64,000 nucleotides of DNA from Nitrospirota bacterium (lineage in GTDB: Bacteria > Nitrospirota > UBA9217): NCBI GenBank assembly GCA_963790205.1, contig CAWBNQ010000001.1, forward strand, positions 1,056,001-1,120,000, read 5' to 3'. The translations under genes and the position numbers were made by a program. The notes below the pieces were generated by a model. That model was not told the origin of the DNA. It did no database searches and was given only the letters and a program-made list of their open reading frames with translations. Every line of letters starts with the position of its first letter. The stretch's first letter is position 1. Shown here piece by piece: positions 1 through 64,000 of the stretch.

Positions 1-222
1 TGCAAGGTTTACGGTCCAGACCTTCTCCGGAAGAAAACTGTCCGGTCCGCCTTCGATGAGGTATTTATCGTGCTTTTCGGTAAGGATTTTACCGCCAAGA
101 CGGCCGTTCTTTTCGAGCAGCAGAACGTCAACGTTTTTGCCGTGGGCCTTGGCCCCTGCCTTGAGATGGACGGCCGCGGCAAGGCCGGCGATACCGCCGC
201 CTATAATGATGATTTTCGGCAT
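1..222 (-). CDS. hemY: Protoporphyrinogen/coproporphyrinogen oxidase (HemY/HemG FAD family), 5' part; runs off window edge
   Basis: Manual translation MPKIIIIGGGIAGLAAA...LLEKNGRLGGKILT...IEGGPDSFL: Rossmann GxGxxG plus the HemY EGGPDSF motif; directly downstream of hemH. Confidence 0.88.
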   Translation of the reverse strand, partial: MPKIIIIGGGIAGLAAAVHLKAGAKAHGKNVDVLLLEKNGRLGGKILTEKHDKYLIEGGPDSFLPEKVWTVNLA

Positions 223-330
223 ATGGAACCCCTTTTAAGAAAGCCGAGTGACGATGGACGATTGTTCGCTGCGCTCACGTGGACGACGGACGCAAGGATT
301 TTTCGTCCCTCGTCTCTCTTCCTTTGTCTC

Positions 331-1230
331 TCACCTGTCTGCTTTTTTAACGATGTCCGCCAACGCCTTGATAAAGAGGGGCGAAGTATTGAGCGAACTT
401 ACCCGCTCGAAGATGAGCCCCAGTCCCGTGGCATATTTCCGGTGCACGATGTCGATGTCGTAGAGCGTCTCCAGGTGATCGCACGTGAACCCGATGGGGA
501 CCTCCAGGATATAGCCGAATTTTTCCGCTGAGGCCCTATCGAGGACCCTTTCCACCTCGGGTTCGAGCCACGGCTCCGTCGCGCGCGTCCCCTTGCTCTG
601 CCAGGCAATGCGCCATCCTTTTATGTCGATTCCCTCGGCAACGAGTTTTACCGTTTCCTCAACCTGCTTCTGATAGGGATCGCCGGCAGTGACGTATCGC
701 AGAGGAATGCTGTGACTCGTGAAAATAACGACAGCATATTTTCTCTGCGTCTCACGAAAGCGCTTCTGAGCGTCGTTCACCTTCTCTTGCCACGCGCTGA
801 TAAAGAGTGGATTGTCGTGCCAGCTCGGGATGAAGATTTTTTTAATGTTCTCCCCGCCGAGCGCTTCGAACGCGCTCCGGTAGGCGCCGGTCGTGACTTC
901 CGTAGCAAAAGGAGACATGGAGAGACCGATGACGCGGTTTGCACCTTCCCGGACCGCCCTATCGAAGGACTCCCCGATAGAGGGCGAAGAGTATCGGAAT
1001 CCCGCGTAAACGCGGAAGCCGTGGCCGAGTTTTTTGGCCAGGGCGTCAGCCTGCGCTTGTACGAGGTCGGGCAAAGGTGATTTTCCGCCGATCAGTTCGT
1101 AGCGCTCGATCACGGCTTGGACAACAGGAGGCGGCGCGGGCCTTCCCATGAAGGCGGTCATGAACGGGCCGACCTCGTCGGGGGAGTGCGGCCCGCCCAA
1201 GGCGATAAGAATTATTGCTGTATGAGACAT
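331..1230 (-). CDS. hemH: Ferrochelatase
   Basis: LGGP, RYELIGGKSPL, FTSHSIP, WQSKG..PWLEP, GFTCDHLETLYDID motifs; start moved to ATG 1230 because the upstream extension is translated repeat sequence. Confidence 0.95.
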   Translation of the reverse strand: MSHTAIILIALGGPHSPDEVGPFMTAFMGRPAPPPVVQAVIERYELIGGKSPLPDLVQAQADALAKKLGHGFRVYAGFRYSSPSIGESFDRAVREGANRVIGLSMSPFATEVTTGAYRSAFEALGGENIKKIFIPSWHDNPLFISAWQEKVNDAQKRFRETQRKYAVVIFTSHSIPLRYVTAGDPYQKQVEETVKLVAEGIDIKGWRIAWQSKGTRATEPWLEPEVERVLDRASAEKFGYILEVPIGFTCDHLETLYDIDIVHRKYATGLGLIFERVSSLNTSPLFIKALADIVKKADR

Positions 1231-1240
1231 TCCAGTAAAT

Positions 1241-1364
1241 TCCAAACTCCAAATTACAAATCCCAAATAAATTCCAAATTCAAAATTCGAATTTTTAAAA
1301 TGTTTGGAATTTGGCGTTTGGTCATTGGTGCTTATTTGTGATTTGGTGCTTGCGATTTGTGCTT
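1241..1364. repeat. Intergenic heptamer-periodic quasi-palindromic repeat (CCAAATT-like / ATTTGGT-like arms)
   Basis: tccaaac-tccaaat-tacaaat-cccaaat... followed by complementary atttgg/atttgt units; similar element at ~54209-54326. Confidence 0.7.
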
Positions 1365-1365
1365 A

Positions 1366-2397
1366 TTATCTTCTGCTCAGTTCATGCGTCGCATTGATGA
1401 ACTCCGCGGCGTTTTCGAGCGGCGTCTGCTGCAGGATGCCGTGTCCCAGGTTCATGATGTGGCCGCTCCTGCCGCCGGCGCGGTCGAGGATTTCCTTGGT
1501 GCGCTTCCGGATGAACTCTTTCGAGCCGAAGAGCGAGACGGGATCCAGGTTACCCTGCACGGCCTTGTCAAAACCCACGCGCTTCCAGGCTTGGTCGAGG
1601 TCGCAGCGCCAGTCAAGTCCGATTACATCGCCGCCGGCTTCTGAAACCATTTCGAGGAGGTGCGTTGCGCCGTGTGCGAAGTGGATGAGGGGCACGGTCT
1701 TCTTGATACCGGCGATCACCTGCTTCTGGTGCGGGAGCACGAACTCGCGGTAGTCGCTCGGGCCCAGGGCGCCGACCCAGGAGTCGAAAAGCTGAACGAC
1801 CTGCACGCCGGTATCGATCTGGGCGTTCAGATAATTGATGATGACGCCGGTGAGGTGTTCCATGAGCTTGTGCCAGGTCTTGGGTTCCGCGAACATCATG
1901 GCCTTGGCATGCTCGTAATTGCGCGACCCGCCACCTTCAATAATATAGGATGCAAGCGTAAAGGGCGCGCCCGAGAAGCCGATCAGCGGCACCGTGCCGT
2001 TCAGTTCCTTGAGCACGATCCTGATGGCCTTCATGAGATACTCGATCTGCGTTGCCGCGTCAATCGGCTTGAGCTTCTGAACGTCGGCCATCGTACGCAC
2101 CGGGTTATGGATCACCGGGCCCTCGCCCTTGGCGAACTCGAGGCCGATGCCCATCGGCTCGAGCGGCAGCAGGATGTCCGCGAAGATGATGGCCGTGTCG
2201 ATCTCGAAGCGCCGTACGGGCTGGATTGTCACCTCGGCCGCGACTTCCGGCGTCTTGCACATCTCAAGGAACGTATGCTTCGCCCGGATCTCGCGGTATT
2301 CCGGCAAATATCTCCCCGCCTGGCGCATCATCCATACCGGCGTGCAGTCAACCTGCTCCCGCCTGCATGCCTTTACAAACCTGTCTGCTCTGGACAT
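1366..2397 (-). CDS. hemE: Uroporphyrinogen decarboxylase
   Basis: PVWMMRQAGRYLPEY, IIFADIL, GFSGAPFTLASY, NLGHGI motifs; RBS CAGGAG upstream of ATG 2397. Confidence 0.97.
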   Translation of the reverse strand: MSRADRFVKACRREQVDCTPVWMMRQAGRYLPEYREIRAKHTFLEMCKTPEVAAEVTIQPVRRFEIDTAIIFADILLPLEPMGIGLEFAKGEGPVIHNPVRTMADVQKLKPIDAATQIEYLMKAIRIVLKELNGTVPLIGFSGAPFTLASYIIEGGGSRNYEHAKAMMFAEPKTWHKLMEHLTGVIINYLNAQIDTGVQVVQLFDSWVGALGPSDYREFVLPHQKQVIAGIKKTVPLIHFAHGATHLLEMVSEAGGDVIGLDWRCDLDQAWKRVGFDKAVQGNLDPVSLFGSKEFIRKRTKEILDRAGGRSGHIMNLGHGILQQTPLENAAEFINATHELSRR

Positions 2398-2497
2398 CGA
2401 TGGTCTCCTGACGTGTTTAAAAGTTTCGACGCAAGGCCCATAATAGTATTTTATGCTGGAAAACTCAAGGGAATTTTCTTGTGACCCGCGGTTCTGC

Positions 2498-3265
2498 TTA
2501 CTCTTTTTTCCTGAATGAGAGCGCCGCGAGGGTGAGCATGATAATGGATATGGCCGTGACGATGAAAAGATCCAGGGAGAGCGAAAATTCCGGACCGAGG
2601 GGAGGCGTGGCGTTTTGAAGCAGCACATGCTTGAACGCGTCGACGCCGTAGGTAAGGGGATTGATCTGGGTAAGATGCCGCAGCGCAGGAGGCATGGACG
2701 TTACCGGGTACATGGCGCCGGAGAGGAACAGCATGGGCATCACGAGGAAGTTCATGATGATGTTGAACCCGTCAAAGGATGTGAGCCGAGCGGCGATCAG
2801 AATTCCCAGCGAAGTGATGCAGAACGAGACCAGCACGGCCACGGCAACAACCTCGACAAACTGCATGATCGTGAGGTGGATGCCGAGGAACGGGGTAAGA
2901 ATAAGGATTATGATCGCCTGAGCGACCGATATGAATGTGCCGGATATGGCCTTGCCTACGACGATGGACATGCGCGAAATGGGAGCCACGAGCATCTCTT
3001 TCATGAATCCGAACTCCCTGTCCCACACGATGGAGATAGATGAGAAGATCGATGAAAAAAGAATCGTCATGCCGATCATGCCGGGGAAGATGAACTGCAG
3101 ATACGAGAAGCCCACATGGGGCTTGATGAGAGAGTTCATGCCGTTCCCGACCACGAAGAGCCAGAGCACGGGCCGGGCCAGGGTGCCCAGGAGGCGGCTT
3201 TTCTCGCGGAAGAACTTGATAAACTCCCGGATACAGATGACGTAAATGGGTCGGATCTGGATCAT
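2498..3265 (-). CDS. ABC-2 type exporter permease (DrrB-like)
   Basis: Multiple TM helices, DREFGFMKEMLVAP, FLSGAMYP, NPLTY motifs. Confidence 0.9.
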   Translation of the reverse strand: MIQIRPIYVICIREFIKFFREKSRLLGTLARPVLWLFVVGNGMNSLIKPHVGFSYLQFIFPGMIGMTILFSSIFSSISIVWDREFGFMKEMLVAPISRMSIVVGKAISGTFISVAQAIIILILTPFLGIHLTIMQFVEVVAVAVLVSFCITSLGILIAARLTSFDGFNIIMNFLVMPMLFLSGAMYPVTSMPPALRHLTQINPLTYGVDAFKHVLLQNATPPLGPEFSLSLDLFIVTAISIIMLTLAALSFRKKE

Positions 3266-4245
3266 CGCTGCGCCCTCCGGTGGCTTCGGACGAACTCCCG
3301 CGTGACCTCCTTGCCGTTCTGGAGCCCTTCGTCCCTGATGGTCCTGCCGGTGAGCCGGAGAAAGACGTCGTTCAGGGTCGGTTTTTTGAGGCTTACGGAA
3401 AGGGTCCGGACCGGAAGTCCGTGTATCAATTTGGGAATGAGCTCATCTCCCCGCTCAACTTCGAGCGACAGGCCGCCGTTCTCCTCGTGCGCGGCGATAT
3501 TGAACGTCTTTCGTATCTCCTCACGGGCGAGCTTATTGTCGGCGGTCACGAGGTGGATGATGTCCCCGTGGACGGTCCCCTTGAGACGCGCCGGAGTATC
3601 CAGGGCGATGATCCTGCCGTGGTCCATGATGGCGATGCGGTCGCAGTTCTCGGCCTCTTCCATATAATGCGTGGTCATGAACACGGTGATCTTCTCTTTT
3701 TTCCTGAGCATGTTGATGAAGTCCCAGATCGTATTTCGCGTCTGCGGGTCGAGGCCGATGGTGGGCTCATCCAGAAAGAGCACGCGGGGATAATGGAGGA
3801 GTCCGCGGGCGATCTCGAGGCGCCGTTTCATGCCGCCGGAGAACGTCTTTATAAGGTCATGCTTCCGGCCCTGGAGTTCCATGACGCCCAGCATCTCATC
3901 GATCCTTCGCTCGGTGAGCCTGTGGTCGAGGTTGTAGAGGTAAGCATGGAATTTGAGGTTCTCGTAGGCCGTGAGCCCCGCATCGAGCGTTGTGTCCTGG
4001 AAGATGAGGCCGATAGCGGTTCGGACCTCATCCGGGCTTTTCGCGCAATCGTATCCGGCGATCTCCGCTCTTCCTCCGGTCGGGGACAGGAGCGTGCAGA
4101 GGATGTTGATGGTCGTGGTCTTGCCGGCCCCGTTCGGCCCGAGAAAACCGAAGACCTCGCCTTCGCTCACGGTGAACGATATCCCGTCAATGGCCTTGAG
4201 TGCCTTAAACTGCTTAGAAAGATTTTGTACGTTAATGATGGGCAT
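3262..4245 (-). CDS. ABC exporter ATP-binding protein (DrrA-like)
   Basis: Walker A GPNGAGKTT, signature FSGGM, Walker B LFLDEPT; 4-bp overlap with the permease. Confidence 0.93.
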   Translation of the reverse strand: MPIINVQNLSKQFKALKAIDGISFTVSEGEVFGFLGPNGAGKTTTINILCTLLSPTGGRAEIAGYDCAKSPDEVRTAIGLIFQDTTLDAGLTAYENLKFHAYLYNLDHRLTERRIDEMLGVMELQGRKHDLIKTFSGGMKRRLEIARGLLHYPRVLFLDEPTIGLDPQTRNTIWDFINMLRKKEKITVFMTTHYMEEAENCDRIAIMDHGRIIALDTPARLKGTVHGDIIHLVTADNKLAREEIRKTFNIAAHEENGGLSLEVERGDELIPKLIHGLPVRTLSVSLKKPTLNDVFLRLTGRTIRDEGLQNGKEVTREFVRSHRRAQR

Positions 4246-4396
4246 AATCGGATTTCTCGATGCTCAATTCGAAATCTTGAACAATATCGAATGTAGAATA
4301 TCGAAAGACCGGTGTCTTAAACTGGTTTTCCTTTCTTATTCTCATTTTGAATGTGTTCAGGATTTCTCTGTTGGCGTTTCGTGCCTCTGCGTTAGT

Positions 4397-6070
4397 TTAC
4401 CATTCCATCCTGTCCTTCGGCACGTACCAGTGGATAAAGTTGTACATGATGCCGAGCGGGGCGGGTTCGATGCCCTTGAACCGCTTGTGCACGATCGGCA
4501 GGGCATCGGGCACATAGAGGAATGCATAGGGCTGTTCCTCGGCCAGGATCTCGTGAATGCGATAGTAGATCCTTTTCCTCTTTTCGATGTCGAAAGTCCT
4601 GCGTCCCTCTACAAGAAGCCTGTCGACCTCTGCGTTCTTGTATCCGATGAAATTGTATTCTCCCTTTTTCGTCTTGCTCGAATGCCAGATGTCATAAAGG
4701 TCCGGGTCCCGGCCCATGCTCCAGCCCAGGATGATGGCCTCGAAGGAGCGTTTGTCTATCTGATCCAGGAACGCCTGCCATTCCATGACCCTGATGCTCA
4801 CGTCGATCCCCACTGCCCGCAGGTTCTGCTGAATGATCTCGGCGGTGCGGATGCGTTCAGTGTTCCCCTGGTTCGTCAGGATCGTGAAATGGAACGGCTT
4901 GCCGTTTTTCTCGAGGATGCCGCCTCTGTTTTGGCTCTTCCAGCCCTCCTCGGCGAGCATCTTTCTAGCGAGCTCAGGATCATAGTTATAGCTCATTGCT
5001 CTGGGATTGTACGCCCAGGACACATAAGAGAACGGCCCGGTGCATGGTTTCCCGAGCCCGAGCAGGATGCCGTCGATAATGCTTTGCCGGTCGATTGCGT
5101 AGGACAGCGCCTGGCGAACTTTGACGTCGCTAAAGAGCGGGTTCGTCAGGTTATAGCCCATATAGGTGTAGGCATTCGCGGGATAGCGGAACTTGCGGTA
5201 ATTCTCCCTGATCCGCCGCGTCTCGCTCTTTCTGAGATACTGGAGCGGTGTCAGGCCCATCATGTCAACGCCGCCCGAGAGCAGCTCCTGGAACATCGTG
5301 GAGCTGTCGGGAATGATGCGGTAAATGAACTGATCGATGTTCGGCCTGCCTTCGAAGTAGTTGTCGTTTGCCTCGAGAACGATCTTCTGGCCTGCGATCC
5401 ATTCCTTGAACTTGTACGGCCCGGTCCCGATGGGGTGCCGGTTGAACTGGTCCGTGTTAATGTCCTTGCCGTCCAGGAGATGCTTCGGTATCATGCCCGT
5501 GCTCCAGCTCTCGAGCGCCGGCGAAAAGGGTTCCTTATAGGTCACCCGGAAGGTATACTTGTTTACGGCCTCCGCTTTCAAAATATCCATGTAAGAGCTG
5601 CTGTACGGAGTGGCCACCTTCGGATCGATGAACTTCTGGTAGGTGAACAGACAATCATCGGCGGTAAACTCTACGCCATCGTGCCACTTCACGCCCTTGC
5701 GCAGATGAAACGTTATGGTCTTGCCGCCGTTCGAGATGTCCCAGCGTTCAGCCAGGTCGCCGATGAGCTTGATGTCCTTGTCGTATTTCACGAGTCCGTT
5801 GAAGACCTGGTCGTTGATCGTCCCCGACGCCGAATCGTTCGCGATCACCGGGTTCAGCCGCCTGGCGTCGCCGATCGAGCTCTCGACGAAGCTGTTCGGG
5901 TTCCGCTCGGCCTTCTGGCCGCAGGCGGCCAGAAGGCCGAGCATAACAATGATCAACCACAGAGGGCACAAAGAAGAGGAAAGAACCTTTGAACGGAGCA
6001 ACCGTTTGTCCCTCTCTTTCGGGGACTCCTGTGGTGAAGGCATTCCCTCTGGTCTTTTGATGATCTTCAT
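4397..6070 (-). CDS. Peptide/nickel ABC transporter substrate-binding lipoprotein (family 5, AppA-like)
   Basis: Lipobox LAAC, GDLAERW, LRKGVKWHDG..FTADD, PIGTGPYKF; start codon uncertain. Confidence 0.9.
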   Translation of the reverse strand: MKIIKRPEGMPSPQESPKERDKRLLRSKVLSSSLCPLWLIIVMLGLLAACGQKAERNPNSFVESSIGDARRLNPVIANDSASGTINDQVFNGLVKYDKDIKLIGDLAERWDISNGGKTITFHLRKGVKWHDGVEFTADDCLFTYQKFIDPKVATPYSSSYMDILKAEAVNKYTFRVTYKEPFSPALESWSTGMIPKHLLDGKDINTDQFNRHPIGTGPYKFKEWIAGQKIVLEANDNYFEGRPNIDQFIYRIIPDSSTMFQELLSGGVDMMGLTPLQYLRKSETRRIRENYRKFRYPANAYTYMGYNLTNPLFSDVKVRQALSYAIDRQSIIDGILLGLGKPCTGPFSYVSWAYNPRAMSYNYDPELARKMLAEEGWKSQNRGGILEKNGKPFHFTILTNQGNTERIRTAEIIQQNLRAVGIDVSIRVMEWQAFLDQIDKRSFEAIILGWSMGRDPDLYDIWHSSKTKKGEYNFIGYKNAEVDRLLVEGRRTFDIEKRKRIYYRIHEILAEEQPYAFLYVPDALPIVHKRFKGIEPAPLGIMYNFIHWYVPKDRMEW

Positions 6071-6075
6071 ATCGA

Positions 6076-6105
6076 AAAAATAAAGGGGTAGGCAAGGCCT
6101 ACCCC
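6076..6105 (-). terminator. Intrinsic terminator after secG
   Basis: Minus strand GGGGTAGG-CCTTG-CCTACCCC followed by TTTATTTTTT. Confidence 0.7.
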
Positions 6106-6140
6106 GAGAATCAGCGCATCAACATCAATGCATGGCTCAA

Positions 6141-6473
6141 TTATTTTCCCGGCGCCGGCGCGGGAGCCGGCTGAGTAGGCGGCATGAGAGGAACACCAGG
6201 GGCCGGCTGGGCCTGCTCCTGCTTTACCCCTTCCATGACCGAGCTCTTTCTCGACGAGGTGATCGCGAGGCTGAGCGATGTGATCATGAACACCACGGCG
6301 GCGCCCGTTGTGAGCTTGGACAGGAAGCTCTGCGCCCCGCGAGGGCCGAAGACCGTCTGGGAAGCGCCGCCGAAGGCAGCGCCGATATCCGCGCCCTTGC
6401 CTTTCTGTAAGAGAACCATCCCTATCAGGATGGCGGAGACGATGACATGAAGTGATATCAAGAATATACGCAT
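6141..6473 (-). CDS. secG: Preprotein translocase subunit SecG
   Basis: VLLQKGKGADIGAAFGG..QTVFG motif, two TM helices, downstream of tpiA. Confidence 0.95.
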   Translation of the reverse strand: MRIFLISLHVIVSAILIGMVLLQKGKGADIGAAFGGASQTVFGPRGAQSFLSKLTTGAAVVFMITSLSLAITSSRKSSVMEGVKQEQAQPAPGVPLMPPTQPAPAPAPGK

Positions 6474-6500
6474 TTACTACCTCCTCTGAATTGCACAGCA

Positions 6501-6540
6501 GTTTAAACCGTTCAAACAGTTTAAGCGGATCAAACTGTTT
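6501..6540. repeat. Nonamer tandem repeat (GTTYAARCN) between tpiA and secG
   Basis: gtttaaacc gttcaaaca gtttaagcg gatcaaact; same unit at 8626-8660. Confidence 0.7.
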
Positions 6541-6541
6541 C

Positions 6542-7303
6542 TTACTTGAAATTCACCAGCGCCGCGAACGATTCCGGCTTCAGGCTCGCGCCGCCCACAA
6601 GGGCGCCGTCGATGTCCGGCATCGCCATGAGCGCCGACACGTTTTCCGGTGTTACGCTCCCGCCGTATTGTATGCGGAGTGAATCAGCAACTTCCTTGCC
6701 GTAGGCGATCTCAACTTTCTTCCTGATAGAGCGGTGGACCTCGTTGGCCTGTTCCGGCGTCGCGGTTTTGCCGGTGCCGATGGCCCACACGGGTTCATAG
6801 GCAATGACGATTTTTTGCATTTCCGACGCTGTTACACCTTTGAGCGCTCCGGTGATCTGGCGTTCGATCACCTCGTTCGCTTTTCCTGCCTCTCGTTCCT
6901 TGAGGGTCTCGCCGACGCAGACGATGGGGAGCAGCCCTTTGTTCAGGGCCTGACGAAGCTTTTTGTTGACGCTCTCGTCGGTTTCCCCGAAGTACTGCCT
7001 GCGCTCACTGTGGCCAATGATAACATATTTGCAGCCTAAAGCCAACAGCATTTCCGCCGAAATCTCGCCCGTAAAAGCGCCCTTGTCCTCCCAATGCATG
7101 TTCTGGGCCGAGAGGCCGATGGACGTCCCCTTGATCGCCTCTGCGGTTGCCTGTATCGCTGTGAACGGGGGGGCGAGCACGATGTCCCGGCCTGCGACGC
7201 TTGACACGAGAGGGACCAGCTTCTGAGCCAGGTCGCGCGCCTCGGCAGTCGTTTTGTTCATTTTCCAGTTGCCTGCGATAATGGGCCGTCTTTGTGATTT
7301 CAT
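6542..7303 (-). CDS. tpiA: Triosephosphate isomerase
   Basis: AGNWKMN, IIGHSERR, AYEPVWAIGTG, YGGSV, LVGGASL. Confidence 0.98.
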   Translation of the reverse strand: MKSQRRPIIAGNWKMNKTTAEARDLAQKLVPLVSSVAGRDIVLAPPFTAIQATAEAIKGTSIGLSAQNMHWEDKGAFTGEISAEMLLALGCKYVIIGHSERRQYFGETDESVNKKLRQALNKGLLPIVCVGETLKEREAGKANEVIERQITGALKGVTASEMQKIVIAYEPVWAIGTGKTATPEQANEVHRSIRKKVEIAYGKEVADSLRIQYGGSVTPENVSALMAMPDIDGALVGGASLKPESFAALVNFK

Positions 7304-7412
7304 AGAAGACCTTCTTTCTTTCGAAGCATTCACCGCAGAGCTCGCTGAGAAAAAATTTAAGATCCAAAGCTCATGGATTAAATCTTTTCACTCTGCAGTT
7401 AAAAAAGAATCT

Positions 7413-8606
7413 CTACTCGGTATCGTCCATGAGCGCCGAGAGGCCCGGCAGTTCCTTGCCCTCGAGGAGTTCGAGCGATGCGCCGCCGCCCGTGGAGATG
7501 AACGAAATACTGTCGGACACCCCCGCTTTGTGCACTGCCACGTCGGTATCGCCTCCTCCGACGATGGTGAGGGCGTAGGCATCTGCCACGGCCCGTGCAA
7601 TGGCGAATGTCCCTCGGGAATAGGCGTCCTTTTCGAACATCCCCATGGGACCGTTCCAGATGATGGTCTTGGCGTCCTGGAGCGCTTCGATGAAGAGCCT
7701 CGTTGTTGCCGGACCGATATCAAGCCCTACCCAGCCGTGAGGGATCTCTTGGGACGTGACGATCTTGGTCTCAGCCCCGTCATTCATGTTCTCGGCCACG
7801 ACAAAGTCCACGGGCAAGTAAAATTTAACGCCTTTTTCGCGGACGATCCTTCTGATGCGCTGGGCCACATCGACCATCTCCTGCTCCACGAGGGAACTGC
7901 CGACCTCCTGGCCCCGAGATTTAATGAAGGTGAAGGCCATGGCGCCGCCTACGATCACCTTGTCAACCTTGTCCTTGAGGTTTTCGATCACTCCGATTTT
8001 TCCCGATACCTTGGCCCCGCCGAGGATAGCGACAAAGGGCCGAACGGGATTGGCAACGGTCTTCTGGAGGTAGTCGATCTCCTTTTTCATAAGAAAGCCG
8101 GCCACCGAATACTTTACATGCCTGGTGATGCCGTATGTCGATGCGTGCGCACGGTGGGCCGTGCCGAAGGCGTCGTTCACATATACGTCGGTAAGGACAG
8201 CCAGCGCTTTTGAAAAAACTTCATCGTTCTTTTCTTCCTCGGGGTGGAACCGGAGGTTCTCGAGCAGGACCACGTCGCCGGGCCTCATACCCTGTATCGC
8301 GTGCTCGACATCGGGGCCGATGCAGTCGCTCAGAAACTTTACCTCTTTGCTCAGGAGGCGATTGAGCCGTTTTGCCACCGGCGCCAGGCTGTATTTCGGA
8401 TTGGGCTTCCCCTTGGGACGGCCGAGATGGGAGGCGAGGATCACTTTTGCCCCTTCGTCAATGGCGTAGTTGATGGTCGGGAGCGTCGAGCGGATCCTGC
8501 CGTCGTCGGTGATATTGCCGTTCTCGTCGATAGGCACATTGAAGTCGGCCCTGATGAAAACCCGCTTGCCCTTGAGATCAACCTTCTCTATGGTTTTTTT
8601 ATCCAT
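7413..8606 (-). CDS. pgk: Phosphoglycerate kinase
   Basis: [42 protein letters not shown]. Confidence 0.98.
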
Positions 8607-8625
8607 GATGAACCCCTGTAATCCA

Positions 8626-8660
8626 GTTTAAGCCGTTCAAGCCGTTCAAGCTGTTTAAAC
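8626..8660. repeat. Nonamer tandem repeat between gap and pgk
   Basis: gtttaagcc gttcaagcc gttcaagct gtttaaac. Confidence 0.7.
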
Positions 8661-8665
8661 GGATA

Positions 8666-9700
<1,035 letters not shown>

Positions 9701-9781
9701 TTAAGATGCAAAATGAGTTTCATACAAGAATGCTGTTATTCTACCATATTGAACTTTGCATTTTACTGTTTGGACTTTGCA

Positions 9782-11107
9782 TTACTCTATCTTGTGCACC
9801 ACCAGCCCCGTCAGGAGCTTGGGGTAAAAGTAGGTGGCCTTCTGCGGCATGCGTTCGCCCGCGGCAGCAATTTCCTTCACTTCATTCACCTTTGTCGGGT
9901 TCATGAAGAAGACTATCTCAGCAGCGCCGTCATGGACCCGTTTGTCCGCTTCGTCGGCGTCTTTGATGTATTCGATGTTCAATCCGAGCTTATGGGTCTC
10001 CATCCTGATCCCGAGCAGCTTGTCGATGACCAGGTGGTGGAGGATCGAAACGTCCAGTCTGCGGTACGCAGCGGATTTGCCGGGGAGCAGGGCATCCATG
10101 TCCGCTTCGTTCCTGAGGGTCAGAAGGTAGTAACTATGCTCCCCCTTGACCCGCATCCCGAATACATGGGAGTGGTCAGCACGGTGCGCCATGGTTTCCA
10201 GGACCGTTCGCCGGTCCTTAGACTCCGTTTTTTTGTCGAAATCGATCCGCTCGATATTAAAGTACCGGTTAAGGTCGTCCTCAAAACGCCGAGGATGGAA
10301 GTCTGTCAGATTGAACAGCGCGCGATGCGCCGGGAGGATGGTGAGTCCCGGGTCTTCTATCCGAGCCAGGTACATGGCCACATAATTGTAGGGTTCGTCT
10401 CCGGCAAATGCTCCCGCGGACTTTCGCCGCTCGTTCCGGTAGTTGAGCGCAGTATCATAGCGGTGATGGCCATCGGCTATAAAAAAGGGTTTGTCCGACA
10501 CTTCCCGAACGATGACCTCGATATCGTTCGGGTCGCTCAAGGTCCAAACGCGGTGAGTGACCCCGTCACTGTTCTTTACTTCCATGTCCGGCCGGCGGGC
10601 GGACTTGGCGAGAACGTCCGATACATTCCCCTCGGGGTCGGAAAAAAGCGAAAATATCTGGCTGAAACTCGCCTTGCATGCGCGAAGCAGGTTCAGGCGG
10701 TCAGTCTTGGGACCGGAGAGCGTTGTCTCGTGGGGCTTGACAATGCCTGAGTCGTAATCCTCGATCCTGACTAGGCATATGAGCCCCCGGAGCTTTTTTG
10801 TTGCGCTCCCCGTGGGATATTCCATCTCATAAACATACAGGGCAGGGGTTTCGCTCTGCCGCAAAACGTCCGCCTTAAACCACTCATCCAGAAGCGCAGC
10901 TGCGCGGGTATACCGGTTGTCTTCCGGGGTATCGCCGGGGCTCTCGAGTCCATATTCGAGCCGGACGACGTTATGCGGGTTTTTTCTATAAAGTTCCTGC
11001 TGTTCCGCCGGCGAGATGATATCGTACGGCGGACAGACAAGGCTGCTGATACTGCCCGCTTTTGCTTGGTTATATACTATTCCCTTGAAGGAGGTTATTG
11101 TTGCCAT
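9782..11107 (-). CDS. DUF1015 family protein
   Basis: PPYDII, KPHETT, IADGHHRY, MPQKATYFYPKL motifs typical of DUF1015. Confidence 0.85.
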   Translation of the reverse strand: MATITSFKGIVYNQAKAGSISSLVCPPYDIISPAEQQELYRKNPHNVVRLEYGLESPGDTPEDNRYTRAAALLDEWFKADVLRQSETPALYVYEMEYPTGSATKKLRGLICLVRIEDYDSGIVKPHETTLSGPKTDRLNLLRACKASFSQIFSLFSDPEGNVSDVLAKSARRPDMEVKNSDGVTHRVWTLSDPNDIEVIVREVSDKPFFIADGHHRYDTALNYRNERRKSAGAFAGDEPYNYVAMYLARIEDPGLTILPAHRALFNLTDFHPRRFEDDLNRYFNIERIDFDKKTESKDRRTVLETMAHRADHSHVFGMRVKGEHSYYLLTLRNEADMDALLPGKSAAYRRLDVSILHHLVIDKLLGIRMETHKLGLNIEYIKDADEADKRVHDGAAEIVFFMNPTKVNEVKEIAAAGERMPQKATYFYPKLLTGLVVHKIE

Positions 11108-11310
11108 TCGTTGAATCCTTGCCCGAATCTTGCCGCAAATAAGCTCCAAAAGACTTCTTTTATAGCATAGCGCCTGATTTATTGTCAATATATTTTGCGC
11201 GACCGGGTTGGCCCGGAGCTGCCTTAACGCGCAAACCCTGGGGAATCAGGGGCGCCGGAGCGCTGCCGGGGTTGACAATTTTATTCCATTGTGCGATTAT
11301 CCCACCGCGT

Positions 11311-26388: not shown

Positions 26389-27741
26389 ATGAAGACGGAG
26401 CATTGTAAACTCACGGTTATCGCCGTCACTATCGTGCTGGTTATCCTGCTGACGCTCGTCGTGGCGGCGTACAGCTACGCGGCCGAGAACCTCACGCTGG
26501 AGCAGGCGGTGGACACGGCGCTCAGGAACAACCCCGGCCTCAAAGCCGCTGACGCGCAGGTCGAGGCGGCTGACGCCGGCGTGCTCAGGTCCGCATCAGG
26601 GTTCCTGCCGAAGGTGAATCTTTCGGAAACGTGGAGCAAGACCGACAATCCGCTCATGGTCCTGGGAACGAAGCTGAACCAGGAAATCGTAACGCCGGCG
26701 GACTTCAATCCCACGGTGATAAACCATCCGGAGCCGCTGTCGAACTACAACACGCGGCTGTCGGTCATGCAGCCCCTGTTCAACGGCGGCAAAGAATACC
26801 TCGGCAGGGAGCAGGCAAAGCTCGGCCGGGACGCTTCAATCCAGGACCGGGAACGGGCGCGGCAGGAGACGGTCTACAACGTCATCAAGGCCTATTACGG
26901 GCTGCTGCTTGCGAAGGAATACAACAAGGTCGCGGTCCAGTCCCTCGAAACGAGCGCGGCGAACGTGAAGCTCGCCGAGGCGCGGTTCAAGGCTGGAGCG
27001 GTGCTTCAGTCCGATCTGCTTCGGGCCAAGGTGCAGTTTGCCGAAGTAAAAGATATGGCGAGCCGGTCGGAGAACAACATCAAACTCGCAGCGGCAAACC
27101 TCAACTTTTCCATGGGAGTTCCCCAGGCCTCGGAGCACGAGATTTCCGGCTCGCTCACCGAGCAGGGCTTCGCTGCCGATATAAACAACGTGATCAGCGA
27201 GGCCGAAGCCAAACGGCCCGATCTCATAGCCATGAACCTGAACCTCAAAAACTCGGAAAAATCGGTAAGTCAGGCCCGCGCCGATTACCTGCCGAGCCTT
27301 AATTTCATGGGGCAGGTGGATTGGAACAGCAACGCGGTCGCGGGCGACGACGCCAAGAGCTGGGCCGTCATGGCCGTGCTCCAGTGGAACCTCTTTGACG
27401 GCATGGTCACCCGCTCCAGGGTCAAGGAGGCGCTGGCCACGAGCAGCAGAATGAACGCGCTGGAAAAGCAGACACGCGAGGGGGTCGAGCTCCAGGTCAG
27501 GCAGGCCTATTACAATGTAACCGCTTCCCGCGACCGCATCGCGGCGACGGCCTCGTCGGTACAGGAGGCGGAAGAAGGTCTGCGCATCGTGCAGAGGCGC
27601 TATGAAACGGGAATGACCACCTTTGTTGATGTGCTTGGCGCAGAAAACGCGCTGATCAGAGCCAGGACGAACGCGCTCCAGGCGCTCTACGACAACAACA
27701 CGGCTCAGGCAGAGCTCAAACTGGCAGTAGGAACGCTTTGA
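26389..27741 (+). CDS. TolC-family outer membrane efflux protein
   Basis: LTLEQAV..AL..NP, FLPKV, PLFNGG, YLPSL, two OEP repeats. Confidence 0.92.
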   Translation: MKTEHCKLTVIAVTIVLVILLTLVVAAYSYAAENLTLEQAVDTALRNNPGLKAADAQVEAADAGVLRSASGFLPKVNLSETWSKTDNPLMVLGTKLNQEIVTPADFNPTVINHPEPLSNYNTRLSVMQPLFNGGKEYLGREQAKLGRDASIQDRERARQETVYNVIKAYYGLLLAKEYNKVAVQSLETSAANVKLAEARFKAGAVLQSDLLRAKVQFAEVKDMASRSENNIKLAAANLNFSMGVPQASEHEISGSLTEQGFAADINNVISEAEAKRPDLIAMNLNLKNSEKSVSQARADYLPSLNFMGQVDWNSNAVAGDDAKSWAVMAVLQWNLFDGMVTRSRVKEALATSSRMNALEKQTREGVELQVRQAYYNVTASRDRIAATASSVQEAEEGLRIVQRRYETGMTTFVDVLGAENALIRARTNALQALYDNNTAQAELKLAVGTL

Positions 27742-27816
27742 AATGCGGAATTAAAGTCAAAATACAATCTGCCCGATGATGGGGGTGGATGTTAAAGAAA
27801 TAAGAAGGAGAACGTT

Positions 27817-28905
27817 ATGGATATTGAAATCGTGAAAAAAAAGATCAAAAACTTGAACAAGAAGGTTCTCTACGGATTATCTGTCACTGCCATCATCACG
27901 GTGCTGGGTGCGGGCTATGTCCTCTTCGGAAAAGACACAAGCTATGCAGGCGTGCCGAAGCCGGAAGCTCCGTTGCAGGTTTCGACAATTTCCATCGAAC
28001 CCAGTACCATCGACGCTGTGGTGTCCGCCGCAGGGGCAGTGGGCTCCAGGAACACGTCGGTACTCTCGAGCAAGATCATGGGCAAAGTAACGGCCTTGAC
28101 CGTGAATGAGGGAGACTTCGTCAAACAGGGCAAGCTGCTTCTGCGGATCGAAAGCGGCGAGATCAGCGCCCAGGCCTACCAGGCCCAGGCGGCCTACAAC
28201 AACGCCAAGCTTCAATACGACCGCATCAAGACCCTCTTTGACGAAAAAGCGGCCACCCAGATGGAGATGGACCAGGCAACGCTGGGAATCGAGTCTGCCA
28301 AGGCGGGGTTGAACGCTGCCAAGGCCATGGAGAGCTACACGACGATCACGGCGCCGATCGACGGCCGGATCGTCGAGAAACGGATCAACCTGGGCGAGAT
28401 GGCGCTTCCGGGCCAGCCGGTCCTCAAAATTGAAGACAACAAACACCTGCGGCTTGAAGTGACCATGCGGGAGCAGGACATTCGCTTCGTGGAGCCCGGC
28501 AAGTCCGTGACGGTCCGCATCGACGCCCTGCCCGGAAAAGAGATCAAAGCGCGTGTGGCCCAGGTGGTCCCTGCTTCGGACCTGCGGACCCATTCGTTCG
28601 TCGTCAAGATAGACATCCCGGCGGACAAGGGGCTGATCACCGGCATGTACGGCAAGGCATATTTCAGCACCGGAACGCGTCAGGCGCTCCTGGTTCCAAA
28701 GACCGCCCTGGTCACGCTGTCGGGCCTTACCGGCGTGTACATTGTCTCGCCAGACGGCAACGCACAGTTCCAGATGATCCAGCCCGGCGACGCCTACGGC
28801 GACAGTGTCGAGGCCCTCACTGGGCTCAAGGCCGGCGATAGCGTGGTCGTGAACAAACAGGAAGCAAGGATCGACGGGAGAAAAGTCGTCATGGCGCAGA
28901 AGTAA
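27817..28905 (+). CDS. RND efflux membrane fusion protein
   Basis: N-terminal TM, VNEGDFVKQG, TITAPIDG, GMYG, GLKAGDSVV. Confidence 0.92.
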   Translation: MDIEIVKKKIKNLNKKVLYGLSVTAIITVLGAGYVLFGKDTSYAGVPKPEAPLQVSTISIEPSTIDAVVSAAGAVGSRNTSVLSSKIMGKVTALTVNEGDFVKQGKLLLRIESGEISAQAYQAQAAYNNAKLQYDRIKTLFDEKAATQMEMDQATLGIESAKAGLNAAKAMESYTTITAPIDGRIVEKRINLGEMALPGQPVLKIEDNKHLRLEVTMREQDIRFVEPGKSVTVRIDALPGKEIKARVAQVVPASDLRTHSFVVKIDIPADKGLITGMYGKAYFSTGTRQALLVPKTALVTLSGLTGVYIVSPDGNAQFQMIQPGDAYGDSVEALTGLKAGDSVVVNKQEARIDGRKVVMAQK

Positions 28906-28999
28906 TTGCGGAATGCGAATTGCGGATTAAATTCAAGAACAGCCCGAACTTATCTGCGTATATCTGCGTCATCTGCGGATAAAAAAGGTATTATATAGA

Positions 29000-31900
29000 A
29001 TGAAACTGAATATCAGCGGAAAGATAACTCAATACTTCATCAACTCCCAGCTTACCGTACTTCTGATGGCGGCCACCGCGATTCTGGGAATCTTTGCGCT
29101 CACCTTTACGCCGCGCGAGGAAAACCCCCATATCACCGTGCCTGCGGCGAACGTGATGGTGATGCTCCCGGGGGCCTCGGCAAAAGAGGTTGAGGAACTG
29201 GTCTCGAAAAAACTTGAAGCAAAGCTCTGGGAGATCCCGGGAGTGGAGGACGTCTATTCGGTCTCGATGAACTCGATGTCCATGGTGACCGTCAAGTTCT
29301 ATGTGGGCCAGGACAAGGAGCGGTCGATGGTCAAGCTCTACGACAAGCTCATGTCCAACATGGATGTCGCTCCTCCCGGCGCGTCCCAACCCCTCGTAAA
29401 GCCCATCGACGTGGATGACGTGCCGATCGTGGCGATAACGCTTTCGGCCGCGCCGGGATCGACCTATGACGACGCACAGCTCAGACTCGTGGCGGACCAC
29501 GTGCTGGACGAACTCCGGAGGGCCCCCGGCGTGGGCAACACCGTCGTGATCGGCGGCAGGAGCCGCCAGGTACGGGTGACGCTCGATCCGCAGAAAATGG
29601 CGGGGTACGGCCTCTCGCCGCTCCAGATCGCCGGGGTCATCAATGCATCGAACGCCAATCTGTTGTCCGGAGACCTCGACCAGGGCGGCAAAAAGCTGGC
29701 CCTCGAGACGGGCGGGTTTTTCGAGAAGGCGGACGACGTAAAGAACGCCGTAGTCGGCGTGTCGAACGGAAGGCCGGTGTATCTGGGCGATGTGGCCGAC
29801 GTGACCGACGGCTTCGAGGAAACGGTGAAGCTTACGCGCATCGCCTTCGGTGCGGGGCACGCTCAGCATGCCGCGGTGCAGGACGCGTCGAGCGCCGGCC
29901 TCGAGCGGCCTGCGGTCACCATCGCGCTGGCAAAGCGGCAGAAGCTCAATGCCGTGAAGATATCGAACGAAATCCTGAAGAAGCTCGATGAACTGAAGAA
30001 AACGCAGATCCCTCCGGGGATCGCGGTTACCGTTACGAGGAACGATGGGAAGACCGCCAACGACGCCGTGAACGAACTCGTGTTCCATCTGGCGGTCTCG
30101 ATCATTGTTGTGATCGCCCTGCTGTTCTTCACCCTCGGCTGGCGCGAAGCGGCGATCGTGGCCCTGGCCATCCCGCTCACGCTGTTCATCACTCTTGCCG
30201 TGGGCATGGTGCTGGGCCAGACCATCAACAGGATCACGCTCTTTGCCCTGATCCTGTCGCTCGGTCTGCTTGTGGACGACGCCATCGTGGTGGTCGAGAA
30301 CATCCATCGTCATTACAAACTGCAGCAGCATTCGCGGCTCCAGAGCGCGATCATGGCTGTGAACGAGATCGGCATGCCCACCATCCTGGCGACCCTGACC
30401 GTGGTGCTTGCCTTCCTCCCCATGGCCTTTGTGACCGGGATGATGGGGCCGTACATGATGCCCATACCCTTTAACGTGCCCGTGGCGATGATCGTTTCGC
30501 TCATGGTGGCCTTTGTTGTCACACCTTGGGCGAGCTACCGGTTGATGAAGGCCGGCCATCGTGACGAGAAGGTACAGCCGCTCGAAGATACGAGGACCTA
30601 CCTCCTGTATAAGAGGGTGCTTGCGCCGCTGCTCGTGAACCCGAAAAAGCGCAAGGTCTTCCTCGGCATTATCATGACCGTGTTCGTGATCGCCATGACC
30701 TTCCCTTTGTTCCAATTGGTGAAGTTCCGCATGCTGCCCAAGGCGAACAAAAACACGTTCCTCGTTTCCATTGATATGCCGGCAGGCACGGTGATCGAGA
30801 ACACGGACCGTGTGGCGCGCGCCGTGGGCGACTATGTCCGGCACATTCCCGAGGTCAAGGACTACGAGACCTTTGTCGGAACTGGTTCGGTCATGGATTT
30901 TAACGGCTTGCTCAGGGGCGGCGCGTTTCGCGAGGCAAGCCACTTCGCCGATATCCGCGTGAACCTCGTGGACAAAGAGGAGCGGAAGATCACGAGCGAA
31001 AAGCTGGTGCTCAAGATCAGGCCCGATATCGATAAACTCGGACAGGAGTACGGCGCCAATATCAAGCTCGTGGAGGACCCGCCGGGGCCGCCGGTCCGCG
31101 CCACGGTGGTGGCCGAGATCTATGGACCGGATTACAACCGGCAGCGCACAATCGCCCAGGACATCAAGGCGCTCTTCGCGAGAACCGACCAAGTCGTCGA
31201 CATCGACGACTCGGTCAAGGAGAAGCAGGACAAGTACCAGCTCCTGGTGGACAAGGAAAAGGCGGCGCTCACGGGCGTATCGACGGAGCAGATCGTCCAG
31301 GTCCTGCGGATGTCGGTGGCAGGCATGGCCGTTTCGACCCTCCATGTCCCGGCGGCCAAGACCCCCGTGGCGATCATGCTGCGGCTTCCCAAGGGAGACC
31401 GCACGGGCATCAGCGTCATGGACAGGGTATACCTGACCGGCGCCCAGGGCAACCAGGTGCCGCTCTCGTCCCTCATAAAGGTCGTGCCGTCTGAGATGGA
31501 CAAAGCCATCTATCACAAGAACCTCGAGCCCGTGACCTACGTGTACGGCGAAATGGGGAACCGGAGCCAGGTTTACGCGGTCCTCGATATGATGCAGTAT
31601 CTCTGGAAGCACCCGCTGCCCGAAGGCTACCGGATCAACTGGGACGGAGAGATGAAACTCACCCTCGACGTGTTCCGGGACCTGGGCGCGGCCATGGGCG
31701 TGGCGCTCATCGCCATCTATCTGCTGCTCGTAGGCCGCTTCCGCTCCTTCACGATCCCAATGATCATCATGGCGGCGATTCCGCTCTCGATGATCGGCAT
31801 CATGCCGGGCTTTGCGATGACGGGCGTGTACTTCAGCGCCACCTCGATGATCGGCGTCATCGCCCTGGCAGGCATCGTGGTCAGAAACTCGATCGTGCTT

Positions 31901-32161
31901 CTGGAATTCATCCTGGACAAGAAGCAGGAAGGCATGCCGCTTGAGCAGGCGCTGATCGAGGCGGGGGCCATCCGCACCAGGCCTATCGTGCTCACTGCCG
32001 CGGCCGCCATCCTGGGCTCCGCCGTGATCGTGCGTGATCCGGTCTGGTCGGGCCTGGCCTTGGCCCTGATATTCGGCATGCTGGCTTCGACGGCGCTCAC
32101 GCTCGTGGTGATCCCGGTGTTTTACTATATCGTGGAGAAGAAGCACTGGGAAGCAGCCTAA
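29000..32161 (+). CDS. RND efflux permease (AcrB/AcrD/AcrF superfamily)
   Basis: 1053 aa, PREENP, GLLVDDAIVVVENI, GIVVRNSIVL, RTRPIVLT. Confidence 0.95.
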   Translation: MKLNISGKITQYFINSQLTVLLMAATAILGIFALTFTPREENPHITVPAANVMVMLPGASAKEVEELVSKKLEAKLWEIPGVEDVYSVSMNSMSMVTVKFYVGQDKERSMVKLYDKLMSNMDVAPPGASQPLVKPIDVDDVPIVAITLSAAPGSTYDDAQLRLVADHVLDELRRAPGVGNTVVIGGRSRQVRVTLDPQKMAGYGLSPLQIAGVINASNANLLSGDLDQGGKKLALETGGFFEKADDVKNAVVGVSNGRPVYLGDVADVTDGFEETVKLTRIAFGAGHAQHAAVQDASSAGLERPAVTIALAKRQKLNAVKISNEILKKLDELKKTQIPPGIAVTVTRNDGKTANDAVNELVFHLAVSIIVVIALLFFTLGWREAAIVALAIPLTLFITLAVGMVLGQTINRITLFALILSLGLLVDDAIVVVENIHRHYKLQQHSRLQSAIMAVNEIGMPTILATLTVVLAFLPMAFVTGMMGPYMMPIPFNVPVAMIVSLMVAFVVTPWASYRLMKAGHRDEKVQPLEDTRTYLLYKRVLAPLLVNPKKRKVFLGIIMTVFVIAMTFPLFQLVKFRMLPKANKNTFLVSIDMPAGTVIENTDRVARAVGDYVRHIPEVKDYETFVGTGSVMDFNGLLRGGAFREASHFADIRVNLVDKEERKITSEKLVLKIRPDIDKLGQEYGANIKLVEDPPGPPVRATVVAEIYGPDYNRQRTIAQDIKALFARTDQVVDIDDSVKEKQDKYQLLVDKEKAALTGVSTEQIVQVLRMSVAGMAVSTLHVPAAKTPVAIMLRLPKGDRTGISVMDRVYLTGAQGNQVPLSSLIKVVPSEMDKAIYHKNLEPVTYVYGEMGNRSQVYAVLDMMQYLWKHPLPEGYRINWDGEMKLTLDVFRDLGAAMGVALIAIYLLLVGRFRSFTIPMIIMAAIPLSMIGIMPGFAMTGVYFSATSMIGVIALAGIVVRNSIVLLEFILDKKQEGMPLEQALIEAGAIRTRPIVLTAAAAILGSAVIVRDPVWSGLALALIFGMLASTALTLVVIPVFYYIVEKKHWEAA

Positions 32162-32234
32162 TGTGGAATTAAAGAAGGACAAGCCGTTGCCGTGTTTTTG
32201 TTCCGCATTTTCGAATTTCGAAAAGGAGTCAACA

Positions 32235-32975
32235 ATGTCAAACTCATCCATCACCGTCACCTGCAAAGACTGGATCAGCACTGTGACGATCGATAATCCG
32301 CCGGACAATGTTCTGGACAAGGATATCCTGGCAAAACTGAACAGGACCGTGAGCGAGGTGCACGGCCAGCAGGCCGAGCTCCGTGTGGTCCTGTTCACGG
32401 CAAAAGGAAATAGCTTCTCCGCCGGCATCGATTACGGAACCTTCGCAAGGATGTCCAAGGAAGAAGCGGGCCATTTCGCGGACATAGGCTATCACCTGCT
32501 CAGGAACATTGAAGCGCTGCCCGTCCCGGTGATCGCCGCGCTCCGGGGAGAGACGACCGGCGCGGGCCTCGGCCTGGCCCTGGCCGCAGACATCAGGATC
32601 GCCTCATCGGACGCGGTCTTCTCCTTCCCCGAGGCCAGAATAGGCGTACCGCCCATCTTCGGCTCCTCTCAGCGATTGTACAAGACCGTGGGTGTTGGCC
32701 GGGCAAAGGAGCTGCTCTTTACCGGCAGGACCGTGGATGCCCAGGAGGCGCTACAGATCGGCCTGGTGAACAAGGTGGTTCCCGTAGACGCCCTTGACGA
32801 AGAAGCGCAACGACTCGCCGTCCAGATCGGCGGAAACAGCCTCTCGTCGCTTCGCTCGATCAAGATGCTTGTGAACTTCGGGCTGAACGAAGGCTACGAC
32901 GTGGGGCTCAGGCAGGAGGTTACGGCCTTCAGCGAAGCGTTCAACCCGGACACGAAACAGTGGGAACGGGTATAA
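32235..32975 (+). CDS. Enoyl-CoA hydratase/isomerase (crotonase) family protein
   Basis: FSAGID, PVIAAL.G...GAG..LALAADIR, FSFPEARIG; RBS AAGGAG. Confidence 0.9.
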   Translation: MSNSSITVTCKDWISTVTIDNPPDNVLDKDILAKLNRTVSEVHGQQAELRVVLFTAKGNSFSAGIDYGTFARMSKEEAGHFADIGYHLLRNIEALPVPVIAALRGETTGAGLGLALAADIRIASSDAVFSFPEARIGVPPIFGSSQRLYKTVGVGRAKELLFTGRTVDAQEALQIGLVNKVVPVDALDEEAQRLAVQIGGNSLSSLRSIKMLVNFGLNEGYDVGLRQEVTAFSEAFNPDTKQWERV

Positions 32976-33111
32976 CGAAAGGGTCATGGTCCCATGAAAA
33001 GAAACTTCACGCGGACGCATGGGTTCAGAACCAAATCGCATCCATGGTTTATACATGGTATAATATTATAGAAGTCTTTCGACAGTAAAATATACAAGGG
33101 GGTAAAAGAGA

Positions 33112-33540
33112 ATGGGGATCTGTGCATGGCATATCATGCGGGAGAAGATCAGTGTGCGGCCCGATGCAACGGCTCGCGAGGTGGCGATGAAGATCATCTC
33201 CTCGGGCCTGGCTGCGATGCCGGTCGTGGGCGACAGCCATGAGATACTGGGTGTTGTGTCGGAGAACGCTATTCTGGACGCGATCCGGGAAGACCAGGAC
33301 CTGGAGGGCATTCCAGCGTCAAAGATCATGGTGCCTGCGCCGGTCATTGCTGATGCCGGCGCCTCGACCGACGAGCTTATTAAACTGCTCCTGAAGAGCT
33401 GCTGTTCCGTCGTCATGGTAGTTAAGGACAAGAAGTACGTGGGTGTGGTGAGCAGGCACATGCTGATGGATATCTTCACCTCCCCCCACTATGCGCGGTT
33501 CGCTGCAAAGGAGCGGAAGGCGCCGTTTGCCTGCAAATAA
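33112..33540 (+). CDS. CBS-domain pair protein
   Basis: IMREKISV, MPVVG...ILGVVSE, YVGVVSR. Confidence 0.85.
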   Translation: MGICAWHIMREKISVRPDATAREVAMKIISSGLAAMPVVGDSHEILGVVSENAILDAIREDQDLEGIPASKIMVPAPVIADAGASTDELIKLLLKSCCSVVMVVKDKKYVGVVSRHMLMDIFTSPHYARFAAKERKAPFACK

Positions 33541-33650
33541 AAAAGCAGGGTCAGGGGGAGCGAGTCAGGGTCGAAAAATCATATGCCTGAAAGCTTTTTA
33601 CGCCCCGGTCCTGCCCGGCCCTTGCCACTCTTTTATTAAGGAAGGGGAAA

Positions 33651-33801
33651 ATGTACATCGCAAATACGAAAACATGGTATCTAGAAAGGTTCATCCGGCT
33701 TTTTGCCGGCATCTTCGTGTTCGGAAGCGTGCTCCTGGGACAGCTTGTCCATCCCGGATGGTTCTATTTCACGGGCTTTGTCGGCATTATGATGACGATT
33801 T
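33651..33801 (+). pseudogene. DUF2892 (YgaP-like) membrane protein, 5' half, interrupted by the transposon
   Basis: LERFIRLFAG...HPGWFYFTGFVG; continues in frame at 53814 as FALTGFCPMSIIL. Confidence 0.88.
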
Positions 33802-33980
33802 TGTCAGTACCACTAAATAATGAGACTGAATATATCTCCCTCCAAAGACAAACTAGCTGAATAATAAAGAAAAAATCAGCTCACGGATTTTCCCTCTCCC
33901 GCGCAAAAAATACCAATATAAAACGAGAATTATCAATATAAAATGACTTAAAAATCAAATTATCAAAATAAAATAATATA
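33802..33980 (+). repeat. tnsA-proximal transposon end with TnsB-binding-site-like repeats
   Basis: Terminal site plus CAATATAAAACGAGA (~33914), CAATATAAAATGAC (~33934), CAAAATAAAATAAT (~33964). Confidence 0.8.
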
Positions 33981-34026
33981 ACCTTGCTACCTTGCGCATT
34001 TCTCATTTGGCGGCTATACTTTGAGC

Positions 34027-34680
34027 ATGCCAAGACGTAAAATTCCAAGGAATTACAGGTCAGAAACCGGGCGGTTTCCGAGTATCATAAACGGTCGCTC
34101 CGTGGCGTACGAATCGTCGCTTGAGCGAGATTACTTCCACTGGCTAGAATTCGAGGACGACGTCCTATCCTACGAAGAACAGCCGTTGCATATTACTAAA
34201 AAGAAAGGCCGAAAAACCATCCAGCATTATCCGGACTGTCGTGTCTGCTATAAAGAAGCCAGCGGAAGAAAGCCAATGATAGTGGAGGTCAAGTACAAAA
34301 AGGAGCTGGAAAAGAAGGAAGAAAAGCTGGAGGAAAAGCTGGCCATGACCAAGGAGTTCGCACGTGAGAACGGAGAAGATTTCACGGTTATAACGGAGGA
34401 CGATATCCGCGGCGTATATCTCGAAAACCTGAAGTTTATATACAAGTACGCCAAACCGTATCCCGCTTTTCATCAACACAAGGCGTTCATTTTGGAAAAC
34501 AAGGTTGTAGACGGGCCGTTGAAGGTAAGCGAGCTGTTGAGCACCTTGACCACCGACAGGTTAAGGCAAGCGGAGTTGCTTCGGGCTATTTGGCACATGG
34601 TGTTCACAAAAGAGGTTGCAATCGATTTACATGAGAAAGTGACGATGGATTCCATCGTGGAGATACGCTGCAGCGCATAA
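34027..34680 (+). CDS. tnsA: TnsA-like endonuclease
   Basis: GRFPS, YESSLERD, EEQP, YPD...IVEVKY PD-(D/E)xK core. Confidence 0.92.
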   Translation: MPRRKIPRNYRSETGRFPSIINGRSVAYESSLERDYFHWLEFEDDVLSYEEQPLHITKKKGRKTIQHYPDCRVCYKEASGRKPMIVEVKYKKELEKKEEKLEEKLAMTKEFARENGEDFTVITEDDIRGVYLENLKFIYKYAKPYPAFHQHKAFILENKVVDGPLKVSELLSTLTTDRLRQAELLRAIWHMVFTKEVAIDLHEKVTMDSIVEIRCSA

Positions 34681-34726
34681 AAATCCTATTAGCCCAGGTA
34701 GAGCAAATGCAAAAGGAGCCAACGAC

Positions 34727-36670
34727 ATGTCTATTGTGAATTATAAAGCTGGCAATATCGTCTACCTGGGTAATGATCAATACGAAATCCTCAAACCGGT
34801 CAGCCTGAGGGACGTGCTCGCAAAGAGCGTCGCCACCGGCGTGCAAAAGGTCCTGCCTGTTTTAAGCCTCCGGTCCGCCCCCCTATCCGTAGAAAACGGC
34901 GATACCAAGACGCCGGTCGAACACGTGGACGAGGATCATTGGGACGTGGCTGTGCACCGTCACAAGATAATAAAACCGCTCCTTGAGGCGCCGCACCTTA
35001 CAAGGGCAATGGTCATCAAGGTTGCCAAGCAATGGGGCTTATCGCCTTCCACAGTTTATCGACACCTCAGCATGTTTAAGACAACCGGAACGGTAAGCGC
35101 CCTGGTTCCCAAGTTCGACTTAAGGGGGAAAGGTACGTCCAAACTCCCTCCGGGTACGCTTGCGATCGTAGAAGACATGAAAGATAACTTCTACCTCAAT
35201 CCGACGAAGGAACATCCGAAGCCTACGATTAAGGAGTCCTACTCTGAGATCAAGCAGCGTTGCAAAACGGCCGGCGTGAGGATCCCCGCCAAGGGAACCG
35301 TCTACTCCCTATTCGGGAAGATACCGGCGAGTGACCTGGCGAAACGCAGGGAAGGGAAGTCGGACAGCGGAAACAAGTTTTTGGCCAAACCTGGAAAGTT
35401 CCCGGGCGGCAATTACCCACTTGACGTTATCCAGATAGACCATACCCCTTTAAATGTGATGGTCGTCGATGAAATCTACAGGGAGTCGATCAAGCGACCT
35501 TATCTCACCGTCGCAATCGACGTCAACTCGAGAATGGTGTACGGCTACTATATAGCGCTGGAAAAACCCAGCTATTATTCCGTGTCCCAATGCATTACGA
35601 TCGGGATCCTGCCGAAGGATCAGTTCCTCCGATCCATAAGCGTTGAAGGGCAATGGGACATTTGGGGGAAGCCAAGGCTTATTTTAGCTGACAACGCTTG
35701 GGAATTTCAGGGCCAGGAGATGACCCGGGTCTGCGCGGATCACGACATTATTCTTGAGTGGACGCCGGTGAAAAAGCCAGAGTACAAAGCCCACATAGAG
35801 CGACTCTGCGGAACGCTAAGCGAGAAAATCCGCAGGCTGCAAGGAGCCACGTTCGCTTCGATAGAGGAGAGAGGCTCGTATGATTCGGAAGAAGAAGCCG
35901 TCATGACCATGGCAGAACTCGAGAAGTGGTTCGGCAACATGGTGGTGAACGAGTACCACAACGATATACACACTGGCATCGGCATGACCCCGAAACGAAA
36001 ATACGAGATGGGCATCCTTGGAGACGGGACAACGCCCGGGGTCGGCCTCCCCTCCGCGATCGAGGACGAGGATCAGCTTCGCATCAGCCTTTTACCCTTC
36101 GAGGAAAGAGTCGTCCAAAAGACCGGTCTATGGATAGAATGCATCCAATATTGGAGTGATACTCTCAAAGATTGGGCCAACGTTAAAAACAAAAAAAGTA
36201 AGAACGGCAAGTATATCATCAAAATAAACCCGAAGAGCATGAAAATAGTTCATTTTTACGACCCGGAACTGAAGAGATATTTTCCTGTGCCTTACAGGGA
36301 CATAAGCAAGCCGGACATGACGATTTGGGAATTAAGGGACGCCAAGGCGTACCTTAAAAAACAGGGCATCGAACACTATGACGAAGCGAAGATATTCGAA
36401 GCCGTCACAATAGGCAAGAAGATTGCTGCAGAAGCTACGGATAAAACGAAACAGGCGAGACGCAAGGCGGCAGCGAAGAATTTCCACGACAGGAAACTCA
36501 AGGATGAGCGAAGCAGCGTGGCCGCATCGCGTGGGAAAGATGAAAGCGGCATCGCCGCAGCGACCCCGGAGGAAAAGGCCATCGAATTAAGTCTCGATGA
36601 TCTTTATAGGGATATCAAGCCTTTTACGGGAATCAAAGTTATACCTAAAAAAGAGGATGACAAAAAATGA
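34727..36670 (+). CDS. tnsB: TnsB/TniA-like DDE transposase
   Basis: N-terminal HTH (LSPSTVYR), QIDHT, IDVNSRM, DNAWEF, KAHIER; Mu-transposase-like C-terminus. Confidence 0.93.
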   Translation: MSIVNYKAGNIVYLGNDQYEILKPVSLRDVLAKSVATGVQKVLPVLSLRSAPLSVENGDTKTPVEHVDEDHWDVAVHRHKIIKPLLEAPHLTRAMVIKVAKQWGLSPSTVYRHLSMFKTTGTVSALVPKFDLRGKGTSKLPPGTLAIVEDMKDNFYLNPTKEHPKPTIKESYSEIKQRCKTAGVRIPAKGTVYSLFGKIPASDLAKRREGKSDSGNKFLAKPGKFPGGNYPLDVIQIDHTPLNVMVVDEIYRESIKRPYLTVAIDVNSRMVYGYYIALEKPSYYSVSQCITIGILPKDQFLRSISVEGQWDIWGKPRLILADNAWEFQGQEMTRVCADHDIILEWTPVKKPEYKAHIERLCGTLSEKIRRLQGATFASIEERGSYDSEEEAVMTMAELEKWFGNMVVNEYHNDIHTGIGMTPKRKYEMGILGDGTTPGVGLPSAIEDEDQLRISLLPFEERVVQKTGLWIECIQYWSDTLKDWANVKNKKSKNGKYIIKINPKSMKIVHFYDPELKRYFPVPYRDISKPDMTIWELRDAKAYLKKQGIEHYDEAKIFEAVTIGKKIAAEATDKTKQARRKAAAKNFHDRKLKDERSSVAASRGKDESGIAAATPEEKAIELSLDDLYRDIKPFTGIKVIPKKEDDKK

Positions 36671-37581
36671 CGACGATTACTGATACACATATTGATACGC
36701 TTCTTCCTGAAACGAGACAGGTACTCGATCAAGACGATAAGGAACGGATTACGTACATCGAACAAGTGAAGTGGATTCCCTACCCTCAGGCAAATGGAAT
36801 TTTGGACAAGATGGAAGAGCTTTTAACCATACCCAAAAGGACGCGCATGCCATCTTTTTTACTAACAGCGGACAGTCACATGGGGAAGACGAGCATAGCG
36901 AAGGAGTTTGTTAGAAGGCATCCTCCTTCAAACGGCCTGCACGCGGATGCTCACCCCGTTATTTTAGTCGATGCTCCGGACGGACCAGATACTGGCTGGT
37001 TTTATGACAAGATATTCGAGTATCTGTCCGTGCCAGTGAGGACGAGGGACAAGGTCTCAAAAAAAGAAGCCGAGGTGAATTATTACTTTAAGAAGCTAGA
37101 CGTTAAAATGCTCATGGTCGACGAAATACACAATATCCTGAGCGGGCCTAGGACCAGGCAGAGCCTGTTTATGAATGCCTTGAAGGGAATGAACAACCGG
37201 TTGGAGATACCCATCGTCTTGATCGGCACACAAGACGCCAGGAGGGCGATCACTACCGACAACCAAATCAGCAGTAGATTCCCTCCTATTACCCTTTCCC
37301 GGTGGAAGATAGACAGGGATTATCTTTCGATGCTCGCAAGCATAGAGGTGACGCTGCCGCTCCGTAAGCCGTCTGTATTGGCCTCGCAGGACCTGGCGCC
37401 GGATATCCACGACCTCGCCGAGGGACTGACGGGAGAGATATTCTCTTTGATCAATCAAGCGGCGATTATTGCCATTAAAAGGAAAACTGAAAGAATTACG
37501 TACGCCGAAATCAAGGCATGTAACTTTATAAAACCGTCGCAACGAATTGCGGAGTCCACGTTGGCAGGGGTAAGTGAGTGA
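36667..37581 (+). CDS. tnsC: TnsC/TniB AAA+ ATPase
   Basis: WIPYP, Walker A ADSHMGKTS, Walker B MLMVDEIHN, QISSRF; overlaps tnsB stop. Confidence 0.92.
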   Translation: MTTITDTHIDTLLPETRQVLDQDDKERITYIEQVKWIPYPQANGILDKMEELLTIPKRTRMPSFLLTADSHMGKTSIAKEFVRRHPPSNGLHADAHPVILVDAPDGPDTGWFYDKIFEYLSVPVRTRDKVSKKEAEVNYYFKKLDVKMLMVDEIHNILSGPRTRQSLFMNALKGMNNRLEIPIVLIGTQDARRAITTDNQISSRFPPITLSRWKIDRDYLSMLASIEVTLPLRKPSVLASQDLAPDIHDLAEGLTGEIFSLINQAAIIAIKRKTERITYAEIKACNFIKPSQRIAESTLAGVSE

Positions 37582-38779
37582 TGTGATGCGTGGCGTTTAT
37601 CACGACCGGATTGCGGAGGGTAGATTTATTATTAGGTTGGACCCTCTCGAAGACGAGTTGCTGAGCTCGTGGCTGGTGCGCGAGGCTTATGCCCACATAA
37701 CCAGCCCGTTCACGTTTGTTAACCGGCACTTCCCTAAATTAAGTTATGTTTTTTGGACCAGGGATATTGACCTCTCAGCGGCTGACGAAATGCTCGATGT
37801 TTTATCGTTCAAGAGCGGCGTCAGCCGCGAATTACTTTATAAGCTCACCTTGAGATCGTATGAGAGGTATCTCGACGAACATATCGCAACTCATGCGGCC
37901 AACCACCTTATTCAACCCCTGGGTTACCTAAGCTACTATAAAGGAGCAAAGGCGAAACACGGGTTGAGTTTCTGTCCAATCTGCCTTCGTGAAGACGAAA
38001 CGCCATATTTCAGAAAAAAATGGAGACTCACGTTTTCTACCGCGTGCATCATTCATGGCTGTTTCTTGATGGATCGTTGCCAGAAATGCGGCTCGCCGGT
38101 GAAGTTTTACAGGAGTTACTTTGATGGGAGTTTTTCCTATTGTCATAGGTGTGGAGAGGATTACAGGAAAGCTATTCCGGAGCTTGTAGGACCTGATACG
38201 CAGGGGCTGCAAGCTATCAAGCAATTGTACAACATATTAGATTCAGGATGTTTTCAATTTGCAGACCGTTATATGTATTCGCCTCTCTTCTTCGATATAT
38301 TGCGGCAGATTATTAAAATCGCTTGTCATCGGAAGAAAGGTCGGGTTATTTTTGATAAAGATATAAGCACGGTTACTGGGGAACAAATTGGAAACCATTG
38401 CAGATGTAAATATATTTTTGACTATCCGTCAACAATACGCCATTCTATCTTTGCTGCGGCGATGAATGTGCTGCACCGATTCCCGGAAAGTCTTGCAAAC
38501 TTTTTCGAGGCCAACGGCTTGAAAAAGACTGATATCCTCAAGGACCTTAAGTATGTTCCTTATGAGTATTCCGCGATCGCAGATCAATTTGACTATGATG
38601 AAAAACCTATTGTGTTCGATGAAGTCAAAAGCGCGATCGGATACCTTAAAAGAAGAAATAAAAACGTTCACAAGCAGCAGGTTGATGAGTTAATGGGAGT
38701 GCGTCTTCATTTAAAAGGTCAAAGAAAAGATATTAGGAAGCTATTCAAGAAAAAAGGACGTTACCGCATTGCAGCGTGA
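37574..38779 (+). CDS. tniQ: TniQ/TnsD-family target selector with C-terminal extension
   Basis: DELLSSWL, FCPICL, W...C.IH..L.D.C..C, CHRC zinc-binding motifs; 401 aa. Confidence 0.9.
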   Translation: MSDVMRGVYHDRIAEGRFIIRLDPLEDELLSSWLVREAYAHITSPFTFVNRHFPKLSYVFWTRDIDLSAADEMLDVLSFKSGVSRELLYKLTLRSYERYLDEHIATHAANHLIQPLGYLSYYKGAKAKHGLSFCPICLREDETPYFRKKWRLTFSTACIIHGCFLMDRCQKCGSPVKFYRSYFDGSFSYCHRCGEDYRKAIPELVGPDTQGLQAIKQLYNILDSGCFQFADRYMYSPLFFDILRQIIKIACHRKKGRVIFDKDISTVTGEQIGNHCRCKYIFDYPSTIRHSIFAAAMNVLHRFPESLANFFEANGLKKTDILKDLKYVPYEYSAIADQFDYDEKPIVFDEVKSAIGYLKRRNKNVHKQQVDELMGVRLHLKGQRKDIRKLFKKKGRYRIAA

Positions 38780-39228
38780 CCTTTTTTACAGTAAATGCTG
38801 GCTCCATCACGGGCGTTTCTGAAAGGGTCACGCGTATCAGTCATGCATATCCGCAATCGTTCCGCTGTTTTTCCGATCCTGAATGTATTTCTCCACTTTT
38901 TATCCACTCCAAGAGTATTGGTATCGCACCTTCGTGCTACCAAAAATCTCCGTCACATATTTGCTTTCTTCTAACGATGACCATACGGTGGTCTTATTGT
39001 ATTAAGGAACCTTTATATCAAACAAGAAGGCACGGTTTTTATCTTCTTCTAATCAGAGCTACGATTTTGGAATTAACTTGCTGATAGGTAAACTATAGGT
39101 TTTATTTAATAAAGAGAAACAGGCAGGTGGTTAGATGTTTATCCAAGGAGCATAAAAAAATGATACTTGACAATTAGACGTAAATCGTACTATTATAGTA
39201 TAAATAAATACAAAAAAGAGAATTAATA

Positions 39229-39441
39229 ATGGATAATAAAATACAAAAAATAGTACATTTAGGTACAGAAAAACTGCAGGGAAGTAATCGGGTGCAATTG
39301 CCTGGCCCAGTTCTAAAAAATTTAGATCTTCAACATAAGCAGAAAATCGAGTTTTATTTGAATACAGCCACATGGGAAGTCATACTTAAGCCGGTTAAAA
39401 GAAGCGGAAATAACAATGACAAAGCAAAAAAAAATAAATAA
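39229..39441 (+). CDS. Small AbrB/MazE/SpoVT-like DNA-binding protein
   Basis: KLQGSNRVQLPGPVLKNLDL...IEFY...VILKP pattern; TTGACA-18 bp-TATTAT upstream. Confidence 0.55.
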   Translation: MDNKIQKIVHLGTEKLQGSNRVQLPGPVLKNLDLQHKQKIEFYLNTATWEVILKPVKRSGNNNDKAKKNK

Positions 39442-39528
39442 ACAGCATTTGGCAAGCGATCACACATGGAAAAACTCGTATCTGCTCTGTCCTTGGATAA
39501 GCCTGACCTGTAAAACGAGGCAATCATT

Positions 39529-40734
39529 ATGATAAAAATTGATCAGGAAAGTATCCAGTTGTTATCGAATGCTATTCATGATGTGCAGCCCGTAGGCGGC
39601 CTTACGCATTCGTTCTACAGGTATCCAGCTAGATTTTCTCCTCTTTTTGTGCGGGCTGCTATAAGGATATTTAGCAAGCCTGGTGAGGTTGTTTATGACC
39701 CCTTTATGGGAGGAGGGACTACAATTGTAGAAGCCGTAGCCTCTGGTCGACGCGCCATTGGAACTGACATAAATAGTCTAGCTGTATTTATTGCGAAGGT
39801 TAAAACGACACCGATAACGGATGACGACCTTTCGATAATGCGCTCTTGGCTTTTAAACTGTCAGGAGGGGCTTAATTTACATCGAGCGGCAATACGCGCG
39901 TCTGAATGGATTGAACTCGGATATCAAAGAAACATTAGTGGGAAAAAAACTTGGCCAATTAGGAAGATACTTGAACTGGCCTTAGCACAAATAAGCATCT
40001 TGCCAAAAACTAGCCAGCAGAACTTTGTGAGGTGCGTATTGCTGCGAACGGCACAGTGGGCGATTGATTGTAAAGAGGAACTGCCTTCTGCAAGTGAATT
40101 TCGACGAAAGTGTCTTCAGTTTTTTGAAGAAATGGCGGATGCTGCGAGCGAGCTTCGGCAATTAATTAAAAAAGGCAGAAAAGATTCGAACGGCTTAGCT
40201 TTTGAAAAGCCAATATGTTTGAATAGATCTGCCGCGGGGATTGAGACGGTGAAGAGCGTTAAAAAATATATACCACCACGATTAATATTAACATCACCAC
40301 CTTATCCCGGCGTTCATGTTCTCTATCATCGCTGGCAAGTTAATGGTCGAAAAGAAACACCCGCTCCATACTGGATTGCGGGCTCTTTAGATGGGAATGG
40401 TGCTGCTTATTATACTTTTGGAAGTAGAAGGGAAGAATATCTTCAGACATATTATAATCAAGCACGAACTGTATATTCCTCACTTGCTAAAATTGCGGAT
40501 AAAAAAACAACATTGATTCAACTTGTTGCTTTTTCTGATCCTTCCTGGCAGTTGCCAGCTTTCCTTGAAGTATTGCAACAAGCAGGATTTTGTGAAATAC
40601 AAGTACCTAATAATTTAAAAGATAATGACGAGCATGTTTGGCGCCAAGTGCCCAATCGCAAATTCTATGCAAGCCAAAAAGGTAGCATTACTGCAAGCAA
40701 GGAATTATTATTGATTCATAGACTTCGCTATTAA
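39529..40734 (+). CDS. Amino-DNA methyltransferase (SPPY motif, probably m4C; alpha-type motif order)
   Basis: H.FYRYPARF, motif I DPFMGGGTT before catalytic LTSPPY. Confidence 0.85.
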   Translation: MIKIDQESIQLLSNAIHDVQPVGGLTHSFYRYPARFSPLFVRAAIRIFSKPGEVVYDPFMGGGTTIVEAVASGRRAIGTDINSLAVFIAKVKTTPITDDDLSIMRSWLLNCQEGLNLHRAAIRASEWIELGYQRNISGKKTWPIRKILELALAQISILPKTSQQNFVRCVLLRTAQWAIDCKEELPSASEFRRKCLQFFEEMADAASELRQLIKKGRKDSNGLAFEKPICLNRSAAGIETVKSVKKYIPPRLILTSPPYPGVHVLYHRWQVNGRKETPAPYWIAGSLDGNGAAYYTFGSRREEYLQTYYNQARTVYSSLAKIADKKTTLIQLVAFSDPSWQLPAFLEVLQQAGFCEIQVPNNLKDNDEHVWRQVPNRKFYASQKGSITASKELLLIHRLRY

Positions 40735-40909
40735 TGGTCTCATAATCGACTCGACTCATCACGAGTTGAATATCGTTATTCTTGCGGCGATTCTGAGCGT
40801 GAAGCCAGCCTTCGTCATGCGTAATCTGCATTCCAGATAGGAACGGTCGGTAATAACGGCCGATGATATGTACAAACAATTGTGAGAATATTAATAGGCG
40901 TATTGTCCT

Positions 40910-43432
40910 TTATGTGGCTTCACCTGAAACATTTTTTGGGAGGCTACTTTCCAAATCCAAATCACCAAGTGAGTCAATCATGGGAACAATAATTGGAGCA
41001 ATTGCCTTGCTAACCATTTCAACTCTTTGCTCAATACTTTCCTGTGGAGAACGCTCTCTAGTTGTCTCCTTGTCGGCTTCAGTTTTTTTCCTATCTTGAA
41101 CGTCTTGCTGTAATAGCGCGAGGCCAACAAGTACTAGACCATATTTAAAGCGCGCTCTAATAATCTCGGGCTCTTCCTGCCCTGCGGATTTTAATTCCGT
41201 TTTTAAATATAAATTATCCATGTTAATAAAAAAATCATAGATATCAGGTCCGTCAGGATCATCTTCTGCCGCATCTTGTTTACCTGCATTTACGATTCTT
41301 AGTGCTGAATATTGGTCGAAATTATATTGAGACCATTCGGCTTCAAAAATTGGTATAATATTTGGCATTTGTATGCCAGAAGGGATCTCTCGCTCTTGTC
41401 CTTCCTTGTTACTCGGCGGCTTTGGGGGCCGAGGATTGCTAGGTTTAGGTAGCTTGTCAAGTTCCTCTAGTACGTTAACCGAGAACTTATTAATAAATGG
41501 TTCGATACGCGATGGATCGTTAACCCTAGATACAAACTGTAAAACTTGTCCAACGTAAACTCCCTCTGGTTGTTTAAAACTGAGAGTTGCAATGCCATTT
41601 TGAAGATTAACAATGCGATTATGGACTGGAACTGAAATATCCTCGCTTTGATCTAAAAGTGATAACTCAAATTCACCGGTATCTACATCACGGCTAAAGT
41701 AGTCATTTTTGGCATCCGTCTCGAACAAAATTCTACAACGCATATTTATATGACACCCTCGTTCTAATTCGACGGTGTAATTTTTCCCCTTAAATTTGAA
41801 ATAAGATGGAAATTTTTTTCCTTCATAAGGTTTTTCCTCAGACTGACTCTTTAACGTCTTAAAAGGGATAGAGAGACGCTTTCCTTGTAGAAACAGCGCT
41901 GAGAGGATGGGGGAGTGTTGTAAAAGATTTTCAAGAATATTCTCAAGAGGCTTTGAATCGTCGAGTTTAGCGGCTATCTCTTCCCGACGTCGGCGCTCTT
42001 TAAGCTCACGAAGACCATCATGGCTTTTAAGCAAGTCTTCAAGTGACTGTTCGATTTCGCTTTTTAGTTCCACACCGCTAAGACGATCTCGGCTATTCAT
42101 AAAGAGATCTTCACGTGAACGTCCACTCAACTTGCTGCAATCGATAGTAACGAGTAATGAATCGGCAAGATATGAAAGGCCAACTTTTTTTCTAATAAAA
42201 AAATCCGTCGTTAAATGACCATGAGTTTGTCCGTTCATCACGAAAATAATGCCTTCATTTTTTCGATAAGTTTCGGCCCGCCCCTTTTTAAATGCATAAA
42301 TCGTCACCATCATTTCTTCACCCATAACATTCATTTGTGCCGATGCTGGAAAGTCGGGTTCGAGATTTTCAGCCTTATCATCCTCCAACCTAACCTTAAT
42401 TCCGGTCAGTGTTGTGTCAAAACTGCCTGTATGGCCGGCGTACGCTCGGCATTCATGCAAACGAATTGGCAATGCAATATCTGGTAATAGGAGATCTATG
42501 CGGTATAAGATTCCGTCTTTCCGAAGGATATGAGATTTATAATATCCAGTCGCGGCATATTCAAATAATTTTATTAACGTACCCCAGGACGATTCTCGTG
42601 AATAGGCGTTTTGTCCATCAGGGAAAATGGGTAAAGATTTTGACTCGAAAGATAATATATTACCCCTATTAGAGCATTTATCGGCATCTATGGGGGCAAG
42701 ATAGGTATAAGTTGAACTACGACGATTTCCTTCCGGATCTTCTCTTCTAACGATTGTAAACCCCCACTGCATATCTCTAGACGTGCACGAATCGGTATTT
42801 AATAAGGCGGGATTGCGTTTGCTTACAATTAATTCTAAATTGCGTTTTCCACAAAACTTCAAGACGCCCGTACCACCCATGTTGAATTTGCCTTGAACAA
42901 ACGGAATTCTAAGCTTGTTAGAGCGATTAAGAGAAAGAAGCGTGTTTGGCATAGCGTCTGGAGTTTGCCCTTCACCACTGTCAGAAATAGTAAAGCAAAG
43001 ATTGCCTACCTTCGCAGTAGCACCTGTTGCAGCAAGTGTAATTCCACGTGAAATCTCTGTACGTTTCGACGGAGACCATTCTCTTATTAGTCCCGCATGT
43101 GCTGCGATCGGATTTATTGCCGATTCGAAGAAGAGAGCAACAGCCTCTCGTATTGTATGCGGGGCTTTTGACCCCTCAGGGTCTATTTTATGGACGAGAC
43201 ATTCATTCATGAGTCTAGCGTCTACGCTGTTTACTAGTTTTTCAACAAGTGCAGCGTCAGGCTTGCTTTGCTGATTGCCCATCGTGTTATAGTTACTTTC
43301 ATAGTCCCCGTAGAAACGCCAACATTCATGTCTATCCCAAAAACCTGCCTTTTGCAGAAGAGCAATAACTTCCGTTTCAGAATCAGACGTTATCAGCGTC
43401 AAACAAAGGGTTTTAAGTTCTTCGTTGTTCAT
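40910..43432 (-). CDS. Large GHKL (HATPase_c/MORC-like) ATPase domain protein
   Basis: N-box LVEKLVNSVDA, G1 ISDSGEGQ, G2 QGKFNMGGTG, later GTLIKL; long uncharacterised C-terminal half. Confidence 0.75.
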   Translation of the reverse strand: MNNEELKTLCLTLITSDSETEVIALLQKAGFWDRHECWRFYGDYESNYNTMGNQQSKPDAALVEKLVNSVDARLMNECLVHKIDPEGSKAPHTIREAVALFFESAINPIAAHAGLIREWSPSKRTEISRGITLAATGATAKVGNLCFTISDSGEGQTPDAMPNTLLSLNRSNKLRIPFVQGKFNMGGTGVLKFCGKRNLELIVSKRNPALLNTDSCTSRDMQWGFTIVRREDPEGNRRSSTYTYLAPIDADKCSNRGNILSFESKSLPIFPDGQNAYSRESSWGTLIKLFEYAATGYYKSHILRKDGILYRIDLLLPDIALPIRLHECRAYAGHTGSFDTTLTGIKVRLEDDKAENLEPDFPASAQMNVMGEEMMVTIYAFKKGRAETYRKNEGIIFVMNGQTHGHLTTDFFIRKKVGLSYLADSLLVTIDCSKLSGRSREDLFMNSRDRLSGVELKSEIEQSLEDLLKSHDGLRELKERRRREEIAAKLDDSKPLENILENLLQHSPILSALFLQGKRLSIPFKTLKSQSEEKPYEGKKFPSYFKFKGKNYTVELERGCHINMRCRILFETDAKNDYFSRDVDTGEFELSLLDQSEDISVPVHNRIVNLQNGIATLSFKQPEGVYVGQVLQFVSRVNDPSRIEPFINKFSVNVLEELDKLPKPSNPRPPKPPSNKEGQEREIPSGIQMPNIIPIFEAEWSQYNFDQYSALRIVNAGKQDAAEDDPDGPDIYDFFINMDNLYLKTELKSAGQEEPEIIRARFKYGLVLVGLALLQQDVQDRKKTEADKETTRERSPQESIEQRVEMVSKAIAPIIVPMIDSLGDLDLESSLPKNVSGEAT

Positions 43433-43466
43433 AATTTGTTTCTCCTTTTATGAGTAAACAATATCT

Positions 43467-43694
43467 TTACAATTCAAACTCGATTTTCTCATCCTGTCCC
43501 TTTCTTTCAAATCTTGCCTTAACATCATTAATAGCATTAGAAAGTGCTTTGTAAATTTTTCTGGCGTCCTCGTCAGTATAGCTATAATTACTTCTATTTG
43601 ATAAGTTTCCGATTAGTCTAATGTCATTTAATGCCCGTCTGACCCTCTTTTGTGCTAAATCTACAAACTTTTTTCTATCTCTTTCTTTACTCAT
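43467..43694 (-). CDS. Small helical conserved hypothetical protein, putative regulator
   Basis: KFVDLAQKRVRRAL..IRLIGNLSNRSNYSY; RBS GGAGG; 34 bp upstream of the GHKL gene. Confidence 0.75.
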   Translation of the reverse strand: MSKERDRKKFVDLAQKRVRRALNDIRLIGNLSNRSNYSYTDEDARKIYKALSNAINDVKARFERKGQDEKIEFEL

Positions 43695-43715
43695 AATATC
43701 CTCCAATTATGTAAG

Positions 43716-43752
43716 TAGTACATATTATAAATGTACTATGCATAAATGTCAA
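43716..43752 (-). promoter_or_regulatory. Consensus sigma70 promoter overlapped by an 8-bp inverted-repeat operator
   Basis: Minus strand TTGACA-17 bp-TATAAT (43752-43724); TAGTACAT-N7-ATGTACTA (43716-43738) straddles the -10 box. Confidence 0.8.
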
Positions 43753-43919
43753 CTATAAAGTAATATATATTTAATAAATGCAATTACGGCATATTACTGA
43801 ATTCTGAGCTGTATCCATAAATGGCTCTCATTGAGGCTTTATTATTTTGACAGCAGCGTTTTAAACTGATAAAGTCTCTGCGTATTCTATGCATAGCTGT
43901 CCTAAGGGAGATATAGTAA

Positions 43920-44603
43920 TTGGGACTAGGTGAACTATATTCACAAAACGTTTTTGCAGTCGCTCAAGAACTTAAGAAAAAGTATAAAGATTTTCAACAT
44001 TATAATAAAAAAAATCCTCTTGATGAGTTAATTTTTATTCTTTGTAGCATAAAGCGCAGTGAGCGAGTTTACTGTCGAGCCTTTAAATCTTTAAAGCAAG
44101 CGTATCCTTCATTCGCAAAACTTAGTCAAGCGTCTGAAGGAGAACTTGTCACACAGGTATCATGGGGCGGCTTGCAGAATTATAAAGCAAAGACACTTAG
44201 AGGTCTTATGAACGCAATAACTGTGAAATTCGGTCGGCCGACCCTTGCACCACTTTTCAACATGACGCAAGCTGAGTGCGAAAACTTTCTCTGTTCTCTT
44301 CCAGGCGTAGGGAAAAAAGTTGCCAGATGTGTAATGTTGTATTCACTCAATATGAAAGTTTATCCCGTGGATACACATTGCTGTAGAGTTTCACGGAGGA
44401 TAGGCTGGCTAAAGTCCACAACGAAAAATAAGTTCTGCTCATCTGTTGAGATGGACTCGCTACAAGAAATGATCCCTCCGAAATTGCGACTTTCATTGCA
44501 TGTTAACATGATTTCGTTAGGTAGAGATAAATGCTTAGCCCAATTTCCAAAATGTAGTAGTTGCCCAATATCAAGATACTGCCTTGAAGTTAGTACTTCT
44601 TAA
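43920..44603 (+). CDS. HhH-GPD DNA glycosylase, endonuclease III-like, [4Fe-4S]
   Basis: HhH LPGVGKKVA, PVDTH, C-x6-C-x2-C-x5-C. Confidence 0.9.
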   Translation: MGLGELYSQNVFAVAQELKKKYKDFQHYNKKNPLDELIFILCSIKRSERVYCRAFKSLKQAYPSFAKLSQASEGELVTQVSWGGLQNYKAKTLRGLMNAITVKFGRPTLAPLFNMTQAECENFLCSLPGVGKKVARCVMLYSLNMKVYPVDTHCCRVSRRIGWLKSTTKNKFCSSVEMDSLQEMIPPKLRLSLHVNMISLGRDKCLAQFPKCSSCPISRYCLEVSTS

Positions 44604-44960
44604 TATATGCAATATGAAAAAACCAATGAATTAATTAGGAGTACTCTATTAAGATAGTCTATTATGAATCGAATCAGATATCATCAATGTGAGTATCAGG
44701 ATATTCTGACAGAAATTACATATAGGGGTGGACTATGTGGCAGATAGAAGTCCGGCATGATGGTCTCAATAAATATCGTGTTATTAGAGGGAACGACAAA
44801 TACATTGTTGATCAAAAAGCGGAAGCCCAGAAAGCAGTCTGGGACGAGATGTGGCAGAAGAGGGTTGTGAGGGAACAACAGGCTCGCAAAACACAGTCGA
44901 AGCTTGACGAAGCTGAGGCCAGAACCAAGAATGCTTCCGATGCTATTGCAGCACTCACTA

Positions 44961-46061
44961 ATACAAACGCACTAAGTAATGTTACAAAGTCGCCTGACTT
45001 TGTGCTTTGACCACGAGTCAAGCGTCCTTTGGACCGTTGCCCAGATTGCGTCAAGGTTATCGAACCACCGGTTGGTAGTTGATTCATAGCGAATCTGGCG
45101 CCATATGCGTTCCTGCATATTCAAGGCAGGCTGATATGGTGGTAAGTACACAATCCGGAGTCGTTTATGCTTTCTGAGAAACTCCCGGATTGGGTCACCC
45201 CTATGCCAACGAGCTCGGTCAACATACAGCCAGATAGTGTAGCCACGAAGCTGGCTATAAAGGTGCCGCAGCACTTTGAGAAAACCTTCTCGGTTGCCAC
45301 GTTCCGTTTGGATGACGCCGGCACGAGCCAGAAGAGGAGCCACCCAGCCGGAAACATTCAAACGTTTCTGATGCTGGCTGGTTGTCGGCACTTTCAACCG
45401 TTTCCCGATGAGCGCCCAGCCGCGGCCAAGCCGAGGGTGCAGAGTAAAACCGCATTCGTCCTGAAAAACCACAGTTTCTTTAGGACCCAGCGTTTTGAGT
45501 TTTTTTTAGGCTCCTGGCAAACTTCTTCGCGTCTTCTGCCTTTGCCTGGAGATAAACGTGATTGGCTCGCTTTAACCGATACCCAAGTTGATGCATCCAG
45601 TATTGGGCCTGACGGACTTTCAGCTTTATCCCGAACTGGCGCTGTAAATGAGTTGCCAAAGTGGGGCCATCCCATCGAATACGATTTAAGCCGAACTTCT
45701 GGGGCGATTCCTCCAGTTGAAGCTCTAGCTGAGCTACGATCTTAGGAGTCATCCGAACTGGACGGCCTGACTGCTTTTTCGGGACAAGGGCTTCTACTCC
45801 GTCCTTGTTTACCGCCCGCGTCCAGCGGTTTACGTTCATCCGGGTCTGGCCTAGGACTTCTGAGATCCACCCCGGTCGTTGACCCTCCATTACCAAGAGG
45901 AGGGTAGCTATCTTTATGCCGATCCAAGCTCCTGGCACCTTCTCTGCGAGGGCCAGCAATTGCTCTTTGGACACCTTTATTGGGCTTGCAGGGGATGTTT
46001 TCATGCCCCCAGAATAACATAAAGTATGGTTAAAGTGTAACAATATTTACTGCGTTTGTAT
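44961..46061 (-). mobile_element. IS630-family insertion sequence, copy 1 (1101 bp)
   Basis: 26-bp IRs ATACAAACGCACTAAGTAATGTTACA / ATACAAACGCAGTAAATATTGTTACA, TA duplication; HTH ORF (46004-45480) plus DDE ORF (FQDE, VDRARWH, LNMQERIW, ends 44972). Confidence 0.95.
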
Positions 46062-46288
46062 TAATATATTAAAACATGGCCTGAAAGTTGACGACGCGAT
46101 CAAATGGGAATCCCTCAAGGACAGGTCCAATTTTCCAAAACCCAAGCCGGATTCTCCTGCCCCGTTGAATCCTCGTCCGGTACCTAAAGAAACAGATCCG
46201 CAATTACGACCAAGGATCGGTTTTTTCGAACGGTTTATAGCGTCCAGGCGTGAGAAGCGAATCAACGAGGCCAAGCAGCGTTTCACTA

Positions 46289-47389
46289 ATACAAACGCAC
46301 TAAGTAATGTTACAAAGTCGCCTGACTTTGTGCTTTGACCACGAGTCAAGCGTCCTTTGGACCGTTGCCCAGATTGCGTCAAGGTTATCGAACCACCGGT
46401 TGGTGGTTGATTCGTAGCGAATCTGTCGCCATATCCGTTCCTGCATATTCAAAGCAGGCTGATAGGGAGGTAAGTACACAACCCGGAGTCGTTTATGCTT
46501 TCGGAGGAACTCCCGGATCGGATCACCCCTATGCCAACGAGCTCGGTCAACATACAGCCAGATAGTGTAGCCACGAAGCTGGCTATAAAGGTGCCGCAGC
46601 GCTTTGAGAAAGCCTTCTCGGTTGCCGCGTTCCGTTTGGATCACTCCGGCACGACCCAGAAGAGGAGCCACCCAGCCGGAAACATTCAAACGTTTCTGAT
46701 GCTGGCTGGTTGTCGGAACTTTGTGTCGTTTTCCGATAAGCGCCCAGACGCGCCCAAGTCGAGGGTGCAGAGTAAAGCCGCATTCGTCCTGAAAAACCAC
46801 GGTTTCTTTAGGACCCAGCGTTTTGAGTTTTTTTTAGGCTCCTGGCGAATTTCTTCGCGTCTTCTGCCTTCGCCTGGAGATAAACGTGATTTGCACGTTT
46901 TAACCGATACCCAAGTTGATGCATCCAGTATTGGGCCTGACGGACTTTCAGCTTTATCCCGAACCGGCGCTGTAAATGGGTTGCCAAAGTGGGGCCATCC
47001 CATCGAACACGATTTAAGCCGAACTTCTGGGGCGATTCCTCCAGTTGAAGCTCTAGCTGAGCTACAATCTTAGGGGTCATCCGAACTGGACGGCCTGACT
47101 GCTTTTTCGGGACAAGGGCTTCTACTCCGTCCTTGTTTACCGCCCGCGTCCAGCGGTTTACGTTCATCCGGGTCTGGCCGAGGACCTCTGAGATCCACCC
47201 CGGTCGTTGCCCTTCCAGCACCAAGAGAAGGGTTGCTATCTTAATGCCGATCCAAGCTCCTGGCACCTTCTCTGCAAGTGCCAGTAATTGCTCTTTGGAC
47301 ACCTTGATTGGGCTTATAGGGGCTGTTTTCATGCCCCCAGCATAACATAAACGAAGATTAAAGTGTAACAATATTTACTGCGTTTGTAT
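46289..47389 (-). mobile_element. IS630-family insertion sequence, copy 2 (1101 bp, diverged isoform)
   Basis: Same IRs and TA duplication; split transposase 47332-46300; many substitutions relative to copy 1. Confidence 0.95.
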
Positions 47390-48699
47390 TAGTAATTACG
47401 CAGCTTGGGTGAAAGAAAAGGAAAAAGTCGATCACGAGAATACGGACCGAGAAAAAACCTACCAAGGCTATTTAGAAAAATGGGAATCTGAGAAAAAAGC
47501 GTTTCTTGAAAAACAAAGGGAAACTAACAATGCTGTCGATAAGCGGAAGGAATTGTATAACAGCAAGGCACCGGACGCGGTTGTCGACTACTGCGAGCTC
47601 GTTTTATCCAATTCCGAATATCCTGACTATTTCCCCAAAGAGTTCGATTTGGACTACAATACTGAGACAAAGATCCTGATCGTAGAGTACTCTCTTCCTT
47701 CGGTTGATGACATCCCGAAAGTCAAAGAGGCCAAATACGTCAAATCCCGGAATGAGCTTGTTGAATCTTTACTATCGGAATCGGTCGTTAATAAAATATA
47801 CGATAGTCTGATTTATCAAATTGCTCTGCGGACAATACATGAGCTTTATGAGGCAGATACTGTGACAGCTCTACCCTCCATTGTTTTTAATGGCTGGGTA
47901 GAATCTATTGACAAAGCTACCGGGAAAAAAGTAAACGCATGTATCATCTCCGTACAGGCTATGCGAGAAGAATTTCTTGCCATCAACTTGGATAATGTCG
48001 ATCCAAAGGCGTGTTTTAAGATTCTCAAGGGAGTCGGCAGCTCCAAGCTCCATAGTTTGACTCCGATCGCGCCGATCTTGAATATCAACCGCGACGACAA
48101 ACGGTTTATTTCCTCGTATCCGGTGGTCGATGGTCTGGACGAGTCAAGCAATTTAGCGGCAATGGATTGGGAGGATTTTGAGCATCTGATTCGTGAGGTA
48201 TTCGAAAAAGAGTTTTCACAGTCCGGCGGAGAAGTAAAAGTGACGCAGGCGAGTCGAGACGGAGGGGTCGATGCAATCGCGTTCGACCCTGACCCTATCC
48301 GCGGGGGGAAAATCGTGATCCAAGCCAAGCGTTACACGAATACGGTCGGCGTTTCAGCGGTACGCGATCTTTACGGGACTGTTATGAACGAAGGAGCAAC
48401 CAAGGGTATTCTTGTGACTACGGCGGATTATGGTCCGGATGCTTATGATTTTGCAAAAAGTAAACCGCTGACCTTACTTAACGGCAGCAACCTTTTGCAC
48501 TTACTAGAAAAGCATGGCCACAAAGCCACTATCAACTTGAAAGCTGCCAAACAGATACTCGCGGAACAGGAGAAGGCGAATTGAGTAAGCAATTGACATT
48601 TGGTCATTCATCGTTAAAACTTGCGATGAATGACTCAGTAAATATATTAGGGGGAATAGGCTTACTATCGCACAATTAGGTTGAGAGAGGAGTCCTGCC

Positions 48700-49035
48700 A
48701 TGTCTGATGAAGAGAATAAGTTAGTCGGACCAAAAACGTTTGCACCGCCAGCAAAGGGCGATGATGAAATAGATTTCTCATCATTTTTCCAATATTTGCA
48801 AAGTCAGCAGGGACATGAGATGGCCTCTCGCGTGATCGGTTTGATAGAAGATGTTAAAAAGGCGGCAGTCGATAAGAGCTACTCAAATGTAAAGTTTAAT
48901 CGCTGGATGGAAGCTGGCATCATTGTCGTTGTTATTACAGCCACGGTTTTGCTGAGCATTCTAGATAAGCTCACACCTACCGTTGGTATTTTGTTCGGTT
49001 CTATTGTCGGATATTTCTTTGGTAAAAATAAATAG
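48700..49035 (+). CDS. Small hypothetical protein with two C-terminal TM helices
   Basis: RBS AGGAG; hydrophobic IIVVVITATVLLSIL and VGILFGSIVGYFFG. Confidence 0.7.
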   Translation: MSDEENKLVGPKTFAPPAKGDDEIDFSSFFQYLQSQQGHEMASRVIGLIEDVKKAAVDKSYSNVKFNRWMEAGIIVVVITATVLLSILDKLTPTVGILFGSIVGYFFGKNK

Positions 49036-49067
49036 AGAATTGACCTTATGCCCATTAATTCTACAGC

Positions 49068-50834
49068 TCAAATACAGTTCTTATCGGATATTCTTCTCAA
49101 CAGCTCTTCGCACCATCTGACATAGAAATTATCTTCTTTTGAGGATGGATGTATTTTTGTGTCAAATGTTATTCCTATTTCTTTGAGGTCATTAATGGTA
49201 TCCTCATGCTGTACTTCATCTACAAACCTTTTAACCACCATCATCGCATGCTTCTGGGGATGGGGCAATTGCTCATCTGCAAATAGTAAATACGTACCGG
49301 GGCCATTCGGAAGTCCAGTGTGATCAATTTCAACCAGACAGATATTTTTGCCAGAGTAATTAAAAATCGTTGTTACAAACGTGCGTCTGCTGTCATGACT
49401 TTTATTATAACTTTCCTTGAGAGACAGTAATCCTCTCGCCTTCCGGGTTTTTTTCAATGGGATATCTCGGATGAGAGACATCTCAAAGTTGTGGACATCT
49501 GCATGCTCGTTGAGAAATCCTGTCATATAAAAAAAATCTGCGATGTAGAAATCTTCTCTGCTTCCATTGTTTGGTTCAGTCTGCTTATCTGAGACATCCT
49601 TATCTAGTTCATTTTCTCTTTGATCATTCTCCTGCGATTCCATAGATGCCGGCCTAGTGTCGCTAGCTCCATCAGTGCCTTGCCCGATAACACTTATCTC
49701 GACAGCCGGCCCCATGAGCCTGATAATGGGGAGAACCTCATTCTTGACGGTCGGTTGCTTTCCCTCTACAGTTCCATCGATGATTTTCATTCGCAAGATA
49801 TGTGTATTTGTAATTTTTGTCGAAGGTTTAATCGAAATGGGACTTAAGCGTGAGGTCGGTTTTTTATCGTTTAGTTGTTTCTTTGTAGCCCTTTTTTTAA
49901 TTACGACTACATTACCGTCGCTGTTTTGTTGTTTGTCTGGGTTTGTTTTCTTAGGGAAAGAGATCGTGTCAAAATCAAATTGGCTGTCATCGTCCAGGAT
50001 TTCGAATACGAGTACTTTGTCTTTGCGTAGAGCGGTGTCTTGTAACCAAAGTCCTCTGATTTGCATATGGATTGTTTGCCAAATAGGAAAATCGATTTCG
50101 AGGGGAACGATATTTGACAAGTCGCCCTGTAGCTCCATATTTTTTTTCATTGCCAAAAGGCTTTTATGAACGGCGAGCCACCTTGCGTATGCAAATGGAT
50201 TCTCTTTAAATCTGACAATATGCGGCGCGTCACTTTTGGAGGCGCCTGGCTTCAAATGAACGAAAGCAGTACGTTTTTTGCGATCAAGCTTGATGTCCTC
50301 ATAAAGACCGTCAAGTTTCATCGAAAAAATCTGCCTTCTCATTGAGCTGGAAGTGAAATAATAACATGCGCCGATGACGGCGCATGGAAAAATAATCAGT
50401 TGGTAGTCGTCTTCGAATACAACACAACGCTGGTTCTTATTATACTTTGAAAAATCAAAGTAGCCGTTCATTGTGCGAAACCATTGATTGAGTTTATATT
50501 CGTCGTCTGATAAAACATCCGATATTTTAACAATATGGTTATTATCAGTGGCTTCTATGGTAATGGGATGAATTTCGCCGAGAGGAGGGATTGATTTTAC
50601 CAGTTTTGTGTCCTTGTAATGTTGGCCGATAGCATAATGTCCGTGAAGAAATTCCGGGAAAATGTCCTCGGTTAAGTATATCCCCGAGTCTATATCTTGA
50701 AACAATACCTTGTAAAAGTTGTTGCCTGCGGTCGCATTGATTCCCTGAATACAAAGAAGACGGAATGTCCGATGCTTATGCTTATCACTGGACATCTTGG
50801 GGGTTTTTATGGAATCCAGGTCGATTTGAGTCAT
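49068..50834 (-). CDS. TnsE-like protein (putative second target selector)
   Basis: 588 aa inside a Tn7-like element; N-domain IIFPCAVIG..YYF.SS, acidic linker, C-domain RR.F...LVEID...LL...KIH...W...L recalls TnsE architecture (pattern recognition only). Confidence 0.55.
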   Translation of the reverse strand: MTQIDLDSIKTPKMSSDKHKHRTFRLLCIQGINATAGNNFYKVLFQDIDSGIYLTEDIFPEFLHGHYAIGQHYKDTKLVKSIPPLGEIHPITIEATDNNHIVKISDVLSDDEYKLNQWFRTMNGYFDFSKYNKNQRCVVFEDDYQLIIFPCAVIGACYYFTSSSMRRQIFSMKLDGLYEDIKLDRKKRTAFVHLKPGASKSDAPHIVRFKENPFAYARWLAVHKSLLAMKKNMELQGDLSNIVPLEIDFPIWQTIHMQIRGLWLQDTALRKDKVLVFEILDDDSQFDFDTISFPKKTNPDKQQNSDGNVVVIKKRATKKQLNDKKPTSRLSPISIKPSTKITNTHILRMKIIDGTVEGKQPTVKNEVLPIIRLMGPAVEISVIGQGTDGASDTRPASMESQENDQRENELDKDVSDKQTEPNNGSREDFYIADFFYMTGFLNEHADVHNFEMSLIRDIPLKKTRKARGLLSLKESYNKSHDSRRTFVTTIFNYSGKNICLVEIDHTGLPNGPGTYLLFADEQLPHPQKHAMMVVKRFVDEVQHEDTINDLKEIGITFDTKIHPSSKEDNFYVRWCEELLRRISDKNCI

Positions 50835-50936
50835 AATTGAAAAAATTGGTTTTCGGTGGGCATATTATAATAATATTGTAGCCATTGTAGCTAGTTTATT
50901 ATCAGAAATTTTATCGTTATTACAAAATCACTTTTT

Positions 50937-52064
50937 TTAAATAATCAACCGAATTAAATGAATAAGTCTTCGTAATATATTAGAAGAATCATTGACACAA
51001 TAGACCGATACTTGCTTCCGTACTTTAAACCCATCTTCAATGCTTCCTCTTGTACATTTATGCTCGCCTACTTTTCCCAAGGTTGGTTTAAGGCAAGGAG
51101 GATCACAATTAAAGAAATATACTATTATGTGCAATAAAAGTGCGCCGAATGTAGTTAAATAAAATCCTATGAAGAACCAAAGAATTAGGCAATAATAAAA
51201 TATGTCGTGTTTGAAGCCATAATGGCGTGCACAGCAAATATATATGCATAGGCAAATAACACCAATACAACAATCGACCCACTTAGGATACTTTAAATAA
51301 TCATCACCTTCGTTTGTATAAATAATGAAACCGCTTTTTTCAAAAAGCTTTCTGGTTTTCCATAAATAATAATGCAGTAATTTCTTTACAAAAAAAGCGC
51401 TTGTCAGAATAAATATCGGGAAACTAAATTCCCAATTGGCCGAAAGCGTGGATTGATCCAATTCAAAAAAATGATGTACTACGAAAAACCCGAATATTGA
51501 GTTTAGTACCATTAGCCATATAGATGCCCAATATAGCGGTCCGAATTGGTCGGGAATCACCAGGTCGGGATCTAACTTATTATTAAGGCCGATATATTCT
51601 TCTTTGACAAAAGAATCATGAATAAGGTTTTGATATTTGTCTTTAAAGACCTTAAGATTGTTGTCGCCACTGTTAAATATTTTTTCAATCACTGCCGCTC
51701 TACCTTGAATGTACCTAAAAAGGAATCCATGCGATAAAATGTATTCGGATAACAGCCAGAGGATTATGTTACCTACAACACAAATAGCGAAGGCAAAATA
51801 GACCTCATTGCCGTCTATATGTAAAGACGTTAACGCCGACGAAAAATTGTAGTCTCCAATTAATGGAAATGTGCCGAAATTAGTTAGCCGTTTGAAGTCC
51901 TCAATAATGAATTTATAGGCTAGTGCAATAGCTGAAATTGCTACAATGAAATGCCATTTTGCTTTGAGTAGGTCGTCACTTATCTTGTTTAAATCATCCA
52001 GTAAACTTTTATGTTCGCTGATTAAAAATTCTCCAGACTTATCCCACATTTTATTCTCCGACAT
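50937..52064 (-). CDS. AT-rich multi-pass membrane hypothetical protein
   Basis: 375-aa ORF with about 6 hydrophobic segments and an N-terminal EFLISEHKSL helix. Confidence 0.7.
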   Translation of the reverse strand: MSENKMWDKSGEFLISEHKSLLDDLNKISDDLLKAKWHFIVAISAIALAYKFIIEDFKRLTNFGTFPLIGDYNFSSALTSLHIDGNEVYFAFAICVVGNIILWLLSEYILSHGFLFRYIQGRAAVIEKIFNSGDNNLKVFKDKYQNLIHDSFVKEEYIGLNNKLDPDLVIPDQFGPLYWASIWLMVLNSIFGFFVVHHFFELDQSTLSANWEFSFPIFILTSAFFVKKLLHYYLWKTRKLFEKSGFIIYTNEGDDYLKYPKWVDCCIGVICLCIYICCARHYGFKHDIFYYCLILWFFIGFYLTTFGALLLHIIVYFFNCDPPCLKPTLGKVGEHKCTRGSIEDGFKVRKQVSVYCVNDSSNILRRLIHLIRLII

Positions 52065-52245
52065 TTGATCGACACTTTCCTGATAGCGATAATTCAGTCA
52101 TTGTAAAATGTTATTTCCCCCGATTCAGTAACACGGGGGACTGAAAATACGTTCTTAGCATATACTGGCCTGCATATATACTTATAAGTGGGCGTTCTCA
52201 CCGTCTTGGCCGAGCCTCTCGGTCGCTGCTGCACAACGTTATTGC

Positions 52246-52917
52246 TCAAACACGATCAAGCCAGTTCAGGTCGAAAAGGACGGGAAACCCGCAGGACTGG
52301 ATCGAGCAGAAGATCGGGAAGTCCTTCTCCGGGCAGAACACGAAAAGAACCTCCCTATGCTTGAATGAGAAGTCGCCCGGATAGCGCCACTCTCGTTCGT
52401 GCGTCGCATCGAAGCTCTCGGTAATGATGTTCACGAACGGCTGCAGATTATAAGGAATGAAGTTGTATACCCTGCGTTCAAATCGCTCGCCGGCAAATGT
52501 AACTTTCTCCTTGAGCAGGGATTCTCTGATGTTAAGGCACGGGTTTGCGCCACGCTCAAACAAGAAGTCCCGGTCAAATGCAAGCCCATACTGCGCATGG
52601 AAGACATCTCGGTGCGCCTTCAGCCCTGACAGGGTACTTTCAGTAAAGCAGACTGCATGCGAGTCGATCGGACCGTCAAACTCACCAGTTTCGGGGTCGA
52701 ACACGTTGGGGTTCACCCTGCTGTACCACCCCACTGCGGATGCCCCGAGGTAGGGCCTTGGGGGGGTGCTCCCTATGGCCAAGATTGAAAGAAGGTCGCT
52801 CTTGGCCTCTGCGTCGCTTAGGCCTTCGTTCTGACGGATCAGATGCGTCAGTAGAAAGGAGCAGTCGGAGCTAAGGCGAGCCAGTTCTTGAGCGGTTGCT
52901 GCATTGGTCTTCGACAT
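52246..52917 (-). CDS. AbiGi-like (abortive-infection-associated, ART-like fold) protein
   Basis: LTHL.R, AVCFTE, YGLAF...GANP, HEREWR motifs. Confidence 0.7.
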   Translation of the reverse strand: MSKTNAATAQELARLSSDCSFLLTHLIRQNEGLSDAEAKSDLLSILAIGSTPPRPYLGASAVGWYSRVNPNVFDPETGEFDGPIDSHAVCFTESTLSGLKAHRDVFHAQYGLAFDRDFLFERGANPCLNIRESLLKEKVTFAGERFERRVYNFIPYNLQPFVNIITESFDATHEREWRYPGDFSFKHREVLFVFCPEKDFPIFCSIQSCGFPVLFDLNWLDRV

Positions 52918-53200
52918 GACCTGGAGCCCTCCAATCGTTTGCTACCATTCTTTTTCTTTGCGGACAGTGATTTTCAGGAAGCAGTCTCTACTGCAAAACT
53001 ATAGCATAAAAAGGTGATTTCATAAAGGATTCATCGATAATCACTTAGCTGCGGAGCCTTGCAAATAACGGCTTTAGTGAACACCACGAGTTGATTTTGA
53101 TTGCAGGGACTTCTCGACTACCAGAACTGCGCAGAAAACAATCCAGTTCCGCATGCTATAATGAGGTTACGACGAAGACGACTATGCTAAAAAGGCTATC

Positions 53201-53476
53201 ATGGGACGGACATCTATAGACATACGGGAGCTTAAGCGCCGATTGAGCCATTACTTGCGGCTGGTCAAGGCAGGGGAGTCCGTAGAAGTCAGCGACCGCG
53301 GGACGCCGATCGGCTGCATTATTCCGATGGCTTTACCAATAGCAGACCGTATAAAAGCATTGGATAAAGCCGGTCTACTACAGTGGAATAACCACAAACT
53401 CAAGCCTATGACGCCTATCGCGCTGACCCGGGGTAAGCGCACTGTTGCTGATCTACTGATTGAGAATCGTAAATGA
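53201..53476 (+). CDS. Phd/YefM-family type II antitoxin
   Basis: IRELKRRLSHYLRLVKAGESVEVSDRGTPI. Confidence 0.88.
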   Translation: MGRTSIDIRELKRRLSHYLRLVKAGESVEVSDRGTPIGCIIPMALPIADRIKALDKAGLLQWNNHKLKPMTPIALTRGKRTVADLLIENRK

Positions 53477-53559
53477 TCGAGCATCATTGGTGTCTGAAAC
53501 AGATGCATAAAGCTATTTTCCCATGTAATTGCAAGGCGTTGTGCATTATTTAACTTCAA

Positions 53560-53590
53560 TTATTGGATTTCAATAATTGAAATCCAATAA
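53560..53590. repeat. Perfect 31-bp palindrome
   Basis: TTATTGGATTTCAAT-A-ATTGAAATCCAATAA. Confidence 0.9.
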
Positions 53591-53740
53591 AATCACTTCA
53601 TCAAGGGGTTCACACCCGCGACCACCAAGTTAACAGCCGAATCCAACTCATCAAGCTCGTATTCCACTTGCTCCATTCGTCTTCAGTAGTAAACAAAAGT
53701 AAACCAAATGAACACTGGAAAAACTCAGGGCTTTATTGCC

Positions 53741-53808
53741 ACTATCACTTTATTTTAGGATTAGTCTCATTATATTTTGTACAGTCTCATTTTATTTTGG
53801 AACTGACA
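53741..53808 (-). repeat. Distal transposon end with three tandem TnsB-binding-site-like repeats
   Basis: ACTATCACTTTATTTTAG (53741), AGTCTCATTATATTTTGT (53763), AGTCTCATTTTATTTTGG (53783), then AACTGACA terminus. Confidence 0.88.
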
Positions 53809-53813
53809 AATTT

Positions 53814-53884
53814 TTGCCTTGACAGGTTTCTGCCCCATGAGTATTATACTGTACGTTTTCGGGGCACGAGAGCGGTGTAAATGA
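53814..53884 (+). pseudogene. DUF2892 (YgaP-like) gene, 3' half
   Basis: (F)ALTGFCPMSIILYVFGARERCK-stop, with the family TGFCP motif. Confidence 0.88.
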
Positions 53885-53923
53885 TGGTTCTATGTAGATT
53901 GTTGCAGAAAGGGGTTTAATACA

Positions 53924-54118
53924 ATGCCGTTTTATGAATATGTATGCGAGTCGTGCGGCAAGGATTTCGTGCTTTTGCAGTCCATGACCGCTAAAACAGA
54001 GGACACGGTTTGCCCGTATTGCAGCGAAAAAAAATCAAAAAAAATGGTTTCCAAGTTTTCGTCGCCCGGCGGCGAGCATGCCAGTTGCAGTACCGGGAGT
54101 TCCTGGGGCGGCGGCTGA
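53924..54118 (+). CDS. FmdB-family zinc-ribbon protein
   Basis: MPFYEYVCESCG...CPYCS..K..S. Confidence 0.88.
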   Translation: MPFYEYVCESCGKDFVLLQSMTAKTEDTVCPYCSEKKSKKMVSKFSSPGGEHASCSTGSSWGGG

Positions 54119-54158
54119 GGCGTCTAAAGAGTCCGCCGTGAGCGGATCAAAAAATTCA

Positions 54159-54191
54159 GGCCTGAGAATCAATAGATTCTCAGGCTTTTTT
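54159..54191 (+). terminator. Intrinsic terminator
   Basis: GCCTGAGAATC-AATA-GATTCTCAGGC followed by TTTTTT. Confidence 0.85.
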
Positions 54192-54338
54192 GTGCAACTT
54201 TAAAAGCAAGCGCCAAATAACAAGCACGAAATTTCAAATAAACTCCAAATCTCAAGTACGAAATATCAAACGTTTGGATCATTGGTATCTGGAGCTTTGA
54301 TATTATTTGGGATTTGTAATCTGGAAGTTCAAAAAATT

Positions 54339-55259
54339 ATGTCCACCGGTTCCCTCAAAACGTTCCTCCAGCCCCGGTACTGGTATGCATGGCTGATCCT
54401 GGGATTCGTCCGGGTCGCGAGCTGGCTTCCGAGGCGCGTCCTCTGGGTCCTGGGCAACGCCCTGGGACTTATCTTTTTTCTGTTCCCCTCGCCGGCCCGC
54501 CGAATCGCCGCCAGGAATATCGAATTGTGTTTTCCGGATATGGGGCCGCGCGAGCGGCGCAAGCTGGCGCTTCGCCATTTCCGGTTGAGCGGATATGCCG
54601 TGGTCAGCCTCGCGGTCGCCTGGTGGGCCCCGAAATGGAGGGTCCGCTCGTTCATCAAATTCCGCGATCAACATCATCTCGACGACGCGCTGGCGAGCGG
54701 AAAGAACGTCATCCTGCTCGCCCCTCACTTCATCGGGCTGGACATGGGCGGCATCCGGCTGTCGCTGGAACGAAAGGCCGTCAGCATGTACCGGCAGTCG
54801 AGGAACCCCTTCCTTGAGTATATTTTTCAACGAAGGTCCCGGTTCGACGGCGTGGTCGTTGAGCGCATGGGCAATTTGAAAGCGCTGCTTCGCCACATCC
54901 GCCAGGGGCTGCCGTTCTACTATCTCCCGGACCAGGACATGGGCGAGCGCGCAAGCGTGTTCGCGCCATTTTTCGGCGTTCCCGCCGCGACCGTGACGGC
55001 CTTGAGCCGCATCGCGCACAGCACGAACGCGGCGGTCATTCCCTGCATCACCCGCGTACTGGGCAGCGGCAGAGGGTACGAGATGTGTTTGTATCCGCCG
55101 TTGAAAAATTTTCCGAGCGATGATCCCCTGGCGGATGCGAAGCGGATGAACGAAGAGGTCGAGAAGTGGGTCCGCGAGATGCCCGAGCAGTACATGTGGT
55201 CCTACCGCCGGTTCAAGACAAGGCCGAACAACGAACCGTCGCTGTACAGCAAAAAATAG
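54339..55259 (+). CDS. Lipid A biosynthesis acyltransferase (LpxL/HtrB family)
   Basis: HxxxxD (PHFIGLD), YLPDQD, APFFG, PEQYMWSYRRFKTRP. Confidence 0.92.
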   Translation: MSTGSLKTFLQPRYWYAWLILGFVRVASWLPRRVLWVLGNALGLIFFLFPSPARRIAARNIELCFPDMGPRERRKLALRHFRLSGYAVVSLAVAWWAPKWRVRSFIKFRDQHHLDDALASGKNVILLAPHFIGLDMGGIRLSLERKAVSMYRQSRNPFLEYIFQRRSRFDGVVVERMGNLKALLRHIRQGLPFYYLPDQDMGERASVFAPFFGVPAATVTALSRIAHSTNAAVIPCITRVLGSGRGYEMCLYPPLKNFPSDDPLADAKRMNEEVEKWVREMPEQYMWSYRRFKTRPNNEPSLYSKK

Positions 55260-55339
55260 CACGTTACCATCCTCCCCGCTCCCCTTGCATAGTCCCCATT
55301 TCACTTGCGCGGACCGTTTCCTTTCCTGTATCATGCGTC

Positions 55340-56059
55340 ATGCATCCTGTCTGGCACTATATTGATTCCGGTTCAAACATCGGCGCCTACAATATGGCTG
55401 TTGACGAAGAACTGCTCGCTCGTGCGCAGGCGGGGGAGGCCATGCCCGTGCTTCGGTTCTACGGGTGGGATCCTCCTGCCGTGTCGATCGGCAGGTTTCA
55501 GCACATTGAGTCGGCGGTAAATGCCGATGCGTGCAGGAAGCGCGGCTTCGACATCGTACGAAGGATCACCGGCGGCAGGGCCGTGCTCCATCATCGCGAG
55601 CTTACCTACAGCATCATTGCGCGTATCGATAATCCGCTCTTCCCTTCGAGCGTGCTCGGCACATACAAGGTGATAGCCGCGGGTCTTCTCGCCGGCCTCA
55701 AGAACCTCGGCATCGACGCTGAGATGGTCTCGCGCGGCGGCCGGCATGCAGCACTCGTAGAAAAGAAATCGAAAGACCAGGCCTGCTTTTCCTCTCCTTC
55801 GTGGTATGAAATTCTCGCGAAGGGGAAGAAGATCGCGGGCAGCGCCCAGCGCAGGATGAGGGGGGCCTTCCTCCAGCACGGCTCGATCCTCATCGGGTAT
55901 GATCCGACGTTAGAAGCCTCGGTAATCCCCGGGGGTTTCAACGGTGATGTCGTCACCTGTATCGAGCGAGAACTGGGCCGCGGTGCCCCACTCGAGGCAG
56001 TGAAGCAGGCGTTCGTGAAGGGGTTCTCGGAAGAATTGGGAATTGAATTCAGAGTCTAA
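55340..56059 (+). CDS. Lipoate--protein ligase family (LplA/LipM-like)
   Basis: NMAVDE, VRRITGGRAVLH, KKIAGSAQ, LQHGS. Confidence 0.9.
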   Translation: MHPVWHYIDSGSNIGAYNMAVDEELLARAQAGEAMPVLRFYGWDPPAVSIGRFQHIESAVNADACRKRGFDIVRRITGGRAVLHHRELTYSIIARIDNPLFPSSVLGTYKVIAAGLLAGLKNLGIDAEMVSRGGRHAALVEKKSKDQACFSSPSWYEILAKGKKIAGSAQRRMRGAFLQHGSILIGYDPTLEASVIPGGFNGDVVTCIERELGRGAPLEAVKQAFVKGFSEELGIEFRV

Positions 56060-56191
56060 TATCTGTCACGGAAACCAAGAGTTCAAACAACGCAACGTTT
56101 CCCTGCCTTGACTCGGGTAGCCGTTCTCTCTAAGGGACCGATGTTTATTACCGGCCCACGTCAGTTGCGTACTGTTTCGCGTATGGGGTGA

Positions 56192-57142
56192 ATGATGAAA
56201 GCAGTCGTTTTCAATAAATACGGCGGCAATGACGTTGTGGATGTCAGGGACGTGCCCGTGCCGGTTCCCGGCCCGGATGAAGTGCTGATCAAGATCCGTG
56301 CCGCGAGCGTCAATCCGGTGGACTGGAAGATGCGTTCCGGCATGCTCAGGATCGTCACGGGCGGCAGGTTCCCCAAGATCCTCGGCAGGGAGTGTGCCGG
56401 AAAGGTCATCGCAACCGGCAACAAGGTGACGAGGTTCAAGACGGGAGATCAGGCCGTCATGCTTCCGGCGATCAGAAGCATGGGCGCTTTTGCCGAATAC
56501 GCCTGCGCTCCTGAGAAGACGACCTATCTCAAATCACGAACGATGTCTTTTGAAGAAGCTGCGTGTATCCCCATCGCCGGTCTTACCGCACTCCAGGCGC
56601 TCCGGGACAAGGGCAGGATAGCGCCCGGCCAGAAGGTCCTGATCAACGGAGCTTCGGGCGGGGTGGGGCACTTCGCCGTCCAGATCGGCAAGATATTCGG
56701 CGCGGACGTCACCGGGGTCTGCAGCGAAGCGAATAGCGGTTTCGTTAAGGGCCTCGGCGCGGACAGCGTGATCGATTATACAAAAGAGGATTTCACCAAG
56801 GGCCGCGAGCAATATGATATTATCTTCGATGCCGTGGCGAAACGCTCCTTCGGCGCGTGCAAGGATGTCCTCGTTGAACGCGGCAGGTACGTAAGCACCC
56901 TGCCGTCTCCTGCCGTCCTCCTGAACAGATATCTCACCGGCTTCCTGACGCGGAAGAAGGCCACGGACATCTGGGTCAAGCCGAACGCGGCAGACATCGA
57001 ATGGATGCAGAATCAGATCGAATCGGGCAGGATCAGGATCGCCATTGACAAGATATACCCCTTGGACCGGGCGAAGGAAGCCCTGGCGTACAGCGAGACC
57101 GGGAAGGCAAGGGGAAAGATCGTGCTCACAATCAGTTCATAG
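56192..57142 (+). CDS. NAD(P)-dependent MDR-family oxidoreductase (Qor-like)
   Basis: ASVNPVDWK, INGASGGVG, GKARGKIV. Confidence 0.92.
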   Translation: MMKAVVFNKYGGNDVVDVRDVPVPVPGPDEVLIKIRAASVNPVDWKMRSGMLRIVTGGRFPKILGRECAGKVIATGNKVTRFKTGDQAVMLPAIRSMGAFAEYACAPEKTTYLKSRTMSFEEAACIPIAGLTALQALRDKGRIAPGQKVLINGASGGVGHFAVQIGKIFGADVTGVCSEANSGFVKGLGADSVIDYTKEDFTKGREQYDIIFDAVAKRSFGACKDVLVERGRYVSTLPSPAVLLNRYLTGFLTRKKATDIWVKPNAADIEWMQNQIESGRIRIAIDKIYPLDRAKEALAYSETGKARGKIVLTISS

Positions 57143-57171
57143 TTCAGAGTACACAGTACAGAGTAAAATCC

Positions 57172-58779
57172 ATGGTGAACGCATCGATAATCGGGCAGAA
57201 AGACCATGACTACGACTTCATAATCGTCGGATCAGGATTCGGCGGCTCCGTGTCCGCGCTTCGGCTCGCTGAGAAGGGCTGCAAGGTTATGGTCCTCGAA
57301 AAAGGGAAGCGGCTCACGGGGAAGGATTTCCCCAAAAGGAACTGGAACCTGAGGAAATGGTTCTGGCTGCCGGCGTTCAGGTTCTTCGGATTTTTTAAAA
57401 TCACCTGGTTCCGCCACGTCACGATCCTGTCCGGCGTGGGCGTGGGAGGCGGCTCGCTGGTTTACGCCAACACGCTCCCGGTCCCGAAGCCGGAATTCTT
57501 TAAGGCTGCGAGTTGGGCCCATCTCGCGGACTGGGAAGAGGAAATCAAGGGATTCTATCCCCTGGCGACGAAGATGCTCGGATCGGTCCAATGTCCGCGT
57601 TTGGAGACCGGGGACCGAGCGCTCAAGACCCTGGCAGAACAGATCGGCAAGGCAGAGGGCTTCGAACCCACGAAGGTCGCTGTTTTTTTCGGAGAGCCGG
57701 AGAAGACCGTTCCTGACCCATATTTTAACGGCAAGGGGCCGGAGCGCGCGGGCTGCGTTTTCTGCGGCGGGTGCATGGTCGGCTGCCGGTATAACGCGAA
57801 GAACACGCTGGACAAGAACTACCTTTATTTAGCGGAACAACTGGGAACCACGATCCAACCGGAGTCGGAAGTGTACGACGTCGTCCCGCTGGGCAAGGCT
57901 GACGGATCGGAAGGCTATCGGGTGAAATGGAGGTCGTCAACAGCGCTGCTTAAAAAAAGAGGGGACTACACCTGCCAAGGCATTATCTTTTCCGGAGGAG
58001 TGCTCGGCACCGTATCGCTTCTTCTGAAACTCAAAGAGGCGTCGCTTCCGAACCTATCCGATATGATCGGGGCGCATGTGCGTACGAACTCCGAAAGTTT
58101 GATTGGAATAACGACCTTTGACAAACAAGCGGTCTTCTCCGACGGTATCGCGATCAGTTCCATTCTCCATACCGACACGCACAGCCATTTGGAGCCGGTA
58201 CGCTATCCAGCGGGCTCCGGGTTCTGGCGGCTTTTGGGAGCGCCCCTTGCCCAGGGAAGAAATGTCATGGTCAGAGTAGCCAAGGTCATTGTCGATCTTG
58301 TTCGTCATCCCGCGAAGAACCTGAAAGTTTTTTTCATCGACGATTGGGCCAAGAGAACGCAGATCCTGCTCTCCATGCGCACGCTCGACAGCACCTTTCG
58401 CTTCTGCCGGGGCCTATTCGGCATGAAGACCGTGGCAGAGATGGGGGAGCGGCCGACGGCCTTTGTTCCCGAAGCAGGAGATCTTGCGAAACGGTACGCT
58501 AAAATCGTAAACGGAAAACCCATGGTGCTCCTTACGGAAACGCTTTTCGGCATCCCCACGACCGCGCATATCCTGGGAGGGTGCGTCATGGGAAAGGACC
58601 GGAACGAAGGCGTGATCGACAAGGACAATCGCGTTTTCGGGTACCGGAATATGTACATCTGCGACGGCTCCATGATATCGGCCAACCCGGGTGTGAACCC
58701 CTCGCTCACGATCACGGCGCTCACGGAGCGGGCGATGAGCAAAATTGCGGAGAAGGGCGGCAACTCCCCCCAGTTTTAA
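57172..58779 (+). CDS. GMC oxidoreductase (cholesterol oxidase ChoD-like)
   Basis: IVGSGFGGS, GVGGGSLVYAN, C..CG.CM.GCRYNAKNTLDKNYL, TAHILGG, ANPGVNPSLTI. Confidence 0.9.
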   Translation: MVNASIIGQKDHDYDFIIVGSGFGGSVSALRLAEKGCKVMVLEKGKRLTGKDFPKRNWNLRKWFWLPAFRFFGFFKITWFRHVTILSGVGVGGGSLVYANTLPVPKPEFFKAASWAHLADWEEEIKGFYPLATKMLGSVQCPRLETGDRALKTLAEQIGKAEGFEPTKVAVFFGEPEKTVPDPYFNGKGPERAGCVFCGGCMVGCRYNAKNTLDKNYLYLAEQLGTTIQPESEVYDVVPLGKADGSEGYRVKWRSSTALLKKRGDYTCQGIIFSGGVLGTVSLLLKLKEASLPNLSDMIGAHVRTNSESLIGITTFDKQAVFSDGIAISSILHTDTHSHLEPVRYPAGSGFWRLLGAPLAQGRNVMVRVAKVIVDLVRHPAKNLKVFFIDDWAKRTQILLSMRTLDSTFRFCRGLFGMKTVAEMGERPTAFVPEAGDLAKRYAKIVNGKPMVLLTETLFGIPTTAHILGGCVMGKDRNEGVIDKDNRVFGYRNMYICDGSMISANPGVNPSLTITALTERAMSKIAEKGGNSPQF

Positions 58780-58963
58780 CAATGTGTCGCCGTGGTCCAA
58801 TCCTGCCACCCGTATTAATAATAACTCCGAACTGTGAACTCTGAACCGCAGTCAGCCTTTCCGCGTCTTCAAATTCCTTGACAAAATAAAGGCGAGTACT
58901 ATAATCGTGAACGTGCAATCACAAAGGACAAATAGGCCGCGCATGCGGGCGTCGGAGGAGAGC

Positions 58964-59767
58964 ATGACTACTTTTTGCAAGGACGGATCCATGACGCCGG
59001 GAGCGTCTGCGGCCGGGAAGGTGTTCACCCTATGGGCGCTCTTTGGCGCGCTCATTGTCCCTCTCATCGTTTCATGCGGTCTGCGGGTTCCGCAGGAGGG
59101 CGGCGACCTGAGAGACAAAATTTTCAATGCCTACGGAGGCAGAGAACGTCTCTCGCAGATCCATTCGATAGCCGCGGAGGGGAAGATAACCGCACTGGTC
59201 AGGGGAGACCGCGGCGTTTACCGTCGCGCCCTGCGCAGGGACGGCAAATTGTTCGTGGACATCCAATACGCCCGGTCCCGGGAAACGCGCATCCTGAACG
59301 GGACCCGCGCGCTCCGCGGCATCGATGGAAAGATCGAGGAGGCCAGCGGCCCCGGCTATCGTGCCATGGTATACCAGTACAACGAGCTGAGCATGCCCTT
59401 TGCGCTGCTCGACAACTCCTTCGAGGTGAGCGACGAGGGCCACGATTCCGTGAACGGCGCCGTTGTCAGCGTTCTCCGATGCACGGACCGGGCGGGGAAC
59501 AGCATTGATGTGTTCGTTGACGATGCGACGTATCGGATCGTCAAAACGTCCGGCATTTTTTCGATGGGGGACCAGTCGACGATGCTGAGCGCCGTGTTCG
59601 GCGATTTCAGGTTCTTCGAAGGCGTGCTCATGCCCTTCAAGATCATCAATTACGCGGGAGACACGAAGATCAGCGAAACGATCATCGATGATTATCTCTT
59701 CAACGCGCGCCTGAGCGATGCGCTGTTTGATCCCCATGCGCATATTCAGGACCATCCGAAAGATTGA
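58964..59767 (+). CDS. Hypothetical exported/lipoprotein (beta-rich, LolA-like inferred)
   Basis: RBS GGAGGAG, hydrophobic segment ending LIVSC, AYGG motif, DFR..EGVLMPFKI. Confidence 0.65.
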   Translation: MTTFCKDGSMTPGASAAGKVFTLWALFGALIVPLIVSCGLRVPQEGGDLRDKIFNAYGGRERLSQIHSIAAEGKITALVRGDRGVYRRALRRDGKLFVDIQYARSRETRILNGTRALRGIDGKIEEASGPGYRAMVYQYNELSMPFALLDNSFEVSDEGHDSVNGAVVSVLRCTDRAGNSIDVFVDDATYRIVKTSGIFSMGDQSTMLSAVFGDFRFFEGVLMPFKIINYAGDTKISETIIDDYLFNARLSDALFDPHAHIQDHPKD

Positions 59768-59791
59768 GGCCGACACCCGAGGCGACGATCT

Positions 59792-59968
59792 GGGTCAACA
59801 CGCGCCGCGCACGATCATTACGCTTGCCGGGCGGGCGATGAACAGGATGCCTGAGAAGGCGCGGCAGCTCACCACAGGTTTAACAGCGTATCACTGCGGT
59901 CGTCTCCTGCCATCCGTATTAATAATAACTCTGAACTGTGAACTCTGAACTTTGAACTGCAGTCAGCC
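59792..59968 (+). repeat. Diverged duplicate of the GMC oxidoreductase 3' end and downstream spacer (first copy ~58690-58857)
   Basis: TIITLAGRAMNRMPEK vs TITALTERAMSKIAEK; shared TCCTGCCA.CCGTATTAATAATAACTC.GAACTGTGAACTCTGAAC and GCAGTCAGCC. Confidence 0.8.
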
Positions 59969-60169
59969 ATGATCTGGAACAACCATCGCGGAGCAGTTAA
60001 TCAGGCGGCATGCGTGCTTGGAGCGTTTCGCCGTGAATATTCTGACGCGCGCGGCGCTCAAAAGACAACACCAGAACTTGTACAACGGGCAATTGACTGC
60101 GCTGTATTCATTATTTGGAGCATCGGCAGCTTGCTCTGAACAATTGTAGGGAATGTTGAGAGGATCGTC

Positions 60170-60532
60170 ATGCCTCTTCACATCAAGAATCCAACGGTGA
60201 TCAAAGCCGCGGGCAACAAGCCGAAGATCATAGAGGAGTTCGTCGGCCGCGTGAATTCGAAAACAGCGGCCGTGAGCATCGCGCGTATGAAAAGCCCCTC
60301 GGGCTGGACCGAGCCGGGCCAGACACCGAAGTTCGACGAGTACACGCTCGTGCTTAAGGGCAGGCTGCGGGTCTTGACGAAAAACGGGAGCTACGATGTC
60401 AAAGCCGGCGAAGCAATCATAACCAACAAAGGTGAATGGGTGCAGTACAGTACTCCCGGCCCGGAGGGTGCCGAGTACATTGCCGTTTGCCTTCCTGCGT
60501 TCACGCCTGAGAGCGTTCACCGGGATGGGTAA
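60170..60532 (+). CDS. Cupin-domain protein
   Basis: PKIIEEFVGRVN, GWTEPGQTPKFDEY, EYIAVCLPAF. Confidence 0.85.
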   Translation: MPLHIKNPTVIKAAGNKPKIIEEFVGRVNSKTAAVSIARMKSPSGWTEPGQTPKFDEYTLVLKGRLRVLTKNGSYDVKAGEAIITNKGEWVQYSTPGPEGAEYIAVCLPAFTPESVHRDG

Positions 60533-60673
60533 AAATTCAAAGTTCGGAGTTGGAGTACTGAGTTCATCGTTCAGAAGAATATTTAAATTTCCCCCCTCTG
60601 TTCCTTCTGATATAATGAATCCGTAAGCAGTAAAATCCATTGTGATCGTCATTTCCCGACGCCAGGTGATTCC

Positions 60674-63334
60674 ATGTCCGGTTCCCAGACTGCTGAAACG
60701 CACAAAGCTATCTACCTCAAAGATTACCGTCCGCCCGATTACCGGATCGAGACCGTAAACCTCGAATTCGACCTCGACGAAACGCGGACGCGCGTCAAAT
60801 CGCTCATGACCGTGGCCTGCAACCACGACCGGTGCGAAGGCATCCATCCCCTGGTCCTGAACGGCCGGGATCTCGCGCTCAAGGCCATCAGGCTCGACGG
60901 GCAGCCCTTGGGCGAGCACGACTACAAGCTCGATGAGACGTCGCTCTTGATCCTGCCGGTCCCGGACCGGTTTACCCTCGAGATAGAGACCGAGATCGAT
61001 CCAAAAAACAATACGGAACTTTCAGGCCTGTACATGTCGGCGAGCGGCTTCTACACCCAGTGCGAGGCCGAAGGCTTCCGCAAGATCACCTTTTATCCCG
61101 ACCGTCCCGATGTCATGGCGCAGTTCTTCACCACCATCGTGGGGGACAAAAAGAAATATCCCGTGCTGCTCTCGAACGGGAACCTCATCGGCTCGGGCGT
61201 GATGAAGGACGGCCGACACTTTGCCAAGTGGCACGATCCCTTCCCCAAGCCGGCGTATCTCTTTGCCCTCGTGGCCGGGGACCTCGCCCGCGTCGAAGAC
61301 AGGTTTATGACGATGTCCGGCCGGGACGTGACGCTCCACATCTATGTTCAGCATCACAACATTGACAAGTGCGCCCACGCCATGGAGTCGCTCAAGCTGG
61401 CCATGAAATGGGACGAGGAGACCTACGGCAGGGAGTACGACCTGGACCTCTTCATGATCGTTGCGACCGACGACTTCAACATGGGCGCCATGGAGAACAA
61501 GGGCCTGAACATCTTCAATTCAAAGTACGTGCTCGCAAGACCGGATACCGCCACGGACGCGGACTTCCAGGGCATCATGGGCGTCGTGGGCCATGAGTAC
61601 TTCCACAACTGGTCCGGCGACCGCGTCACCTGCCGCGACTGGTTCCAGCTCTCGCTCAAAGAAGGCTTTACCGTGTTCCGGGACCAGCAGTTCATGGAGG
61701 ACATGACCTCGCGCGGCGTGAAGCGCATCAGCGACGTGAATATCCTGCGCACCCATCAGTTCCGCGAAGACAGCGGGCCCATGGCCCACCCGGTGCGGCC
61801 CGAGTCCTACGTCGAGATCAACAATTTCTACACCCTCACGGTCTACAACAAGGGCGCCGAGGTGATCCGCATGATGAGGACGCTCCTTGGAACGGAGGGA
61901 TTCCGCAAAGGCACGGACCTTTACTTCTCGCGCCACGACCACAAGGCCGTCACGACCGACGATTTCGTCAAGGCCATGGAAGACGCAACCGGCGTGGACC
62001 TTTCCCAGTTCAAGCTTTGGTACTCCCAGGCAGGCACGCCCGAGCTTCACGTGGCGCGCGATTATGATGCGAAGTCGAAAACCTATACGCTCACGATCAA
62101 ACAGACCTGCCCGCCCACGCCGGGGCAGCCGGAGAAAGGGCCCTTCCATATTCCCGTCGCCGTAGGATTGATAGGCGAGGAGGGGAGGGACCTTCCGTTA
62201 ACGCTTGACGGGGCAACGGGGGGGCGGGGCGACGAGGTGACGAAAATACTCGAGATAAAAAAACAAAAAGAAACGTTCATTTTCAGAAATATCCCTCATG
62301 AGCCTGTTCCGTCGGTCCTGCGTCACTTCTCGGCGCCCGTCAAGGTAAAGCTCGAGCTTACCGGCAAGGAGCGCCTGTTCCTCATGGCGCACGACAGCGA
62401 CGAATTCAATCGCTGGGACGCGGGCCAGCAGCTCGAGGTAAAGCTCATCCTGGACTTGATCAAGGATTTTCAACAGGGCAGGACGCTCAAGCTCGACCGT
62501 TCCTTTATGAGCGCGTTCAGCGCGACGCTTGAAAGCAAAATGCAGGACCAGGCATTCCAGGCTTTCGCTCTCTCGCTTCCCGCCGAGCAGTATCTTTCGG
62601 ATTTCATGGACGTGATCGACCCCACGGCTGTTCATGAGGCGCGGAGATACATGCAGAAGACGCTGGCCGCGGAACTGAAGGAAACCTTCCACGCCGTGTA
62701 TTACACCAACCAGGACACGGGCCCCTACCGCATCGACCAGGCGTCCGTCGGACGCCGGAGCCTCAAGAATATCTGCCTTGCCTATCTCATGGAACTGGAT
62801 GAGCCCGGCATTCGAAAGCTTTGCTTGGAACAGTATCGGACCGCCGGAAACATGACCGACGCCATTACGGCACTGGCAAATCTCGCGAATACCGATTGCC
62901 CGGAGAGGCAGGAGGCGCTTGCCGCGTTCTATGAAAAATGGAAGGACGATCCCCTTGTGCTGGACAAGTGGCTTTCCATCCAAGCGCTGTCGCGCTTGCC
63001 GGACGCGCTCGAGGCCGTGAAGGCGCTCACGCGCCATCCTTCCTTCAATATCAAGAACCCCAACAAGGTGCGCGCCCTTATCGGGGCCTTTTCAGCCAAC
63101 ACGGTGCGGTTCCATGACCCGGGCGGCGAAGGGTATGCGTTCCTTGCGGACCAGGTCCTCGCTCTCGACCTCATGAATCCCCAGATCGCGGCGCGGCTCG
63201 TCTCGGCATTCACCTTGTGGAAGAGGTATGACGAGAAACGGAAAGCCTTAATGAAAACACAGCTCGAAAGGATACTGAATGCGCCGAAGCTGTCGAAAGA
63301 CGTGCACGAGATTGTGTCAAAAAGCCTGGCGTAG
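60674..63334 (+). CDS. pepN: Aminopeptidase N
   Basis: TQCEAEGFR, GAMEN, HEYFH...LKEG zinc motif, NPNKVRAL. Confidence 0.97.
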   Translation: MSGSQTAETHKAIYLKDYRPPDYRIETVNLEFDLDETRTRVKSLMTVACNHDRCEGIHPLVLNGRDLALKAIRLDGQPLGEHDYKLDETSLLILPVPDRFTLEIETEIDPKNNTELSGLYMSASGFYTQCEAEGFRKITFYPDRPDVMAQFFTTIVGDKKKYPVLLSNGNLIGSGVMKDGRHFAKWHDPFPKPAYLFALVAGDLARVEDRFMTMSGRDVTLHIYVQHHNIDKCAHAMESLKLAMKWDEETYGREYDLDLFMIVATDDFNMGAMENKGLNIFNSKYVLARPDTATDADFQGIMGVVGHEYFHNWSGDRVTCRDWFQLSLKEGFTVFRDQQFMEDMTSRGVKRISDVNILRTHQFREDSGPMAHPVRPESYVEINNFYTLTVYNKGAEVIRMMRTLLGTEGFRKGTDLYFSRHDHKAVTTDDFVKAMEDATGVDLSQFKLWYSQAGTPELHVARDYDAKSKTYTLTIKQTCPPTPGQPEKGPFHIPVAVGLIGEEGRDLPLTLDGATGGRGDEVTKILEIKKQKETFIFRNIPHEPVPSVLRHFSAPVKVKLELTGKERLFLMAHDSDEFNRWDAGQQLEVKLILDLIKDFQQGRTLKLDRSFMSAFSATLESKMQDQAFQAFALSLPAEQYLSDFMDVIDPTAVHEARRYMQKTLAAELKETFHAVYYTNQDTGPYRIDQASVGRRSLKNICLAYLMELDEPGIRKLCLEQYRTAGNMTDAITALANLANTDCPERQEALAAFYEKWKDDPLVLDKWLSIQALSRLPDALEAVKALTRHPSFNIKNPNKVRALIGAFSANTVRFHDPGGEGYAFLADQVLALDLMNPQIAARLVSAFTLWKRYDEKRKALMKTQLERILNAPKLSKDVHEIVSKSLA

Positions 63335-63361
63335 AGTCACCATGACACCGGTCCGTATCCG

Positions 63362-63727
63362 ATGAAGCCTCCTCTCTTCCGGCAGGCGCTGCCGGGGTCT
63401 GCCATCGTGCTCATTGTTGATGACGAACCCTCCACCCGAGAAGCCTCCTTCTATGATGTATGCTCCGGACCGCAGGGTATGTTGTTCTCGAGGCCTCGTC
63501 CGGTCCCGAGGCCCTGGAAGAGCGCCGGGCAGCAGTGCAAGATCGATATTCTCCTGACGATATCATCATGACCGGCCGCATGCTGGCCGAGATCCTCAGT
63601 ACCCGGTTATCGGTCTGGATATGATCTTCATGTCATGATACATCGATGACTCGCGCAGTGAGACCATGGAGCAGGGCCTCCATTACATCCAGCAGCCGTT
63701 GAACTGGAAGAAACTGGAGGATATAAC
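63362..63727 (+). pseudogene. Degenerate response-regulator receiver gene
   Basis: VLIVDDEP, IDILLT followed by an out-of-frame DIIM; fragmented by frameshifts and stops. Confidence 0.55.
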
Positions 63728-63957
63728 ATGATTTACAGGGAAAAAGGGAAAAGGGAACCTGAACCCCCTCCAGCCGATTAGCAACCCCCCCCCTAATCCG
63801 CATTTGACCAACCCTCAGGACCGGTCCAAAAGACCGCCGGGCAGGCGATTGGGCTAGAACTGATGCAATGCAAAACCGTAACTTTAGGTTGATTTTTCAG
63901 CCGGCTCCAGGTTAAAAATAGTATACTCTTTTTCGGCTTGGCTTCGGGTAAAACAGA

Positions 63958-64000
63958 ATGGCATACATCAACGATTCCGACAAAGGAATCAGAAAAATCT
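63958..64000 (+). CDS. Possible start of the next gene (MAYINDSDKGIRKI...), truncated by window edge
   Basis: ATG with an open frame to the window end; too short to assign. Confidence 0.3.
   Translation, partial: MAYINDSDKGIRKI

Follow-up and report, generated by a model that had tools for sequence, protein, structure and literature searches.

Which of the adjoining genes in an AT-rich block of a Nitrospirota genome belong together, and what would they do? A preliminary description of the stretch analysed here (64,000 nucleotides; hereafter the window) had proposed a five-part module in which a methyltransferase, a GHKL ATPase, a small regulator, a glycosylase and an Mrr-type nuclease act together. 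All six open reading frames of the AT-rich cargo are present with the positions and orientations given there, and the block at 39-45 kb has a GC content of 37-41%, against 52-62% in the flanking DNA (26-33 kb and 54-64 kb). As had also been stated, the cargo lies within a transposon (forward strand), for which tnsA, tnsB-like, tniB and tniQ genes as well as inverted ends near 33802 and 53808 were located. None of these transposon genes occurs in 79 ATPase loci (from the best 80 of 267 matches), and the transposon does not regularly accompany the module.

A conserved pair of methyltransferase and ATPase

The first core gene (39529..40734, forward strand) encodes an amino DNA methyltransferase of 401 aa, in which the SAM motif (DPFMGGGT) precedes SPPY. 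It matches Pfam N6_N4_Mtase (1.3e-13) and PADLOC MTase_II. SPPY is kept in all 60 full-length relatives, and G61, G62 and S256-Y259 are invariant in 31 sequences, the SAM and catalytic motifs being intact; the chemistry is likely N4-cytosine methylation. No match to this enzyme was found on plasmids at E 1e-15. The second core gene (40910..43432, reverse strand) encodes an 840-aa GHKL ATPase, assigned by conserved motifs and a predicted fold.

The methyltransferase adjoins the ATPase in 65 of the 79 loci, which span many phyla and, being drawn from the best 80 of 267 matches, are biased to one clade; 57 of these 65 pairs are convergent, as in the window. In seven loci the methyltransferase is located upstream of the ATPase, which means that the linkage survives a change in gene order. 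Among the 14 loci of this best-match sample without the methyltransferase, six lie at a contig edge, the ATPase gene is incomplete or interrupted in another six, and two are intact. The reverse search of 221 genomes gave five methyltransferase loci in four of them, one of these loci being the centre of the search; all five had a convergent ATPase, including copies with 27-31% identity. In addition, the pairwise identities of the two proteins are correlated (Spearman 0.41, 57 loci, 0 of 999 permutations), as would also be expected from common descent alone.

The methyltransferase had been described as lacking a cognate type II nuclease, in agreement with the absence of a recurrent nuclease neighbour both from the 79 loci (best 80 of 267 matches) and from the five loci of the reverse search, for which 1.5 kb on either side was included. 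In the same 79 loci, the only recurrent neighbours are slot genes and small regulators. The conserved unit is the methyltransferase plus the 840-aa ATPase, each preceded by a small gene; of the five proposed parts, the methyltransferase, the ATPase and the small gene are conserved together, whereas the glycosylase and Mrr are not part of the unit.

Small upstream genes and promoters

The methyltransferase is preceded by a 70-aa open reading frame (39229..39441, forward strand), which from its position is likely a small regulator of this gene. Ahead of both lies a sigma70-like promoter (39167..39196, forward strand; 11/12), a consensus match only. The 70-aa frame had been labelled 'AbrB-like', which could not be confirmed by any family match in Pfam, PADLOC, NCBIfam or PHROGs, and no homologue was detected in the 79 ATPase loci (best 80 of 267 matches). 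In relatives, the slot is occupied by an HTH_17-type gene (a cluster of eight loci) or an RHH gene (five loci).

The ATPase transcription unit begins with the gene for a 75-aa protein (43467..43694, reverse strand), whose ATG follows GGAGG; a 79-aa version starts at an upstream TTG. This gene and the ATPase diverge from the glycosylase (orientations -, -, +), as noted before. The 75-aa protein, which is likely an autoregulator, was found in 13 of the 79 loci by tblastn and in 15 by clustering (best 80 of 267 matches), and it is one of five interchangeable occupants of the slot ahead of the ATPase. The unit is preceded by a perfect sigma70 consensus (43716..43752, reverse strand; 12/12), with the palindrome GTACAT-N7-ATGTAC around the -10 box as a candidate operator. 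Among 24 small-gene loci, the palindrome is identical in L010 and in the distant L088, has one mismatch in L049 and is missing in 21; compared with shuffles, its presence in the window alone is not above chance (4/30). The promoter scan gave 14 sites, compared with 16.3 in shuffles, and the 11/12 and 12/12 sites stand out by score.

Motifs and predicted fold of the ATPase

The 840-aa protein itself has no match in sequence searches against PDB, Pfam, PADLOC, NCBIfam and PHROGs, and neither it nor the small proteins match a PADLOC-DB 2.0.0 profile (a library from 2023) at E <= 0.01; that no named system had been recognised here is borne out, as the ATPase is given a name by no model in PADLOC, Pfam, NCBIfam or PHROGs. 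Its earlier assignment to the GHKL superfamily is upheld by conserved motifs, weak Pfam matches in relatives and the predicted fold. ExxxN, DxGxG and the glycine-rich lid, the ATP-binding motifs of this superfamily, are all present, with E64/N68/D71, D151/G153/G155 and G181/G186/G189 conserved at 90-100% in 120 sequences, and 14 of 35 relatives gave HATPase_c_3 or HATPase_c matches at E <= 0.1, two of them reaching the cut-off. In the AlphaFold2 model (pLDDT 91.2, pTM 0.90), residues about 43-487 align with TRAP1, GRP94, MORC3, MutL, ParE and topo VI-B at Z 10-15, and Foldseek E values for the same GHKL+S5 region are about 1e-10. The predicted layout continues with an Ig-like beta-sandwich (540-657), a proline-rich linker and an alpha/beta-plus-helical C-terminal domain (about 690-830).

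The ESM Atlas returned only unnamed clusters and a minority HATPase_c_3 label for the ATPase, and no match for residues 520-840. Comparison of an ATPase profile with single GyrB-, MutL- and HtpG-like sequences of the host was not significant, and one neighbouring GHKL protein alone reached E 3.6e-4 in profile comparison. The best structural matches of the model are Hsp90 chaperones rather than DNA clamps (TRAP1, Z 15.4, rmsd 4.6, 301 aligned; GRP94, 15.3; SMCHD1, 13.1; MORC3, 12.8), an observation that counts against reading the protein as a clamp.

Proposed mechanism and its closest alternatives

We propose, with a probability of roughly 0.5, that the methyltransferase and the ATPase are a mobile pair in which the ATPase serves as a nuclease-free restriction arm reading a DNA mark. 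The methyltransferase would mark host DNA, probably with N4-methylcytosine, and the ATPase, a predicted Hsp90/MORC-type clamp with no cutting domain of its own, would close on unmarked invading DNA and stop it from being replicated or expressed. Controller proteins time the two arms of type II systems; the small gene ahead of each core gene here is likewise probably a transcriptional regulator, which would time both arms. In these predicted roles, the pair would bind DNA, tell self from non-self and act against phages under autoregulation, and it is likely that it represents an undescribed defence against foreign DNA.

It is also conceivable, if unlikely, that the ATPase serves the neighbouring modifying enzyme as a dedicated Hsp90-type chaperone, loader or activator, the output then being the DNA mark (epigenetic or anti-restriction) and not restriction. 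The rank of the Hsp90 family among the structural matches points in this direction, as do the best, though weak, Foldseek match for the C-terminal domain, which is the corresponding domain of HtpG (E 0.21, probability 0.15), and the facts that no nuclease is recognised and that the partners of the ATPase are always modifying enzymes. However, these partners are of unrelated folds (alpha and beta amino-methylases, Dcm, SspBCD), and to our knowledge their relatives act without such a helper. Furthermore, transcription of the two genes is mostly separate and convergent, each having its own small upstream gene, and a timed restriction-modification pair therefore fits better than a chaperone-client operon.

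Less probable still is a nuclease or toxic site hidden in the Ig-like or C-terminal domain, which would make the pair a restriction-modification or abortive-infection system. C-terminal nucleases are described for MutL, paraMORC3 and Tiamat in the available parts of PMC2292703 and bioRxiv 10.64898/2026.09.30.754977, and several polar residues beyond the ATPase module (T572, D573, R581, D639, N737, D739 and N740) are conserved at 88-98%. Against this stand the resemblance of residues 540-657 to Ig-like sandwiches (Z 7-8) and the finding that, over 86 C-terminal domains, conservation of at least 90% is reached at only five positions (P11, W21, N58, D60 and L143). For the model of the C-terminal domain (pLDDT 87.8), no match passed E <= 0.001 or Z >= 8, be it to a restriction-fold nuclease or to a TIR domain as in paraMORC3/4 and Tiamat, and there was no nuclease among the matches listed in fold and profile searches; this outcome weighs little either way.

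Distant lineages and the link to phosphorothioation

The ATPase family comprises 3,950 proteins among 8,000 scored and 2,400 clusters at 50% identity, and was found in 32 of 1,700 evenly sampled genomes. Six distant ATPases are present on plasmids; no match was obtained in the phage collection or, with a single-sequence query, in forty relatives of the host. A DNA-marking partner lies beside the ATPase in 20 of 30 evenly sampled genomes, namely a DNA methyltransferase in 14 and Ssp genes in six (three of the six from a single genus), and 10 have neither nearby; neighbouring SFII helicases and nucleases are sporadic in this sample. The partners of distant lineages are Dcm, other amino-methylases and SspBCD phosphorothioation, the amino-methylases belonging to both the alpha and the beta class. 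In the ATPase tree, read without support values, the methyltransferase family of the window corresponds to one large clade, and eight of the nine Ssp-linked copies group together.

ATPase relatives adjoin sspBCD in 10 loci, and in L084 and L221 sspBCD is directly convergent on the ATPase. Other candidate effectors at Ssp loci include HNH (L227), DUF262 plus SIR2 (L090) and a second GHKL protein (L084, L226). SspE was detected genome-wide in none of five genomes with four PADLOC models (one of them silent in all controls), which is weak evidence because most sspBCD clusters are without SspE anyway. According to the available part of PMC8092258, 83.9% of sspBCD clusters have no known partner, lacking SspE and SspFGH.

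Since intact ATPases exist with no modification gene in view (L031, L033, L222, L223, L231, L232 and L236), the protein may be harmless without the mark or work alone. In an improbable reading, the ATPase gene acts by itself, for defence or selfishly, and only gathers in defence islands, the pairing being one successful cassette with no common mechanism. A partner is indeed missing nearby in 10 of the 30 sampled genomes and in two intact loci of the 79 (best 80 of 267 matches), and neighbours differ between ATPase lineages, yet the linkage is reciprocal over phyla at 27-70% identity despite changes in gene order, and the neighbours are specifically DNA-modifying enzymes. It is possible, though doubtful, that the whole family acts as a nuclease-free restriction effector of general use, in which an Hsp90-like clamp became joined, in one lineage after another, to four different DNA marks: 5-methylcytosine, Ssp phosphorothioation, and amino-methylation as carried out by two classes of enzyme. 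The family would then be a novel means of restricting foreign DNA and one missing partner of orphan sspBCD clusters.

Glycosylase and disrupted Mrr gene

A separate sigma70-like promoter (43847..43875, forward strand; 10/12, extended -10) precedes the gene for an endonuclease III-like HhH-GPD [4Fe-4S] glycosylase of 227 aa (43920..44603, forward strand; HhH-GPD 8.7e-8). K133, D151, C205, C212 and C215 are invariant and C221 is conserved at at least 90% in 64 sequences. The protein scores under the curated cut-off of TIGR01083 nth, among solved structures it is nearest to EndoIII-1 and EndoIII-3 (4unf, 4uob), and no match was found on plasmids at E 1e-20. Restriction-type nucleases are present in 28 of 80 glycosylase loci, 25 of which also contain a methyltransferase. 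The glycosylase was considered as a base-excision restriction enzyme and rejected, as it is not fixed to one methyltransferase family and 25 of the 80 loci have both a methyltransferase and a nuclease.

The Mrr-type (type IV) nuclease gene (44735..48584, forward strand; Pfam Mrr_cat PF04471, 3.3e-32; PADLOC mREase_IV, 2.8e-68) is in three pieces and inactivated, being a 547-codon frame once two insertions are discounted. Both insertions are IS630-type elements of 1105 bp on the reverse strand; the first (44959..46063), with a TA duplication and DDE_3 and HTH matches, has seven more full-length copies in the genome at at least 99.8% identity, and the second (46287..47391) is 94% identical to it.

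Neighbourhood co-occurrence, the check suggested in the preliminary description, retained the methyltransferase (65 of 79 loci) and neither of these two genes: in the 79 loci (best 80 of 267 matches) both counts are zero, the glycosylase is also missing from 31 further mapped regions and the Mrr gene from a set of 93 loci (the Mrr counts leave out L215-L245), and the ATPase occurs in one of 80 glycosylase loci. These counts speak against the earlier suggestions of a glycosylase that stands in for, or helps, a restriction enzyme and of Mrr as a member of the system. In one locus (L136), the glycosylase, methyltransferase, ATPase and small gene occur together in an order different from that in the window, and the longest contigs of two close ATPase and two glycosylase relatives have the same sizes (7,091 and 8,933 bp), which suggests that these relatives share contigs; from both findings, a local four-gene cassette may exist in the closest relatives. 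A five-part system, with a glycosylase/AP-lyase in place of or assisting the restriction enzyme for the methyltransferase and Mrr included, is very improbable: adjacency in the window, L136 and the two contig pairs favour it, but the co-occurrence counts, the restriction-type nucleases of the glycosylase loci themselves, the separate promoter-like site of the glycosylase and the twice-broken Mrr gene all oppose it. The Mrr gene is independent cargo, the glycosylase is an accessory gene of restriction/defence islands outside the conserved core, and both are probably cargo of the same island that was acquired separately.

Significance

If the proposed mechanism is true, DNA would be restricted by a family with thousands of members, through an Hsp90/MORC-type ATPase without a recognisable nuclease. 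The pair would provide a compact two-gene test for the 2008 proposal, contained in the available part of PMC2292703, that prokaryotic MORC-like ATPases read DNA methylation, and the family would offer a concrete candidate partner for the orphan sspBCD clusters described in the available part of PMC8092258. The target for bench work narrows from the whole 9 kb to 39.1-43.8 kb.

Comparison with known systems

No description of the ATPase family was found in our literature search. MORC, HSP90, HATPase and MutL are mentioned nowhere in PMC10853773 and PMC12839542, the available part of PMC9519451 does not mention GHKL or MORC, and the available part of PMC8011034 deals with HEF_HK, which is a different family.

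In 2008, Iyer, Abhiman and Aravind predicted that GHKL ATPases occur in restriction operons (PMC2292703, available in part), where a minority of MORC/paraMORC neighbourhoods have a methylase without a helicase. Like the prokaryotic MORC and paraMORC1-5 proteins described there, our ATPase combines GHKL and S5, is patchily distributed over phyla and has DNA methylase neighbours; unlike the restriction operons in that part of the text, its loci have no recurrent SFII helicase, Vsr or nuclease, and the protein adds an Ig-like and a C-terminal domain. At the Arg position of the MORC motif GhXhhpXXRhl (from the same source), segment G394-H404 has Gln402, an equivalence made by eye; this Gln is 99% conserved. 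Compared with MORC, the ATPase is nearer to Hsp90 by Z score and has Ssp genes as neighbours. Tiamat, an anti-phage GHL ATPase-DNase often near methyltransferases, resembles the module, but in the available part of bioRxiv 10.64898/2026.09.30.754977 it has a C-terminal PD-(D/E)xK nuclease and methylase neighbours only together with a helicase, neither of which is seen here. The 227-aa protein shares the Lys/Asp pair, the Fe-S cysteines and the defence-island setting with the endonuclease III branch/Dag defence glycosylases, as far as these are covered by the available part of bioRxiv 10.1101/2025.10.29.685425.

The Hsp90 family (HtpG, TRAP1, GRP94) provides the best structural matches for residues 43-486, but the ATPase is only 13-16% identical to it, has an extra Ig-like domain, and is mobile and patchily distributed, with a link to DNA-modifying genes; an HtpG-like gene is present in the host itself. 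Type II restriction-modification systems with a controller have a small gene followed by the effector, a convergent methyltransferase and a palindrome over the promoter. The module has the same arrangement, except that the effector slot holds an ATPase without a recognised nuclease and that the small gene matches no controller family. Finally, the ATPase has no PADLOC match to SspE, SspF, SspG or SspH, and the copy in the window is tied to a methyltransferase and not to phosphorothioation; however, the module shares with SspABCD-SspE and SspABCD-SspFGH, as described in the available part of PMC8092258, the coupling of an NTPase effector to a DNA mark.

Locus organization and transposon cargo

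All six ORFs of the block were found where the preliminary description had placed them, namely a 70-aa gene, an SPPY methyltransferase (39529-40734, +), an 840-aa GHKL ATPase (40910-43432, -), a 75-aa gene, an HhH-GPD glycosylase (43920-44603, +) and an Mrr-type gene (44735-48584, +), with a GC content of 37-41%. Three promoter-like sites split the block into three units: one at 39167 (+) serves the 70-aa gene and methyltransferase, one at 43752 (-; 12/12) the 75-aa gene and ATPase, and one at 43847 (+) the glycosylase onward. The host element is a 20-kb transposon with tnsA, tnsB-like, tniB and tniQ genes and inverted ends at ~33802 and ~53808.

A gene for a small membrane protein (33652-33801 and 53809-53883), which we take to resemble DUF2892, is split by the transposon, and the flanking 5-mers agree at 4/5 positions, consistent with a target-site duplication. 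Near the right end lies a 588-aa gene (49068-50834, -) with nine relatives found, none of them named, which presumably resembles a TnsE-like targeting protein; a short ORF just within that end (53185-53475) presumably resembles a Phd/YefM-type antitoxin. Three cargo ORFs of 111 aa (48700-49035, +), 375 aa (50937-52064, -) and 223 aa (52246-52917, -) had no significant family match, the last giving a faint PADLOC match to AbiGi (E 0.007).

Proposed mechanism and predicted fold of the ATPase

Controller-regulated type II systems are laid out as a small gene, an effector, a convergent methyltransferase and a small gene. The module of methyltransferase and ATPase has the same gene layout, except that an ATPase stands where those systems have a nuclease. 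The perfect -10 box ahead of the 75-aa gene is overlain by a palindrome that is exact in L010 and in L088, a distant locus, near-exact in L049 and absent from the rest of the 24 loci inspected. We infer, with a probability of about one half, that the methyltransferase would mark self DNA and that unmarked DNA would be the target of an ATP-gated dimer of the ATPase, working with no cutting domain.

Assignment of the 840-aa protein to the GHKL class was borne out, since its motifs are 90-100% conserved in 120 sequences and weak HATPase matches occur in 14 of 35 relatives; the protein itself matched nothing in Pfam, PADLOC, NCBIfam, PHROGs or PDB sequences. The family is large (3,950 proteins among 8,000 scored; 2,400 clusters at 50% identity). 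In structure searches with the AlphaFold2 model, which is confident (pLDDT 91.2, pTM 0.90), residues 43-487 matched GHKL+S5 proteins, the best being TRAP1 (Z 15.4, rmsd 4.6, 301 aligned), followed by GRP94 (Z 15.3), SMCHD1 (13.1), MORC3 (12.8) and MutL (11.7), and Foldseek ranked topo VI-B, GyrB and Hsp90 at the top. Residues 540-657 of the predicted structure resemble Ig-like sandwiches (Z 7-8). The C-terminal domain, modelled alone, gave weak matches only, with the HtpG C-terminal domain in the top row. No nuclease was recognized in the fold searches, a result that falls short of proving absence. It seems rather unlikely that the ATPase serves the modifying enzyme as a dedicated chaperone or activator, and improbable that it holds a cryptic nuclease.

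Genes associated with the ATPase

The pairing of the methyltransferase with the ATPase can be followed across genomes. A genome scan for the ATPase provided 79 loci (best 80 of 267 matches), and the expected co-occurrence emerged from the neighbourhood tabulation: the window's methyltransferase family is present in 65 of them, convergent downstream as in the window in 57, upstream in seven and overlapping in one. The remaining 14 comprise six at a contig edge, six with a partial or interrupted ATPase and two with an intact one. When 221 genomes from a single phylum were in turn searched for the methyltransferase by its profile, five loci emerged in four genomes, one locus being the search centre, with a convergent ATPase in all five. 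Mere co-location of the two genes in islands is quite improbable. The sequence identities of their products correlate across 57 loci, a correlation that shared descent alone could yield.

The slot immediately upstream of the ATPase is exchangeable and its occupants are nearly always single: a 390-aa unknown (23 loci), an AbrB-PIN pair (~16), the 75-aa family (15), a 214-aa unknown (10) and a 144-aa unknown (three). The conserved ~390-, 214- and 144-aa families (L003:8787-9983, L009:9268-9942 and L015:9475-9909, respectively) have no assignment in Pfam, PHROGs or PADLOC. AbrB-PIN is a toxin-antitoxin pair, with the ATPase immediately after it in L001, L002, L007, L008, L019 and ~11 more. No other recurrent neighbour was seen among the 79 loci (best 80 of 267 matches), none of which has the 70-aa gene or the four transposon genes.

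Glycosylase and Mrr-type gene

The preliminary description had also counted the glycosylase and Mrr-type gene as members of a five-gene module, a grouping that fell away: the glycosylase and both outer Mrr pieces each occur in 0/79 ATPase loci (best 80 of 267 matches), and the ATPase in only one of 80 glycosylase loci (best 80 of 251). Such a five-part system is very improbable, although L136, alone among those 80, has the glycosylase with the ATPase, methyltransferase and small gene, in a different order. This locus, together with two equal-sized contig pairs with close ATPase and glycosylase relatives, leaves room for a local four-gene cassette. Moreover, the Mrr-type gene is interrupted by two 1105-bp IS630-type elements, and was recently broken, since without the insertions it forms a 547-codon frame and the first element has seven further full-length near-identical copies in the genome.

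The glycosylase proved, as described, to be an endonuclease III-like HhH-GPD protein with its Lys, Asp and Fe-S cysteines. Of its 80 metagenome loci (best 80 of 251), 47 show a DNA methyltransferase and 28 a restriction-type nuclease within the region in view, and 25 show both, methyltransferase clusters being named partly from motifs and nucleases from Pfam. The nuclease kinds include XamI, TdeIII, Eco29kI, MvaI/BcnI, EcoO109I, EcoRII, Bpu10I, BglII, SacI, McrBC-like and GmrSD. In 13 loci within L117-L161, the glycosylase ends the island right before a conserved ~700-aa housekeeping gene, presumably oligopeptidase A-like, a position that suggests an insertion hotspot. A DUF499 ATPase gene immediately precedes it in L104, L106, L109 and L144. 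Methyltransf_35 genes adjoin it in L138, L147 and L162, and in the first two also adjoin an HATPase_c_3 protein and Dcm-like genes; these loci are a different methylase-linked GHKL cassette. The glycosylase is best read as an accessory appended to restriction islands, which may, by analogy with the Dag enzymes described in the accessible part of bioRxiv 10.1101/2025.10.29.685425, attack modified phage bases, or may alternatively repair damage at methylated sites.

Wider ATPase family and link to Ssp genes

In even samples of 1,700 genomes from five phyla, search centres excluded, the family occurs in 32, of which 30 were mapped and two with short fragments dropped. A DNA methyltransferase adjoins the ATPase in 13 of the 30 and lies within 3 kb in one more, phosphorothioation-linked Ssp-type genes adjoin it in six (three from one genus), and 10 have neither, several of these being broken or lying at the end of a contig. 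Strict coupling of ATPase and mark is opposed chiefly by seven loci that have an intact ATPase but no partner in view. Six distant matches came from plasmids, and the five inspected lie near Ssp-type genes (three), near a methyltransferase (one) or near neither (one); loci from viral collections further show Ssp genes, a Dam gene together with a DndB-like one, and a Dcm gene together with the 75-aa gene as neighbours. On a 95-sequence tree (split or short genes left out), read without support values, the window's ATPase belongs to a single clade marked by its methyltransferase family, and 8/9 Ssp-linked copies cluster.

A PADLOC scan of 10 Ssp-linked loci, covering 66 of 103 listed ORFs, matched SspA-D in nine loci and SspE/F/G/H in none; other candidate effectors are present among the scanned ORFs. 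In L239, L241 and L242, all from a single genus, the interval from sspD to the ATPase holds variable unnamed genes, of which one has a ParB-like domain. SspE was not found in five genomes searched, which is weak evidence because, according to the accessible part of Wang et al. (PMC8092258), SspE or SspFGH is missing from 83.9% of sspBCD clusters.

Comparison with known systems

No published description of the ATPase family was found in the main texts of the literature searched. The module differs from Tiamat, an anti-phage GHL ATPase-DNase, as far as the accessible description of that system goes. Judged against the accessible portion of Iyer et al. (PMC2292703), the ATPase apparently lacks the MORC motif and the module lacks the recurrent helicase/nuclease neighbours of paraMORC operons, yet it would work much as the paraMORC restriction operons predicted there.
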